Of a DNA stretch of 64,000 nt, positions 1-64,000 are shown piece after piece. Under the pieces are notes generated by a model, which was not told the DNA's origin, did not search any database, and worked only from the letters and a program-made list of their open reading frames with translations. This stretch comes from Octopus vulgaris. Lineage: Eukaryota. The first letter of the stretch is position 1; the number at the start of each line of letters is the position of its first letter. Position numbers and translations under genes: made by a program. The DNA lies in NCBI GenBank assembly GCA_951406725.2, contig OX597815.1, forward strand, positions 64,604,001-64,668,000, written 5' to 3'.

Positions 1-161
1 GTATATGTATATAGATATATATGTTTGTATATATGTAAATATATGTATGTATCTTTATGCATACGTGCACGTATATTTTTATATACATATATATGTATAT
101 GTATGTGCGAACGTATGTATGTATGTATTCTTAATCTCGTAATTTTGTTTCAATTTTCTAG

Positions 162-286
162 AATCCTTGGCAGGATATATATCGGTGATAGTAGGTGGAC
201 TACAAAATTATTCAAGTTACAAAATTCTTCAATTTATAAAATTCAAGTATTTTCAGACACGACTGTCATCCAGATTCTTAAATATG
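162..286 (+). CDS. Candidate exon of a divergent classical (non-chordate type) cadherin: ILGRIYIGDSRWTTKLFK...IQILKY
   Basis: ttttctAG acceptor and G|gtatgt donor, open frame. Peptide resembles the IGRVYV.D.DDW motif I recall from the last cadherin repeat of insect N-cadherin (recollection, not a search). Confidence 0.45.
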
Positions 287-575
287 GTATGTGTTGAGCT
301 CATATTTCATACATACATTTTCTTCAGAAGAAATTTTTAAATAAGAAACACGATCTCTTAGGTTCTTCGAATTTAGCACTTTTAGTTTTAAAAAAAATAT
401 TGTCCATTTTAATGTATCAAGATCTCTAACATTGTTACACATAATATATATTTAATATATGCGTCGTCTATAGATGAGTGTATTATATTTATATCAGAAT
501 CACATTTTCTTAAATTTCACCAACACTTTGATTTTTCAACTGTTAAAATTGTATAATCTTTTCATATAGCTTTAA

Positions 576-626
<51 letters not shown>

Positions 627-793
627 CGTGCGCGCGTGCGTGCGTGCGTGCATGCGTGCGTGCGTGCATTCGTGCGTGCGTGCATGCGTGCGTGCATGCG
701 TGCGTGCATGCGTGCGTGCATGCGTGCGTGCATGCGTGCATGCATGCGTGCGTGCGTGCCTGCCTGCATGCGTTCGTGCGTGCATGTATGTAT

Positions 794-870
794 GTACGTA
801 TATTGTAAAGTTTATGAACAAAGACAAGAATAAAGACAACGCGGGATGGACAGTTATGAACAAGTATTGT
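794..870 (+). pseudogene. Candidate cadherin exon (G)TYIVKFMNKD...NKYC; acceptor reads AT instead of AG
   Basis: Phase matches exon 162-286; strong gtgagt donor at 871; no AG at 792-793 (nearest AG 809-810 gives a different phase). Confidence 0.3.
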
Positions 871-1235
871 GTGAGTTAAACGTTTAGAAAAGAAAGGAAA
901 TGACCTCAACGTTTCGGACACTAGTACTTCATCAAAGGAGAAGTATAGAAGAAAAGTAAATGAAGCGTGCGAGAGGGAAATAGTAATGGGAGGGGGGAGG
1001 GCCTAAAAATGAAAGAAAAGTAAGGAGAAAAGGGATAAAGGAGACGTATGTTCGTATAAAGATCCAAAGAGTGCAGTTTTCTACTAGGGTTTGTCCAATA
1101 TACTGTTATTCTACAGATTCTATATAAGTATATATCTTTAATTACCATTTTCTTTTTCATCTCTCCTTCATATTTAAAGAAACATGAATAAAGGATTTTA
1201 AAAAAAACTGAGTTAAACAGAAGTTAAAATATTTA

Positions 1236-2493
1236 TCAGGTTGAGTAAAAAGTAAGCAACGTTTTGAACCATGAATTATACTGAATTTATACTGAATTTT
1301 TGTAGAATTTTGAATTTTTAAAAAACTTTTTTGCAATTGTCTGACAATACAGACATAGACTTGCCCAAATGCATCAATAAATTAACATAATTTTTTTTAA
1401 ACGTTATTACAATCATCTGAAATGGAACTATCAAAGCGCGATATTCGAGCAATATTGCTATTCAACTTCAAAAAAGCAGCTGAAACTACTCGCGATACCA
1501 ACGAAACATTTGGTGAGGAAATGACCAGTGAGTGGTCAGCTCAAAAATAGTTTAAACGATTTTGCAATGGGGACTTGAGCCTTGAAGATCGTGAGCGTAG
1601 TGGACGCCCATCTATCATTGCTGTCGGTCAATTAAAGACTCATGGAGAAAGATCCACGTAAAAGCACTCGAGAACTGGCAAAAGAACTTCGAGTTAACAA
1701 GAAAACTACCTGCAACCATTTGCATGCGATCGGAAAATCAAAAGGCTCGACTAATGAGTACCACACAATTTCATTGAAAATCAGAAAATGCGCAGATATG
1801 AAATTTGTTCGTCGCTTTTTCTCCATAACCAAACTGATCCATTTCTCGACCGTATTATAACTGACGATGAAAAGTGGCTTCTGTACAGTAATAAAAAAAC
1901 GTTCAACCAAAATGAAATACTGAAAACCTTCCCTAAACTCGAGCTCTTCAAAAAGGTTATGGTGACTGCTTGGTGGTGTATTGCTGGACTCATCCACTAT
2001 AACCTTAAAACCAGGAAAAACCATTAATACAGAAACATATTGCCATGAAATTGCCAAAATGAACGAAATACTGCTATTCCTCCGTCCCAGACTGGTCTGT
2101 AAAAGAGGGCCAATAAGTCTTCCTGACAATGCTCGACTGTACGTATCACTAATGACGCTCCATAAGTTGGGGGAACTTGGCTACGAAGTTCTTCCCCACC
2201 CAGCTTATTCTCCAGACCTTTCTCCTACCAACTACCACTTTTTCAAGCACCTTTGTGGTTTCCTGCAAGAGAAGGAGTTCAAAAATCAAACTGATGCTGT
2301 AAGTGCGTTCAAAGAGTTCATCAGCTCCAGAACTTCAGACTTTTATGTTACCGGAATAAACAAACTTGTAACTCGTTGGCAAAAATGTGTTGATTGTAAT
2401 GGTACTTACTTTTGAATAAAATTTCCTCATTGTTGAAATATATTGTCATGAATTTCATGTTTCAAAACGTTGCTTACTTTTTACTCAGCGTGA
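1236..2493 (+). mobile_element. Full-length mariner (DD34D) transposon, decayed
   Basis: About 33-bp TIRs tcaggttgagtaaaaagtaagcaacgttttgaa / ttcaaaacgttgcttactttttactcagcgtga, TA on both sides (1234-1235, 2494-2495), 1258 bp. Confidence 0.95.
1422..2415 (+). pseudogene. Mariner transposase, frameshifted
   Basis: MELSKRDIR start; ITDDEKW, DNAR and HPAYSPDLSPTNYHFF motifs split across frames. Confidence 0.93.
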
Positions 2494-3476
2494 TAGTACA
2501 GAGTTGAAAATATTTACTGTGGAACATAAGAATACATCATACAGTGATGATATTTAGCTGGGTGACCAATATTATTTTAAAGGTTTTGTTCAATCCGGGA
2601 GAGAAATTCTAACATGTTTTGCTGTTATTGAACTTTCTCAGCAAAGCATGAACTTCGCGGTACTTGCCGAAATTGTATTATGAAATTTGCCATTTCGGAT
2701 TACTTTGCAGTTGCCTGAATAAGCACAGCATATTACAAATTAGTTAAGAAAAAATATTGATTGTAATTACTCACAAACACCATCTACATGAAACATATTG
2801 AATGTAATGGGCATCAGCAATCTAATTAGAATATGAAAGAAAACGGAAGAGAAGAATATCTCAATGTCTAATAATTTTTTAATCATTTTCACAAGCAGGA
2901 GAAATAACTCCAAGCACGTTTCGGTCTTATGAGATACACCTTGATGTATAATTAACTGCAGTTCAACTCTTGGTGAAAACCAAAAATTTCTCGCGTGCTG
3001 GTAAATGCATTATGACAGATGGCAGGATCTTTGGACCCTCATTAGAGTCAGGTAAACTAGGCAATATTGCTTTCGACTCATATACTCTGTCCATCTACAC
3101 CCTGTCCGAAATACTCTGTCCAACTATTCAAACTGTCAATCTCCTCAATCAGCATGGTACCATTCTTTGCTCAGAGACCTCATTTATCTTCTGATGCACT
3201 TTGTATCCTACAGGAAATTGCTTTTCAATTACATCACACTATTCATTCAGGCAAGTCTTTTTAGCTTCCTTACACATCCGTTCAGTCAATCCAAATCCCA
3301 ATACTCGTTGGATTTCCTGTTCCTGATCATCTGTCTTTTATTCGTCATTGAAAGTATCTCCTCAGTTACCAATTACATATTTTTTTCTTTTCTTTTGGCA
3401 GGATTTCCTGGGATGTTTCTACTAAGGTGTTTCTCATTACTTCTCACGCAAAATCTGCATTCTCAAAATTATATAG

Positions 3477-3955
3477 CATCTTGAGAAACCGTACTCTGAG
3501 CATCGATATCAAGATGCGTATATTGAACTCTTATGCCTACCCTTTTGTATGGAAGTATAACATGGTCTTTAATATTAGAAATAAGAAGGTGCTTGGAGAG
3601 CTGTGAAATGTGGCTCTTAAGGAGAATATTGAGGATAGCATGAACAGAGTGTCTAATGAAAAAGTGATGACCTGGTCTGTGATAAATAGGGTACTGTTTC
3701 GTGAAAAAAGGCCAAGAAACTGAAATTAATTGGTCGTGTAATGATGAAAGAAGGCCCGGAGAATTTAGCGATGACCAGAAAGATTGAAAGGAAAAAAAGC
3801 AGAGGAAGGAGAAGGATGATATGGATGTCAAACTTGACAAACTGGTTGGAAGAAAGAGACATTAAACATCAGGAAGTGGAACTGTTACAGAATTCAAAGA
3901 ACATAGAATTGTGACAGGGCATTTTCGCCTCTCTCATTCTGGACATAGCACCTAA
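3477..3955 (+). mobile_element. Decayed RTE-type LINE 3' fragment
   Basis: LESCEMWLLRRILRIA, GRVM and KIERKKSRGRRRMIWM match RTE ORF C-terminal motifs. Confidence 0.7.
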
Positions 3956-4208
3956 AGAGGGAAATGCATGAATGTCACAACATTATATAGTGCCATCATA
4001 ATATTATGCCAGTCTGAAATTAACAGTGGTATAAATAAAGTCTATAAAAATGAATGAAATTACTGATTCAAATTATAATGTGAAAAATTATAACAGTTTT
4101 GCTTATTCACCTCATGCTTAGAATTTTTTCTTTGGTGTATTATTTCGTGGTTAAAATTTTATTTTTACAAGATTTATATAAATTGTGTTTTTTTTTTATC
4201 ATACACAG

Positions 4209-4495
4209 ACGATCGTTTCAGAATATATTGCTCATAAGATTACCATGAAGGCGGTTTCTTATTGACCAAGGTATCGGTATATCGATATCTCGTCACCCGA
4301 TATTATAATGATTGCAATCCAATGGAGGAAATGTTACTTTCAATAAAGATGGCACACACAGAATATGAGATCTCTGTATCTGTAAAAGATGTATCCATAT
4401 TAGGTCCAACAAATGATTTTTTTCCAATAAACTAAGACCGACCTCACGCCATCAAGACTTCGATAGCATCATCAGCAGAGCTGTGAATAAAAAAG
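4209..4495 (+). pseudogene. Candidate cadherin-gene exon, disrupted (YEISVSVKDVS... frameshift ...DFDSIISRAVNKK)
   Basis: cacag acceptor after a T tract, AAG|gtgagt donor in phase 1 (matches exon 19847). Needs a +1 in the T7 run near 4410 and has stops in its 5' part. Confidence 0.25.
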
Positions 4496-4815
4496 GTGAG
4501 TGAATACAGTATTGTTCTGAGGTATATTCAAGTCAGATACGCTCGTTGTCGATTACATTTTGGTGACCAACTACTGTATAACACGAACATCTTTTATAAT
4601 ATTTGTAAACTGATTTGAACAGCATTTATTAAGATACGATGGGAACCACGGATTAATATATACAGTATTTATGAGGTTATTAGTACTGTTCATATTGCTG
4701 CAGCTGTTGATTATTTTTTGGTGCTTTCTTGCCATTGTTTTCCTGTTAGTTTTTTTGTTGTATATAATATATATGTACGCATTTATATATAGTGTATGTG
4801 CGTGTGTATGTGTGT

Positions 4816-4889
<74 letters not shown>

Positions 4890-4893
<4 letters not shown>

Positions 4894-5940
4894 CTACCAC
4901 AACGTATCATCAGCGTATATCAGCTGAAGACGCTGTATGGAAATATTAGTAGAAAGCTCTGGGATAATAGTAACTTTGATCATCAAAACAGCCTATCATG
5001 GACCAAGAACCGGATTACTAACTCCCTAGGAGTTGAAGGGTATGCCTATGCTATCCAGGAACAGGAAATATCAACCAAGTACCTGATGCACGAAAGGGAC
5101 AGAGACGCAAGAAAAGCAGGAAAATGTGACAATCTATGCATACATTTTGATGTTCACACCGAAGATATCACCCACATCATACGCAGTTGTCCGAAAATTA
5201 TCTACCGACGAGACATGATGTTGTTTCTAAGACTGTATAAGGATACCCGACGGAAGGAAAAACCCGGGACCAAAGAAATAGGAACTGACAGTATGGTAGA
5301 TGCCATAGCTACGCGTAATAAAAAGGAGTACGCGTAAAAAAAAGGAGTACGCATAATAAAAGGGAGTATGCGTAATAAAAAGGAATGTTCTAGTGAAAAC
5401 CTCAATAAAATGTTAGCATAATAGACCTGACATAGAGATTTGGGATATAGACGAGAAACTGTGCAGAGTTGTGGAAATCAGCTGCCCAGCAGATGCTAAC
5501 TTAAGGATAAAAATCAGCGAGAAAGAAAATACGCTGAATTATTGAGGAATTCACAGCTACTCTATCCAGATTACAAGTTCAGATTTATACCTGTAATTAT
5601 TGGGACACTTGGTTGTGTAGTACACTGCCTAAATAGCAATCTTGATAAATTAGGCTCTCAAAACCGGAAAGGAGAAAGCTGATTCAAAGACTACAAATCC
5701 GAGCCATTACTGAAACTGTAAAAATCTGTGAAACTTTCCAGAAGTTTATCATTTAAGCATATATTACTATGTCTAGGCATGTAACTATATGCATTAGAAT
5801 ATATACATTAAACAAAACATACAAATCTGCACATAATTACATACAAAAATGCGCTGTTGACGTTGAAATTTCAATGAAAAAGACTTGGATCTAAGTTAGA
5901 AACCGGCTCTTTCCCTATTGGCAAGAAATCTGAGTAATTA
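4890..5940 (+). mobile_element. RLE (R4-like) non-LTR retrotransposon 3' fragment
   Basis: EGYAYAIQEQEI, CCHC knuckle (CDNLC...THIIRSC), HNRPD and FIPVIIGTLG motifs, then a 3' UTR. Confidence 0.8.
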
Positions 5941-5949
5941 TATACATAC

Positions 5950-5980
<31 letters not shown>

Positions 5981-6003
5981 CATACATACATACATACATA
6001 CAT

Positions 6004-6034
<31 letters not shown>

Positions 6035-6088
6035 TGCATACATACACATACACAAACACGCACACGCACACACACCTACACACATATA

Positions 6089-6305
6089 TTTCTTTACTGC
6101 CCACAAGGGGCTAAATATAGAGGGGACAAACAAGGACAGACAAAGGGATTAAGTCGATTACATCGACCCCAGTGCGTAACTGGTACTTTATTTATCGACC
6201 CCGAAAGGATGAAAGGCAAAGTCGACCTCAGCGGAATTTGAACTCAAAACGTAACGACAGACGAAATACCGCTAAGCATTTCGCCCGGCGCGCTAACGTT
6301 TCTGC

Positions 6306-6306
<1 letters not shown>
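6089..6306 (-). mobile_element. SINE copy; related degenerate copies near 8690-8970, 20930-21390 and 22410-22632
   Basis: Shared core tcgaccccgaaaggatgaaaggcaaagtcgac..cggaatttgaactc recurs in the window; gttcaaattc B-box-like motif on the minus strand. Confidence 0.7.
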
Positions 6307-6336
<30 letters not shown>

Positions 6337-6444
6337 CATACATACACACATACATACATAAATATATATATATACACACACACACACATACATACATAAA
6401 TACATGCACACATACATACATACATACATACATACATACATACA

Positions 6445-6475
<31 letters not shown>

Positions 6476-7220
6476 TTCTGCGGAGGACATCACACATATG
6501 AGTTGCAGCTGCCCAAAAATGTCATCAAGGTACTACATCGCTATACGACATGATGTCGCAAAAACAATATACAATCCCGTCTGGAAAAAAGACTGTCTTG
6601 GAATAAATGCAGAGAAAGCCTCCTATTATTGAATACATACGCAAACATCAACACAAAGGATATTGGTAAAATATTGTCTCCGAAACTTTCCTCAAGTGTA
6701 AACATAACAGGTCTGATATTTGTTTTTTTTGGAACACGCAAAAAAAAAGTATGCACTTTAAACATATGCGCAGCTGATATGACTATCGCTTCGAAAATCA
6801 AAGAGAAAGACAAAAACTACGGGCAACTGTATATCCAGATTATAAATATGTATTTATAACAATAATCGGTGCATTTCGTTTTCTGAGTAAATCTGGAAAA
6901 GCTAGAGTTTTCTAGGAAAAGAAATCACCCATTTGATTAGCACATTACACATACAATCTGTAAGTAGAAGAGATAAAGTATGCATAACATTTCTCAGGGT
7001 CAAAATGTGACTTTATTTTTATTTCTGTTCCAATGATGGCTCATTGTATATTTGTTAAAAACCAACTTTTTCTTCAGAGAAAGCTTTCAAATAATTAAAA
7101 AGGAACATACATACATGCATAACATTCGTACACACATACTAATTAAGAACAACAGATAATTAAATAGAAAATAGACTCGGATTACCAGCTTAAAGTTAGT
7201 GAACGTGCTAGTTATATACA

Positions 7221-8253
7221 TCTTTATATATATAAAACTGAGAATGTGTGTGTCTGTCTGTCTGTCTGTGTGCTTCCCTAAAACTTGAGAACTACACAAC
7301 CAATTTCATTCATATTTTACACATGCCTTACTTAGGGTCCGTGTAGTTTCATGGTAAAAAAAAATGGTCAACTTCTTGCCTAGAGCGAGCCCATAGCAAT
7401 ATCATATCTTCTCCACTATTTCAGTATTACGTGTTAAAAGTGAAACAAAAACATTTCTCTATTTTATGTCAGATACTTTCACTTTAACAATAAAAATAAT
7501 AACAATTGAATCATATGTAGTAAGTAATAATTAAAATCAAACTAAAGTATGATATAATCGTAACATAAAAAAAAGGAAAAATAGCAATTGGTATAAAATT
7601 GCATCAATGACTTGAACTTGAATAAGTGGTTTCACATGAATGGGAATAAATTAAAAATAAAATTAGCGTGCAGAAATGGAATAGTCCAGATGGATAATAA
7701 AAAATTAAATTAAAGAAAAGACTATTGTCTATAAAGTATACAATGTAGAGAAAAAAGATTTGAACATATGGAGGAAAGCACCTCCGAAAGTGTCTTGGTG
7801 CGACTATGAAAGTTATCTAATCAGAGGCGGTAAATTCGCCACAATAGATGCAAGGTTCGAGTCAACGGAGCGTGCAAGGGAGTACTCGACTCGAACTTGC
7901 GAAGTGGAAATATTTTATTTTTACCTTTATGTCTGGGACGTCCCGGAAAAAAATTTTTAATGCACCCCCCCCCACCCCCGAAGTAGAGGTAGGCTGGATT
8001 GTAGCCACACTTCTATACAAGAGGGAGGACAACATATAATTGATCGAAATTACAAGAGACGGGCTAACAATTCCAGTCTGTTATATATTTTGAGTATTGT
8101 TATCACTAGCGATATCAAGATATAACTTTGTATTTTGTATTTTATGTGTAGATGTACATGTAATATGTACACATGTAATATGTAATATGTACACATATAT
8201 ATACACATATATACATGCACTATGACCCGGCAACGACGGGTCTTTAATGCTAG
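7221..8253 (+). mobile_element. Non-autonomous Helitron
   Basis: A|TC 5' end, CTAG|T 3' end, subterminal hairpin gacccg-gcaacga-cgggtc (8224-8242), no TSD. Confidence 0.85.
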
Positions 8254-9971
8254 TATATATATATATATATATATGAAGAAAGATTTTCTTAAATTTAAAA
8301 AGTACTGTTTTTATAAAATCTTTAAATACAAACCAGAATAGTACAAACTTTTGGAAGGAAGTTTTTGCTGAGTGTTAAATGCTTTTCTATGCTTTCAGCT
8401 TTTCAAGCACACGTGTTAGAAAGCAATCTGTATAAAGGTAGTTGACTTTAGTAGCGCTGTAAACATTCACAAAAACACAAACAAGTAAACATATATATAT
8501 GTATGTGTATATGCACATTTAGGTATATATTCATATATTTGTGAGGGGTGCATATATACATTTAGGTATATATTCATATATTTGTATGAATGGGTGAACT
8601 TATGATATTAGTGAGACTCTTGAGATATTTATTGTAATAATGATTTGTAGTAAATCAAGGAAAATGTAGAAGGTTAGAACGACACAAACCAGTGAAGAAT
8701 TCTAACGAGTTGCAGTACTTGGTGCAGCTCTTGGAGTGGTTCCAATGTTATGCTTCATGAGGATGATCAGCAGAAGTGGTAGAATGCCATACTAAATCCC
8801 TTACTATATTTAGTTACCTCCCTTTACGTTCTCAGTTAAAATCCCATCGGGTTTGACTTGGCCTTTCATCTCTTCAAGTCAGATAAAATGAAAACCATTA
8901 GCACACTCTGGGATCGATTTAATCAGCTCTATCGATTCGCAACAAATATTTGGCCTTACACAAATATTAGAAATCAATATTTTCATGCTTCGACTCTTAA
9001 TTTATGCTTCGAAATCCTATTCTGTTATTTCCATATAACCTATCTAATTTTCTCCTTAGAATTTTATTTTACGCATCAAACTTTTTGTAGTTCAACATTA
9101 CCATTCTTTCTCATTTTGTTTGTACAACTGACCAATGCCATAGCGTCCAGAGTGAAGTCGTTAACTTCAGGACTCCAACATTATTTGGTACATAGTGGAC
9201 TCTCCTGAAGTAAATAACTGATAGAAATTCCGCAATTTCTTACTGAATAACCTACCTAAATGATTTTTTACAGAGATGAAATGTTTGTCCTGCATATTAG
9301 CTCACTCCCTCAAGCAAATCAATATTGCCTGTATGACATGTAAAGGGACACTGTGTGTTACACATCAGATGTCGAAGTCATAGTAGAGCAACGTGAAATG
9401 AAGTCTTTTGCGCAAGATAACAATGCACTACGCAGTTACATACAAAGCTAATAATAATTTTCTTCTAGAAAATATCGTAGAATATCGGCAGACAATGATA
9501 TGAACCGGTCCTAAGACTGTCTTAAGTGAGCTTAAATGAATTCCATTGAATGAGTTAAGATATGTTTGAATGCGCAGTTTGGCGAATTGTTCTTAGTATG
9601 TTAGTAATCATTACGTCACAGTTTCGAGTTAACTGTCTGAGATTTTAGAAAAATGTAATTTTCTATAGTCTTGGCTCAACCAATGCTTTTTGAGTGAAAT
9701 GGGTATAGAGAACCATCGGACTGAATGCACCATGCATTCAAATTTGTATGTGATGGTTCATGAAAAGCTTCGGCTACAAAATTTATTCCAACGCTTGCAT
9801 TACTCGCCCTCCGATTAGAGTGGAAGATACTTTCATGCAATGAGAATCAATCCAGAATTATATGGTTGCAAAGCAAACCTCTTAACGCTTCTAAGCCTGT
9901 GCCAATAAACACACACACACACATTATATATACATATATATATATGTATGTATATATATATATATATATAT

Positions 9972-10517
9972 AAAATAAATCTCTGAGCGAGAAGTAAACA
10001 ATAGCAGCACGTCATCGTGAAGTATATTTGCCACGTACATGTGATGGACCCATAGGGGACGCTGCTGCTGTTGTTTATAGCCCCAGGAAGACATGTCCTC
10101 CAGATGGCTAACAACACACTGTTTGTGTCTGATTAGTATTTGCGAAGGGAAATCATCGTTCCCATCTCTAGCCTTACGTGATACACACAGACCTGGGTTT
10201 CTGAGAAGTAACCCGTCATCAGTGTGTGATAATCGCCAACTAGTGGTGAAAACTCATTTCAAATGCAAAAGACTATATGCTTTTTCCAGTGATAAACTAT
10301 CGCTGACCTCGAAAAAGGAGAAACAAGCAATATTGAGTCTCTGAACGAGAAGTAAACAGTAGCAGAACGGAATCGTGAAGTATATTTGCAACCTACATGT
10401 GGCAAATACTAATCAGACACTGACAGCATGTCGTTAGCAAGCTGGAGAAGATTCTTCCTGAGGCTATAAACAACATTAGCATCATCCCCAATGGGTCCGC
10501 CACATTTAGGTGGCAAG
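9972..10517 (-). mobile_element. HHR-bearing retrozyme/pLTR-like element: 358-bp unit, partial repeat and 5' inverted arm
   Basis: Direct repeat 9980-10042 ~ 10338-10401; 10402-10517 is an inverted copy of about 10027-10143; (TA)n on both flanks. Confidence 0.8.
10184..10228 (-). ncRNA. Type I hammerhead ribozyme
   Basis: Minus strand: CACACA-CTGATGA-cgggttacttctca-GAAA-CCCAGG-TC^TGTGTG; 6-bp stem I, canonical core. Confidence 0.8.
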
Positions 10518-10539
10518 GTATATATATATATATATATAT

Positions 10540-10768
10540 AATTGAAATTTATAGAAAAATAAAAAATGAAGACAAGTGTATGAGCAACAAGCAGGTGTAA
10601 TAGTCTGATGCTAAGGAAAATGAAAAAGTCTTTTATGTTTTCAGCCTACGCTCTTCAACAGAAAGCAATAAGAGAAAATAAACAGAGAGAGAATCAAAAA
10701 AATTAAAAAGAAAGAGTAAACAAAGAGAGAATGAAAAATAATTATAGATTTCAGCAGTCCAGCATGGG

Positions 10769-10772
<4 letters not shown>
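10540..10772 (-). mobile_element. Short TA-flanked element with a degenerate variant HHR (same family as 60073-60271)
   Basis: Minus strand ctttctgttgaagagcgtaggctgaaaacataaaagac matches 60136-60174. Confidence 0.6.
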
Positions 10773-10813
<41 letters not shown>

Positions 10814-10833
10814 TATATATATATATATATATA

Positions 10834-13265
10834 GATAAGAAAGTTGGTTTGTGAAAGCACGTGGTTGAATATATAGAAAATAGTAAAAAGTGAAAAACTA
10901 CAGAAGGCTTAAAGGTTAAAAAATATATATATTTGCGTCAATATGTCTGAAGAATATTAAAAAAATTTTTCTTACAATGACATAGATTAGAAGAAAGACC
11001 GGTTTCGCGTTTAGCTTTTCAAATTTCGTGCGACGTAATGTTTATCTTGAACAGAGTTATCTTTATGTTTATGTTTAAAAGAGTTCTAAATAAGGGGAGG
11101 TAATGAGTGATTTCTTCCGGTGTAAGGGAGATAATCGCTTAAAATTTTTTTAACATTTTTTCCTTTCCCTTGGTGTGAATTTCTCTGTATCAGTATGTTG
11201 GCACGGTTAAGTCTGGGCTTGTACTTTTCGATGAAGAATGTTTCCTTGTTTAGTCTAATTTGTGTTGATGATCCGATAGCACATTGGTAAAATGGAAAGA
11301 TTAAAAATTGTGGTAGTAGTTGCTTTGCGCATTTCTCAATGTGCTCACTAAAAGGTATCATTCTGTATTCTGGGAATGCAATCTGTTGTCGATGCAGTGT
11401 GCATCTACGTCTGAGTGATAGTCCCGTGGATCCCACGTAGTCTTGGTGGCAGCCCGAGCATTTTATGACATAAATTATGTTTTCAGAGGCACAAGTAAAG
11501 TTAGATTTGATCTTGAATTTCTGTCCCTCTTTAAAGAGGAATTCTGATCCTTCTAGCAGGTTTGGACATGCTGCAGAAGGCAATACAGTTCTGGGCAATA
11601 GTTCTAGAGGCAATACAGTTCTGGCTGGACCAATTTCCGGAAGAAATACCAAAAAGGATCAGTAAAGAATTCATTACTAAATCAATTGAATTCATCCTAC
11701 ATAATAACCACTTAATGTTTGACAATACATTTTACCGTCAAAAATCCGGAATTGCTATGGGTACAAGGGCAGCACCAGTCATTGCGAACCTAACAATGGG
11801 CTACATGGAAATAATCATTTGCCAGGAATCTTTATCAATCTTTGGAAACCCCCTTTCTCAATACATAAAAGAGAATTGGAAACGATTCTTAGACGATTGT
11901 TTTATACTCTGGAATGAAAACACAGATAAACTGCTAAAATTTAAAAACCTATTGAACAGCATAAACCCAAATATACAGTTCACAATGGAATACAACCAAA
12001 AGGAGCTCCCGTTCTTGGATATACTAATTTAAAAAATTAACCTTAAAATAGAAACAGACATTTTTTACAAAGCCACAGACGCCAAACAATACCTTCTTTT
12101 AATTCATGCCACCCAAGACACACTAAAACAAACATCTCCTTCAACCTTGCAAGAAGGATATGCACAATAGTGTAAGAACAAAATACCAGGAACTTTAGAC
12201 TGCAAGAACTCAAAAACACCCTAATTGACAGACATTACCCAGCTCAACTCATAGAGGATGGGATCAGACGTGCAACAGAAATCAACATAGAAACTTTAAG
12301 AAAAGTTCAACACAACAACACACCTTCCCCGAAAATACTACCTTACATATCTACATACAACCCCAGAAACAAAGAAGCCTTCACCATCATCACCCAGAAT
12401 TTACCAATACTTCATGAGGACCCCAAATTAAAGGAAATTCTAAACATACACCAAATCATTAAAAGCTACAAACAACCTAAATCACTTAAAAAGATTCTCA
12501 CAAAGGCAAAATTGTTTTCTGAAATTACGGATGCAAAAGTAAAAAAATGTGGTAGATCGAACTGTGCAACATGTCCAAACCTGCTAGAAGGATCAGAATT
12601 CCTCTTTAAAGAGGGCCAGAAATTCAAGATCAAATCTAACTTTACTTGTACCTCTGAAAACATAATTTATGTCATAAAATGCTCGGGCTGCCACCAAGAC
12701 TACGTGGGATCCACAGGACTATCACTCAGACGTAGATGCACACTGCATCGACAACAGATTGCATTCCCAGAATACAGGATGATACCTTTTAGTGAGCACA
12801 TTGAGAAATGCGCAAAGCAACTACTACCACAATTTTTAATCTTTCCATTTTACCAATGTGCTATCGGATCATCAACACAAATTAGACTAAACAAGGAAAC
12901 ATTCTTCATTGAAAAGTACAAGCCCAGACTTAACCATGCCAACATACTGATACAGAGAAATTCACACCAAGGGAAAGGAAAAAAAAATTTTTAATTTTAA
13001 GCGATTATCTCCCTTACACCGGAAGAAATCACTCATTACCTCCCCTTATTTAGAACTCTTTTAAACATGAATATAAAGATAACTCTGTTCAAGATAAACA
13101 TTACGTCGCACGAAATTTGAAAAGCTAAACGCGAAACCGGTCTTTCTTCTAATCTATGTCATTGTAAGAAAAAAATTTTTTTATATTCTTTAGACATATT
13201 GACGCAAATATATATATTTTTTAACCTTTAAGCCTTCTGTAGTTTTTCACTTTTTACTATTTTCT
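10834..13265 (+). mobile_element. Penelope-like element (Neptune type), 5'-truncated, with an inverted copy of its 3' end upstream
   Basis: RT motifs QKSGIAMGT, RFLDD and LPFLD; CGRSNCATC linker; GIY-YIG NIIYVIKC..C...YVG. 10875-11575 is the reverse complement of about 12565-13265. Confidence 0.93.
11600..12994 (+). pseudogene. PLE RT plus GIY-YIG endonuclease, disrupted
   Basis: ORFs 11562-12032 and 12512-12994, with stops and frameshifts between them. Confidence 0.9.
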
Positions 13266-13283
13266 CTCTCTCTCTCTCTCTCT

Positions 13284-13314
<31 letters not shown>

Positions 13315-13710
13315 GGCGTAGGAGTGGCTGTGTGGTAAGTAGCTTGCGTACGAACCACATGGTTCCGGGTTCAGTCCCACTGCGTGGCACCTTGGGCAAG
13401 TGTCTTCTACTATAGCCTCGGGCCGACTAAAGCCTTGTGAGTGGATTTGGTAGACGGAAACTGAAAGAAGCCCGTCGTATATATGTATATATATGTGTGT
13501 GTGTCTGTCTGTGTTTGTCCCCCCAACATCACTTGACAACCGATGCTGGTGTGTTTATTCCCCGTAACTTAGCGGTTCGGCAAAAGAGACGATAGAATAA
13601 GTACTAGGCTTACAAAGAATAAGTCCTGGGGTCGATTTGCTCGACTAAAAAAAGCGGAGCTCCAGCATGGCCACAGTCAAATGACTGAAACAAGTAAAAG
13701 AGTAAAAGAG
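13315..13710 (+). mobile_element. tRNA-derived SINE
   Basis: A box tggctgtgtgg, B box ggttcagtcc, ccttgggcaagt core, gagtaaaa tail repeats; second copy at 58597-59007. Confidence 0.9.
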
Positions 13711-14224
13711 AAAGAGTATATCTTCTTTCTTCTAATGGTTTCAGCCAGAGGCCATCCTGGGGTACCACCTTAGGTGAGGTGTTTATTTGTCCAAATATTT
13801 GTTTAAATATTCTTTGAAAACCTCCACATCTACACCTCACAGATCTTATGATGTTTGGCAGAATGTTAAAAAGTTATGAGCGTTTGAAACCCAAACTATT
13901 TTAGTTCTAGGGCCCAATTCTAGATGTGGAAGACAGGATCTTTGGTAGTATACAGTGCCGTCCAGTTCGGTGGTTAGTATAGCGTTCAGCTCCAAAAAGG
14001 GAGACAGACCGTCGAAGATTTTCCATAAGTATGTCACTGCATATCTTCCGCGTCTTCTCTCTGAGGTGTAGGGCCTCAGTCATCTTAGCCACTACCAGTA
14101 GAATTGTGGGATCTATATTGATCGGTAGTCAGATATGCAAACAGACAGATAGACAGATAGATAGACAGACAGACATACAGACAGGCGCATAGATAGATAG
14201 AAAGATACACACATATACATATAC

Positions 14225-14274
<50 letters not shown>

Positions 14275-14322
14275 GTGGATTACACACACACATACACATG
14301 CATATGTATATGTATATGCATC

Positions 14323-14368
<46 letters not shown>

Positions 14369-14534
14369 TATATGTACGTATGTAGGTAGGTAGGTATATG
14401 TATATATACATACATACAAACATACACACAATCGCGCGCGCGCACTGGCACAAACAAACATACATATATATATATGAGTAAATGGACAAACGAAAGAAAA
14501 AGCACTCAGTAAGGATTAATTATTATTATCATTA

Positions 14535-15055
14535 TTGTGTAGGAGAGCAGTCCATGTCATCAAAATGAAACTGGGGTAAAATATACGAAGCCCAGTATAC
14601 CCATCATGACTACCTGTCTGGTAAGGGTACATCAGGCACATACATCACAACCATATGTGCGCAACATGGTGATTTCATATCAAGATAAACAGTGCATGAC
14701 CTTGCAGGTGGGGCCCTAGTTAGAATTTTCTTCGGGTTGAGTAGCCCATCCCGCTCAAAAGGTTCCTGAATAAGGATTGTTTAAGGATGATGAACAAAAC
14801 ACCCATGTTTCCAAGGGTGAATTATCCAAACCCCAAAGAATTTCTCTCAACACATGGCTATGATGCTCCCCCACTACTTCTGCTCGTGATCAGAGATGCA
14901 CATGTCATCAGCCACCAAGGGACATGCTCACTTGGTTAAGGTCAAGCAACTGACAAGCAAATCTGTAGTACTGGGCCGAATATTTGCTGTAGCCCATCTT
15001 TTATACCAAGACAAAACAATGTACATGATAACACTTCCAATCAGTTAATATCAGA
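14535..15055 (-). repeat. About 550-bp repeat in (ATT)n, probably the 5' region of the Dong/R4 element; second copy 17534-18091
   Basis: Two highly similar copies, both bounded by (ATT)n and adjacent to Dong/R4 pieces. Confidence 0.7.
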
Positions 15056-15073
15056 TTATTATTATTATTATTA

Positions 15074-15739
15074 TTCAGTAGTTTTATTCTTATAGCGTGC
15101 TTTCACTTCACTACCGAGCGCAGCTCTGTGTGCCTTCTGGTTTTGCTGTTTCATTTGATTTGGGAATTAAGATGGTTTTTCCCCTTCGTGAGCCATTCAG
15201 GCATTGTCTCTGGCTCTGCTAGTATGCTGTTAAAGTTTTCAGCCAGCTTTTTGTGCATTCCTGTTAGATATTTCAACCAGAAGTTGGGGATCTTGTCATG
15301 CCCAGGTGCTTTCCAGTTGCTTAGTCTTTGCAGTGCCTGGGTGACCTCTTCAGTTGTTATGGGGGTCCAAAGTTGTTCAGATGCCGAGTTTGTTATTTTG
15401 ATACTCCTTTTTTTTGGCTGTTCGTTCGCCGACCATATTTCTCTCCAGAATTCTTCCAATTCTTCTGCCGTTGGTGCTGCAGTGACTTCTATTTTATTTT
15501 TTTCCAGTTCTTGGTAGAACTTTTTGGGGTTGGAGTTGAACTTTTTGTTCTGTTCAAAGAAGCGTTGGCGTTTCTCGTACCGGCGGATCCTTTGAGCTTT
15601 GGCAAGGATATCTTGCTTCAGCTTTTCTGTTATCTCCGGCAAATCTTTTTCTGTGATGTTATATTTGCGGAGCATTTTTGTTCTCTTTTTGTTGCTCAGT
15701 AGCGTTGATTGTTTTCTTTTTGTTGTTCAGTAGCGTTGA

Positions 15740-15740
<1 letters not shown>
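15074..15740 (-). mobile_element. Dong/R4-like LINE, internally deleted
   Basis: AKAQRIRRYEKR and NWKAPGHDKIPNFWLK joined directly to the 3' UTR and (TAA)n tail. Confidence 0.88.
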
Positions 15741-15827
<87 letters not shown>

Positions 15828-15831
<4 letters not shown>

Positions 15832-17497
15832 TAGTTTTATTTTTATGGCGTGCTTTCACTTCACTACTGAGCGCAGATCTGTGTGCCTTAGGTATGTGCT
15901 GTGATTTGTTGTGATGCTCTGATGGTTATTATATGGAAAGTGTTCTGCGTAGAATGTGTGCAGTGCCTAGTAGTGCAATTTTCTGTATGTTATATGTGTT
16001 TGTAAGTCCTGGTGTTTTTGTTATGTATTTGTCTGAATATTTTTTTATCATGCCTAATGCACCTACTATGATAGGAATTGTTTCTGTTTTTAGATTCCAC
16101 ATTCTGGTTGCCTCTATTTCCAGGTCTTTGTATTTTGAAAGCTTCTCCATTTCTTTTAGAGACACGTTGTCATCTGCCGGTATTGATACATCAATTAGAA
16201 AGCATTTTTTTTCTTCATGATCTCTGACAACTATATCTGGTCTGTTGGCCTTAATTTCTCTATCTGTGTGTATCGGCATATCCCAGAGTATGGTTGCTTT
16301 CTCGTTTTCTGTGACATTTTCTGGTGTGTGCCTATACCATCTTTTTTCTGTTGTTATTCCATAATGTTGGCATAGCTTCAAGTGTATGTAGGTTCCAACT
16401 CTGTCATGTCTGTGAATATATTCCTTCTTAGCCAGAGATAATATGATTTATTGTTTCTTGTCCATCTCCACATATTCTGCAGTTACTTGTTATATTTCTT
16501 TTCATTACATGTTTTTAGTAATTTCTGGTGGGAGGCTTTGGTCTTGTGCTGCAATTAAAAATCCCTCTGTCTCTGCTTAAGTCCTGAGCTTCTCAACCAT
16601 TGCTGGGATTTTTCTTTGTCTATTTCTTTTGCGTTTAGTTTAGTGCAGTATTTACCATGAAGGGGCTTTTCTTGCCATCGTTTTATCATGTTCCGTTGCT
16701 GTTCATGTTCCGTTGCTGTTCCGTTGCGGATCCTTTGTGCTTTGGCAAGGATATCTTGCTTCAGCTTTTCTTTTATCTCAGGTAAATCTTTTTCTGTGAT
16801 GTTATATTTGCGGAGTATTTTTGTTTTCTTTTTGTTGCTCAGTAGCGTTAATTGTCTACTGATTTCATTAAGAATCGACAGATCTTTTCTCATTTTTTTA
16901 TTTTGTTTTGGATGTTATTTATCCACAGGGTTTGCTTGGGTGGTGGTACTCCTGTTTGGCTGGGTTTGAGTGAGTATCCAGCTTCTTTTGTGGCTGCAGT
17001 GGATGCTGCGTATACTAAGTCATTTAGCTCAGTGATATCGCTTTTTGTTTCAGTGGCTATTAGTTCCGTGACGGCTGTTTATAATTGGTGTAATTGTTTC
17101 GTCTATTTTGATTTTTGGGAGGTATGGTCGGTGGTCCATTTTGAGCTCTGTGGTTTTCAGTTCTTTGATTATTTTACTTTTTATATTATTATAATCGTTA
17201 GGCTCCCCTTCGTTGTTTCCAGGTTTTAGATTTGTGTCGCTTTCTTTCTTATTTATATGTTTGTTTGCTGTGTTTTGGCTTGTTGTTTGTCGTATTATTA
17301 TGCATCCTTACGGTCTGGGTTTGTTGTTTTTGTTTACATCGTGTTTGTTGGGAATGCTACATTTGTCTTCGTGTTTTACTGTTTCAGTATTTATATTATT
17401 GGGCATTGTTGTGTGGCTTCTATCTACATTTTCCTGGTGTATTTTTTCTTTTAGCTGTTCTATTTCTATTTCTGATATTTTTTTTGCGTTGAGAATG

Positions 17498-17500
<3 letters not shown>
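15828..17500 (-). mobile_element. Dong/R4-like LINE with the RT deleted (N-terminal region plus RLE)
   Basis: RLE motifs ILWDMPIHTD, NRPDIVV, LIDVSIP, KYKDL, IIVGALG; (TAA)n tail. Confidence 0.9.
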
Positions 17501-17533
<33 letters not shown>

Positions 17534-17534
<1 letters not shown>

Positions 17535-18088
17535 GAGTGAGAGAGCAGTTCATGCCATCAAAGTGACACTGGGGTAAAATATACGAAGCCCAATATACAC
17601 ATCATGACTACCCGTCTGATAAGGGTACACCAGGCACATGCATCACAACCATATGTGCGCAACATGGTGATCTCATATCAAGATAAACAGCACATGACCT
17701 TGCAGGTGGGGCCCAGTTAGAATTTTCTTCAGGTTGAGTAGCCCATCCCGCTCCAAAGGTCCCTGAATAAAGGTTGTTTAAGGATGTTGAAAGAACCACC
17801 CATGTTTCCAGAGGTGAATTATTCAAACCCCAAAAAATCCCTCTCAACACATGGCTATGATGCTCCCCCACTACTTCTGCTCATGATCAGAGATGCACAT
17901 ATCGTCAACCACTAAGGGACATGCTCAACTGGTTAAGGTCAAACAACTGACAAGCAAATCTGTGGTATTAAGCAGAATATTTGCTGTAGCCCATATTTTA
18001 TACCAAGACGAAACAATGTACATGATAACACTTCCAATCAGTTAAGATCAGAAGCCATGAGAACCTCTGCCTGGCACTGCATCAGGGC

Positions 18089-18091
<3 letters not shown>
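17534..18091 (-). repeat. Second copy of the 550-bp (ATT)n-associated repeat
   Basis: Matches 14535-15055; lies directly 5' of the Dong/R4 body on the minus strand. Confidence 0.7.
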
Positions 18092-18160
<69 letters not shown>

Positions 18161-18250
18161 CATCATTCGGTAATCTGAGCCTGCATGAATCAGGTTCTGT
18201 TAGAAGCTTGTGAAGCTGTAAGTCGCATGAAACCGAATCAAGTTGTTTTA

Positions 18251-18321
18251 AAGAAGAAGAAGAAGAAGAAGAAGAAGAAGAAGAAGAAGAAGAAGAAGAA
18301 GAAGACGAAGAAGAAGAGGAA

Positions 18322-18356
<35 letters not shown>

Positions 18357-18381
18357 AGAAGAAGAAGAAGATGAAGAAGAA

Positions 18382-18428
<47 letters not shown>

Positions 18429-18512
18429 AGAAGAAGAAGAAGAAGAAGAAGAAGAAGAAGAAGAAGAAGAAGAAGAAGAAGAAGAAGAAGAAGAAGAAGA
18501 AGAAGAAGAAGA
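18251..18512. repeat. (GAA)n microsatellite
   Basis: Directly visible; the poly-K and poly-L ORFs over it are artefacts. Confidence 0.97.
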
Positions 18513-18986
18513 GTATTAATCGCCTTTAATCCATCGTCAGTATCCTGCGTAATCTCCATCCTCTGCTCGCAATCTGATAACGTATCAGAGTATTCTTACT
18601 GCAAGCTCTTAACAGATTTCTCCTTCACTGTTACTATATACCCTCCTGCTATTTTACTCCCTTCAGTAAACCCTTAATAAATGTCAGACTTTGTGACTTT
18701 TCTGCTTTCAACCGCATCCTTGACCACGTTATCATTTCATCTTGCATTGAAAGGACGTTCGCCATGATCTGCTGAACTACAAAGAAGAGGACAAGTCATC
18801 CATGAAGACCTTCTCAGGCGATTGAATCTTGGCCATATACATGTACATACACATCTTTCTCACTCTCCTTCTCTCTCTATCTCTGTGCCTCTCTTTCTAT
18901 ATATATATAGAGAGAGATAGAGAGGAAGAGAGAGAGACTACGCCATCCCTACGCACGCACACAAACATATACTTACTAACATATAA

Positions 18987-19040
<54 letters not shown>

Positions 19041-19149
19041 GTGTGTGTGTGTGTGTGTATGTATACTTTTGTCTGTATATGCATATATAAAAATATGTTC
19101 ACATATATAAGTAGATATATCTATATATCTACATATATGTGTATGTATG

Positions 19150-19210
<61 letters not shown>

Positions 19211-19315
19211 TATATACATACATATATGTGTGTATGTATGTATATATGTATGTATGTGTGTGTACATATACATATATCTATATATGTATACATTTATGTG
19301 AATATGTATGCATCA

Positions 19316-19363
<48 letters not shown>

Positions 19364-19846
19364 ATATATAAATGCATGCATATGCATACATATACATACA
19401 CTTATATATTTATATACATATACATTGCAGACATATATACATGATACTTTTTGTAACATTTCTAATGTTTAACGGTGCTGATTGTAATATTATGTCTTTT
19501 AGCTCATAAGTCTGTTTTAGAATTTTCTCTGCGACAAAATATTATGTCTACCACTGATACACATTTATGTATACATTATAAATGTTAAACACATGGCTAT
19601 CCTAATCTAGCGTTGTTTTTCGTGCGTAGGTTGAATTATATACATACACACACACAAGCACACACACACACGCACATAAACACACACACACATATATATA
19701 TACATATATATATATATATGAATGAATATACATGTGTGTATGTGTGTTCCTGCGTTTGTGTGCTTGTACGTGTGTGTGTGTGTGTGTGTGTGAATCTGTG
19801 TATGTGTATGTGTGTTTGTATTAATATGTAATATTTATGTATACAG

Positions 19847-19956
19847 TGCAGTACTTTAAACCCATTTCTGCCGATTTTATCAATCTGTTTTCGGCACACG
19901 TGACTTTGGTAAAACCTGTATCATCATTTATCAGAAGGGTTCGCAGTAAATTAAAA
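19847..19956 (+). CDS. Candidate cadherin NC-domain exon: QYFKPISADFINLF...SSFIRRVRSKLK
   Basis: tacAG acceptor, gtaagt donor, open frame, phase 1 to 0; resembles the recalled IS.EDFI...S.MDRFRDKL segment. Confidence 0.4.
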
Positions 19957-21629
19957 GTAAGTGACTAAGTTCTCAAGATTATTTTCAAAAACGTCCAGGA
20001 ATTAAAAAGAGACAGTAAAAGAGTAAGATACTGCAATATAAAGGCCGAGGAACATTGTTCGACTTGTCCTTCCATTTATAGATGGGCACCGATAAGAAAT
20101 TTGTTCTATCTGAAAAGTGAGTGTAGCTCCACGTAAGTCATCAATTTTTGTTTTTTCATAACTGGTAACAAGGAAGAAGAAAAAAAATAAAGAAGAAAAA
20201 GAAAACGGGGAAAGAACACTTACTCAAAAATTTCGTATAAATGTGATGGAGTGCTCCAGTCATTTTATGCATTGTTCCACGGTGTGACATTAGTCATTCA
20301 TAAATATATTTATATCCGTGTTCTGAGAACGTGTACTTTCAGGCGTTCTTCAAATTTACAGGCGTTTGATGTAAAACGTTCGGTAAGTTCCGTCGAACTG
20401 ATATTATACCTGACGTTGTACCTATGGCCATTGAATTTTTCATTTAATTATTCTGTTGCACAGCTAACATAAATCAAGTTGGGTTTAATGCCAATTAATC
20501 ACTAAAAGAATTCGGTCATTAATTTTACTTTGATAGCTAAAATTAGGCATAAAAATTTGATTCCGAAAACTGCCGCAAGAGGAGTAATGACAGAACTCCG
20601 TCACACTGGCACAAAATTTTTGAGAATGTGTTCTCTTTCCTGTTTTCTCTATTGTCCTTCTTTCTTGTTTTTCTTTCCATATTCTTTGTTACTTATTTTA
20701 AAAAAAGCGAAACGCAAAATATTTCAGTTTAAATTTTGAACTCATGAATTTCTATGCATTTTAATTTTCTTTTTCATATTGAACCCGACGAAGGCAGACA
20801 CACCCTCGAAAGATTGTCCAATTCCTAAAATAGTCAATCTCAATTTATTACAAATCATATCGCGCTCTACACATTGTGTATTTACCTTCAATCTTCGTAA
20901 ATTATCATTATTGTTATTATTATATTCGCCCACCGTACAAAATGCTTTGCGGTATTTCGTCCGTCCTTACGTTCTGAGTTTCAAATTCTGAAAAATTATG
21001 CTTTTCAGTCATATCGGGATCAATAAAATGCGTATTAGTGGAGCAGTGGGATCCATGCAATCAACTGATTCCCTCCCTCACAAACTGCAGGCCTTGTGCC
21101 AAAATTTGAAATCATTATCATTATCATTATTCAGGCTGCGAGCTGGCAGAATCGTTAGCATGCCGAGAAAATGCTTATCAGCATTCCGTCAGTCTTTATG
21201 TTCTGGGTTCGAATTCGTCGAGGTCAGTTTTGGTTTTCATCTTTTCAGGGTCGATAGAATAAGTGTGTGTGCATGTGTGAGTGTATTTGTGTGTAATCGT
21301 TGTGTGCATGTTTCAACATGATCGATGTAATCAACTAGCCCCCTCCTCCAAAATTCCAGTCCCTGTGCCTATAGTAGAAAAGACTATTATTATTACACGC
21401 ACATATATATGCATACATGTATACACAGGCACACACACGTACATACACACAAACACATGAAAATGTATCTACATATCCATATGTATGTATGTATAAATAT
21501 ATATATTTCGATTGTAAATATTTATATTTACACTTGGTGTAGGATTACTTTGGTATCAAAATATTCACAAAAAACAAATCATATTTTTAATCGGAAAACA
21601 ATTTACCCAACATGCACACAACGATTACA

Positions 21630-21667
<38 letters not shown>

Positions 21668-21982
21668 CACGCACACACACAAACACACACATACACACAT
21701 ATACACAGAAAACCACATGTGAGTCAGTTTGTTCATTACATCTACGCATATTGTTTTAAGTGTATATTTTGTTTATTCATTGAGTTTTGTAACGGTGTTT
21801 TATTTCAAACGTGTTTATTTATATATATATATATATGCTAACCATTCCCCAAACATTTAAACATACTTTAGAATAATACTATAATGCAACTTTTCGAATA
21901 TTTAAGTAAACAAACATAAACAGTAACGACACGTAATATCCAGGGGGTTCCGCAATGAATTTCCAGATTTTCAAAAAGAGTA

Positions 21983-22037
<55 letters not shown>

Positions 22038-22043
22038 TATGTG

Positions 22044-22116
<73 letters not shown>

Positions 22117-22224
22117 GTGTGTATCTCTCTCTCGATATATATATATATGTAAGTATATGCATGCGGATATGTGTGTGTGATGTATGTGTGTATGTATATA
22201 TATATATATGTGTGAGTGTGTGTG

Positions 22225-22278
<54 letters not shown>

Positions 22279-22780
22279 CGCATACATACATCACGTATAC
22301 GTAGAAATGTATAAATATACACAAACACATATATAAACATAGATACAAATACACTCACACAAATGCATGTGTGTGTGTGTTCATATAGTGCATAAGAGTG
22401 GATATATAAATATTGGTTTCAAATTTTGGCACAGGACTAGCAATTTCGGCAGAGAAGCTAAATCGGTTAGATCGACTCCAATGTCCAACTGGAAAGATGT
22501 AAGGCAAAGATGTAAGGCAAAGATATAAGGCAAAGTCGACTTCGGCGGAATTTGAACTCAAAACGTAAAGCCGGACGAAACGCTGCAAAGCATTTCGCTT
22601 GTGTACTAACGATTCTGCCTGCTCGCCGCCTTTCGATATATAAGTATTAAAAAGAAAAGGTTGACGGTGACTTCGAAATTTCGGTTTGCTCTCATTGATT
22701 AGAGTGTCAAGCCGAAACATCGGAACTTTTTCCTAGTAAAAATTAACATGTACTCTAGTAATATAAACAGACAGACAGAC

Positions 22781-22863
<83 letters not shown>

Positions 22864-23039
22864 CCATTTATTATGCACAGTATTTAAATAAGTGCTACTA
22901 ATAGTTCCACGTCGTGAAAATACGATAATTCGATTTTTTTATATAACGTGCTTTGTGTCTGCAAGCAACTTTTCAGACTCGGCGCATATGGGTAGTCCTA
23001 TTTAAAACCCAGGCTGCTGATCTATGGGAAAACTCGGTA

Positions 23040-23745
23040 AAAATACGAGGAGGTTGATGCAAAAAGTGGAATGAGGAAACAAAGAGTAAATAAAACTCTC
23101 TGTCTGCTCTTTTTCCTTCCCTCATCTGTGACTTGAAGAATGGTTTTGGACAAGGAGATGTGGCGGGATATACGACCGACCAGGCAAGCTTCCGTCTTTT
23201 TACCTGAACAAGGAGTGGTTCCTGCTTACCAACGTATCTGTTCGGTTAGTGCTCTGCTCGCTTTGTGCTCTGTTCGCTTTGTGTTCTGTGTACAGGATGA
23301 ATGACAGTTTCTGAAGCACCAGTGCTCAAATTCCTGAATTCTTCACAAGTCAGCTGTAAGAGTTCAGCTCTCAATCCCATACAGAAGGATCGAAGTCACC
23401 AGGGTCTTGTTGGAAAAGATAATGGAATTTTTTTCAATATGTAGTTCAGCTTCGTCATGGCAGCAGAGGCTAAACTGAGCTTTGCTGTTATCTCCTTTTG
23501 AGATCTGCCGTATTAGGTCAAAGTGGATTCTAGGTACTTGAAGGTGTCTTCTTCATTAGGTCTCTCTCAGTTTAACATGATATCGGTTCCTGGGTTTTGG
23601 CTGTTACTATTAAATAGGATCTTGCTCTTTCCTGGGATGACATGTATCGCGTATGCTCCTGATACGGGTATAAGTCACTGTAATTCTGCTTTTCTGTTCA
23701 AAGAAGAGCAACAGCAACGTTGCTGATGAAACTCTCAAGCTTCTA
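23040..23745 (-). mobile_element. Decayed RTE-type LINE 3' fragment
   Basis: KSKIL, DTFKYLESTLT, TSILLYGIES.TL and RIQEFEHWCFR on the minus strand. Confidence 0.75.
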
Positions 23746-23894
23746 ACGAGAAAATAAAGAAACAATGAACATACCTTAATACATACATATACATATGTGT
23801 ATGTATGTATGTATGTATGTATGTATGTATGTATGTATGTATGTATGTATGTATGTATGTATGTATGTATGTATGTTTGTATGTATGTATGTAT

Positions 23895-24150
23895 ATTAAA
23901 ACGGAAAATGGGCGTCTCTCTCTCTGCCTGTTTGTCTGTATGTGTGCGTCACTAAAACTCGAGAACTACCCAACCGATTTCATTCAAATTATACACATGC
24001 CTTACTTAGGATCCATGTAGTGTCATGGCCAAAAGGATTTTCAACTTCTTGCCTAATGCGAGCGCGGAGCAATCTCTTATCTCTTACACTATTTCAGTAT
24101 TACGCGTCACTATTAATACTGAAACTATTAAAGTGAAACTATTATCTCAC
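23895..24150 (+). mobile_element. Partial copy of the Helitron 5' region
   Basis: Similar to about 7230-7445 (ctaaaact.gagaactac..., acacatgccttactt). Confidence 0.7.
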
Positions 24151-24186
24151 ATAAATATCTCACATACATACATGCATACACACACG

Positions 24187-24253
<67 letters not shown>

Positions 24254-24278
24254 ATTTATCTGTGCATATGTATGTATA

Positions 24279-24311
<33 letters not shown>

Positions 24312-24318
<7 letters not shown>

Positions 24319-27300
24319 GGTCCCGGGTTGATTCGGGGTTAACCACAGTAAGTAAGGTACTCAATACATAGCAGAGTAAAATTAATTTATTATATAGAAG
24401 GAGCTTCTACAGGACTAGTACTGTTTCATTCAAGAGAAATCTTCAGGAAGCTATTTAACAAGAATTGTATTAGCATTTATACATTTAGGCCCTTGGTGGG
24501 ATAGTAATGTTCTTCAGGGAAGTGTCGAGGTCGATTCTTGTCAGCATTTTTCTTGGTGATGGTTATAAGGGCACTAGGGTGTGCTAAGATATGTAGGTCC
24601 CGGGTTGATTCGGGGTTAACCACAGTAAGTAAGGTACTCAATACATAGCAGAGTAAAATTAATTTATTATATAGAAGGAGCTTCTACAGGACTAGTACTG
24701 TTTCATTCAAGAGAAATCTTCAGGAAGCTATTTAACAAGAATTGTATTAGCATTTATACATTTAGGCCCTTGGTGGGATAGTAATGTTCTTCAGGGAAGT
24801 GTCGAGGTCGATTCTTGTCAGCATTTTTCTTGGTGATGGTTATAAGGGCACTAGGGTGTGCTAAGATATGTAGGTCCCGGGTTGATTCGGGGTTAACCAC
24901 AGTAAGTAAGGTACTCAATACATAGCAGAGTAAAATTAATTTATTATATAGAAGGAGCTTCTACAGGACTAGTACTGTTTCATTCAAGAGAAATCTTCAG
25001 GAAGCTATTTAACAAGAATTGTATTAGCATTTATACATTTAGGCCCTTGGTGGGATAGTAATGTTCTTCAGGGAAGTGTCGAGGTCGATTCTTGTCAGCA
25101 TTTTTCTTGGTGATGGTTATAAGGGCACTAGGGTGTGCTAAGATATGTAGGTCCCGGGTTGATTCGGGGTTAACCACAGTAAGTAAGGTACTCAATACAT
25201 AGCAGAGTAAAATTAATTTATTATATAGAAGGAGCTTCTACAGGACTAGTACTGTTTCATTCAAGAGAAATCTTCAGGAAGCTATTTAACAAGAATTGTA
25301 TTAGCATTTATACATTTAGGCCCTTGGTGGGATAGTAATGTTCTTCAGGGAAGTGTCGAGGTCGATTCTTGTCAGCATTTTTCTTGGTGATGGTTATAAG
25401 GGCACTAGGGTGTGCTAAGATATGTAGGTCCCGGGTTGATTCGGGGTTAACCACAGTAAGTAAGGTACTCAATACATAGCAGAGTAAAATTAATTTATTA
25501 TATAGAAGGAGCTTCTACAGGACTAGTACTGTTTCATTCAAGAGAAATCTTCAGGAAGCTATTTAACAAGAATTGTATTAGCATTTATACATTTAGGCCC
25601 TTGGTGGGATAGTAATGTTCTTCAGGGAAGTGTCGAGGTCGATTCTTGTCAGCATTTTTCTTGGTGATGGTTATAAGGGCACTAGGGTGTGCTAAGATAT
25701 GTAGGTCCCGGGTTGATTCGGGGTTAACCACAGTAAGTAAGGTACTCAATACATAGCAGAGTAAAATTAATTTATTATATAGAAGGAGCTTCTACAGGAC
25801 TAGTACTGTTTCATTCAAGAGAAATCTTCAGGAAGCTATTTAACAAGAATTGTATTAGCATTTATACATTTAGGCCCTTGGTGGGATAGTAATGTTCTTC
25901 AGGAAGTGTCAAGGTCGATTCTTGTCAGCATTTTTCTTGGTGATGGTTATAAGGGCACTAGGGTGTGCTAAGATATGTAGGTCCCGGGTTGATTCGGGGT
26001 TAACCACATGCTATGTATTGAGTACCTTACTTACTGTGGTTAACCCCGAATCAACCCGGGACCTACATATCTTAGCACACCCTAGTGCCCTTATAACCAT
26101 CACCAAGAAAAATGCTGACAAGAATCGACCTCGACACTTCCCTGAAGAACATTACTATCCCACCAAGGGCCTAAATGTATAAATGCTAATACAATTCTTG
26201 TTAAATAGCTTCCTGAAGATTTCTCTTGAATGAAACAGTACTAGTCCTGTAGAAGCTCCTTCTATATAATAAATTAATTTTACTCTGCTATGTATTGAGT
26301 ACCTTACTTACTGTGGTTAACCCCGAATCAACCCGGGACCTACATATCTTAGCACACCCTAGTGCCCTTATAACCATCACCAAGAAAAATGCTGACAAGA
26401 ATCGACCTCGACACTTCCCTGAAGAACATTACTATCCCACCAAGGGCCTAAATGTATAAATGCTAATACAATTCTTGTTAAATAGCTTCCTGAAGATTTC
26501 TCTTGAATGAAACAGTACTAGTCCTGTAGAAGCTCCTTCTATATAATAAATTAATTTTACTCTGCTATGTATTGAGTACCTTACTTACTGTGGTTAACCC
26601 CGAATCAACCCGGGACCTACATATCTTAGCACACCCTAGTGCCCTTATAACCATCACCAAGAAAAATGCTGACAAGAATCGACCTCGACACTTCCCTGAA
26701 GAACATTACTATCCCACCAAGGGCCTAAATGTATAAATGCTAATACAATTCTTGTTAAATAGCTTCCTGAAGATTTCTCTTGAATGAAACAGTACTAGTC
26801 CTGTAGAAGCTCCTTCTATATAATAAATTAATTTTACTCTGCTATGTATTGAGTACCTTACTTACTGTGGTTAACCCCGAATCAACCCAGGACCTACATA
26901 TCTTAGCACACCCTAGTGCCCTTATAACCATCACCAAGAAAAATGCTGACAAGAATCGACCTCGACACTTCCCTGAAGAACATTACTATCCCACCAAGGG
27001 CCTAAATGTATAAATGCTAATACAATTCTTGTTAAATAGCTTCCTGAAGATTTCTCTTGAATGAAACAGTACTAGTCCTGTAGAAGCTCCTTCTATATAA
27101 TAAATTAATTTTACTCTGCTATGTATTGAGTACCTTACTTACTGTGGTTAACCCCGAATCAACCCGGGACCTACATATCTTAGCACACCCTAGTGCCCTT
27201 ATAACCATCACCAAGAAAATGCTGACAAGAATCGACCTCGACACTTCCCTGAAGAACATTACTATCCCACCAAGGGCCTAAATGTATAAATGCTAATACA

Positions 27301-28206
27301 ATTCTTGTTAAATAGCTTCCTGAAGATTTCTCTTGAATGAAACAGTACTAGTCCTGTAGAAGCTCCTTCTATATAATAAATTAATTTTACTCTGCTATGT
27401 ATTGAGTACCTTACTTACTGTGGTTAACCCCGAATCAACCCGGGACCTACATATCTTAGCACACCCTAGTGCCCTTATAACCATCACCAAGAAAAATGCT
27501 GACAAGAATCGACCTCGACACTTCCCTGAAGAACATTACTATCCCACCAAGGGCCTAAATGTATAAATGCTAATACAATTCTTGTTAAATAGCTTCCTGA
27601 AGATTTCTCTTGAATGAAACAGTACTAGTCCTGTAGAAGCTCCTTCTATATAATAAATTAATTTTACTCTGCTATGTATTGAGTACCTTACTTACTGTGG
27701 TTAACCCCGAATCAACCCGGGACCTACATATCTTAGCACACCCTAGTGCCCTTATAACCATCACCAAGAAAAATGCTGACAAGAATCGACCTCGACACTT
27801 CCCTGAAGAACATTACTATCCCACCAAGGGCCTAAATGTATAAATGCTAATACAATTCTTGTTAAATAGCTTCCTGAAGATTTCTCTTGAATGAAACAGT
27901 ACTAGTCCTGTAGAAGCTCCTTCTATATAATAAATTAATTTTACTCTGCTATGTATTGAGTACCTTACTTACTGTGGTTAACCCCGAATCAACCCGGGAC
28001 CTACATATCTTAGCACACCCTAGTGCCCTTATAACCATCACCAAGAAAAATGCTGACAAGAATCGACCTCGACACTTCCCTGAAGAACATTACTATCCCA
28101 CCAAGGGCCTAAATGTATAAATGCTAATACAATTCTTGTTAAATAGCTTCCTGAAGATTTCTCTTGAATGAAACAGTACTAGTCCTGTAGAAGCTCCTTC
28201 TATATA

Positions 28207-28212
<6 letters not shown>
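24312..28212. mobile_element. Head-to-head tandem array of a 277-bp HHR unit (non-LTR retrozyme-like)
   Basis: Left-arm unit starts 24316, 24593, 24870, 25147, 25424, 25701, 25977; inversion at 26008/26009; right-arm starts 26009, 26286 ... 27947; near-identical units; (TA)n flanks. Confidence 0.95.
26207..26257 (+). ncRNA. Type I hammerhead ribozyme (one of 14 copies: 8 on +, 6 on -)
   Basis: AGCTTC-CTGAAGA-tTTCtcttGAAt-GAAA-CAG-tactagtc-CTG-TA^GAAGCT; predicted cut after 26251. Confidence 0.88.
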
Positions 28213-28240
<28 letters not shown>

Positions 28241-28769
28241 GTATACTTATAGGTGTATATGTATACATGTTTATGTATAGCTGTATATGATGTATATGTA
28301 TATATATGGATAAACTGCATTATTATTACTATTATTTATTTATTTTCCTGTACATTCCTGGCGGTCGATAAGGGGTCAAGGATTTCATGAAGGTGCCGAT
28401 GGTCTAAAAAGTTTGGGACCCTGTTCTCGAGTATAAAACTTAATACATGCTGTTGAATAGATACATATATTGCCAGTCTACTCTGAGTTTCGCCCTTGGC
28501 TTCTCAAGTTTATCAATATGTATATTTATGATCTACAAGGAAGTTACCATTCTGAATTGTCAATAATAATCAATTCATTGATTTCTGTATGCTACTGCTA
28601 TTTTTTTTTCTTTCTACTGATCATGGGTAGAGTATATTACCAACAATCTCATTTTTTCCCGTGTTCATATATATATATATACATATATATCAACATAGCC
28701 GTAATGCTCACCTGGCATTGGAAGGTAGTGACAAATGGGTTGACATATTCCGTGTTATGCAACAAACTA

Positions 28770-29642
28770 TTAGATTGTGAGATAAATCCGTTCATTTTTT
28801 TTTTCTGTTTTCTGCTTCTGTTTTGTTTTAGTCATTATTTTTCCCTAACAGTTTTGATAAATCAGATTGATATAGTCTACTTCACTGTTCACAATTTCTT
28901 GCCAATGATCCACTAGCTTGTCAATGCCTTGGCAGTAGAAACCATCCGGTCTAGACTCGAAAAATTTATCAAGCCATGTTTTTAGTTCATCTTTTGTTGA
29001 ACGAAACACCTCACAGATTGTTGGGGAGTGAGTGGAAATGGTGATATTCTGAATGTGCTACATCATGAGAATACGGTAGTTGTGGTAGACGCTCAACCAA
29101 TCTCTAGACTAGCAATTTTGGTTAAATTAGCGACATTGACGATGGTGTTTGTCTCTTTCGTTCAGTTCATGTGGAACTCATACATCAAGTTTTCTGACCT
29201 TAATGATCGAGTGAAGGTGACGTCTGATGGTATCATGAAAGCTTCCCATCTGCTGGACCAATTCTCCAGTGCATCAGTGCAAATCCTCATGGATGAGCTC
29301 GTTCAGTCGATCCTCTTCGAACTGACCAGGTTGGTTGGATCGTGGAGAGTCTACGAGATGGAATTTTCCAGTTCTTGAAGCGTGTAAACCATTTCTATGC
29401 AGTTCTTCCAGTAATAGTGCATTCAGCACACATAAAACAAGTATCTCGAGCGACTTTGGCAGCTTTGGAACTTTGAATGAAAGCAGGGAGAAGCAAATGC
29501 GGAAAATGTCCATTTTATCTACTTTGCACTCCATTTTCACATATCTGTAAAGAGATCAAATTTATTCAGTTTCAAAAACGATATTTTTGTGTTAATTCAA
29601 ATAAAATTAGCAAAAAGAAAACCAGTTTATCTTACAACCCAA
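28770..29642 (-). mobile_element. Internally deleted mariner
   Basis: Degenerate TIRs (ttagattgtgagataaa / tttatcttacaacccaa) with TA flanks; VPHELNE and FYCQGIDKLVDHWQEIV motifs; catalytic core missing. Confidence 0.85.
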
Positions 29643-29825
29643 TAATTCAGTAAAACGCAAACTTATGCAGGAGAAGTTGAAACTATCACCTTGTTGAGGG
29701 ACAACAGACTGAGGGTTTAACACCTTACTGTTGTTGTTGTTGTTGTTTATGCTCAAGGTTAGTCATAACTGGGGCATTACTAATAATCAAAATTCAGAAG
29801 ACTTATCTTTCGTCAATATATCTAT

Positions 29826-29858
<33 letters not shown>

Positions 29859-30250
29859 TATCTATATATATATATATATATTTATTTATATATATATATG
29901 ATATACACAGGCTTATACATACTAGCGTGTATGTACACACACATAAATGTGTGTGCACGTACAGATATATATATATGAATATGTATATGTATATATATAT
30001 ATATGTGTGTGTGTATATATATATATATGCATTTGCACATGTAGGGAAAATTATTGGTGTGTCATAAATGACCGGAAAAGGTTCCCTCATTGGTACACAT
30101 TCTCTTGCCAGAAGGTACAACCTGCATATAGTAAAAAACATATATACATACGTGTTTCCGTATATGCATGTATGTAGGTTCACACATACACACACGCGCG
30201 CACAAACACAACCAAATATATGTAAACAAAATCAAACACATGCACAAGGT

Positions 30251-30472
30251 GTGAGTGTTGTTGGTTCGTCGGGTGTCTGCGTTTTTTAGATGTAACAGAA
30301 TATATTGTAAATGCCCCTAGTGTAAAACACCTGAAAGTAAGTCATAAACAAGCGAGAAAATTTTGCTTCGCTTGTCTATGACTTGCTTTGAGGTGTTTTA
30401 AACCAGGAGCATTTACAATATATTCTCTTACGTCTAAAAAACGCAGACACCCGACGAACTAACAATACTCAC
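30251..30472. repeat. 222-bp imperfect palindrome (foldback or MITE-like)
   Basis: Arms of about 105 bp pair almost end to end around about 30360. Confidence 0.9.
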
Positions 30473-30500
30473 TTCTTATGTATGAGTGTTTCATTTTGTT

Positions 30501-30669
<169 letters not shown>

Positions 30670-31767
30670 ATAGTTACTAATCTACACAAGTACTGAATTA
30701 ATACATGAAGTTGAAAAGGCATAGAGAGTATATATGATGTATTTGTATTAAAATTAATACGCTTCACATGTTTCACATTATATGATTTTCAAATGTATAA
30801 GTATTGAGGAAACTGGAGTTGTGTCGCCAACTGTACCGTCTCTAGGAACGATAAAAGTATGTGACGCACTTTCTGGAAACATATTTTGAACTTCATATAA
30901 ATGTGAAACCGGTTAAGCATATTAATTTTAGTATAAATACCCTATATACATTTTCAACCTGAATTATCCTTCATATGTGTGCGTGTGTGTACGACGAACT
31001 GCTGTAGTTTCCGTTTGTCAAATTCCATTCATAAGGTTTTGGTCAATATGAAGTTATACAAAAAAATCACCCTGCACTATATGGTTTCGAAGTTAGATTC
31101 TTTACCTCACAGCCACATCTGATCCTATATGTATCTAAGTGAAAAATATACTGACTATTCATATTCCATAGAATATTAGCTGCCATTTGGACTTTTTCAC
31201 GGAACAATGGTTCGATTTAAATTAGCAGCAGGCCAGCGTGCAGGTAACTTCCATTGGCTGTGAAAATTTTTCCCAACATTCTGTACCATCATCACGTGGT
31301 GGATTATACACATTATTCCGAAACTGCTGATTTTTACCACATTCTCCAAGTCTCTGTTTGTTAAGTATCATATGTCTACTTATCATTCATTACACAAACA
31401 CATAATTGTACGCGCGCACACACACGCACAAACACACACATACACAAACACTCATACAAACAAAAATAGGCACAATATACACACGCACATATATATATAT
31501 ATATGATTTGCGGTTGCATATATATAAGCATAAGCATGTATATATATGTGTGTGTGTATATATATGTGTATATATATATATGCATACATACATATACATA
31601 CATGCATATATGTATAGATATATATGAACATACATATAATTATTCCTATACGTATACACGAATGCTATATACGTACACACACGCATACATACACATGCTT
31701 GCATATGAAAATAGATAGATAGATATTCGAGTTTATATCTATATATATATACATATATATGTATATG

Positions 31768-31934
<167 letters not shown>

Positions 31935-32713
31935 ACAGATAGACAGACAGATAGATATCCGTGTTCATATATATCTATGTATTTGTGTCTGTGTACAAAT
32001 GTATGTAAATTTTCAAACAGGTACACAGACACACACACACACACACGTACGCACATGCATGCATACGCACTCATATGCACACATGCACGCATACACATAT
32101 ACACATATATACATATATATAATACACTTATACACACATATAGACATGTTTTGTCGATAAGGTTGTGTGCTACATCGAAGAAGAATCGTTCTTAATATTG
32201 AGCTACTAGTGTATTCTCTATATCTCGGTATATGTAAGGTTGTGGCTTGTGTTCTGTATATGCAACGATAGTTGCTTGTTCTATTTATTTACATTCAGTG
32301 CTAAGCAACTTTCTCCAGAGACTGAGCTGGCATCGGATGTCTGTTTCTCGGCATGATTTCCCGTGTCTCAATGAATTTCCGAGATATCCAATTTCTTCAA
32401 TATACGCATGAACGTCTTGCAGTGTATCTGAATAAGTCTTTGAATGTGTGTTAATGTTTGTGTGTGAGAGAGAGAGAGAGTGTGTGTGTGGGTGTGTGTG
32501 TGTGTGAGTGTGTGTGTGTATGTGTCTGTGTGTACATTATGTACATTACATTAGATGCTATTCAATTGTACATGCCTGTGTGTGCGAGGCGAAACACACA
32601 CACACAATACACACACACATATACTCATACACACAGATGTATATATGGTTGCATTTTCAAAAACAAATTTTCTTGTGTGTGTGTGTAACTATGTATGTGT
32701 ACGTATATATATA

Positions 32714-32775
<62 letters not shown>

Positions 32776-32953
32776 TGTATGTATGTATGTATGTATGTAT
32801 GTATGTATGTATGTATGTGTATGTGCGCGTTTGTATATAAGTATATATATCGTTTAGCATCTATCTATCAGTCTATATATATATATATATACATACGTAC
32901 ATACATACATACATACTTTCATACATACATACATACATACATACATACATACA

Positions 32954-32987
<34 letters not shown>

Positions 32988-33314
32988 AGCGTTTGTATCG
33001 ATGCATGTGCTTTTATGTCTATATAATTAATCGTGTTGGTTTTTATTTCCATGTGTGTATGCGTGTATATTTATGTATGTGTATGTGTGTATGTGCGTGC
33101 ATGTGTGCATGTGTGTGTGTTGTGCGTGTTCCTTAGAAACTATTCAACTCTATATGTCTTTGTATGCATCTACGTGTGTGTGTGTATATATATATATATA
33201 ATTCTGTATATATGCGTTTGTATGTGAATGCATGTATTTTATGTGTGTTTGGTTTGAATTTATATGTGTGTGTTAGTGAGTGTCTGTTTATGTATATGCG
33301 TGTATGTGTGTCAG

Positions 33315-33390
33315 TATGTTCGCAATATGAGTGTACATGTCTATATACGTGGCCCAATTGATAAAACATCGCACTACGAACTCAAAGACT
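33315..33390 (+). CDS. Candidate cadherin-gene exon: YVRNMSVHVYIRGPIDKTSHYELKD
   Basis: tcAG acceptor, gtaagt donor, open frame; phase 0 start matches exon 19847-19956. Confidence 0.3.
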
Positions 33391-34378
33391 GTAAGTTCCT
33401 ATCTGTTGCTGGTAATTCGTTATATCTGTGAGCGCCATCTGTTCTGCCTCGATTTATATTCATATTAAAATTCGGCAGTACAGTATCAGAATTTATCATC
33501 CGTTATTGATTTTATTGATATTATTGATATTATTACGGAGTTCATTCAAATTTCAATATTAGTTCGAAGACTTTGAATTTTTAATAGATTTGATGACAGC
33601 AGGTACACACTGGGGACAACATTCTTATAAGACTCTCATTTACTTTTGTCCAAACATATCATTACTATTTCAAATGTGATCGTCAGGATCGTCAGAGCGT
33701 TGAGCAAAATGCTTAGAATTATTTATTTAGTCTCTTTACATTACGGTGTTCTTTATTGTCCCAAAATTTCACTTAACAAACCTTACAAGAATTATGCCCC
33801 TTCTTTTCTTTTTCTCAGATTTATAAGATTCCATAGAAAGAACTTTTCTCTATTAAATAGTTGGATAATCTCAGATGATTGAAGGTTTTCAACTTTATTA
33901 CTTATATGAGACGCTGTCTCCGGTTAAGATGAATTGTCTTAATTGACTTTTATTAATTAGTTAAAATGACCATGGATATTTCTTTGTATGATAAAAACAC
34001 TGAACCGGATGAGTTTATAACTGTATAAAACAATATGGACGACGGGGTGTCTTTTGAGATTCTTATTCAAATGAAAATTGTCTTCTATGGTGCAATGATA
34101 ACAGTAAAAACCAGAATATAAAACAGGGTTGGCGTGTAAGACATACGAAATAGACATGATTGTGCAACTGAGTAATTTACTTCGTGACAGCACGTAGTTC
34201 CAGGACTGAAGCCATTGTGTGTTACCTTAGGCAAGTCTTTCAACATAGTTTCAGGTTGAAGAATACTTTGACAAGGGATTTTTTTTTGTAGGCAGAAATT
34301 GTGCAGATACGTATACTCGCACATTATATGTGTGCGCGTGCATGCGTGTTTGTATGTATGTGTGAGTGTGTGTGTATG

Positions 34379-34436
<58 letters not shown>

Positions 34437-35761
34437 GGGCGTTTGTGTGTGTGTATAAACATTCTCTTCTAAATATTTCAAATCTTCCTGTAAGGAAGGA
34501 GTTGGTTTCTAACAAAGATCGTTAAAATGAAGCTAACAAAACGATGTCACATCCTAAACAAGAAAATGTCTTGCTTATAGTTACTGTTCGCTTGCAGATT
34601 ATATTTGTAATGAATATGTTACAACTGTAATGTGCGTTTAAAAAATATCTAATTCTAAATCGGCAGATTGAGTTTCAAATTAGGTAATTCTATTGGGTAA
34701 TCGTCTATTCATCAATTTCAAGGTTAATATTAAGAATATAATCAGATTTTAAACACATTTTTTCAAAGAATGCTTATGACACAAGCGGAAATGGGAACAA
34801 CTGTCTTTTCGTGCAAAGCAGTTCACATGACACGTGGAGAAAATGTAGAAGTTGTGCATAAAGAAAATAAACTGAACCATATTGTGTACAACGTATGCTT
34901 CTGGGTGATTTTGAAATATTTTCTAGCATGAACTGACCATGCTCTATACATGGGATTGTTGGCAGCATGTACTATGTCACTTGTGCGCATGGTAGTAATT
35001 TGCTTTTACTATGGTAATTTCCTTGATGTCTACTGAAGAAAAAGGTTTTATATGAAAGAGTGGTTAAATTTACAAAGATCTATAAAAGTTGGTGGTTTTC
35101 AGGAATTGTTCTATTCGAATAGTTCTGTTCTCTATGCCTCTTGTGTGATGTGCAAATATTTCAGAGGTTTAAACTCTTCTATATTATTTTCATGTAAATA
35201 TATTTTACTGATGCAAACCTATGGTAATATAATATATTCCAATAATATGTGCTCTAAACACAACATATTGTGTTGTTACCATATACAGGGTATTTTTTAA
35301 TTGAATTTCATTTTTCATTTGAATTCATTTATCATCTGAGATCAGTTACCAGCATATGTCCATCTAACAGCATGTGATGTTTTGTGCTGCTGGCAACTTC
35401 TCGCTAATGGCTTGCAGAATAGTAATTTACTCTTACTATGATAATTGCTACAAAATCAGATGGAGGGATGGTCGTATAGAAAGACCTATTAGAAACAGGG
35501 CCTTCAAAAACAGTCCCGTCAGGAGGATACATCCATGTTCTATATATATTTGTTAATATATGTGGGTTTAGGAGAATTTAGTTCAGCTATATATTTCAAG
35601 TACTGAGAAATATTGTTATTCTAAGTATTATATAGTATCTTCTAAAGTCTGTGTACATAATACGTTATGTTCCACGGGTTTGTGTTCTAAATAAGATACA
35701 TACACATATACACATACATATATATCTATATATCTATGTATTTATCTATCTATCTATCTAT

Positions 35762-36485
<724 letters not shown>

Positions 36486-36507
36486 AAATATATATATATA
36501 TATATGT

Positions 36508-36559
<52 letters not shown>

Positions 36560-36806
36560 CTAACAATATTGGCTTGCGGTCGTATATGTATTAGTATATA
36601 TAACACATGCGGAACGGTGGCGTCATTCGAAGGCTAAAACAAAATCCGATGGAATAATGGGACCATATTGTGTCTTTCTCTTCAGGAAGAAAATAGGAAA
36701 TCCGTTGGAAAAACAAAAACAGAACAGAGGCGGAGCAAAAACTAAGGTACTTGCTACTAAGGTATCGGTTACTTTTATGTATATATACACACATATATAT
36801 GTATGT

Positions 36807-36869
<63 letters not shown>

Positions 36870-37102
36870 AGAAAAGGTAAGTTTAAGAAGAACAATTCAA
36901 ACTGTTTGAGGGATCCAAAAAGAGAGAAAAGGCGATTTCTAATAAGGATTCATCTTATTCATGAAAATCAGCCAAAAGAGGTAATAGGGATATGAAAATA
37001 ATATTTTAGGAGATTCGTTATAGGTATAAGAATATACCATAAACAAGTATTTAAAAAATGGAGAAAAGATGTTGAAACAGAAATAGATTTATTATAAAAC
37101 TG

Positions 37103-37252
37103 GATTCAATGCATACGTACGTTTCGAAAAACAATGCAAAAATGTAAGAAAAAATTTAAATCATAGTGATTATAGTTATAACTGAAAATCAAAAATTTAA
37201 ATTAAGAATAAAAATTTAATTTATGCATTGTCATTCTCATCAGTGAGGAATC
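37103..37252 (-). ncRNA. Type I HHR with an approximately 110-nt stem II domain
   Basis: Minus strand: CTGATGA-GAATGACAATGC...GCATTGTTTTTC-GAAA-CGTACG-TA; palindromic stem III ACGTACGT; imperfect stem I. Confidence 0.72.
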
Positions 37253-37755
37253 TTTTGAAGGATATCAAAAAAATTTAATACGATGAATTAAAATGAGATA
37301 AAAATAAATTTTTAAAAAAATAAAATAAAATACAATAAGAGAAAACACAGATGTGGCAATAAGAGAAATCGGATAATTTACAAACCAAGTTATGAACGGG
37401 AAAAATAATGATATCAACAATAATAATAGTGGAAGAGACGATAAAGAAAAACAGAAAATAAGAATATATATTAATTAATTCACAAGTAATAGAGAGAGAA
37501 AAAAGCCGTATAGACATAACACATAAGGAATTCAAATATAAGCACATACATACATACACAACACATACACCACATACGACACACACGTGCACATACCCAC
37601 ACACACATACATAAGGGTGCATATGTAAGGGATGGATACAAACATATAAAAAAATAAAGAAGCACGCATTCACAACAAAAAACGTATATATATACATTTC
37701 CATATACATATATATACATATATTTCTACATACATATATATATATACACACATAT

Positions 37756-37799
<44 letters not shown>

Positions 37800-38299
37800 G
37801 CACACATATACACATAAATATACACACACGTACAAAAACACTCACATACATAAACATGTACATACATTGGGGACACACCCATACAAGAAGGAAGAGAAAA
37901 AAACGTGCAAAAAAACATACAAACCTGCATGCAAATGTATACATGCACACGCACACATACATATATATATATGTATATATATATATACACATACGCATAC
38001 CCATATGCATACATGTACACACATATCAAATAAGAACAAACACACACATATACATTTACATATATACACACATATATACACATACATACACATGCATATA
38101 TATATATACATATATATACACACATATATATATACATACGTGTGTACTTGTACACATACAAACACATTCATGCATATATACATACATATATATAACTAAG
38201 AACACAAGTGCATAGACAGTCGCACTGGCACACATACATGCACACATCGAGAAGATAAGCATACACTAAATACCACAGAAAGAAAGGGGGGAGGTAATC

Positions 38300-39115
38300 A
38301 ATAAACCTATTTAAGGTTAAAGAAGAGGAATTTGGACATGTGCTTACAAGAAAAAATCTTTCATCTCTCGAATTTAAGACAGAACCGTTCATTTTCATAA
38401 TTATATACGACTCCTCAAGGCAAAGCGGACAATTTCTATTTCTAATCCTATAAGAGGGGGTAGAGGAAACAACATTCCAGGAAATTGAGAAATTTATGTT
38501 ATCTCTTTTAAGTTGCCATACCTTTTTGGATAAACTAGTACTATTTTCTTTCCGACGATCATTAAAAGATGATTTATGATTATTCAAACGTAATTTAATA
38601 GAACCTAGAGATATCATGTGTAGTAATATAATGGAACCTAGAGAGATCATATCTAGTAATAGTGGCTTTATATACAACATTTTTCATTTTACAATTACCT
38701 TTAACTTCACAAGTGTTAGGATTTCTACAGCTACAATTCTTACTAATATCAGACGCACTGTTGCTATGTGTATATGTATTGGTAGAGATAGAGTTTGCGT
38801 TGGTATGGGGATCGTTGGTAGAGGGTATAGGGCTATTTGAGTAGAAGGGGTTAGTATTAGTAGTAGGTTTAGTTTTCAATTGTTAAAGGAAGAAATAATC
38901 CTAAATAAGTTCGGAGAAACAGAAAAGCCAAATCTTATCATTCTGTTATTGAATATCTCAGCATACCTAGATTTACTAAAATTAGATTTAATAATAGAAC
39001 GAATAGACTTTATAAAGTCAGACTTCAAATATTTAGCAAATGGGAATATAATCGAAATTATGTTATTATTGTGTTTCTTGTTGGTAGGTGGTTTTTATTA
39101 TACGGGTCACCCATT
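38300..39115 (-). pseudogene. PLE-type GIY-YIG endonuclease (Naiad-like Cys-rich form); no RT seen
   Basis: IFN..MIRFGFS..PN linker, CSCRNPNTCEVKGNCKMKNVVYKA, RLNNHKSSF...TSLSKKVWQLK, CPLCLEE, LNSRDE. Confidence 0.8.
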
Positions 39116-39249
39116 AGAATATATGGTATAGGTTTCTTTTTACCTCCCCTATTTTCACTACCATTACTAATATTGTTCTTATTATTGTTGTTGTTGTTAT
39201 TATTATTATTATTATTATTATCAAAGTATTGAACAATAATTATCACACT

Positions 39250-39800
39250 ATACAACCCTCAACCTCTTAATAATTGATAACTTTAGCACTAACTATAATA
39301 ACGAGCCAAACACTGATTCCTCCCTAGATAACAATCCCCTCACAAGCTCATCCGGAATATCCCCTACAAACCTATGCAGCTGCAGACGCCCAACCTCCTG
39401 TCCCTTAGATAACCGCTGTCTCACTAAAACATGCTTTATATGGGCACAGTATTAACTAACAACTGCAACTACATTTACATCCGCTCATGTAGCACCACTT
39501 CAAAGCTAGAGTGAGCAATCACTACTCTAGCTTCAAATCCCATACAAAATCGAACAGTACATCGTTATCTCAACTTATCAATAAACTAACTCTTGACTCA
39601 ACTCCTTATACTCTCAAATGGTCCATAATCACCCACGCTAAACCTTACAGCAGGTATAATTAGTGTGATCTCTGCATAGCCGAGGTCATTGCTATTTTGC
39701 AATCCACGGACCTTGTCAATGAACGCAGCAGTATAACATTTACCTGCAAACATCGGGCATTAAATCTATTTTCGAAATACAAATAATTACAACCCCACCC
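39250..39800 (+). pseudogene. Second, divergent GIY-YIG endonuclease relic
   Basis: CSCRRPTSCPLDNRCLTK, RVSNHYSSFK...STSLSQ, LKWSII, CDLCIAE, TCKHR. Confidence 0.78.
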
Positions 39801-40761
39801 CACTCTTGTCTCCCAATAACTTTCATATATTCTTTCTCCCACTTATCCACCCTCACTATATCTGCGTATTAAGCCAACAATCTTTTTCTCCCCCTTTAAT
39901 TCTTTATTCGTCAGTTACAATTTTCTATCCGTATTTTCACTTGCTACCTGAAATATTCCTCTCTCTTTATATTTCTACTCCCTCCCCTCCTACTCTCTCC
40001 ACCCGTAAACGTACAGATGCATACGCCTACATTCACCTTCACCTCTTCATTCCGTTTTTTGTTTCTTGTACCAATTTACGCCTACTCCCCACCCTACCTT
40101 GCTTTATCTATAAATATTTTTTTCCACCCACGATCAAAAATATTTCCCCACTCTCTCCCCTGCAATTTCTCTTCTCTTCAAATGCCCTATCTCACAACTG
40201 AATTCTGTGATTAAGCTAAAACTATTATATTATCTATCACCGACCCGTCCAATTTCTCCTTTCATTCCCCTATATTTTATTTTATTTTATTTATTCGTTT
40301 TTTTTCTCTTCTTTCTTCCCTTCTTTTATTTCTTATTTCCCCCCTCATTTATATATCCCTCACGCACATTCTGATTGAATCTTTGCGTCAACATGTACCT
40401 CCTTGCGACAATGTAGCCTTTAATCTAATCAAGATATATTTAGCCAAATGAGCAGCCGGCGATTTACATCTCACTTGGATTTTACCACTTTTGAGGTTCC
40501 ACTCGCTATGAAATATATGTAGACCGGATTTCCTATACTCCATTTCGTAACTCTTGTACTCTTTTTCGCACACACGGCAACTCTGTTTGCTTACCAAGGA
40601 ATATAAAAACCTTTTTTCAGCTCATCTAAAAGAGAAAAAAATCCGCAACCTCCGTCTCAATAAACCACTATTATTCCTGAAAGTTGTTTTTTCATATTCA
40701 CTCTGAATTGCTCGAAGCTAACTTTCTTCCTACACTTCGATCCCTAGATCTTATATTTATA

Positions 40762-40796
<35 letters not shown>

Positions 40797-40801
<5 letters not shown>

Positions 40802-42520
40802 AGATCTTTATTATTGAATCCTTAAAATTTATACTTCAGAACAATTATTTCCTATTTGATGACACATACTATCGTCAGTAATGTGGAATTGCGATGGGAA
40901 CGAAAGGAGCTCCTGTTCTTGCGAACCTAATAATGTGTTATTTTGAATTCACCTCATATGAAGTATCACTTCAGAAATATGGTTACCCATTTTACCTCTA
41001 CATAAGAGAAAATTGGAAGTGATACCTGGATGACTGCTTTATCATCTGGAAGGAGAACATCGACAAACTTTTGGATTTCAAAACAACACTAAATAACATA
41101 AATAGTAACATTCAATTCACAATGGAATATAACAAAGAACAACTACCATTTTTAGACATCATGATAAAAAAAAGTTAACAATGAAATCATAACTGATATT
41201 TATTATAAACCAACTGATTCAAAACAATATCTTCTTTTTAACTCATGCCACCCGAAACACATAAAAATAAACATCCCTTTTAACTTAGCAAAAAGGATCT
41301 GCACAATAGTGTCTGATAGAACAACTCGGGACCTTCGTCTTCAAGACATCAAAACAACACTTATTGAAAGACAATATCCACCCTCTCTTATCGACGTGGG
41401 AATTAAACGTGCCAAACAATTAGACACAAAAACACTAAGAACAAAAAACATAGCACCACACCTCAAACCAAAACATTACTTTTTATATCAACACACAACC
41501 CCAGAAACAGTGAGGCATTCAACACTATTGTGCAAACTCTCCTTTTACTAACTAGTGATCCAAAAATGAACGACATCCTGAAAACACACAAACTCATCAA
41601 ATGCAAAAAACAAGACAAATCGCTAAAGAGACTACTAACAAATGCGAAGCTTTACAAAACAACCACGAAACCAACGGTTCAAAAATGTGGACGCCCAAAT
41701 TGTGGAACCTGCCCCAACCTGCTTGAAGGCTCGGATTTCCTTTTCAAACAAGGACAGAGGTTCAAAATTAAAACTAGTTTCACCTGTGCCTCTGAGAACC
41801 TAATCTATGTAATAACCTGCTCGGGTTGCGGTCATCAGTACATTGGACAAACGAGTATGACCTTGAGAAAGAGAATCACTCTACATATGGAGCAAATCCG
41901 CTTCCCGCAATACAGACAAATTTCTCTCAGTGAACACATAGAAAAATGTGCAGGTAACATCAAACCAAATTTCACAGTCTTCCCTTTCTACCAGTGCAAA
42001 GACGCAATCTCTCAACTAGAACGTTTAAATAAAGAAACTGTTTTCATTGAAAAATACAAAACACGTCTTAGTATGCACGCATAACCAACTTTTATATTTT
42101 TACATATTCCATTCATGATTACATCACTGTACATAAATCCCCTACTAAACAAGGTTTTTAAAACCTGTCTCTGTTCTGTACACATATTTAATCCCCACCC
42201 ATTACCGAAAGCTGAACTGGTATCTCCCTTACACACAACAATAACAATAATAACAACCAATTACCTCCCTTTATTTATCTACTTGGGAAGTCATTCACTC
42301 GTGAATTTCATCACACACAACATGGACCAAATTTCTTCTTAAGAAAAAATATATATTCAAATAAATAAAACATAATATCATGAATAACGATAGCGAAACC
42401 GGTCGATATATTAAAAATTATATTAAAACTGTGTATGTGTGCGTATTTTCCTATTTTAATTTCTTACATACATTACAACTCACCACGTGGGGATAATCGA
42501 AATTTCTCTTTTCTGTTACT
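40797..42520 (+). mobile_element. Penelope-like element (Neptune type), 5'-truncated
   Basis: GIAMGT, YLDDCF and LPFLD RT motifs; CGRPNCGTC plus NLIYVITC..C..QYIG (41530-42084); (TA)n flanks. Confidence 0.92.
42375..42409 (+). ncRNA. Minimal HHR in the PLE 3' UTR, A3-U8 variant
   Basis: ATATC-ATGAATA-acgatagc-GAAA-CCGG-TC^GATAT. Confidence 0.65.
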
Positions 42521-42566
42521 ACTATATATATATGTATAAATATATATTTATACATATATATATATT

Positions 42567-42602
<36 letters not shown>

Positions 42603-42689
42603 TATATACATATATACATATATACATATATACATATATATATATATGTATATACATATATATATATATACATATATACATATACACGT

Positions 42690-43330
42690 GTGTAGTAATA
42701 AGGGGGATAAAAATATGTAATTAAATCTATACGGTGGTTTAACACGAGTGGCTGGCACGTATTGATGACTGTTGATAACTACACGGACGCTTGCGTGATA
42801 CGATGGTTTTACTTTAATTACATCATTATCTGCACCCTCACAGGCATATCACATATATGTAAAGAGAAAAGATAAAAAAACACAAAATATTTGTTTTACA
42901 GGATTTGAGAGTATATTACATCCATGATAATAAAGGTATTATACAATTTTGTACAAAATAAGGTTTTGCTCTTTCAACATAATTGAAGGACCGGTTTCGC
43001 ATTTCTCATCAAACTGAGAGTTGAAAAGATATATTGTTGGGGTTGGGGGCCAAAATATATTGTTAGGGGAGATAATTGTTCACAGGTAAATCTGTAACTT
43101 TTCTTTTTTCTTTTTTGTGTTTTCTCTGTTTTATTCTGGCTTATATATCTTGCATTAGATGAGGTAAGTCCTTTATTTTCAATATGGGTTCATATTTAAT
43201 TCTGGTTTATATTTTTGAATAAATGAGGCTTCTTTATTCAGTCTTATTTATATTGAAGTTCAGAAGGCAAGTTGATAAAATGGGACAATTACGAATTGTG
43301 GTTGTAATCGTTCTGCACAATATTTTCTAC
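42690..43330 (-). mobile_element. pLTR-like relic with a degenerate minimal HHR near 42985-43015
   Basis: Minus strand TTGATGA-gaaatgc-GAAACCGGTC; stem I decayed; boundaries approximate. Confidence 0.45.
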
Positions 43331-43468
43331 CTTATGTATGTATGTATGTATGTATGTATGTATGTATGTATGTATGTATGTATGTATGTATGTATGTGTG
43401 TATGTATGTATGTATGTATGTATGTATGTATGTATGTATGCTTGTATGTATCTATGTATGTATGTGTG

Positions 43469-43506
<38 letters not shown>

Positions 43507-43508
43507 TT

Positions 43509-43551
<43 letters not shown>

Positions 43552-43552
43552 T

Positions 43553-43606
<54 letters not shown>

Positions 43607-43694
43607 TACATATACATATACATATATACAGACACACAGGCAGAGATAGATTATAGGATTGGAGTAACTCCTCCAGTAGTAATAATAATAATAA

Positions 43695-44030
43695 GAGACC
43701 GAGCGCACTACACTAGCAGTGCAAGACCAAGCTTTGGCCACGAACTGGAGGATCAACCTTAGGAATGAGCAAGTGTCTCCGCTGTGCCGCATCAGCAATA
43801 GAGTGGATGAAATCATTGCTGATATCACGAACGAATGCCCTAGACTCGCCCGAAACCATTACAAGTTGTAGCGACAAGATCAGGTAGCGAAAGTGCCACA
43901 TTGGAAACTGTGCGAAAAGTGGATTCTTGGGAGAGGCAAGTCGTGGTATGAGAACAAACCATAGAGAGTGGCGGAGTCGGAGACTAGCAAAATCCTCTCG
44001 GATTTCCCGATCCAAACAAATCAGGTGTAC
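43695..44030 (+). mobile_element. R4-like LINE zinc knuckle/RLE fragment
   Basis: AVQDQALATN, PLCR, HWKLCEK, WYENKP, KILSDFPIQT; follows (TAA)n. Confidence 0.8.
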
Positions 44031-44039
44031 TTTCTTTCT

Positions 44040-47000
44040 TAAATGCACGAAATCTCAATGTGACATACGCAAGACGTTGAAACCAGCACCAGGAACCCTG
44101 GAGAAACACACCAGACACACCGATTACACATCAAGTACGTAAACTGAATAATTACTTATGTATGCAACTGTCTGTACATCCATGTGCACATGCTGATATT
44201 TACAAGCAACATATATAACACCTACACGACACACACGTACATACAGAAAATAAAAGAAAAACACGTGTCACGAGCGATGCCGAACAAAACAAAAACAACC
44301 GAATATAAAAAGGAGCAAATTAGTCACTCAGTTTAAAACATCACTAAACAGTCATGCTCGGAATCATGACAGCGGTGTCATGTCAAAAAGTCAACCCTGA
44401 CTCTCCTATTGTCACCGTCGATGCTTTAATGACAAGCCAAAATTCATGCTGAATCTGTCATCACCCTGGACAAGGACCGCGTTACCCAGTGGAGAACCAG
44501 ACTGGGTTCGAAAAGTCAGCTGCTGGAACAAACTCTTTAAAAAAATCAACTACCAGGTGACCAGAACCAGGCTAACCCTAGACCTGTAGTAACACCACCA
44601 AAGACACCACCTGAAACAAAATGCAGGAAATGGACAGGAGAGGATTACAGGGATGTGCTGAAAGCTCTCTATACAGCCCAACAAAAGTCAAACAATAATT
44701 TCATTGTACAAACGTACACGTCATGGAGAAACTTAGTAGGCAACAAAGTATGCAGATATATAGACGCAAATAAATTAAGTAATGTACGTAAAGACATCAT
44801 TAAGAACAAAAGGTTAACTAACGCTGAAATTAACCAAATTAGGACACAATTATCTCATGGTAGACCAAAGAAAACAGCAACAATGCAGATGAAATAGGCA
44901 ACGGATGCACAGAACACAGTGTACGAACAGTACATCCCAACGAGGAAGCTGAAGAAAGAATAGCGATGAAAAGATATGCGGAAAAAGAGGAGGAAGTAGA
45001 CCTACCTCAAGAACACCAGAATAGATATGACAGAATTTGAGGTGAATAATAAAGAGATCATGTATTATTTGTCGATGAACTTGCTTAGAGGAGTAAATGT
45101 TAAGACGAAACAAGCTAGAAAAATCAAACGAATATATAAAATCAAAGATTTTATAAACCTCCCTGCAATGAAGGACAACAGTGAAACAACGAATACAACT
45201 AAAAACTCAACAGTTCAGAAAATATGACAAAAGAAGGTATTCAAGACGGAAGCAAAAACATTTTATAGGAAAAATGGCAAAAGTAAGATAGAAGCAAAGG
45301 AGCCACCTAAGACTGAGGAAATGCAAGAGTTCTGAAAGAAGATATGGAGCAACAAAAAAGAACATAATGCTGAAGCTCACTTGAGAGAACGTGAGAAAGT
45401 GAGGCAGGATGAAGTTGAGCAGAAATATGAGGCAATGAGAGTAGAAGAGCTAAGATATGTTCTTAGAAAGTCTCACAAATGGAAAACTCCAGGACTGGAC
45501 CGGGTTCCTAACTTCTGGCTGAATTGTTTGACAGAAGTACACCAACATTTTGCTACATCCTTGACTGATGTCATCCAGAACCCAGAATAAATACCTGCCT
45601 GACTGATCGAAACAACAACATACCTTCTACCAAAAACTGGAGATATGAAAAATTCAAAGAACTACCAACAAATAACATGTCTCAACACCACCTACAAGAT
45701 TATCACATCGATACTAATAGAAAGAATATACACTTTCCTTGAACAGGATTCTATCCTTCCGCAAGGTCAAAAAGGTTGTAAAAGGAATTCTTATGGATGC
45801 AAAGACCAATTACTTTTAAATAAAATGATTGTAGAGAATTGCCGGAGCAAAAAGAAGAACCTGGATGTGGCATGGATAGACTACAGGAAAGCGTTTGATC
45901 ATGTCCTATACAAGGCCCTTTTCTTTTTTCTTTTTTGTGTGTTCTCTGTTTTATTCTGGCTTATATATCTTGCATTAGATGAGGTAAGTCCTTTATTTTC
46001 ATGTTTGATCATGTCCTACACAAGGCCCTTGAGATATATAAGATTTCTCTTGTCATCTCCAAATTCTTATAAGGTAGCATGGCCAAGTGGAATACACATT
46101 TCCCTCTACACTATATTAATGGGAAGAGCCAATCTAGCAATATCAACATCGAACGAGGCATCTTTCAAGGTGACTACCTCTCCCCATTACTCTTTTGCAT
46201 GGCACTGATACCACCCTGAGTAACACCAGCAATGAGCTCAAAATGTATAATATTATAGTAAATCGTGTTTTATATGGACGATCTGAAGCTGTTTGCTAAA
46301 AATGACGAAAAGCTACTAGTTGTTCTTTGTTCTTTGTTCTTAACAGCATTTACCCGGGGTGGGTTGAGCTGGCTTCATTCATCCTCAATACTGCATCTCT
46401 CACAAACGCCGACCAGACCTGGCGATTTGAGGCTAACGACCGCGTCATTTCCAACAATTCTTTATTCCAGCGGCGAACGCCGTAGACATGGTTGGGTTCC
46501 AGATCAGCCTTGATTGCCATCAGCCAAGTTTTCCGGTGTCCACCACATCGCTTTCGCCAACCCTGAAGGGGAGCTGGGGCAATTGCTTCGTAGATGAATT
46601 CTCCTGGTTGACGACGGAGAGCATGACCCAGCCAACGCTGGATGACTTGTCGGAGGGAGGTGATTCTGCACTGGTGTTGCACCGAATTGTTGGAGATAAA
46701 CGAAGGATGCGGCGTAGACAGAGGTGATCGAAGGATTCTAGTCGCTTAATATCTTCCACCCTCATTGGCCATGACTCGCTGCCGTAAAGGAGAATCGTTC
46801 GCACTAGTGCTTGGTAGATCCGTACTTTGGTGGTGTGTCGGATCTCAGATCTTGACCAGAGTCGTGCACTGAGTCGGTTGAAGGCTTGGCGAGCGAGGTC
46901 GATTCGTGTTTTAATGTCAGCCTCACCTTGACCTGTAGCTGTAATGATGGCGCCAAGGTATTTGAAACTCTCAACCTGATCAAGAATATCACCATTGAGG

Positions 47001-50000
47001 ACAATGGGTGTTTTGTCTGGTGGGGAAGATTCGGCTGTGAGGATTTTGGTCTTCGAGGCATTGACTTTCATACCAATCTGCGATACAACACGCTGGAGCT
47101 CATTGATAGCAAACTGGACGTCAGCAAATGTTTCGCCAAGTATCGCTATGTCATCTGCGTAGTCTAGATCCTTGACGGAAAAGTTGTGACCAACAGTGAT
47201 ACCGGGGAACTCCCTTAATGCATTTGTGGTGATCCAGTCGATGGCGTAATTGAAAAGAGTTGGCGAAAGAACACATCCTTGCCGAACGCCAGACCGTATT
47301 TCGAAGGGTTCCGACACTTCGCCATACACGCGTACGCGGGGTCTTGCTGAGCGGTAATAAGTTTTGATAATATTGAGAAGTTTAGGTGGGATACCATCTG
47401 CCTGCATGACCTTCCAGAGGGTGTCACGATCGACGGAGTCGAATGCAGCAGCAAAATCAACAAAGCAGATGACTGTCTTTTGCTGAAAGCACCAACGGTG
47501 TTCAAGGATTCGTGTTAGGGTGAAGATTTTATCGGTGCAGCCTCGATTTCGACGGAAACCACACTGGTTTGGTCTTGTTCTAGAGTCACGTTCTGATTGG
47601 AATCGTCTCAGAAGAATAGATGCAAATATTTTGGCAGAAACGTCAATCAGACTGATGCCACGGTAGTTGCTGCAGCAGCGTTTATCGCCTTTCTTAAAGA
47701 AAGGTACCAGTGCTGCGTCGCTCCAGTCTTGGGAGAGGGTTTCCGTATCCCAAACCCGGGTCATAACTTGATGAATCGCGGGCCCAAGTATATTTGCACT
47801 ATGCTTGAAGATCTCAGCAGGAATGTTATCTTCGCCGGCAGCTTTGTTATTTTTGAGCTTTCTGATAACAACAAGGACCTCTTCAAGCGTAGGGGGAGCT
47901 GTTTGGAAGTTATACAAGGTTGGGGTCGCGTCGATCGCAGGAGCAGATAAGGGGGGCTGATGGTCATGGTTCAGCAGATTGGCGAAATGGTCTCTCCAGC
48001 GGATGATGCGCTCAGTGAGATTGGTGATGTGATCGCCATTCTGGTCCAAAATAGTTTCGTTACCACTCCAGCCTGTCTTTCTGCTCGATCGAAGGAGGCT
48101 GTAGAGTCCCCATTAGATGCGGCGCATTCCATGTCTTCAGCCACCGTCCTCCAGAATTTATTTCGATCAGCGCGGGCAGAACGGGCAGCTTCACGGCGCA
48201 GTTGTCTGAAGGTATCGGATTGGTTGCATCGAGCTTGTTTCGCTTTTTCAGCAATTTCGATTCTTCGGCCTGAGATCCAATCTTTGTCTTTTCGCTTAGT
48301 AGTGCCGAGTGTTGTGGACATCACGGATTGAAGATTGTGTTTGACCGTTTGCCAGACTTCATCTGAGTAAGCAGATTGAGGGACTTCGAGCCCGTTAAAC
48401 CGATTTGTTAATTCAATACGGAATAAATGTTCGGTCTGGTTACTTTTTAGCTTCGAGATATCGTATCTTAAAGGCTTAGAGCAAGACTTGACGGCCTTGA
48501 GATGAAGACGTAGTTTTGCCCGTCTTAATACATGATCGGAACCATGTTCGCTGCCGGTTTCTGCGCCTCTGAACATTCGACAATCAAGGACGTTCTACGA
48601 TCAGCAGCTTCTAACGAGAAAATGGTCAATCTGGTTTGCTGCGACACCGTCATTGGAGTACCATGTAAGAAGATGTCGCCGTGGATGTTGAAAGCGCGTG
48701 CTAGAAACAGTAAGATGATTTGCAACAGCGAAATTGTCAAGTCTTTCACCATCGGCGCATTGATTGCCAATCGCAAACCGTCCCAGTATGTGGTCGTTAG
48801 TGGTGTTACTTGGTCCTCTGCGGGCATTCCAATCGCCTGCAACGATTAGAATGTCACTTGCGGGTATGCGACCAACAACTGCCTGTAAAGCATCATAGAA
48901 GGAGTCCTTATCTTCATCAGAAGCGGTGAGAGTGGGAGCGTAGACAACAACGGCACTGATGTTGATAGCTGAACATCTGAGGCGGATACGGGCTAGATGG
49001 GGGGGAGATAGGTTCCCAGGCAAGGAATGACGCATTGGCGCGATCGCTGAGAGCGAAGGCAACTCCATGAAGGCCAGAGTTATCAGTTGGTCCACTGTGG
49101 TAGAGATGGTATGATGCGTCGTGTTGGGGTACTTTGATTCTGCGATAACCAGAATCAGGAAGTCTAACTTCAGAGAGGCATGCAATATCGATATTATATT
49201 TGGAGAGAGAGTGCATCGTTAGTGCCTTTGTTTCTTCATGCATCAGGGATCTGACGTTCCAAAAGCCAAAGAAATGCGTTCTTCCATGTCGCATTAGCAT
49301 CCAAGTTCGCTAATTTAACACTCGCCTCACTGGGACAGCTAGCGCGTCGGCTCCCGCGGACGCCGTAGTAGCGTTTGTCATTGAAGAAGGTGCGATATGC
49401 ATGAGGAATATTTGAAGGATCTTGGGAATAGGAGGTTTGCTAGCGGTCTCCAGCCGCAAGTATATCCCTGTTGGGAGAACGTCTTGTTTGCCGTAGATTT
49501 TCCACAGACGCAGGGACAGGACGCGTTGAAGCCGCCGGTTGCCGGATCAGACGCTTCTGTTCACCAGAGCCCCGTTAACCGGGTGCGGCCCCGATACCGC
49601 TGGGTGTCAGAACAATCCGCCTTGGGTGACCCTACCAGAAACCGAAGTCTCCGATGGCATAGCTCTGACACTCCCGTTTCACCCCCTTACCACGATGAGG
49701 TGATACATAATTACACATTTATTGGATGGCCGTTGACTCTCAAGAGTTCCTCCTCCCTTTGACGGGTTTTGTTTTTCATCTCGCAGGGTGTCCAATAAAC
49801 ACCCTCCTCACCAGGCAATCTTGGTGGGGTTGCCGGTTTAGTCGCCGACGGCCCGACCATGCAACAGGTTGTACTGGGTTACATGTTACCAGTAGCACTC
49901 GAAGGGCTGTTAACAACTGTTAAAGAGCACAGCAACGATATCGGGATGGATTTTGGCCTTGATAAGTGTGCTAAAGCAACTTTTGTAAGAGCAAGCTCAA

Positions 50001-50475
50001 ACAAACAGGTTCCATTAAGTTAGATACCGACAGTACCATCAAGGAGCTTGCTCCACAAGAAAGCTATGAATAAATGAAGAGATTTGTATACAACATGCGA
50101 CTATGAAGGAAAAAGACAAGAGAGTAAGACTCATACTAAAAACTGAATTCAACCCCAAAAATCGCATCGAAGCCATAACACCCTGGCACTTCCGGTAGTC
50201 CAATATGGTTTTAACATCACTAACTAGAATCTTACAGAGCTCCAAGACCTGTACAGGAAGACAAGAAAACTACTAACATCGAAGAACATGCACCACCTAA
50301 AATCAGACGTTGATTTCTGTACCTACCTAGAAGTAATGGAAGAAGGGGGATGATGCAGGTAGAACTGTGCTATAAGGTCTCCACAATAGCAATGAATAGG
50401 TACTTATCTAACCCAGAGGACTGGATGCTGCAGCTTGTGGACGAACACGTAAGCAGCAAAAAATCACGTCTCTTG
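44040..50475 (+). mobile_element. Decayed Dong/R4-like LINE interrupted by an RTE insertion
   Basis: WKTPGLDRVPNFW, QKGCKRNSYGCKDQLL, AWIDYRKAFD, FYMDDLKLF | GLLTTV...IGMDFGLDKC continues across the insertion. Confidence 0.88.
46317..49900 (-). mobile_element. Near full-length RTE-clade LINE (APE plus RT), frameshifted
   Basis: WNVRSL, LSEVR, GDWNAR, NQIDH and SDH endonuclease motifs; QGCVLSP and YADD RT motifs; (AAGAACA)n tail; about 600-bp 5' UTR. Confidence 0.96.
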
Positions 50476-50547
<72 letters not shown>

Positions 50548-50569
50548 CATATACATAAATTCTGTACGG

Positions 50570-51291
50570 CTCTTTTACTCTTTCTTTTAGCCCCCTTCAC
50601 ATTTTCTTCGTTCTTTGACTTTTTCTCGCCCCCTCTCTCACATTTCTTAGCCTTCCCTTTATTCCCATGAGTTTCCCTTCTCCTTTACCTCACTCTCTCC
50701 CTTTCCTTTCTTTTTTCTCTTTCTCATCCTTCCTAATTCTTCAATCCCTCTGATCTTACCTCTCTCCTCTCCTTCCACGTGACCGGTTTTCCGCCAAGCC
50801 TGACCTTTCTTTCTTGGTTCGACTACCATCTGTGTAGCATCTCTTATATACCTTCCTTTGACTTTCATCATTTATGTTCCTGCTGTAAGGCTTCACTTCC
50901 ACACACTCCAGCTTAATTTAATTCCTCCTTAGTCGAAAGACACCTGTTGTTTGTATTTGTAATTGTGTACCATTTCTCCGTATGTTTTCGTCCTTGTTTC
51001 TGTATACATTCGCTTGCTTTCATCTAAAGAATCTAGTGCTCATAGTTTAGATTTTCTTGGGGCCGGCCAGATTGGAGCAGTCTCGAGTGTAACCGGCCGA
51101 ATCTGCAATGACGATCTGGAATTCGACTGAGGATAGAAAGCTCCGAATGACCCGTCCTTGTTTTTTCTTGTCCTTTTTTGTATCGTCTAACTGTCCGGAC
51201 GTTTTCTTGTCACCTGTTACGTTCTTGTTCCATTTTTTTATTTTGTTTTTTTTTATATATACATATAGCAGCGCAAGTGCACTTTGGGTCT

Positions 51292-51325
<34 letters not shown>

Positions 51326-51472
51326 TACATAGCGGTCGTGGTAGCATCAACTTTATTTTCTCTGCCCCAAGGCATATTCCTAACACGCCAGCAGAGTTCA
51401 ATTTGTCTAAGTCGAAAGACGCCCGTTTGTGATGTCCTGTTACCGTTATTATTATTATTATTATTATTATTA

Positions 51473-51503
<31 letters not shown>

Positions 51504-51810
51504 CATTATTATTATTATTATTATCATTATTGTTTTTACGGATTATTTTTGTATTCATATTCATGTAACATCGTTCGTTTTCTGTCCTTATTTCGTATAC
51601 ATTCGAAGCTTTTTTCCAAGGAATCTAATGCGCTTAGCTTAGTTTTTCCTTGGGGCTGGCCAGATTGGAGCAATCTCAAGATTAATCAGCCGAAATTTCG
51701 AGGATGATCCGGTTTTTGACTGAAGATTGAAGGCTTCGAATATCCCGTCCCTGTTTTTTGTATCGTCTTCTAAATGTTTTGCGTTCATGTCCCAGTTTGT
51801 ATTATATTTA
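50570..51810 (+). repeat. Two diverged adjacent copies of an unclassified TA-flanked repeat
   Basis: About 51030-51200 ~ 51620-51780 (ggggc.ggccagattggagca...gactga.gat.gaa.gct.cgaat..cccgtcc); agtcgaaagac is also shared. Confidence 0.7.
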
Positions 51811-52297
51811 TACATATATATATATATATCTTTCGTCTTCTATATGATTCAGTCCAAAGGCTCTGTGTGTGTGTGTGGTGATAGCCACAGCCTTTGAACT
51901 GAAACATATAGAAGACGAAAAAATTATATATATATATATATAAACTAATTTTCTTTCTGTTCCCTTCCTTCACATATACATGTCATAGCCCCTAATTCGC
52001 CTAAGTTATAGAGCACTCGCAGTGAAGATGCACTCAGGAGAGATTCAGATGCTCCTTGTCAAGTATATAAAAGTCTAACTAGACTACATATACATACATA
52101 ATACATACATACAAGCACACAAATAAACATGCATGTATACACACACACGCACACATACGCACACACACACACGCACACACACACACACACCTATACGTTT
52201 ACATCTATCTATCAATATATACATATATATATATATAAATATATGTATATATTCATACATATATATATGCATGTATATATCTATATATATATATATA

Positions 52298-52384
<87 letters not shown>

Positions 52385-52389
<5 letters not shown>

Positions 52390-54090
52390 AATCAAGGAAC
52401 GGCCATAATAGGCCATTCACCCACTAGAAATAACAGCCAAAGCTTCAACCGCAAAATAACATTAATTCCGCAAACCAGGAGAAAATTAAAAAACATTTAC
52501 CCTGTAATTTCTTATACGATGCACCGTTTCATCTACTGTTTAATGGTAAACTAACCTGATTAAAATAAATCAAGCCAATCTTCCTTAGATTCGTCAGTAA
52601 GAAATAGCCAGATCGGAACAGATATTTTCACGAGGCATTTCTGTCCCTGCCTCGGCAATATCTGACCTAAAATTTTCAAATCATCGCACTCGCGCCAAAT
52701 TTGGCGCGAGTGCGATGATTTGAAAATTTTAGGTCAGATATTGCCGAGGCAGGGACAGAAATGCCCTCGTGAAAATATCTGTTCCGATCTGGCTATTTCT
52801 GACGAATCTAAGAGGCCTATGGAAGATTGGCTTGATTTATTTTAATCAGGTTAGTTTACCATTAAACAGTAGATGAAACGGTGCATCGTATAAGAAATTA
52901 CAGGGTAAATGTTTTTAATTTTCTTCTGGTTTGCGGAATTAATGTTATTTTGCGGTTAGCTTTGGCTGTTATTTCTAGTGGGTGAATGGCCTATTATGGC
53001 CGTTCCTGATTGTGATGTTGAACGTATAAATGGTCTATGACTATTTAATTTTTTTCCCACTAGGCCGCTGGTGGCAAAAAAATTCTACAAAATCTTTTTG
53101 CCACCCTATATTGATTAATTATGAATTTTCTGGTTGATTCCGTAATGGAATCGGCGGCTTATATTTATTTGCTGCCGATAAATTTGGCGCGAGTGCGATG
53201 ATTTGAAAATTTTAGGTCAGATATTGCCGAGGCAGGGACAGAAATGCCTCGTGAAAATATCTGTTCCGATCTGGCTATTTCTTACTGACGAATCTAAGGG
53301 CCTATGGAAGATTGGCTTGATTTATTTTAATCAGGTTAGTTTACCATTAAACAGTAGATGAAACGGTGCATCGTATAAGAAATTACAGGGTAAATGTTTT
53401 TTAATTTTCTCCTGGTTTGCGGAATTAATGTTATTTTGCGGTTGAAGCTTTGGCTGTTATTTCTAGTGGGTGAATGGCCTATTATGGCCGTTCCTTGATT
53501 GTGATGTTGAACGTATAAATGATCTATGACTATTTAAGTTTTTCCCACTAGGCAGCTGGTGGCAAAAAAATTCTACAAAATCTTTTTGCCACCCTATATT
53601 GATTAATTATGAATTTTCTGGTTGATTCCGTAATGGAATCGGCGGCTTATATTTATTTGCTGCCGATAAATTTGGCGCGAGTGCGATGATTTGAAAATTT
53701 TAGGTCAGATATTGCCGAGGCAGGGACAGAAATGCCTCGTGAAAATATCTGTTCCGATCTGGCTATTTCTTACTGACGAATCTAAGGGCCTATGGAAGAT
53801 TGGCTTGATTTATTTTAATCAGGTTAGTTTACCATTAAACAGTAGATGAAACGGTGCATCGTATAAGAAATTACAGGGTAAATGTTTTTTAATTTTCTCC
53901 TGGTTTGCGGAATTAATGTTATTTTGCGGTTGAAACTTTGGCTGTTATTTCTAGTGGGTGAATGGCCTATTATGGCCGTTCCTTGATTGTGATGTTGAAC
54001 GTATAAATGGTCTATGACTATTTAATTTTTTCCCACTAGGCCGCTGGTGGCAAAAAAATTCTACAAAATCTTTTTGCCACCCTATATTGA

Positions 54091-54098
<8 letters not shown>
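52385..54098 (+). mobile_element. 488-bp HHR tandem array with a 315-bp 5' inverted arm
   Basis: Palindrome centre 52699/52700; unit starts 52697, 53180, 53668; (TA)n flanks. Confidence 0.93.
53277..53383 (+). ncRNA. Type I HHR with extended stem II (intact copy also at 53765-53871)
   Basis: ATTTCTTA-CTGACGA-ATCTA[58 nt]TAGAT-GAAA-CGGTGCATCG-TA^TAAGAAAT; 8-bp stem I. Confidence 0.88.
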
Positions 54099-54158
<60 letters not shown>

Positions 54159-54683
54159 GTGTGTGTGTGTGTGTGTATATATATATGTATGTATATATAT
54201 ATAATATGCACACGTTGTGTATACATTATAGGTCCACGTGTGTGTATATTCATGCAGATATGATTGTAATCACGTACATGTGTTTGTACTTTAAATATCC
54301 TATCTAATTGCGTGTGCGTGCGTGATTTCAACTATGTGTTTGAATGAATACACACGCGCGCACACATCCATACACCCATGCACACATGCATACATACACA
54401 TACATACATATATATATATTTGTATGTATATATACGTATATATATGTATGTTTAAATTTATACCTATATATTCAATGTTGTTAATCTTACCGTATATGTG
54501 AGTATATGTATATGGTAGAGAGAGGGAGAGCAAGAAGTTCAGTTAGAAAGCAAAAGAGAGATCGTGTGTGTGAATACATATGCTTACGTGTATGTGTGTA
54601 TGTGTGTTCATTTTGAGTGTGTGTGTGCGCGCGCGTGTGTGTGTATGTGTGTGTGAGTGTGTTTGCGTGTGTTTCTGTTTCAG

Positions 54684-54820
54684 CCAGCCATCTAAAATCG
54701 ACGGCATGACAGTAGATAATTGGCGTGTCATTATAGAAGCAAGTTTAACTCCGGGGCACTTTAACCTTCCAAATGCATCGTTCTCTGCAGATAATTGCCT
54801 CCAGGGCATATATAATCTCG
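54684..54820 (+). CDS. Candidate cadherin NC-domain exon: QPSKIDGM...SADNCLQGIYNL
   Basis: tttctgtttcAG acceptor, G|gttagt donor, open frame; resembles the recalled KP.RLNG...IDECL segment. Confidence 0.5.
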
Positions 54821-54987
54821 GTTAGTTCTGTAGATAACAAGACAACTACAATAACGACAACAACAACGACAACGTCAAACAACAACTCCTACTACTACAA
54901 CAACAACGAGGATGTCGATGTTGACATCGTACTTAAGCAAAAGCCCTATAGTGGCCTATAGGAATATTAAATATGAACTGCATACAT

Positions 54988-55018
<31 letters not shown>

Positions 55019-55049
55019 TACATATATACATACATATATATACGGCTGT

Positions 55050-55090
<41 letters not shown>

Positions 55091-55372
55091 ATACACACAT
55101 ACAAGCATACGTACATACATACATACATACATACATACATACATACATACATACATACATACATACATACATACATACATACATACATACATACATACGT
55201 ACGTATACAAATATATGAACGTATCGCGAAAGAGCTGGGGGACAGAAAGAAAGCGAGCTAGATACATAATTAGAGATGTATAATTTATACAGAGAAATAA
55301 GATGTATGTGGGTGGGTGTTTATGTACTTGCATGTGTACGCACCTATGTGTGTGTATATGAGTGCCTGTATG

Positions 55373-55452
<80 letters not shown>

Positions 55453-55499
55453 AAATCGGGGAGTGAAAGGACGGAGACAGTGAGACAAGGATATTGAGA

Positions 55500-56560
55500 T
55501 TCTATAAAATCGTGCAAAATTGAGGGTCAGTGTCCCATAACCTTTTAGGTCTTGTGATAATAGACGGTGGGATATCTGGGCGAGGTTAATTCGGGTGACG
55601 TAAAGTTTCATCTTTTGAAGTAGTAGACAATTTAATGGGGACTGGGAGGTTTGGTGAGAGGTTTTTTGTAAAGAATGGTTGAAGGAGGAGTTTTTGTAAA
55701 AGTAGCTAGGACACGTTTGATAAAGGTGTAGACAAGAGATGAGTGTAACGAGTGGTGGGCATAGACGAGCGGTGATAAGCAGTCTATAAATTCAGAGGAG
55801 CAGTGACTGCCCTCAGGATGATGGTAGACAAGTGGTCGGAGTGCGCTTATTGTGAAATTTGTTAATGAAACGGAAGATATCTTGATGAATCCAGTCAAGA
55901 AGTTGACTGCGAGTATTGAATACGCTGGCCTAAATGTGTGAACAATACTTTTATGTAGGCTGCAGTAATGGTTCCTTCGAAAGTCTCAGAATCTTTCTAG
56001 GAATAATATCAATATCTGACATTGACCATAATAAAGATTTGGTAGCGGAGAGAATGAGTGGTTGCTGTTTTATTGTCTTGATGTAGACTTCAGTCAGTTC
56101 TGGCAGGGAAGATTTATAATCAAATGTGTTCCAGCAATGATCATCAAGCTGCTTATATTTTTTTTTGTGTTTGGACAATGTGTATCCAGGTCCTCATCAT
56201 CCAATGTCTGTCTCCATTTTTTAAAACGGTTCAGTGTAATTTTAGAGAAATTTAGCTATTATTTCTAACAGATCCTTTGACCACTTAAAATCATCATTTC
56301 TGATTCATGTGGTTCCCTTCCTTTCACCTGAGTTTGGACGACCCAGTATGCATATCTACAGTTGTGGTTCTGCTATTGTCAACAGAGTTGGTAGTGGGGT
56401 GTCTTGAAAACGAATTGGAGCTGTTTTGTGCTGTTTTGTTTGTAGAACATATAATGAAGAAACACGTTTTGGTCTCTTATTTTAGAGATTGCACTGACAG
56501 CACAAGTTGTATCAAGAAATGATACAAAGTCTTCAAGTTGAAAAGAGACGAGAGGTATAT
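55500..56560 (-). other. Unidentified decayed, coding-like sequence (probable TE relic)
   Basis: Complex sequence with broken protein-like frames; no motif I can assign. Confidence 0.3.
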
Positions 56561-56619
56561 GGATATTAAAGAATATAATCTGATCTAATATATAATATGA
56601 TTGATAGCTAGCTAGCTGC

Positions 56620-56752
<133 letters not shown>

Positions 56753-57037
56753 TTTGTCATTATTACGCTCGTGTCTTTCCCGTGTTATTTAAATTTTACA
56801 CGAATAATATTTTTCTCGTAGTATTTCATGAGTTGCATTTATGTATATATATATATATATATATATACACATAAGGAACGTTAGCCATTTGAATGTGGCT
56901 AGGGACAGGGCAGGGCGGTGGGGGTGTTACTGATGCATTTAGCCCCAGGCGATCATCAACGTCACCAGATAGGCTGACACCATCACGGTGTCCTCTATCC
57001 TGCAAAGGGAGATCATTCCCCGAAGAAGCGGATGCCA

Positions 57038-57082
57038 CATACGGACCCAGGTTTCAAGGTATTTGCATATCGTCAACGTATG
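57038..57082 (-). ncRNA. Type I HHR (U3) in TA-flanked element 56872-57240, related to 9972-10517
   Basis: Minus strand: CATACG-TTGACGA-tatgcaaatacctt-GAAA-CCTGGG-TC^CGTATG. Confidence 0.7.
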
Positions 57083-57362
57083 GCAGGCACCGCTCCTCGA
57101 CGAACAACTTCCTGTGCAGGATATTTATATATAGATTTTCACGTAAATACATTTACTGATTTCGAAAATCTGTTCGACAGCAATAATAATTCTCTAAACG
57201 AGATATAGACAGTAACTGCTCCATCAAATAAGGGACATTATATATATATATATATATATATATTATTCTATTATTGAAAACAAGTGGATGTATTCCACCG
57301 AAACTAGGTAAATAAAACCATCGAACAGAGATTGTCGGAAGCGACACCTACTGGCTGGCTAC

Positions 57363-57404
57363 GCTGCATTGAAAAGGGGCAATACTCCGAAACGCGTCTG
57401 TAGC
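57363..57404 (+). ncRNA. Minimal type I HHR, U3-A8 variant, in TA-flanked element 57262-57572
   Basis: GCTGCA-TTGAAAA-GGGG-caata-CTCC-GAAA-CGCG-TC^TGTAGC. Confidence 0.8.
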
Positions 57405-57567
57405 TTCCGGTCAAGTAGTGTGGAGCGACTGACCTCCCTTGTTCGAAGGTTATATGGATACAGTTTGTGTATCAAATAGCTAACTTAAGGCGATGGCCTC
57501 ATGGAGCTAATAAGCGGACAGCTTTTTTCTTATTTTTATAAGAATGCCATATTAGTATGGCGATAAC

Positions 57568-57641
<74 letters not shown>

Positions 57642-57645
<4 letters not shown>

Positions 57646-58208
57646 TAAGGGTAGAAATTGATATTAATCAATTAAAACCAGTGGCCTAGCATATTTTAAA
57701 GGAAATCCGAAGATTAAAAGTTTTTTACATACAAAATTTAGAGGACTGACCACTAAAAGTGGACACTCTGTATGATAGATACAGACGTCAAAATCGCCAT
57801 TTTCCACGAAGAATGTGTTCTTAAGAAAAAATTCAGCAAAACCCAAAGTGTAAAAATAAGCAAGACAAATGAAAATATACGAAATAAAAAACGATTACCT
57901 ATATACTAATTAATTTCACTTGTTAATAAACATCTGCAAGATCATCAGCATAGTCTGTCGTTTACGAAACACAATTTCCAGAACTAGATACAGCATGTAT
58001 AAAATTCCACAAATTATATTTATGTGTACCTTTCAAATGCCTTCACTTGCTTTCATATGTCTTGCTTATTTTTACACTTTGTTTTTTTTTTTTTTTGCTG
58101 AATTTTTTCTTGAGAACACATTCCTCGTGGAAAATGGCGATTTTGACGTCTATATCTAGCATACAGGCTGTCCACTTTTAGTGGTCAGTCCTCTAAATTT
58201 TGTATGTA
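57642..58208 (-). mobile_element. HHR element with a diverged 5' inverted arm
   Basis: 57726-57874 is inverted at 58051-58208; minus-strand HHR 57899-57953 CTATG-CTGATGA-tCTTG...CAAGt-GAAA-TTAATTAG-TA^TATAG. Confidence 0.82.
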
Positions 58209-58454
58209 TATATATATATATATATAATTATTTAGCAATTAAGGATAACTTCTTAATAAGGAATCTTAACAAGAAATTATCAGGTAGATAGTGTGAAAAA
58301 CCTCATAAGAGAAAAATTTCGAAAATAATTCTTTCTTATTGAACATATTAATTTATATATACATGCCACACGCTTAGTAAAATTTTTGGTAGAAATGACT
58401 AATGTCCCTCTTAGCGTGTGGCATGTATGTATAATAATGCCCTCTATATATAAA

Positions 58455-59121
<667 letters not shown>

Positions 59122-59389
59122 TACTAGGTGAAATTTTTTGATTTTATTAAATAAATTATATTTCACCCTTTATCTGTATTGAATACTTCTACTCCCCTAC
59201 AATAAAACTGCGAAACTTCGTTTCGGCAGTACTGTTTTTGTGACTCACGTGGTGAGATTTTGGAGGGAGATACGAATTCGCTTGTCTATATAAATGTGGA
59301 TATGCTAGTGGTCTTATATCTTTCGATGTCGCTTGATCGAATATATAAGAGGTAAGTTTTTTCCTAGCATTTCTAGATTTATGGGAAAT

Positions 59390-59443
59390 ATTATGTTGAT
59401 AAGGAAATGAACTTTACGATTCTAATCCAGAAACGTTCATAAT
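59390..59443 (+). ncRNA. Candidate minimal HHR, U3-A8 variant, in TA-flanked element 59121-59622
   Basis: ATTATG-TTGATAA-GGA...TCCa-GAAA-CG-TT^CATAAT. Confidence 0.6.
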
Positions 59444-59620
59444 TAATCCAGTAGACTGTATGGTTCCGTTGTTTTCCTTTCATCTTTTACCATATATGAA
59501 TTACAAATACTGTTGTTTGTGGAGACTTATTTTTGTAGTAATAGTAATAGTAGCCCTTTGACTGCTATTTCTAATATTTTCGGTAAGTGGTTTAAGCAAC
59601 TTGTTGCAAAAAACCCTTTA

Positions 59621-59748
<128 letters not shown>

Positions 59749-59781
59749 ATATTAATCAATTAAAACCAGTGGCCTAAAAGT

Positions 59782-60072
59782 GGAGGCGCAATGGCCTAGT
59801 GGTTAGGGCAGCGGACTCGCGGTCGTAGGATCGCGGTTTCGATTCCCAGACCGGGCGTTGTGAGTGTTATTGAGCGAAAACACCTGAGGCTCCGGCAGGG
59901 TGGTGGTGGCGATCCCTGGTGTACTCTTTAGCCACAACTTTCTCTCACTCTTTCTACTGTTGGCCTGCTCGCTTAGCCAGCGGGGTGGTGTCATTTGAAG
60001 GCTAAAAAACAATGCGAGGCGCATTGTGACCAGCGATGTGTAAGAACATCTGATAGCCTGGTCGGTCACGGT
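59782..60072 (+). mobile_element. tRNA-derived SINE, second family
   Basis: ggcgcaatggcctagtggttagggcagcggactcgcggtcgtaggatcgcggtttcgattccc tRNA-like head with A and B boxes. Confidence 0.88.
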
Positions 60073-60135
60073 GTTCGTTAGTTACTGTACGCATTTTTTT
60101 CTCTCCTTCTTTCTGTGTTTTTTTCTCTCTGTGTA

Positions 60136-60173
60136 TCTTTCTGTTGAAGAGCGTAGGCTCGAAACGTTAAAGA
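60136..60173 (+). ncRNA. Variant HHR-like motif (A6 to U, extra A) in element 60073-60271
   Basis: TCTTT-CTGTTGA-A-GAGC-gtag-GCTC-GAAA-CG-TT^AAAGA. Confidence 0.55.
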
Positions 60174-60270
60174 CTTGTTTTATTTATATTTCCTGAGCGC
60201 CATACTAATACAATTGTTTGTTTGTTTTCCACCTGCCTTCGTCTTTTGTCTATTTTCATAAAGCTTCCCG

Positions 60271-60305
<35 letters not shown>

Positions 60306-60334
60306 CATGTATGTAAGTATGTATGTATGTTTGT

Positions 60335-61039
60335 TATTGTAGATCTATCCTTCTAGCACAACTTTTGTTTATCGCTTTTTGAATTTGAGTAAATTTTACC
60401 CATTTTTAGACGTATGACGATGGATTGCCAAGTAGAAAAAAATAAGCATTTTCGGCACTTGTTTCTCTTCGTTTTCTATCCAAAGCCACACCAAACATTT
60501 GTGCTGTGTACGAGGAGGTACTTTTACTGAAGGAAATATATAGACGCTCTGCGATCAAAGAGGATCGATTGAATGAGCTCATCTACGAGGATTCCTGTCA
60601 ATCCAGCAGGGAATTGGCTTAACAGAGAGGATGATCTCTTGATACCGTCACTCGATGGGTAACGTAAAAGGATAAGATGAGAAAGGATGCGATCGGCAAC
60701 CGGTGACTGGCGACCAGGCGTGCTTCTTCAACAAGATGAATCTCATCCTCACGTCTCTAATTTGAGAAAAAATGCTATTCAAGAGCTTGAATAAGATCTA
60801 CCGCATCCATTGTATTCTCCTGAAATAGCGCCTTCGAATTACTGCTTCTTCTTCAGTTGTTCCACAACAGACTGCGATACTTTTTGTCCAACAAAGACGT
60901 AGAGCTGAAAATGTGGCACGAGGAATTCTGCGAGTAAAGACCCCAAGTAATATATCCTACTGACTGATTTGTTAAAATGGTTGACGAAAAATAAGGATTA
61001 AAATAAAAGGAAAAGACGAACGAATTTATCTAACAAACT

Positions 61040-61041
<2 letters not shown>
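60335..61041 (+). mobile_element. Highly decayed, deleted mariner related to 28770-29642
   Basis: MDCQVEKNKHFRHL, DRLNELIYED, HPLYSPEIAPSNY; 3' TIR-like tttatctaacaaactgg followed by TA. Confidence 0.75.
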
Positions 61042-61109
<68 letters not shown>

Positions 61110-61128
61110 TGTATATACATATACATAC

Positions 61129-61210
<82 letters not shown>

Positions 61211-61225
61211 TGTATATACATATAC

Positions 61226-61259
<34 letters not shown>

Positions 61260-61260
<1 letters not shown>

Positions 61261-61641
61261 ATATATAAAAGGGCTTAGTAAAATAAATTACTTTGCCGCA
61301 TACTGAACTCATTAGAAATAGCAGCTAAAAAACTTTTTAAAAACCATTTCTAATACTTAAAGAAAATCTCTCTCATATAGTGCTTGCTCAACTCAACTCA
61401 CGAAAGTGAGTTGAGTTGAGCAAGCACTATATGAGAGAGATTTTCTTTAAGTATTAGAAATGGTTTTTAAAAAAGTTTTTTAGCTGCTATTTCTAATGAG
61501 TTCAGTATGCGGCAAAGTAATTTATTTTACTAAGCCCTTTTATATATTGTAATAATTTGAATTCGCCTTAAATGGTCCCTTTGCATACTGAACACTTGGT
61601 GAAATTGATTAATAATTAATTAATTTTACCCTCAATTGTTG

Positions 61642-61647
<6 letters not shown>
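61260..61647 (+). repeat. Near-perfect 142-bp-arm palindrome with GAAA loop plus a 100-bp tail, in (TA)n
   Basis: 61260-61401 pairs with 61406-61548, one 1-nt indel. Confidence 0.92.
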
Positions 61648-61683
<36 letters not shown>

Positions 61684-61764
61684 CTGCCTTTTACGCTTTT
61701 AGATAGTCGAAAATTTCATAAACTAATTCCGGAATGGAACATGACCTATCCGGTGGTTTATCTT

Positions 61765-62231
61765 TATTCGCAGCTACATTATATTTTGTAAAATAGGGAC
61801 GTGTTGGAAAAATCTCGCTTTTGATACTTATACAATCCCTCGAGGTTCTTAGGTTATTTAAAAGTTACAGTTTTTTAAGCGAGCGTACGGAACATCATTC
61901 TAACCTGTTAGTATAAGGCCTTATCTCAGAAAGAATCTTCCATTTGAAACTGTCGTTATGTCCACGTCCTTAAGTCTCCAGAGGATTGTTGTATGTCTCT
62001 TCTTAGTGCGTCTAAAGGTAAGAAGATGGTAATTGTATCCGAAATTAAATTTTCCCCTCCCTCGGACTCAATATATCGTTTGGACTCTATCCAGCCTGTG
62101 CCACAATTTTGTCCTTGTATGTGCCTAATAAACAACGGAGGATATATCGTAAGCCTGTCGTAAAGAGAATTTAGATTTATTTGTACATGTGCATAGATAT
62201 AGCATACAGCATGGAAATAATCTTTCATCAT
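61765..62231 (-). pseudogene. Third GIY-YIG endonuclease relic, with no RT
   Basis: LCTCTNKSK...SSVVY, YNYHLLTFR..KRHTT, LWRLKD, FKWKILSEIRPY across shifting frames. Confidence 0.65.
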
Positions 62232-63019
62232 GGGTCGATTTAAGGCCAGACCGGTTTCGTCGCTTTACAAGAGAACTGCTAGATAAAGTGGAATAGGGTG
62301 GCGTTAATGCTTCGGGGAAATGTCCGACATTTTGTGACCCACGTTGAAACATATTTTCGTTTTGTCATCCATGCTGTGGCTTTAACAAACTAAGGATAAC
62401 TGTAATAGCTTAACGATTATTCACTTTTGCTACTTACTGATGATATATTCTTCATTCTCAACTTCGTTTATTCCTTTACCCACCTGCGATAAGCTACTAA
62501 GAACCTTCAAACATACATTAATGTCACTTTAGACCAATTCTCAGTCATTCCCTTTTTCAATTTATGAACATACATTTTAGACATTAAAGTGTGTATTTAA
62601 ACATAAGTATATAGACGTAGTGTTATTTTAGCACATGTTAGAGTGCATGCGTACGCGCATCTCTGTGTGTGGTTTTGTTTGTTTGTGTGTGTGTGGGTGT
62701 AATCCAAATAATGAGATATAGAAATACTTTAACACATCTTTAATGATCAATTACAGTTGCTTCTTGCAACGCCAGTTTAAACAAAATTCGAAGTGAAGAT
62801 TTACGTAATAATGTCTAAAGCAAACATTAGAGTGGTACTTCATCAGATTTGCATCAAAGCTGCGCTTTTATATTGCGCGTCATCCAGATTTTTTTTTTGT
62901 TTTTTGCTTATGTCGGGAGGAAACAATAAATAAATAAAATACGATAAGGAGATGACTAACTAGTTTAAAGAACATGCAAGAAGAGGAAAAAGGAGGAGGA
63001 GGAAAATGGTGGTAAAGGC

Positions 63020-63062
<43 letters not shown>

Positions 63063-63300
63063 TGCAAATTCTATTATATACATGCATATTTATACATCCA
63101 TGCAAATATATAACATTCATACATATATGATACATTCATATGTATACAAAGACACACACATACACACACACATATATATATATAGTATATATACATATTA
63201 ATTTATCAATACGTATGTACTAATGAATGTATGTATATGGCGATATGTATGTAAACATTTATACACGCATACATATATATGCATGAGAGAGAGAAAGAGA

Positions 63301-63378
<78 letters not shown>

Positions 63379-64000
63379 GTGTGTGTGCAAAGCTCGTTTC
63401 CGTACATGTAATAACAGTAACAGCTAAAAATACGAAACTCATGGTTTCGTCGTCACCTTTCTCATCGTTTCTAAATTGTTTCGATTAAGAACTGCAGCAA
63501 AGTGAGAATATCTTTCCATGCCCCACTCTGCTGACCACTCGCCATTGATATGCAGCTTTCGTCTAACCTACAATCACGTGACGACACCATGGCTGGCGCC
63601 ATCCACACCATTATCTTAGTAACAGCAATTTGGAGACATTTACTGTGTTTTATGCACCAACAGATAACCTCGGGTGATTTGTCCTACCATGGGAGTTCCT
63701 GCGCTATATTCCACAATACATTATATTCTTGAATACTAAAATCTACCAAGACGCGTCATGCTGTCGTTTGGTCTTGTTTTTTCTTTTCCTTTTTTTTTTC
63801 TCGTAGATATATGAGTGTTGATGTATATATGTTTTGCATACAGATTAATGTGTCTGTATGTATATATAAATTAATGTGTATATATACTTTACACACACAC
63901 CTTCACACACATATACATAGACACATACACATACATATACATATACACATAGCAGTATTATGAATAGAAAGAGAAACACAGAAAGAGAGATGTAAATATA

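Follow-up and report, generated by a model that had tools for sequence, protein, structure and literature searches.

The head-to-head array of 14 type I hammerhead units that lies embedded in a (TA)n tract of the window (the whole 64-kb stretch of DNA analysed here) is probably a newly formed non-LTR retrozyme, the product of a single insertion event by an active Hydra-type Penelope-like element (PLE). It seems to catch animal ribozyme repeats at the moment of their birth and insertion, and it bears on matters which the literature states to be open: how retrozymes are mobilised, what role the hammerhead plays in PLEs, and where the inverted copies and tails of PLEs come from. Earlier papers already describe a descent of retrozymes from PLEs, tails on one side and two reverse transcription (RT) start sites. 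To these the locus adds an exact match between parent and offspring, births that recurred independently, and a strict rule on the two ends, which points to twin priming. Neither the strict pairing of a short with a long end nor the nucleotide-exact birth of a retrozyme was found in our searches of the open-access literature, which also turned up no paper that invokes twin priming for PLEs. In addition, the locus offers a matched pair, namely a PLE frame that is intact over 718 codons and a predicted 277-nt RNA matching the ends of that element letter for letter, together with sharp predictions: starts at +23 and +96, one per strand, and multimers from a circle.

The array and its ribozyme

TRF finds a repeat with a period of 277 and 99% matches, in 6.1 copies from 24312 to 26008 and in 8.0 copies from 26009 to 28212, flanked on either side by (TA)n tracts. 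In the left arm (6.1 units, ribozyme sense on the minus strand) the outer end lies at position +96 of the parent element, numbered from the ribozyme cut, and the inner end at +61; in the right arm (8.0 units, plus strand) the outer end lies at +23 and the inner end at +35. We refer to +96 as the long and +23 as the short end. The arms meet in a blunt head-to-head join at 26008/26009, with a 26-nt unpaired spacer (26009-26034, plus strand). The target tracts, which have no strand, occupy 24192-24311 on the left and 28213-28307 on the right (TRF and sequence), and the flanks of the array are two different unique sequences; a target-site duplication is unreadable inside the (TA)n tract. Hammerhead cores number 14, eight on the plus and six on the minus strand, with plus-strand cut sites running from 26251 to 28189. 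Ten of the 12 cut-to-cut monomers are identical. Over the entire array there are four differences, all of them singletons, two of which sit in the innermost left unit. None of the four is mirrored across the array axis, and the two arms match at 1694 of 1698 alignment columns.

An earlier note, made from the letters alone, had described a 277-bp unit present in about 6.1 and about 8 copies on opposite strands, with few differences and in a (TA)n setting, and both TRF and the 14 cores bear this out, just as the alignment of the arms bears out its proposed hairpin of more than 1.6 kb. Its statement that the array ends about 20 nt past the last cut holds at the right end (+23) and fails at the left one (+96), which it did not mention. 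The unit was also rightly called non-coding, in that no ORF of at least 120 aa exists within the array, though each unit retains the parent RT/GIY-YIG ORF from the ATG through codon 19 (+138 to +194; 26389-26445, plus strand), followed by a stop. To judge by the sequence, double-stranded RNA from a transcript of the array is possible, and if every unit cleaved itself, such a transcript would fall into pieces of 277 nt, with a single polarity in each arm.

In the first plus-strand copy the type I hammerhead spans 26207-26257, with its core at 26213 and a predicted cut after A26251. It consists of a 6-bp stem I, a CUGAAGA and GAAA core, a GUA triplet and a 4-bp stem III, whose 8-nt loop contains an ACUAGU palindrome. 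Stem II is weak (three Watson-Crick pairs over a U.U at the base), and the extension of stem I beyond the bulge is AU-only and missing from the MFE fold; of the anatomy proposed earlier, the 6-bp stem I, core, GUA and loop III palindrome stand, and the extension needs this qualification. A type I descriptor matches the unit and none of 3000 dinucleotide shuffles. A covariance-model search had been suggested as a check, but the Rfam models do not detect the ribozyme: no hammerhead reaches the gathering score in the 64-kb window, and none appears at E<=10 on 26100-26700, 601 nt in which the only matches are three chance ones. The predicted energy of the ribozyme local fold is -7.8 kcal/mol, against -9.0 for the MFE fold, and that of a dimer formed via the loop III palindrome is -30.4 kcal/mol. 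In the whole unit, circular or linear, the predicted pairing probability of stem I is about zero, which predicts that the ribozyme cannot adopt its fold there; this could mean either a stable circle or poor cleavage. The circle fold has z = -2.6 (60 shuffles). Dimer cleavage and circle models are reviewed in PMC6765202, and only one of nine Xenopus hammerhead dimers was cleaved in vitro (10.64898/2026.07.22.740005).

Parent element and single-locus junctions

A search of the assembly (2.8 Gb, 227 contigs, microsatellite-rich, haploid) with one monomer returned many dispersed partial matches (40 of 68 candidates scored), and these are the ends of a retrotransposon measuring 5193 nt cut to cut. 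The 277-nt unit is the parent's +1 to +194 fused to its -83 to -1, as in the cut-to-cut monomer at 26252-26528 on the plus strand, the predicted circle, and it is letter-identical (100%) to seven of the 17 parent 5' regions examined. The parent's TATA box, hammerhead and ORF start are all kept in the unit, as are its two insertion end points; the TATAAA box lies at -74 (26178-26183, plus strand) and probably belongs to a promoter with a start near -45. Exact copies of the ribozyme number 2033 genome-wide and those of the ORF-start pattern 33. With the parent PLE now identified, the earlier suggestion of a young retrozyme-like insertion linked to PLEs gains a concrete source.

One parent copy, L038, has an open frame of 718 codons (protein P0001), with 1086 homologues at E<=1e-10. 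The structure model of P0001 has a pLDDT of 92 and its eight best PDB matches are all telomerase TERTs; its atlas neighbours carry GIY-YIG and RVT_1, and GIY-YIG was found on two homologues, P0002 and P0038, among the 120 listed. Sequence methods applied to P0001 itself were less telling: Pfam gave no RT or GIY-YIG match, PDB searches by sequence and by profile gave no significant RT match, and BLASTP against the window's other PLE-like frames was weak (E 0.19 and 0.011). Read by eye, the protein has RWR in place of RWK, DKT, CxCx5C and CxxC/CxH, and the consensus of 80 homologues has RWK and DKT. To our knowledge, no RNase H domain is to be expected in a PLE telomerase-like RT. As in the Hydra clade of PLEs, a single ORF encodes a telomerase-like RT followed by a C-terminal GIY-YIG, a hammerhead lies in the pLTR and insertion is into (TA)n. 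On these motifs and the (TA)n targeting, the parent appears to match the Hydra type as described in PMC8557442.

The deletion junction +194/-83 (26168-26169, plus strand), which has no microhomology, matches 14 times genome-wide, and all 14 matches are inside the window's array. Two sister arrays, C8 and C5, are equally confined to one locus each: C8 has a +183/-90 junction and a 271-nt unit (31 of 31 junction matches at its locus), and C5 a +201/-133 junction and a 333-nt unit (24 of 24). In all three arrays the arms lie head-to-head, each arm contains the junction, and one outer end is at +96, the opposite one at +22 or +23. No fourth multi-unit array was seen among the 100 matches listed of the 102 exact to the +110 to +135 pattern, a census by plain patterns and exact matches only, in which diverged arrays may be missed. 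Variants form repeated blocks with spacings of 8 and 10 units in C8 and one block repeated 7 units apart in C5, and in both arrays the units adjoining the centre are error-rich. Splicing was rejected as the source of the junctions, none of the three having GT..AG, and no donor locus for any of them is found in this assembly. In its tandem 277-nt units with 8 + 6 consecutive ribozymes, its type I hammerhead with conserved core and its lack of protein-coding capacity, the window's array resembles a non-LTR retrozyme; a dispersed family mobilised in trans is absent, the junction being single-locus (14/14). To judge by its sequence, the array works like a PLE-inserted retrozyme that has founded no family in this assembly.

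Seven further parent copies made one jump each, joining +200 to +878 to about -45 in one arm only, and are 92-100% identical to the parent; one of them, L115, jumped twice, to different places. Their junctions often carry extra letters, whereas the 14 array junctions are identical and blunt. Stem I begins at -45, and 11 of 33 ribozyme pairs on contig C1 are short near-perfect palindromes with arms ending near the same position. In five of the seven one-jump copies a non-parent G stands immediately 5' of -45/-44, such as copying of a cap would leave. We infer a capped transcription start near -45. Units reaching upstream of the TATA box occur in the three arrays, all expanded, and in none of the seven one-jump copies (Fisher p 0.008, small numbers, the contrast resting on 3 vs 7 loci). 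Every mini-unit retains at least +183. PAc (Poseidon, Anolis; PMC11167929) similarly requires the ORF start in its RNA, and by analogy the retained stretch may be a protein-binding region. The data suggest a minimal cis-element of about -45 to +183/+200 for a telomerase-related, (TA)n-targeting RT.

Paired ends and the making of the array

Insertion ends were studied in 40 stretches around the first 100 ribozyme copies listed on contig C1, mainly minus-then-plus pairs within 10 kb, plus other loci, and ends running into (TA)n were counted in 56 loci (L083, which overlaps L042, was excluded). All 41 head-to-head parent insertions pair one short end (+17 to +27) with one long end (+91/+96), 22 in long-short and 19 in short-long orientation (binomial p 4.5e-13 against independent choice). 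The window's array, with +96 and +23 as its ends, has the inverted part and the tail at one end that characterise a PLE-type insertion. Short and long sites are 73 nt apart, the ends show 2-4 nt of AT microhomology, and arm lengths differ freely between the two sides. A second hammerhead family of 488 nt, which has a copy in the window and no similarity to the parent unit, likewise pairs its two ends, at +130 and +235, in all 15 inverted loci; six of the 21 loci examined have no inversion. Its arms share locus-specific variants (3.2 substitutions within vs 7.6 between loci), and no autonomous partner was found among the first 100 listed of 689 places. Head-to-head geometry recurs at many loci, in three element families.

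For PLEs generally, PMC8557442 describes a tail that is often at one end only and an inverted 5' copy. As fold-back cannot explain a stop at a second fixed end, the most fitting reading of the inversion is that the two target strands each served as a primer, one per site. The 277-nt piece would have existed as a circular RNA, released by two hammerheads from a TATA-bearing 1.x-unit DNA precursor, absent from this assembly, or alternatively formed by direct closure of an (uncapped) fragment of read-through or circular parent RNA. The PLE protein would cut both strands of the (TA)n tract, a step suggested by the observed pattern of ends, and each 3' end would prime RT on the same template, at +23 and +96, via 2-4 nt of AT microhomology. 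The telomerase-like RT would then run round the circle about 8 and about 6 times, and blunt joining of the two cDNAs would produce the head-to-head palindrome. The array has no daughter copy yet, and each of its units could regenerate the circle.

Since the junction is identical 14 times and in both arms, it was already in the template. This template was most likely a small circular RNA, of which a 277-nt circle is the simplest form, and rolling-circle copying of that circle is our best inference. Circular RNA templates have been proposed for PLEs and retrozymes in PMC4209133 and PMC7229834. For PAc in vitro, both strands are cut and extended, there are two RT start sites, the ORF start is required in the RNA, and uncut RNA is the main substrate (PMC11167929). 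The variant blocks of C8 and C5 speak against a single monomer circle and need either a multimeric template or later duplication in DNA. Further points that count against our reading are the missing donor loci, the failure of Rfam to score the ribozyme, the near-zero pairing predicted for its stem I, the single Xenopus dimer cleaved among nine, and the uncut RNA that serves PAc as main substrate.

Other origins of the array have to be weighed against this reading. We consider it unlikely that the twin-primed insertion used a linear template, either a multimer from a donor array missing from the assembly or a 277-nt RNA recopied by end-to-end jumps in the manner of telomerase-like repeat addition. 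The jumping version makes a precursor unnecessary, fits an RT fold nearest to telomerase and has a counterpart in the jumps from RNA 5' end to internal 3' end of the seven parent copies, and the variant blocks of C8 and C5 fit a multimer. However, those seven jumps are single (double in L115), in one arm and often with extra letters, unlike the uniform blunt junctions of the array, and a multimer of at least 8 units must escape its own ribozymes. Growth in DNA, by unequal crossover or slippage from an initially short inverted insertion whose arms comprised 1-2 units each, strikes us as decidedly improbable, even if local amplification is a published model (bioRxiv 10.64898/2026.07.22.740005) and the block duplications of C8 and C5 resemble minisatellite turnover. 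Independent expansion would be required in both arms of all three arrays, and the presence of the junction in both arms would still require a junction in the template. Furthermore, the window's array has four singleton variants and is parent-identical, hence very young, while among the seven one-jump copies some that are about 92-95% identical, and older, remain at 1.x units.

The earlier note had attributed the inversion to fold-back, and a related antisense self-priming has been proposed for head-to-head PLE copies in PMC3846280. A near-perfect palindrome with a 26-nt loop, as well as the 11 short palindromes among the 33 C1 pairs, would suit such an origin, but nothing would make a fold-back copy halt at the second fixed end, which is where all 41 inverted insertions of the parent and all 15 of the 488-nt family stop. 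The absence of mirrored variants (0/4) and the freely varying arm lengths point the same way, so that the idea is largely refuted and retains very little probability. Least credible of all is an artefact of sequencing or assembly, whether a fold-back read or a wrong number of units. Contigs of four of the 24 listed public runs, none of which is recorded as RNA, bridge neither 26008/26009 nor 26168/26169, a hole that proves nothing and is no evidence of absence; the same contigs contain the parent's own continuations as well as +96 and +23 ends into (TA)n. While error-rich units adjoin the centre of C8 and C5, and two of the four variants of the window's array lie in its innermost left unit, the two flanks are distinct unique sequence, the variants are unmirrored, the ends are biologically fixed, also for the family in contigs of other runs, and the same geometry is found at many loci in three element families. 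The unit count of 6 + 8 is to be taken as assembled, and the array locus may be private to a few individuals.

Beyond the insertion of this one array from a circle, we put forward a broader and more tentative proposal: PLE insertion might be obligate two-site twin priming on one RNA, with a hammerhead that serves to make circular templates, and rolling-circle RT of small circles cut out of the parent RNA might let an active PLE give rise to retrozymes de novo, time and again and each in one step. If this is true, the genome holds the full series, from promoter-less one-jump dead ends through three one-off newborn arrays to a mature 488-nt family with the same signature.

Comparison with known systems

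With animal non-LTR retrozymes (PMC7229834; 10.64898/2026.07.22.740005) the array shares tandem repeats in the published size range, one type I hammerhead per unit, the lack of an ORF and kinship to PLE terminal repeats; helix II of the axolotl HHR_Amex2 likewise has a U.U at its base (PMC7229834). Unlike published retrozymes, it is confined to a single locus without daughter copies, is 100% identical to an active parent and has an exact fusion point. It is also a head-to-head palindrome with the end signature of PLEs, the word "inverted" being absent from PMC7229834, and its expression and circles are predicted. The PLE origin of retrozymes has been argued from co-occurrence and phylogeny, and local amplification has been favoured as the source of their arrays (10.64898/2026.07.22.740005).

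Set beside the Hydra-clade PLEs of PMC8557442, the parent shares the RW-basic motif, DKT, the CxCx5C linker, the CxxC and CxH of the endonuclease, the hammerhead and (TA)n targeting. It differs in having RWR where Hydra has RWK and a 5.2-kb unit, enlarged by a microsatellite-rich 3' region of 2.9 kb, where published Hydra elements are mostly below 3 kb; the array, in turn, is a non-autonomous mini-unit. PAc (PMC11167929) has in common with our system two tail-defining RT starts downstream of the ribozyme, an AT-rich target, the cutting and extension of both DNA strands, and the retained ORF start region, which PAc requires in its RNA. Its sites are non-homologous to the target and show no strand preference. 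Here, unlike in PAc, the sites lie 73 nt apart, with 2-4 nt of AT microhomology, and each is used once per inverted insertion.

In the twin priming of L1, the second target strand primes internally, which yields a head-to-head inversion whose 3' ends both point outward; the position of the second site varies, and different stretches of the RNA are copied into the two arms. In the insertions described here, unlike those of L1, the positions of both sites are constant and one and the same sequence is copied into each arm.

Repeat units of the 277-nt array and its sisters

Besides its ribozyme, every 277-nt unit of the main array carries an extra CTTCC(C)TGAAGA motif (window 26135-26148 in one unit), which lies at about +160 to +174 from the predicted cut and resembles the ribozyme's 5' half. 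Pairing is also possible between +140 to +150 and -60 to -50, and would block the ribozyme in the circle predicted for this unit.

Variant blocks recur within both sister arrays of the same assembly, one with a 271-nt unit (L031, G000:C8:91475104-91483647) and the other with a 333-nt unit (L033, G000:C5:37481421-37489267), and in each of them the units adjoining the centre are rich in errors. The right (TA)n tract of the C8 array holds an additional small palindromic insertion.

Full, partial and miniature copies of the parent element

All full copies of the parent Penelope-like element (PLE) share a 3' region, some 2.9 kb long, in which (TA) and (TG) microsatellites are mixed (parent unit +2300 to +5100 at locus L042); this region may mask the family in repeat annotation. 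Eleven of the 33 head-to-head ribozyme pairs sampled on contig C1 are MITE-like parent palindromes of about 200 bp (L052, L058, L059, L061, L062, L064, L065, L074, L078, L080 and L085), whose arms both end near -45 and frequently join via the stem I AGCT. An older parent copy of 1.3 units (L050:4681-4994) has the junction +200|-44, and its ribozyme has changed at permissive places only (CUGAUGA, loop changes and a stem I wobble).

A 488-nt hammerhead family

A second head-to-head hammerhead array lies within (TA)n at window 52385-54098, with outer ends at +130 and +235; the ribozyme in its 488-nt unit is of type I and has a long stem II. No autonomous partner was found in comparison with the parent unit or at the first 100 of the 689 places where this ribozyme occurs as an exact copy genome-wide. 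The arrays, the largest of at least 14 units, are spread over many contigs at 96-99% identity among the matches listed, and the predicted circle folds with z = -4.9. This is a mature family.

Other mobile-element sequences in the window

Among these sequences are a fragmented LINE with AP endonuclease and RT (46350-49309, minus strand; RVT_1, E 2e-35), an RT fragment (45603-46208, plus), a second LINE-like remnant without Pfam match (15151-16447, minus) and a mariner-like transposase piece (1966-2415, plus). A further PLE-like insertion, head-to-head in (TA)n (10771-13314), shows a weak RVT_1 match, a GIY-YIG-like frame, arm complementarity of 97-98% and a tail of about 40 nt at its left end only. 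Two older PLE remnants are a GIY-YIG piece (41168-42084, plus; Pfam, E 1.8e-6) and a Hydra-like endonuclease piece (38168-38683, minus), 34% identical to P0001, the parent ORF product (E 8e-12).

What the first reader, a model, noticed from the sequence alone, without database searches (positions are those of the whole stretch)
52385..54098. Second retrozyme-like array: 488-bp highly structured unit whose HHR has a long stem II
Seen: an HHR core split by a 58-nt insertion that itself forms a roughly 18-bp hairpin with six G-U pairs, which points to selection on RNA structure. 8-bp stem I and quasi-palindromic stem III (ACGGTGCATCGT). Other hairpins: gaatggcc/ggccgttc, ggtggcaaaaa/tttttgccacc, atcggcggc/gctgccgat. 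The sequence differs from the 277-bp unit but the layout is the same: inverted arm, tandem copies, (TA)n target. Inference: a viroid-like circRNA family that standard HHR descriptors with a short stem II would miss.
Basis: partly seen in the sequence, partly recalled or inferred. Interest (0 to 1): 0.88.

Follow-up and report, generated by a model that had tools for sequence, protein, structure and literature searches.

The report
Long-armed hammerhead retrozyme, Penelope-type insertion
This is one young copy of a large family of protein-free jumping repeats whose 488-base unit carries a predicted self-cutting RNA with an unusually long arm, and whose back-to-back insertions always start at two different fixed points, a footprint that likely records a Penelope-type enzyme copying one small RNA circle from both ends of a DNA cut.

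Summary
Observation confirmed. 52385-54098 is a 318-bp inverted arm plus 2.9 head-to-tail 488-bp units inside a (TA)n tract; two units carry an intact type I hammerhead (HHR) with a 68-nt stem II. The family is young and dispersed (466 and 822 exact end-plus-TA matches). The HHR is under structural selection: core conserved, N7 and H17 vary only as allowed, stems I, II-base and III covary, and a ~72% identical sister family keeps the long stem II. All 91 of 91 two-armed loci with both ends at standard positions have one end at unit 326 and one at 431, never the same twice; both arms share one haplotype and run through the cleavage site. This is the Penelope-like-element (PLE) tail/inverted-arm footprint. 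Best reading: a non-LTR retrozyme mobilised by a PLE enzyme, likely by rolling-circle copying of one monomer from both nicked strands. Cleavage, circularity, expression and the partner PLE are unshown. Known kind, new variant. The scan noted this family and a similar reading several times before, at other loci of this genome.

The parts
52215..52386 (.). left (TA)n target tract
52385..52702 (-). inverted arm, unit positions 1-326; its outward 3' end is start site A (unit 326)
   Evidence: (97.5% to the unit)
52507..52605 (-). hammerhead copy in the inverted arm, 8 nt missing from stem II
52697..52702 (.). inversion junction at the 6-nt palindrome AAATTT (centre 52699/52700), shared by both arms
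52697..53179 (+). direct copy 1; 4 nt of stem I lost, hammerhead broken
53180..53667 (+). direct copy 2, full 488-bp unit (reference for unit numbering)
53277..53383 (+). type I hammerhead: stem I 53277-53284/53376-53383, core 53285-53291, stem II 53292-53359 (5-bp base, 7x7 internal loop, 18-bp distal helix), GAAA 53360-53363, palindromic stem III 53363-53374, predicted cleavage after A53375
53273..53276 (+). GGCU 5' of stem I, putative pseudoknot partner of 53299-53302 in the internal loop of stem II (weakly supported)
53376..53863 (+). predicted 488-nt monomer between the two intact cleavage sites
   Evidence: release and circularisation inferred
53668..54098 (+). direct copy 3, unit positions 1-431; its outward 3' end is start site B (unit 431)
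53765..53871 (+). second intact hammerhead, predicted cleavage after A53863
53994..54098 (+). [quoted passage not shown]
54096..54207 (.). right (TA)n/(TG)n target tract

Best explanation
This is a young insertion of a dispersed non-coding repeat family whose unit carries a conserved, covarying type I hammerhead and whose insertions show the Penelope-type footprint; it is likely a non-LTR retrozyme whose tandem transcript would self-cleave (probably as a ribozyme dimer) to a 488-nt monomer, would be ligated to a circle, and would be copied back into (TA)n by a Penelope-like RT/GIY-YIG enzyme acting on both nicked strands. Shown: tandem plus inverted layout, (TA)n target, two fixed outward ends 105 nt apart with one used on each arm, one haplotype per insertion, arms that run through the cleavage site and over many units, selection on the ribozyme. 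Inferred: cleavage, dimer action through the palindromic stem III, circularisation, priming of one strand at unit 326 and the other at unit 431 on the same RNA, rolling-circle extension, joining of the two cDNA ends by short microhomology or a few added bases, and the identity of the helper PLE. The long stem II is best read as an ordinary 5-bp stem II whose loop is an internal loop capped by an extra helix; that loop may make the stem I/II contact as a short pseudoknot.
For: Ends: 50 of 50 and 41 of 41 two-armed loci with both ends at standard positions are A+B; none of the 101 two-armed loci is A/A or B/B (10 have a truncated or rearranged end). 134 of 139 outward ends abut (TA)4+. Sister family 11 of 11; the resident autonomous PLE family 4 of 4 loci with both outward ends visible, ends 32-38 nt apart; the 277-bp array has different ends too. 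PMC11167929 showed in vitro that a PLE protein nicks and extends both strands and starts at two internal RNA sites that delimit the tail. One template: mismatch at 69 polymorphic sites 0.9% within an arm, 0.8% between the two arms, 21.7% between loci. 126 of 180 arms cross the cleavage site and only 3 stop within 5 nt of it; both arms exceed one unit in 26 of 90 loci. 56 different fixed haplotypes among 82 multi-segment loci, while unit-to-unit differences recur between loci only at chance level (42 vs 38.7+/-5.0), as expected if each insertion passes through a single unit. Ribozyme: among 54 distinct HHR variants from 103 loci one has a change in the 12 conserved core positions; N7 takes all four bases and H17 only A or C in 106 loci; 5 of 36 pairs change on both sides, 19 cells against 2.7 in shuffles, 0 of 500; sister family replaces the stem II base by three other fully paired versions and keeps a palindromic stem III and a 64-74-nt stem II. 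Stem III self-duplex -17.5 kcal/mol against hairpin -0.2. Intact RT+GIY-YIG PLE ORFs of about 800 aa are abundant in this genome and use the same target.
Against: No cleavage, circle or expression was shown. No PLE with sequence similarity to the unit was found in the 3' regions of the PLE families sampled, nor attached to 60 loci picked by their ends, so the helper is unnamed. In PMC11167929 hammerhead mutants did not affect insertion in vitro, uncleaved RNA was the main substrate, and both strands used the same start sites, unlike the strict A+B rule here. The tail (105 nt) is longer than the 30-40 nt described. The active HHR fold is 3.9 kcal/mol above the predicted ground state of the circle and 2.0 above the local one. 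The distal 18-bp helix shows no two-sided change in the main family. Related copies can beat the shuffle control without structure (tool caveat), and about a tenth of loci were sampled, part of them chosen for similarity to this copy. The pseudoknot is weak: covariation score 24 of 500 shuffles, one two-sided change.
Confidence: 0.62

Rival explanations
1. Same family and same PLE helper, but the template is an uncleaved linear multimeric transcript of a parent array, primed twice; the hammerhead serves another step (freeing or stabilising RNA) and circles, if any, are by-products.
For: [quoted passage not shown] Arrays of up to 15 units exist as possible parents. Arms crossing the cleavage site fit this too.
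Against: Daughters could not exceed the parent in length or purge its unit differences, yet 56 fixed haplotypes occur in 82 multi-segment loci with no excess of shared within-array differences; 5' ends of B arms do not pile up at site A as simple twin priming on one linear molecule predicts (8 of 82 within 305-335).
Confidence: 0.25
2. Template is the cleaved linear monomer, and tandem units arise by repeated template jumping of the RT from its 5' end to the 3' end of the same or a sister molecule.
For: Would also give one haplotype per insertion; PLE-type RTs make tandem products (general knowledge, recalled).
Against: No pile-up of arm ends at the cleavage site (3 of 180) and no scars there: the sequence across the site is intact in the aligned variants.
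Confidence: 0.08
3. A DNA-level repeat (satellite or foldback/MITE-type element) with a chance or relic hammerhead-like motif.
For: Some arrays show later local turnover, with variants shared by neighbouring units (L101-L103); hairpin-rich sequence folds well on both strands.
Against: The two ends are different internal points of the unit, not terminal inverted repeats; junction positions differ from locus to locus; the core varies only where hammerheads tolerate it and stems covary across two families.
Confidence: 0.03
4. A true viroid-like RNA replicon (RNA-to-RNA copying) whose genomic copies are occasional fossils.
For: Highly structured unit with a hammerhead; many coexisting haplotypes. 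PMC7229834 mentions RNA-RNA replication as one possible source of heterogeneity in mussel circles.
Against: A hammerhead is found on one strand of the unit only; over a thousand young DNA loci with intact ribozymes suffice as source.
Confidence: 0.02

Closest known systems
Metazoan non-LTR retrozymes (Cervera and de la Pena 2020, PMC7229834: passages, parts 3 and 4 of 6 read; Li, Clavereau and Pollet 2026, 10.64898/2026.07.22.740005: parts 1-3 of 5 read)
   Same: Non-coding, low-GC (36.7%) tandem units, one type I hammerhead per unit, short palindromic stem III, dispersed loci from monomers to multimers, PLEs present in the genome and proposed as helpers.
   Different: Unit 488 nt (170-400 in PMC7229834, within the 51-972 of Li et al.); stem II 68 nt with an internal loop and extra helix; insertions with an inverted arm, two fixed ends and a (TA)n target are not described in the parts read; no pLTR homology found, unlike 21 of 57 Xenopus families; cleavage and circles untested here.
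Penelope-like elements, Neptune/Naiad/Poseidon insertion anatomy (Craig et al. 2021, PMC8557442: passages; Frangieh et al. 2024, PMC11167929: parts 1-2 of 4)
   Same: Partial tandems, inverted 5'-truncated copy, a tail at one end only, microsatellite target, hammerhead in the repeat.
   Different: No RT/endonuclease ORF; tail 105 nt rather than 30-40; the two start sites are used strictly one per arm, whereas the in vitro study saw no strand difference.
PLE minimal hammerheads (Cervera and de la Pena 2014, PMC4209133: passages) and 'HHR_half_core' cases in Naiads (PMC8557442)
   Same: Dimer-type architecture with palindromic stem III; core halves far apart (35-50 nt in eight Naiad cases).
   Different: Helix II there is at most 6-8 bp; here the halves are 68 nt apart and are shown by covariation to close a full stem II.
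Pseudoknotted hammerheads (Perreault et al. 2011, PMC3088659: passages)
   Same: Stem I/II contact by a short base-paired pseudoknot in about 40% of examples; U4C core variant known to work in vivo (found in the sister family).
   Different: Here the partner would be an internal loop of a long stem II, and support is weak.

Membership tests
non-LTR retrozyme | type I hammerhead in consecutive tandem units | tested here: met
   two consecutive intact motifs in the window; 311 copies in 103 loci
non-LTR retrozyme | hammerhead core conserved and stems covarying | tested here: met
non-LTR retrozyme | short low-GC unit, dimers to multimers, dispersed | tested here: met
   488 nt, 36.7% GC, 1-15 units per arm, many contigs; longer than the 170-400 nt of PMC7229834, inside the range of Li et al.
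non-LTR retrozyme | no protein coding, no LTR/PBS/PPT layout | tested here: met
   no stop-to-stop frame of 120 aa within the direct copies; tandem units end in (TA)n without terminal repeats
non-LTR retrozyme | self-cleavage in vitro | not testable with these tools
   Li et al. saw cleavage in only 1 of 9 predicted elements, so prediction is not proof
non-LTR retrozyme | accumulates as circular RNA | tested here: inconclusive
   only assembled contigs of runs guessed to be RNA were available; tandem DNA copies also mimic a circular junction
Penelope-like element (autonomous) | RT plus GIY-YIG ORF | tested here: not met
   none in the element or joined to sampled loci
PLE-mobilised non-autonomous element | tandem plus inverted arm, one-sided tail, microsatellite target | tested here: met
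   same anatomy in the resident PLE
PLE-mobilised non-autonomous element | sequence similarity to the pLTR or 3' end of an autonomous PLE | tested here: not met
   no match to the PLE families sampled; other families in the genome were not examined
viroid-like replicon | RNA-to-RNA replication, ribozymes often in both polarities | tested here: inconclusive
   hammerhead on one strand of the unit only; replication not testable

The most novel reading that the evidence does not exclude
Penelope-like enzymes integrate by asymmetric double priming: one RNP engages both nicked strands at two different, fixed RNA sites, and on a circular retrozyme RNA both RTs roll round the same circle, writing back-to-back concatemers. 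This family, whose hammerhead has a new architecture (internal-loop stem II with a pseudoknot and an appended helix), would be the first genomic record of that reaction and a ready substrate to reconstitute it.
Probability: 0.45. Interest if true: 0.75.

Novelty: new variant of a known kind. Interest (0 to 1): 0.56.

Why it matters
How animal retrozymes get back into the genome has been proposed (PLE help, circular template) but not shown, and how PLEs make their inverted arms and one-sided tails is open. A strict one-start-site-per-arm rule over 91 loci, with both arms from one template, is a precise prediction for the existing in vitro PLE assay. The long stem II shows that descriptor searches capped at short helices undercount hammerheads and offers an explanation to test for the 'half-core' motifs in Naiad elements.

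Tried and rejected
No RNA holder listed: the run search listed no holder on record as RNA; this says nothing on expression. Contigs of four runs guessed to be RNA cover the unit, with A>G excess in two (23 of 60 places in X1, 15 of 45 in X8) but not in the other two (10 of 57, 10 of 54); without a silent-DNA control or matched DNA this is no evidence of transcription or editing, and that control was not obtained. RNA editing fixed in genomic copies: suggested by a loose count (13 of 67 template-level changes A>G) but not kept under a stricter filter on 131 loci (2 of 16, p = 0.22): rejected as unsupported. Rfam: only microRNA-type chance hits on the 64-kb window among the 150 of 281 rows shown and no hammerhead on the unit. 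Helper search: window PLEs, a 781-aa family and an ~800-aa family show no similarity to the unit; one protein query failed on a stop codon. L059 shares the 16-mer but is a different old repeat and was dropped from counts. The middle stem II helix was indexed one base off and those rows were discarded (correct). The main-family pattern failed and was redone; alignment A2 was out of register in stem II and not used for pair counts. Simple twin priming with non-overlapping arms was rejected. Literature searches for retrozyme+cephalopod, octopus+hammerhead ribozyme, twin priming+Penelope, long/extended stem II type I hammerheads and retrozyme+rolling circle+inverted+Penelope listed no paper describing this family or the A+B rule; the library lacks most subscription papers, and supplements of the papers read were not opened (Supplementary File S1 of PMC8557442 may bear on long-spacer motifs).

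Full report
What is there. The element spans 52385-54098 between two (TA)n tracts. With window 53180 as unit position 1, it is an inverted arm of positions 1-326 followed by direct copies 1-488, 1-488 and 1-431; the arms meet at a 6-nt palindrome. Two direct copies and the arm carry a type I hammerhead layout: 8-bp stem I, canonical core, a 68-nt stem II, a near-palindromic stem III and a GUA site.

The family. A DNA search of the 2.8-Gb genome gave 1225 candidates, 40 scored; the stem III 16-mer has 1017 exact matches against 1 for the reversed control; the two end-plus-TA patterns have 466 and 822 matches against 5 and 1. I examined 82 loci chosen by similarity or by the 16-mer (one, L059, is another repeat and was dropped) and 60 chosen by one end. 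Loci differ from the majority by 0-8.6%, median 2.6%, in clear subfamilies. A sister family about 72% identical turned up by chance and has 1701 candidates. Earlier notes call the host a cephalopod; I did not test this.

The ribozyme is under selection. Regions were cut by coordinates, not by motif: 54 distinct variants from 103 loci, of which one alters a conserved core base; in the first 81 loci no locus haplotype did (P = 0.016 against base-matched sites). N7 is C, G, U or A in 43, 26, 24 and 13 of 106 loci and H17 is A in 89 and C in 17. On the named structure 98.9% of cells pair and 5 of 36 pairs change on both sides: three in stem I, one at the stem II base, one at the centre of the stem III palindrome (0 of 500 shuffles for cells, 1 of 500 for pairs; slid controls 32-44% paired). 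The distal helix varies on one side only. The sister family (23 loci) has a U4C core, three other fully paired versions of the stem II base, a perfect stem III palindrome in 21 of 23 and a stem II of 64-74 nt with the same base/internal loop/distal helix plan. So the long stem II is an old, kept feature, not a recent insertion. Stem III is far more stable as a duplex between two copies than as a hairpin, which fits the dimer mechanism described in PMC4209133 and PMC7229834. A GGC just 5' of stem I and a GCC in the internal loop are kept in both families and could form the stem I/II contact as a pseudoknot of the kind in PMC3088659; covariation for it is weak.

The insertion footprint. Outward 3' ends fall at two positions, A (about 326) and B (about 431), and 134 of 139 abut (TA)n. 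Of 101 two-armed loci, 91 have both ends at standard positions and all 91 are A+B; the other 10 have a truncated or rearranged end and none is A/A or B/B. Either arm can be the long one (median 416 and 476 nt), both exceed one unit in 26 of 90 loci, and 126 of 180 arms pass the cleavage site with no pile-up there. Junctions sit at many positions, with 1-10-nt overlaps in 50 of 98, short insertions in 37 and blunt joins in 8. Both arms and all units of a locus carry one haplotype; 9 private variants span both arms in 8 of 78 eligible loci. The same rule holds in the sister family (11 of 11; 26 loci examined), in the 277-bp array of this window and in an abundant autonomous PLE family, one broken copy of which lies at window 11086-12994 (4 of 4 loci with both ends visible), whose intact copies encode RT and a weakly scoring GIY-YIG domain in about 810 aa. 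PMC8557442 describes inverted copies, a one-sided 30-40-bp tail and microsatellite targets as PLE hallmarks; PMC11167929 showed that the tail is the stretch between two internal start sites and that both DNA strands are cut and extended.

Mechanism. Most likely a read-through transcript of a tandem array self-cleaves through paired hammerheads, the monomer is ligated (RtcB did this in vitro for other retrozymes, PMC7229834), a PLE protein nicks both strands of a (TA)n tract, one 3' end primes at site A and the other at site B on the same RNA, both RTs go round for a variable number of turns, and the two cDNA ends are joined head to head. The footprint, single template and ribozyme selection are shown; every RNA-level step is inferred. 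The circle is favoured over a linear multimer because each insertion behaves as if it had passed through one unit (56 fixed haplotypes in 82 loci, no excess of shared within-array differences), but young parent arrays are nearly uniform anyway and only about a tenth of loci were seen, so the linear template stays a real rival, backed by the in vitro finding that the hammerhead is not needed for insertion.

What is missing. No helper PLE with similar sequence was found. Expression is unresolved: only contigs of runs guessed to be RNA could be laid, without a silent-DNA control. Editing fixed in genomic copies was not supported.

Standing. It works like, and meets the testable features of, a non-LTR retrozyme; it is not an autonomous PLE and nothing shows viroid-type replication. 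New are the hammerhead architecture and the strict A+B rule with a single template, which my searches did not find in print. I had reached the retrozyme, PLE and A+B reading before opening the scan's notes; one search then showed that the scan had reported this family (485-495-nt units) and similar readings at other loci of this genome, which is not independent support. A word look-up for the long stem II/pseudoknot reading and a look-up by sequence returned nothing. Papers seen: 10.64898/2026.07.22.740005 parts 1-3 of 5; PMC11167929 parts 1-2 of 4; PMC7229834 passages and parts 3-4 of 6; PMC8557442, PMC4209133, PMC3088659 and PMC13725137 passages only; no supplements.

Noticed in passing
L250:17-506 (G000:C8:10460016) and L268-L297: Sister family about 72% identical with a U4C hammerhead core, 64-74-nt stem II and the same two ends; 1701 candidates.
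   Followed up: yes
window 24312-28212: 277-bp array: its two outward ends are also different unit positions (62 and 254); a copy of this family shares a (TA)n tract with the 488-bp element at L068.
   Followed up: partly
window 11086-12994 and L071-L100, L135-L140: Very abundant young PLE (21819 candidates; intact frames of about 810 aa) with a Cys-rich linker before the endonuclease, inverted arm, 32-38-nt tail, (TA)n target and a minimal hammerhead with the U3:A8 core variant (L139:6288-6325). Assignment to the Neptune clade is from recall, not tested.
   Followed up: partly
L247-L249; L243-L246: Two further PLE families with long open frames (781 aa; about 800 aa); my scan found no hammerhead in the stretches fetched.
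   Followed up: partly
L059:2960-3300: Old degenerate tandem of about 165 bp with the same stem III 16-mer and a short spacer, perhaps a relic short-stem-II relative; 93 candidates, matches cover only its middle.
   Followed up: partly
window 53193-53200 with 53369-53376: In the predicted circle this segment pairs with the 3' strand of stem III and would block the ribozyme, as in plant retrozymes and viroids; cost of the active fold 3.9 kcal/mol.
   Followed up: partly
window 53493-53505 and 53597-53610: Both start sites follow a stable hairpin and share UUGAUU 6-8 nt upstream, a candidate recognition signal.
   Followed up: no
L101-L103: Long arrays show variants shared by non-adjacent units, pointing to local turnover after insertion or to assembly mixing.
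   Followed up: no
window 46520-49309: Broken RTE-like non-LTR retrotransposon (endonuclease and RT fragments) on the minus strand; further PLE fragments at 38168-38683 and 41168-42084 and a mariner-like fragment at 1966-2415 (labels from recall).
   Followed up: no
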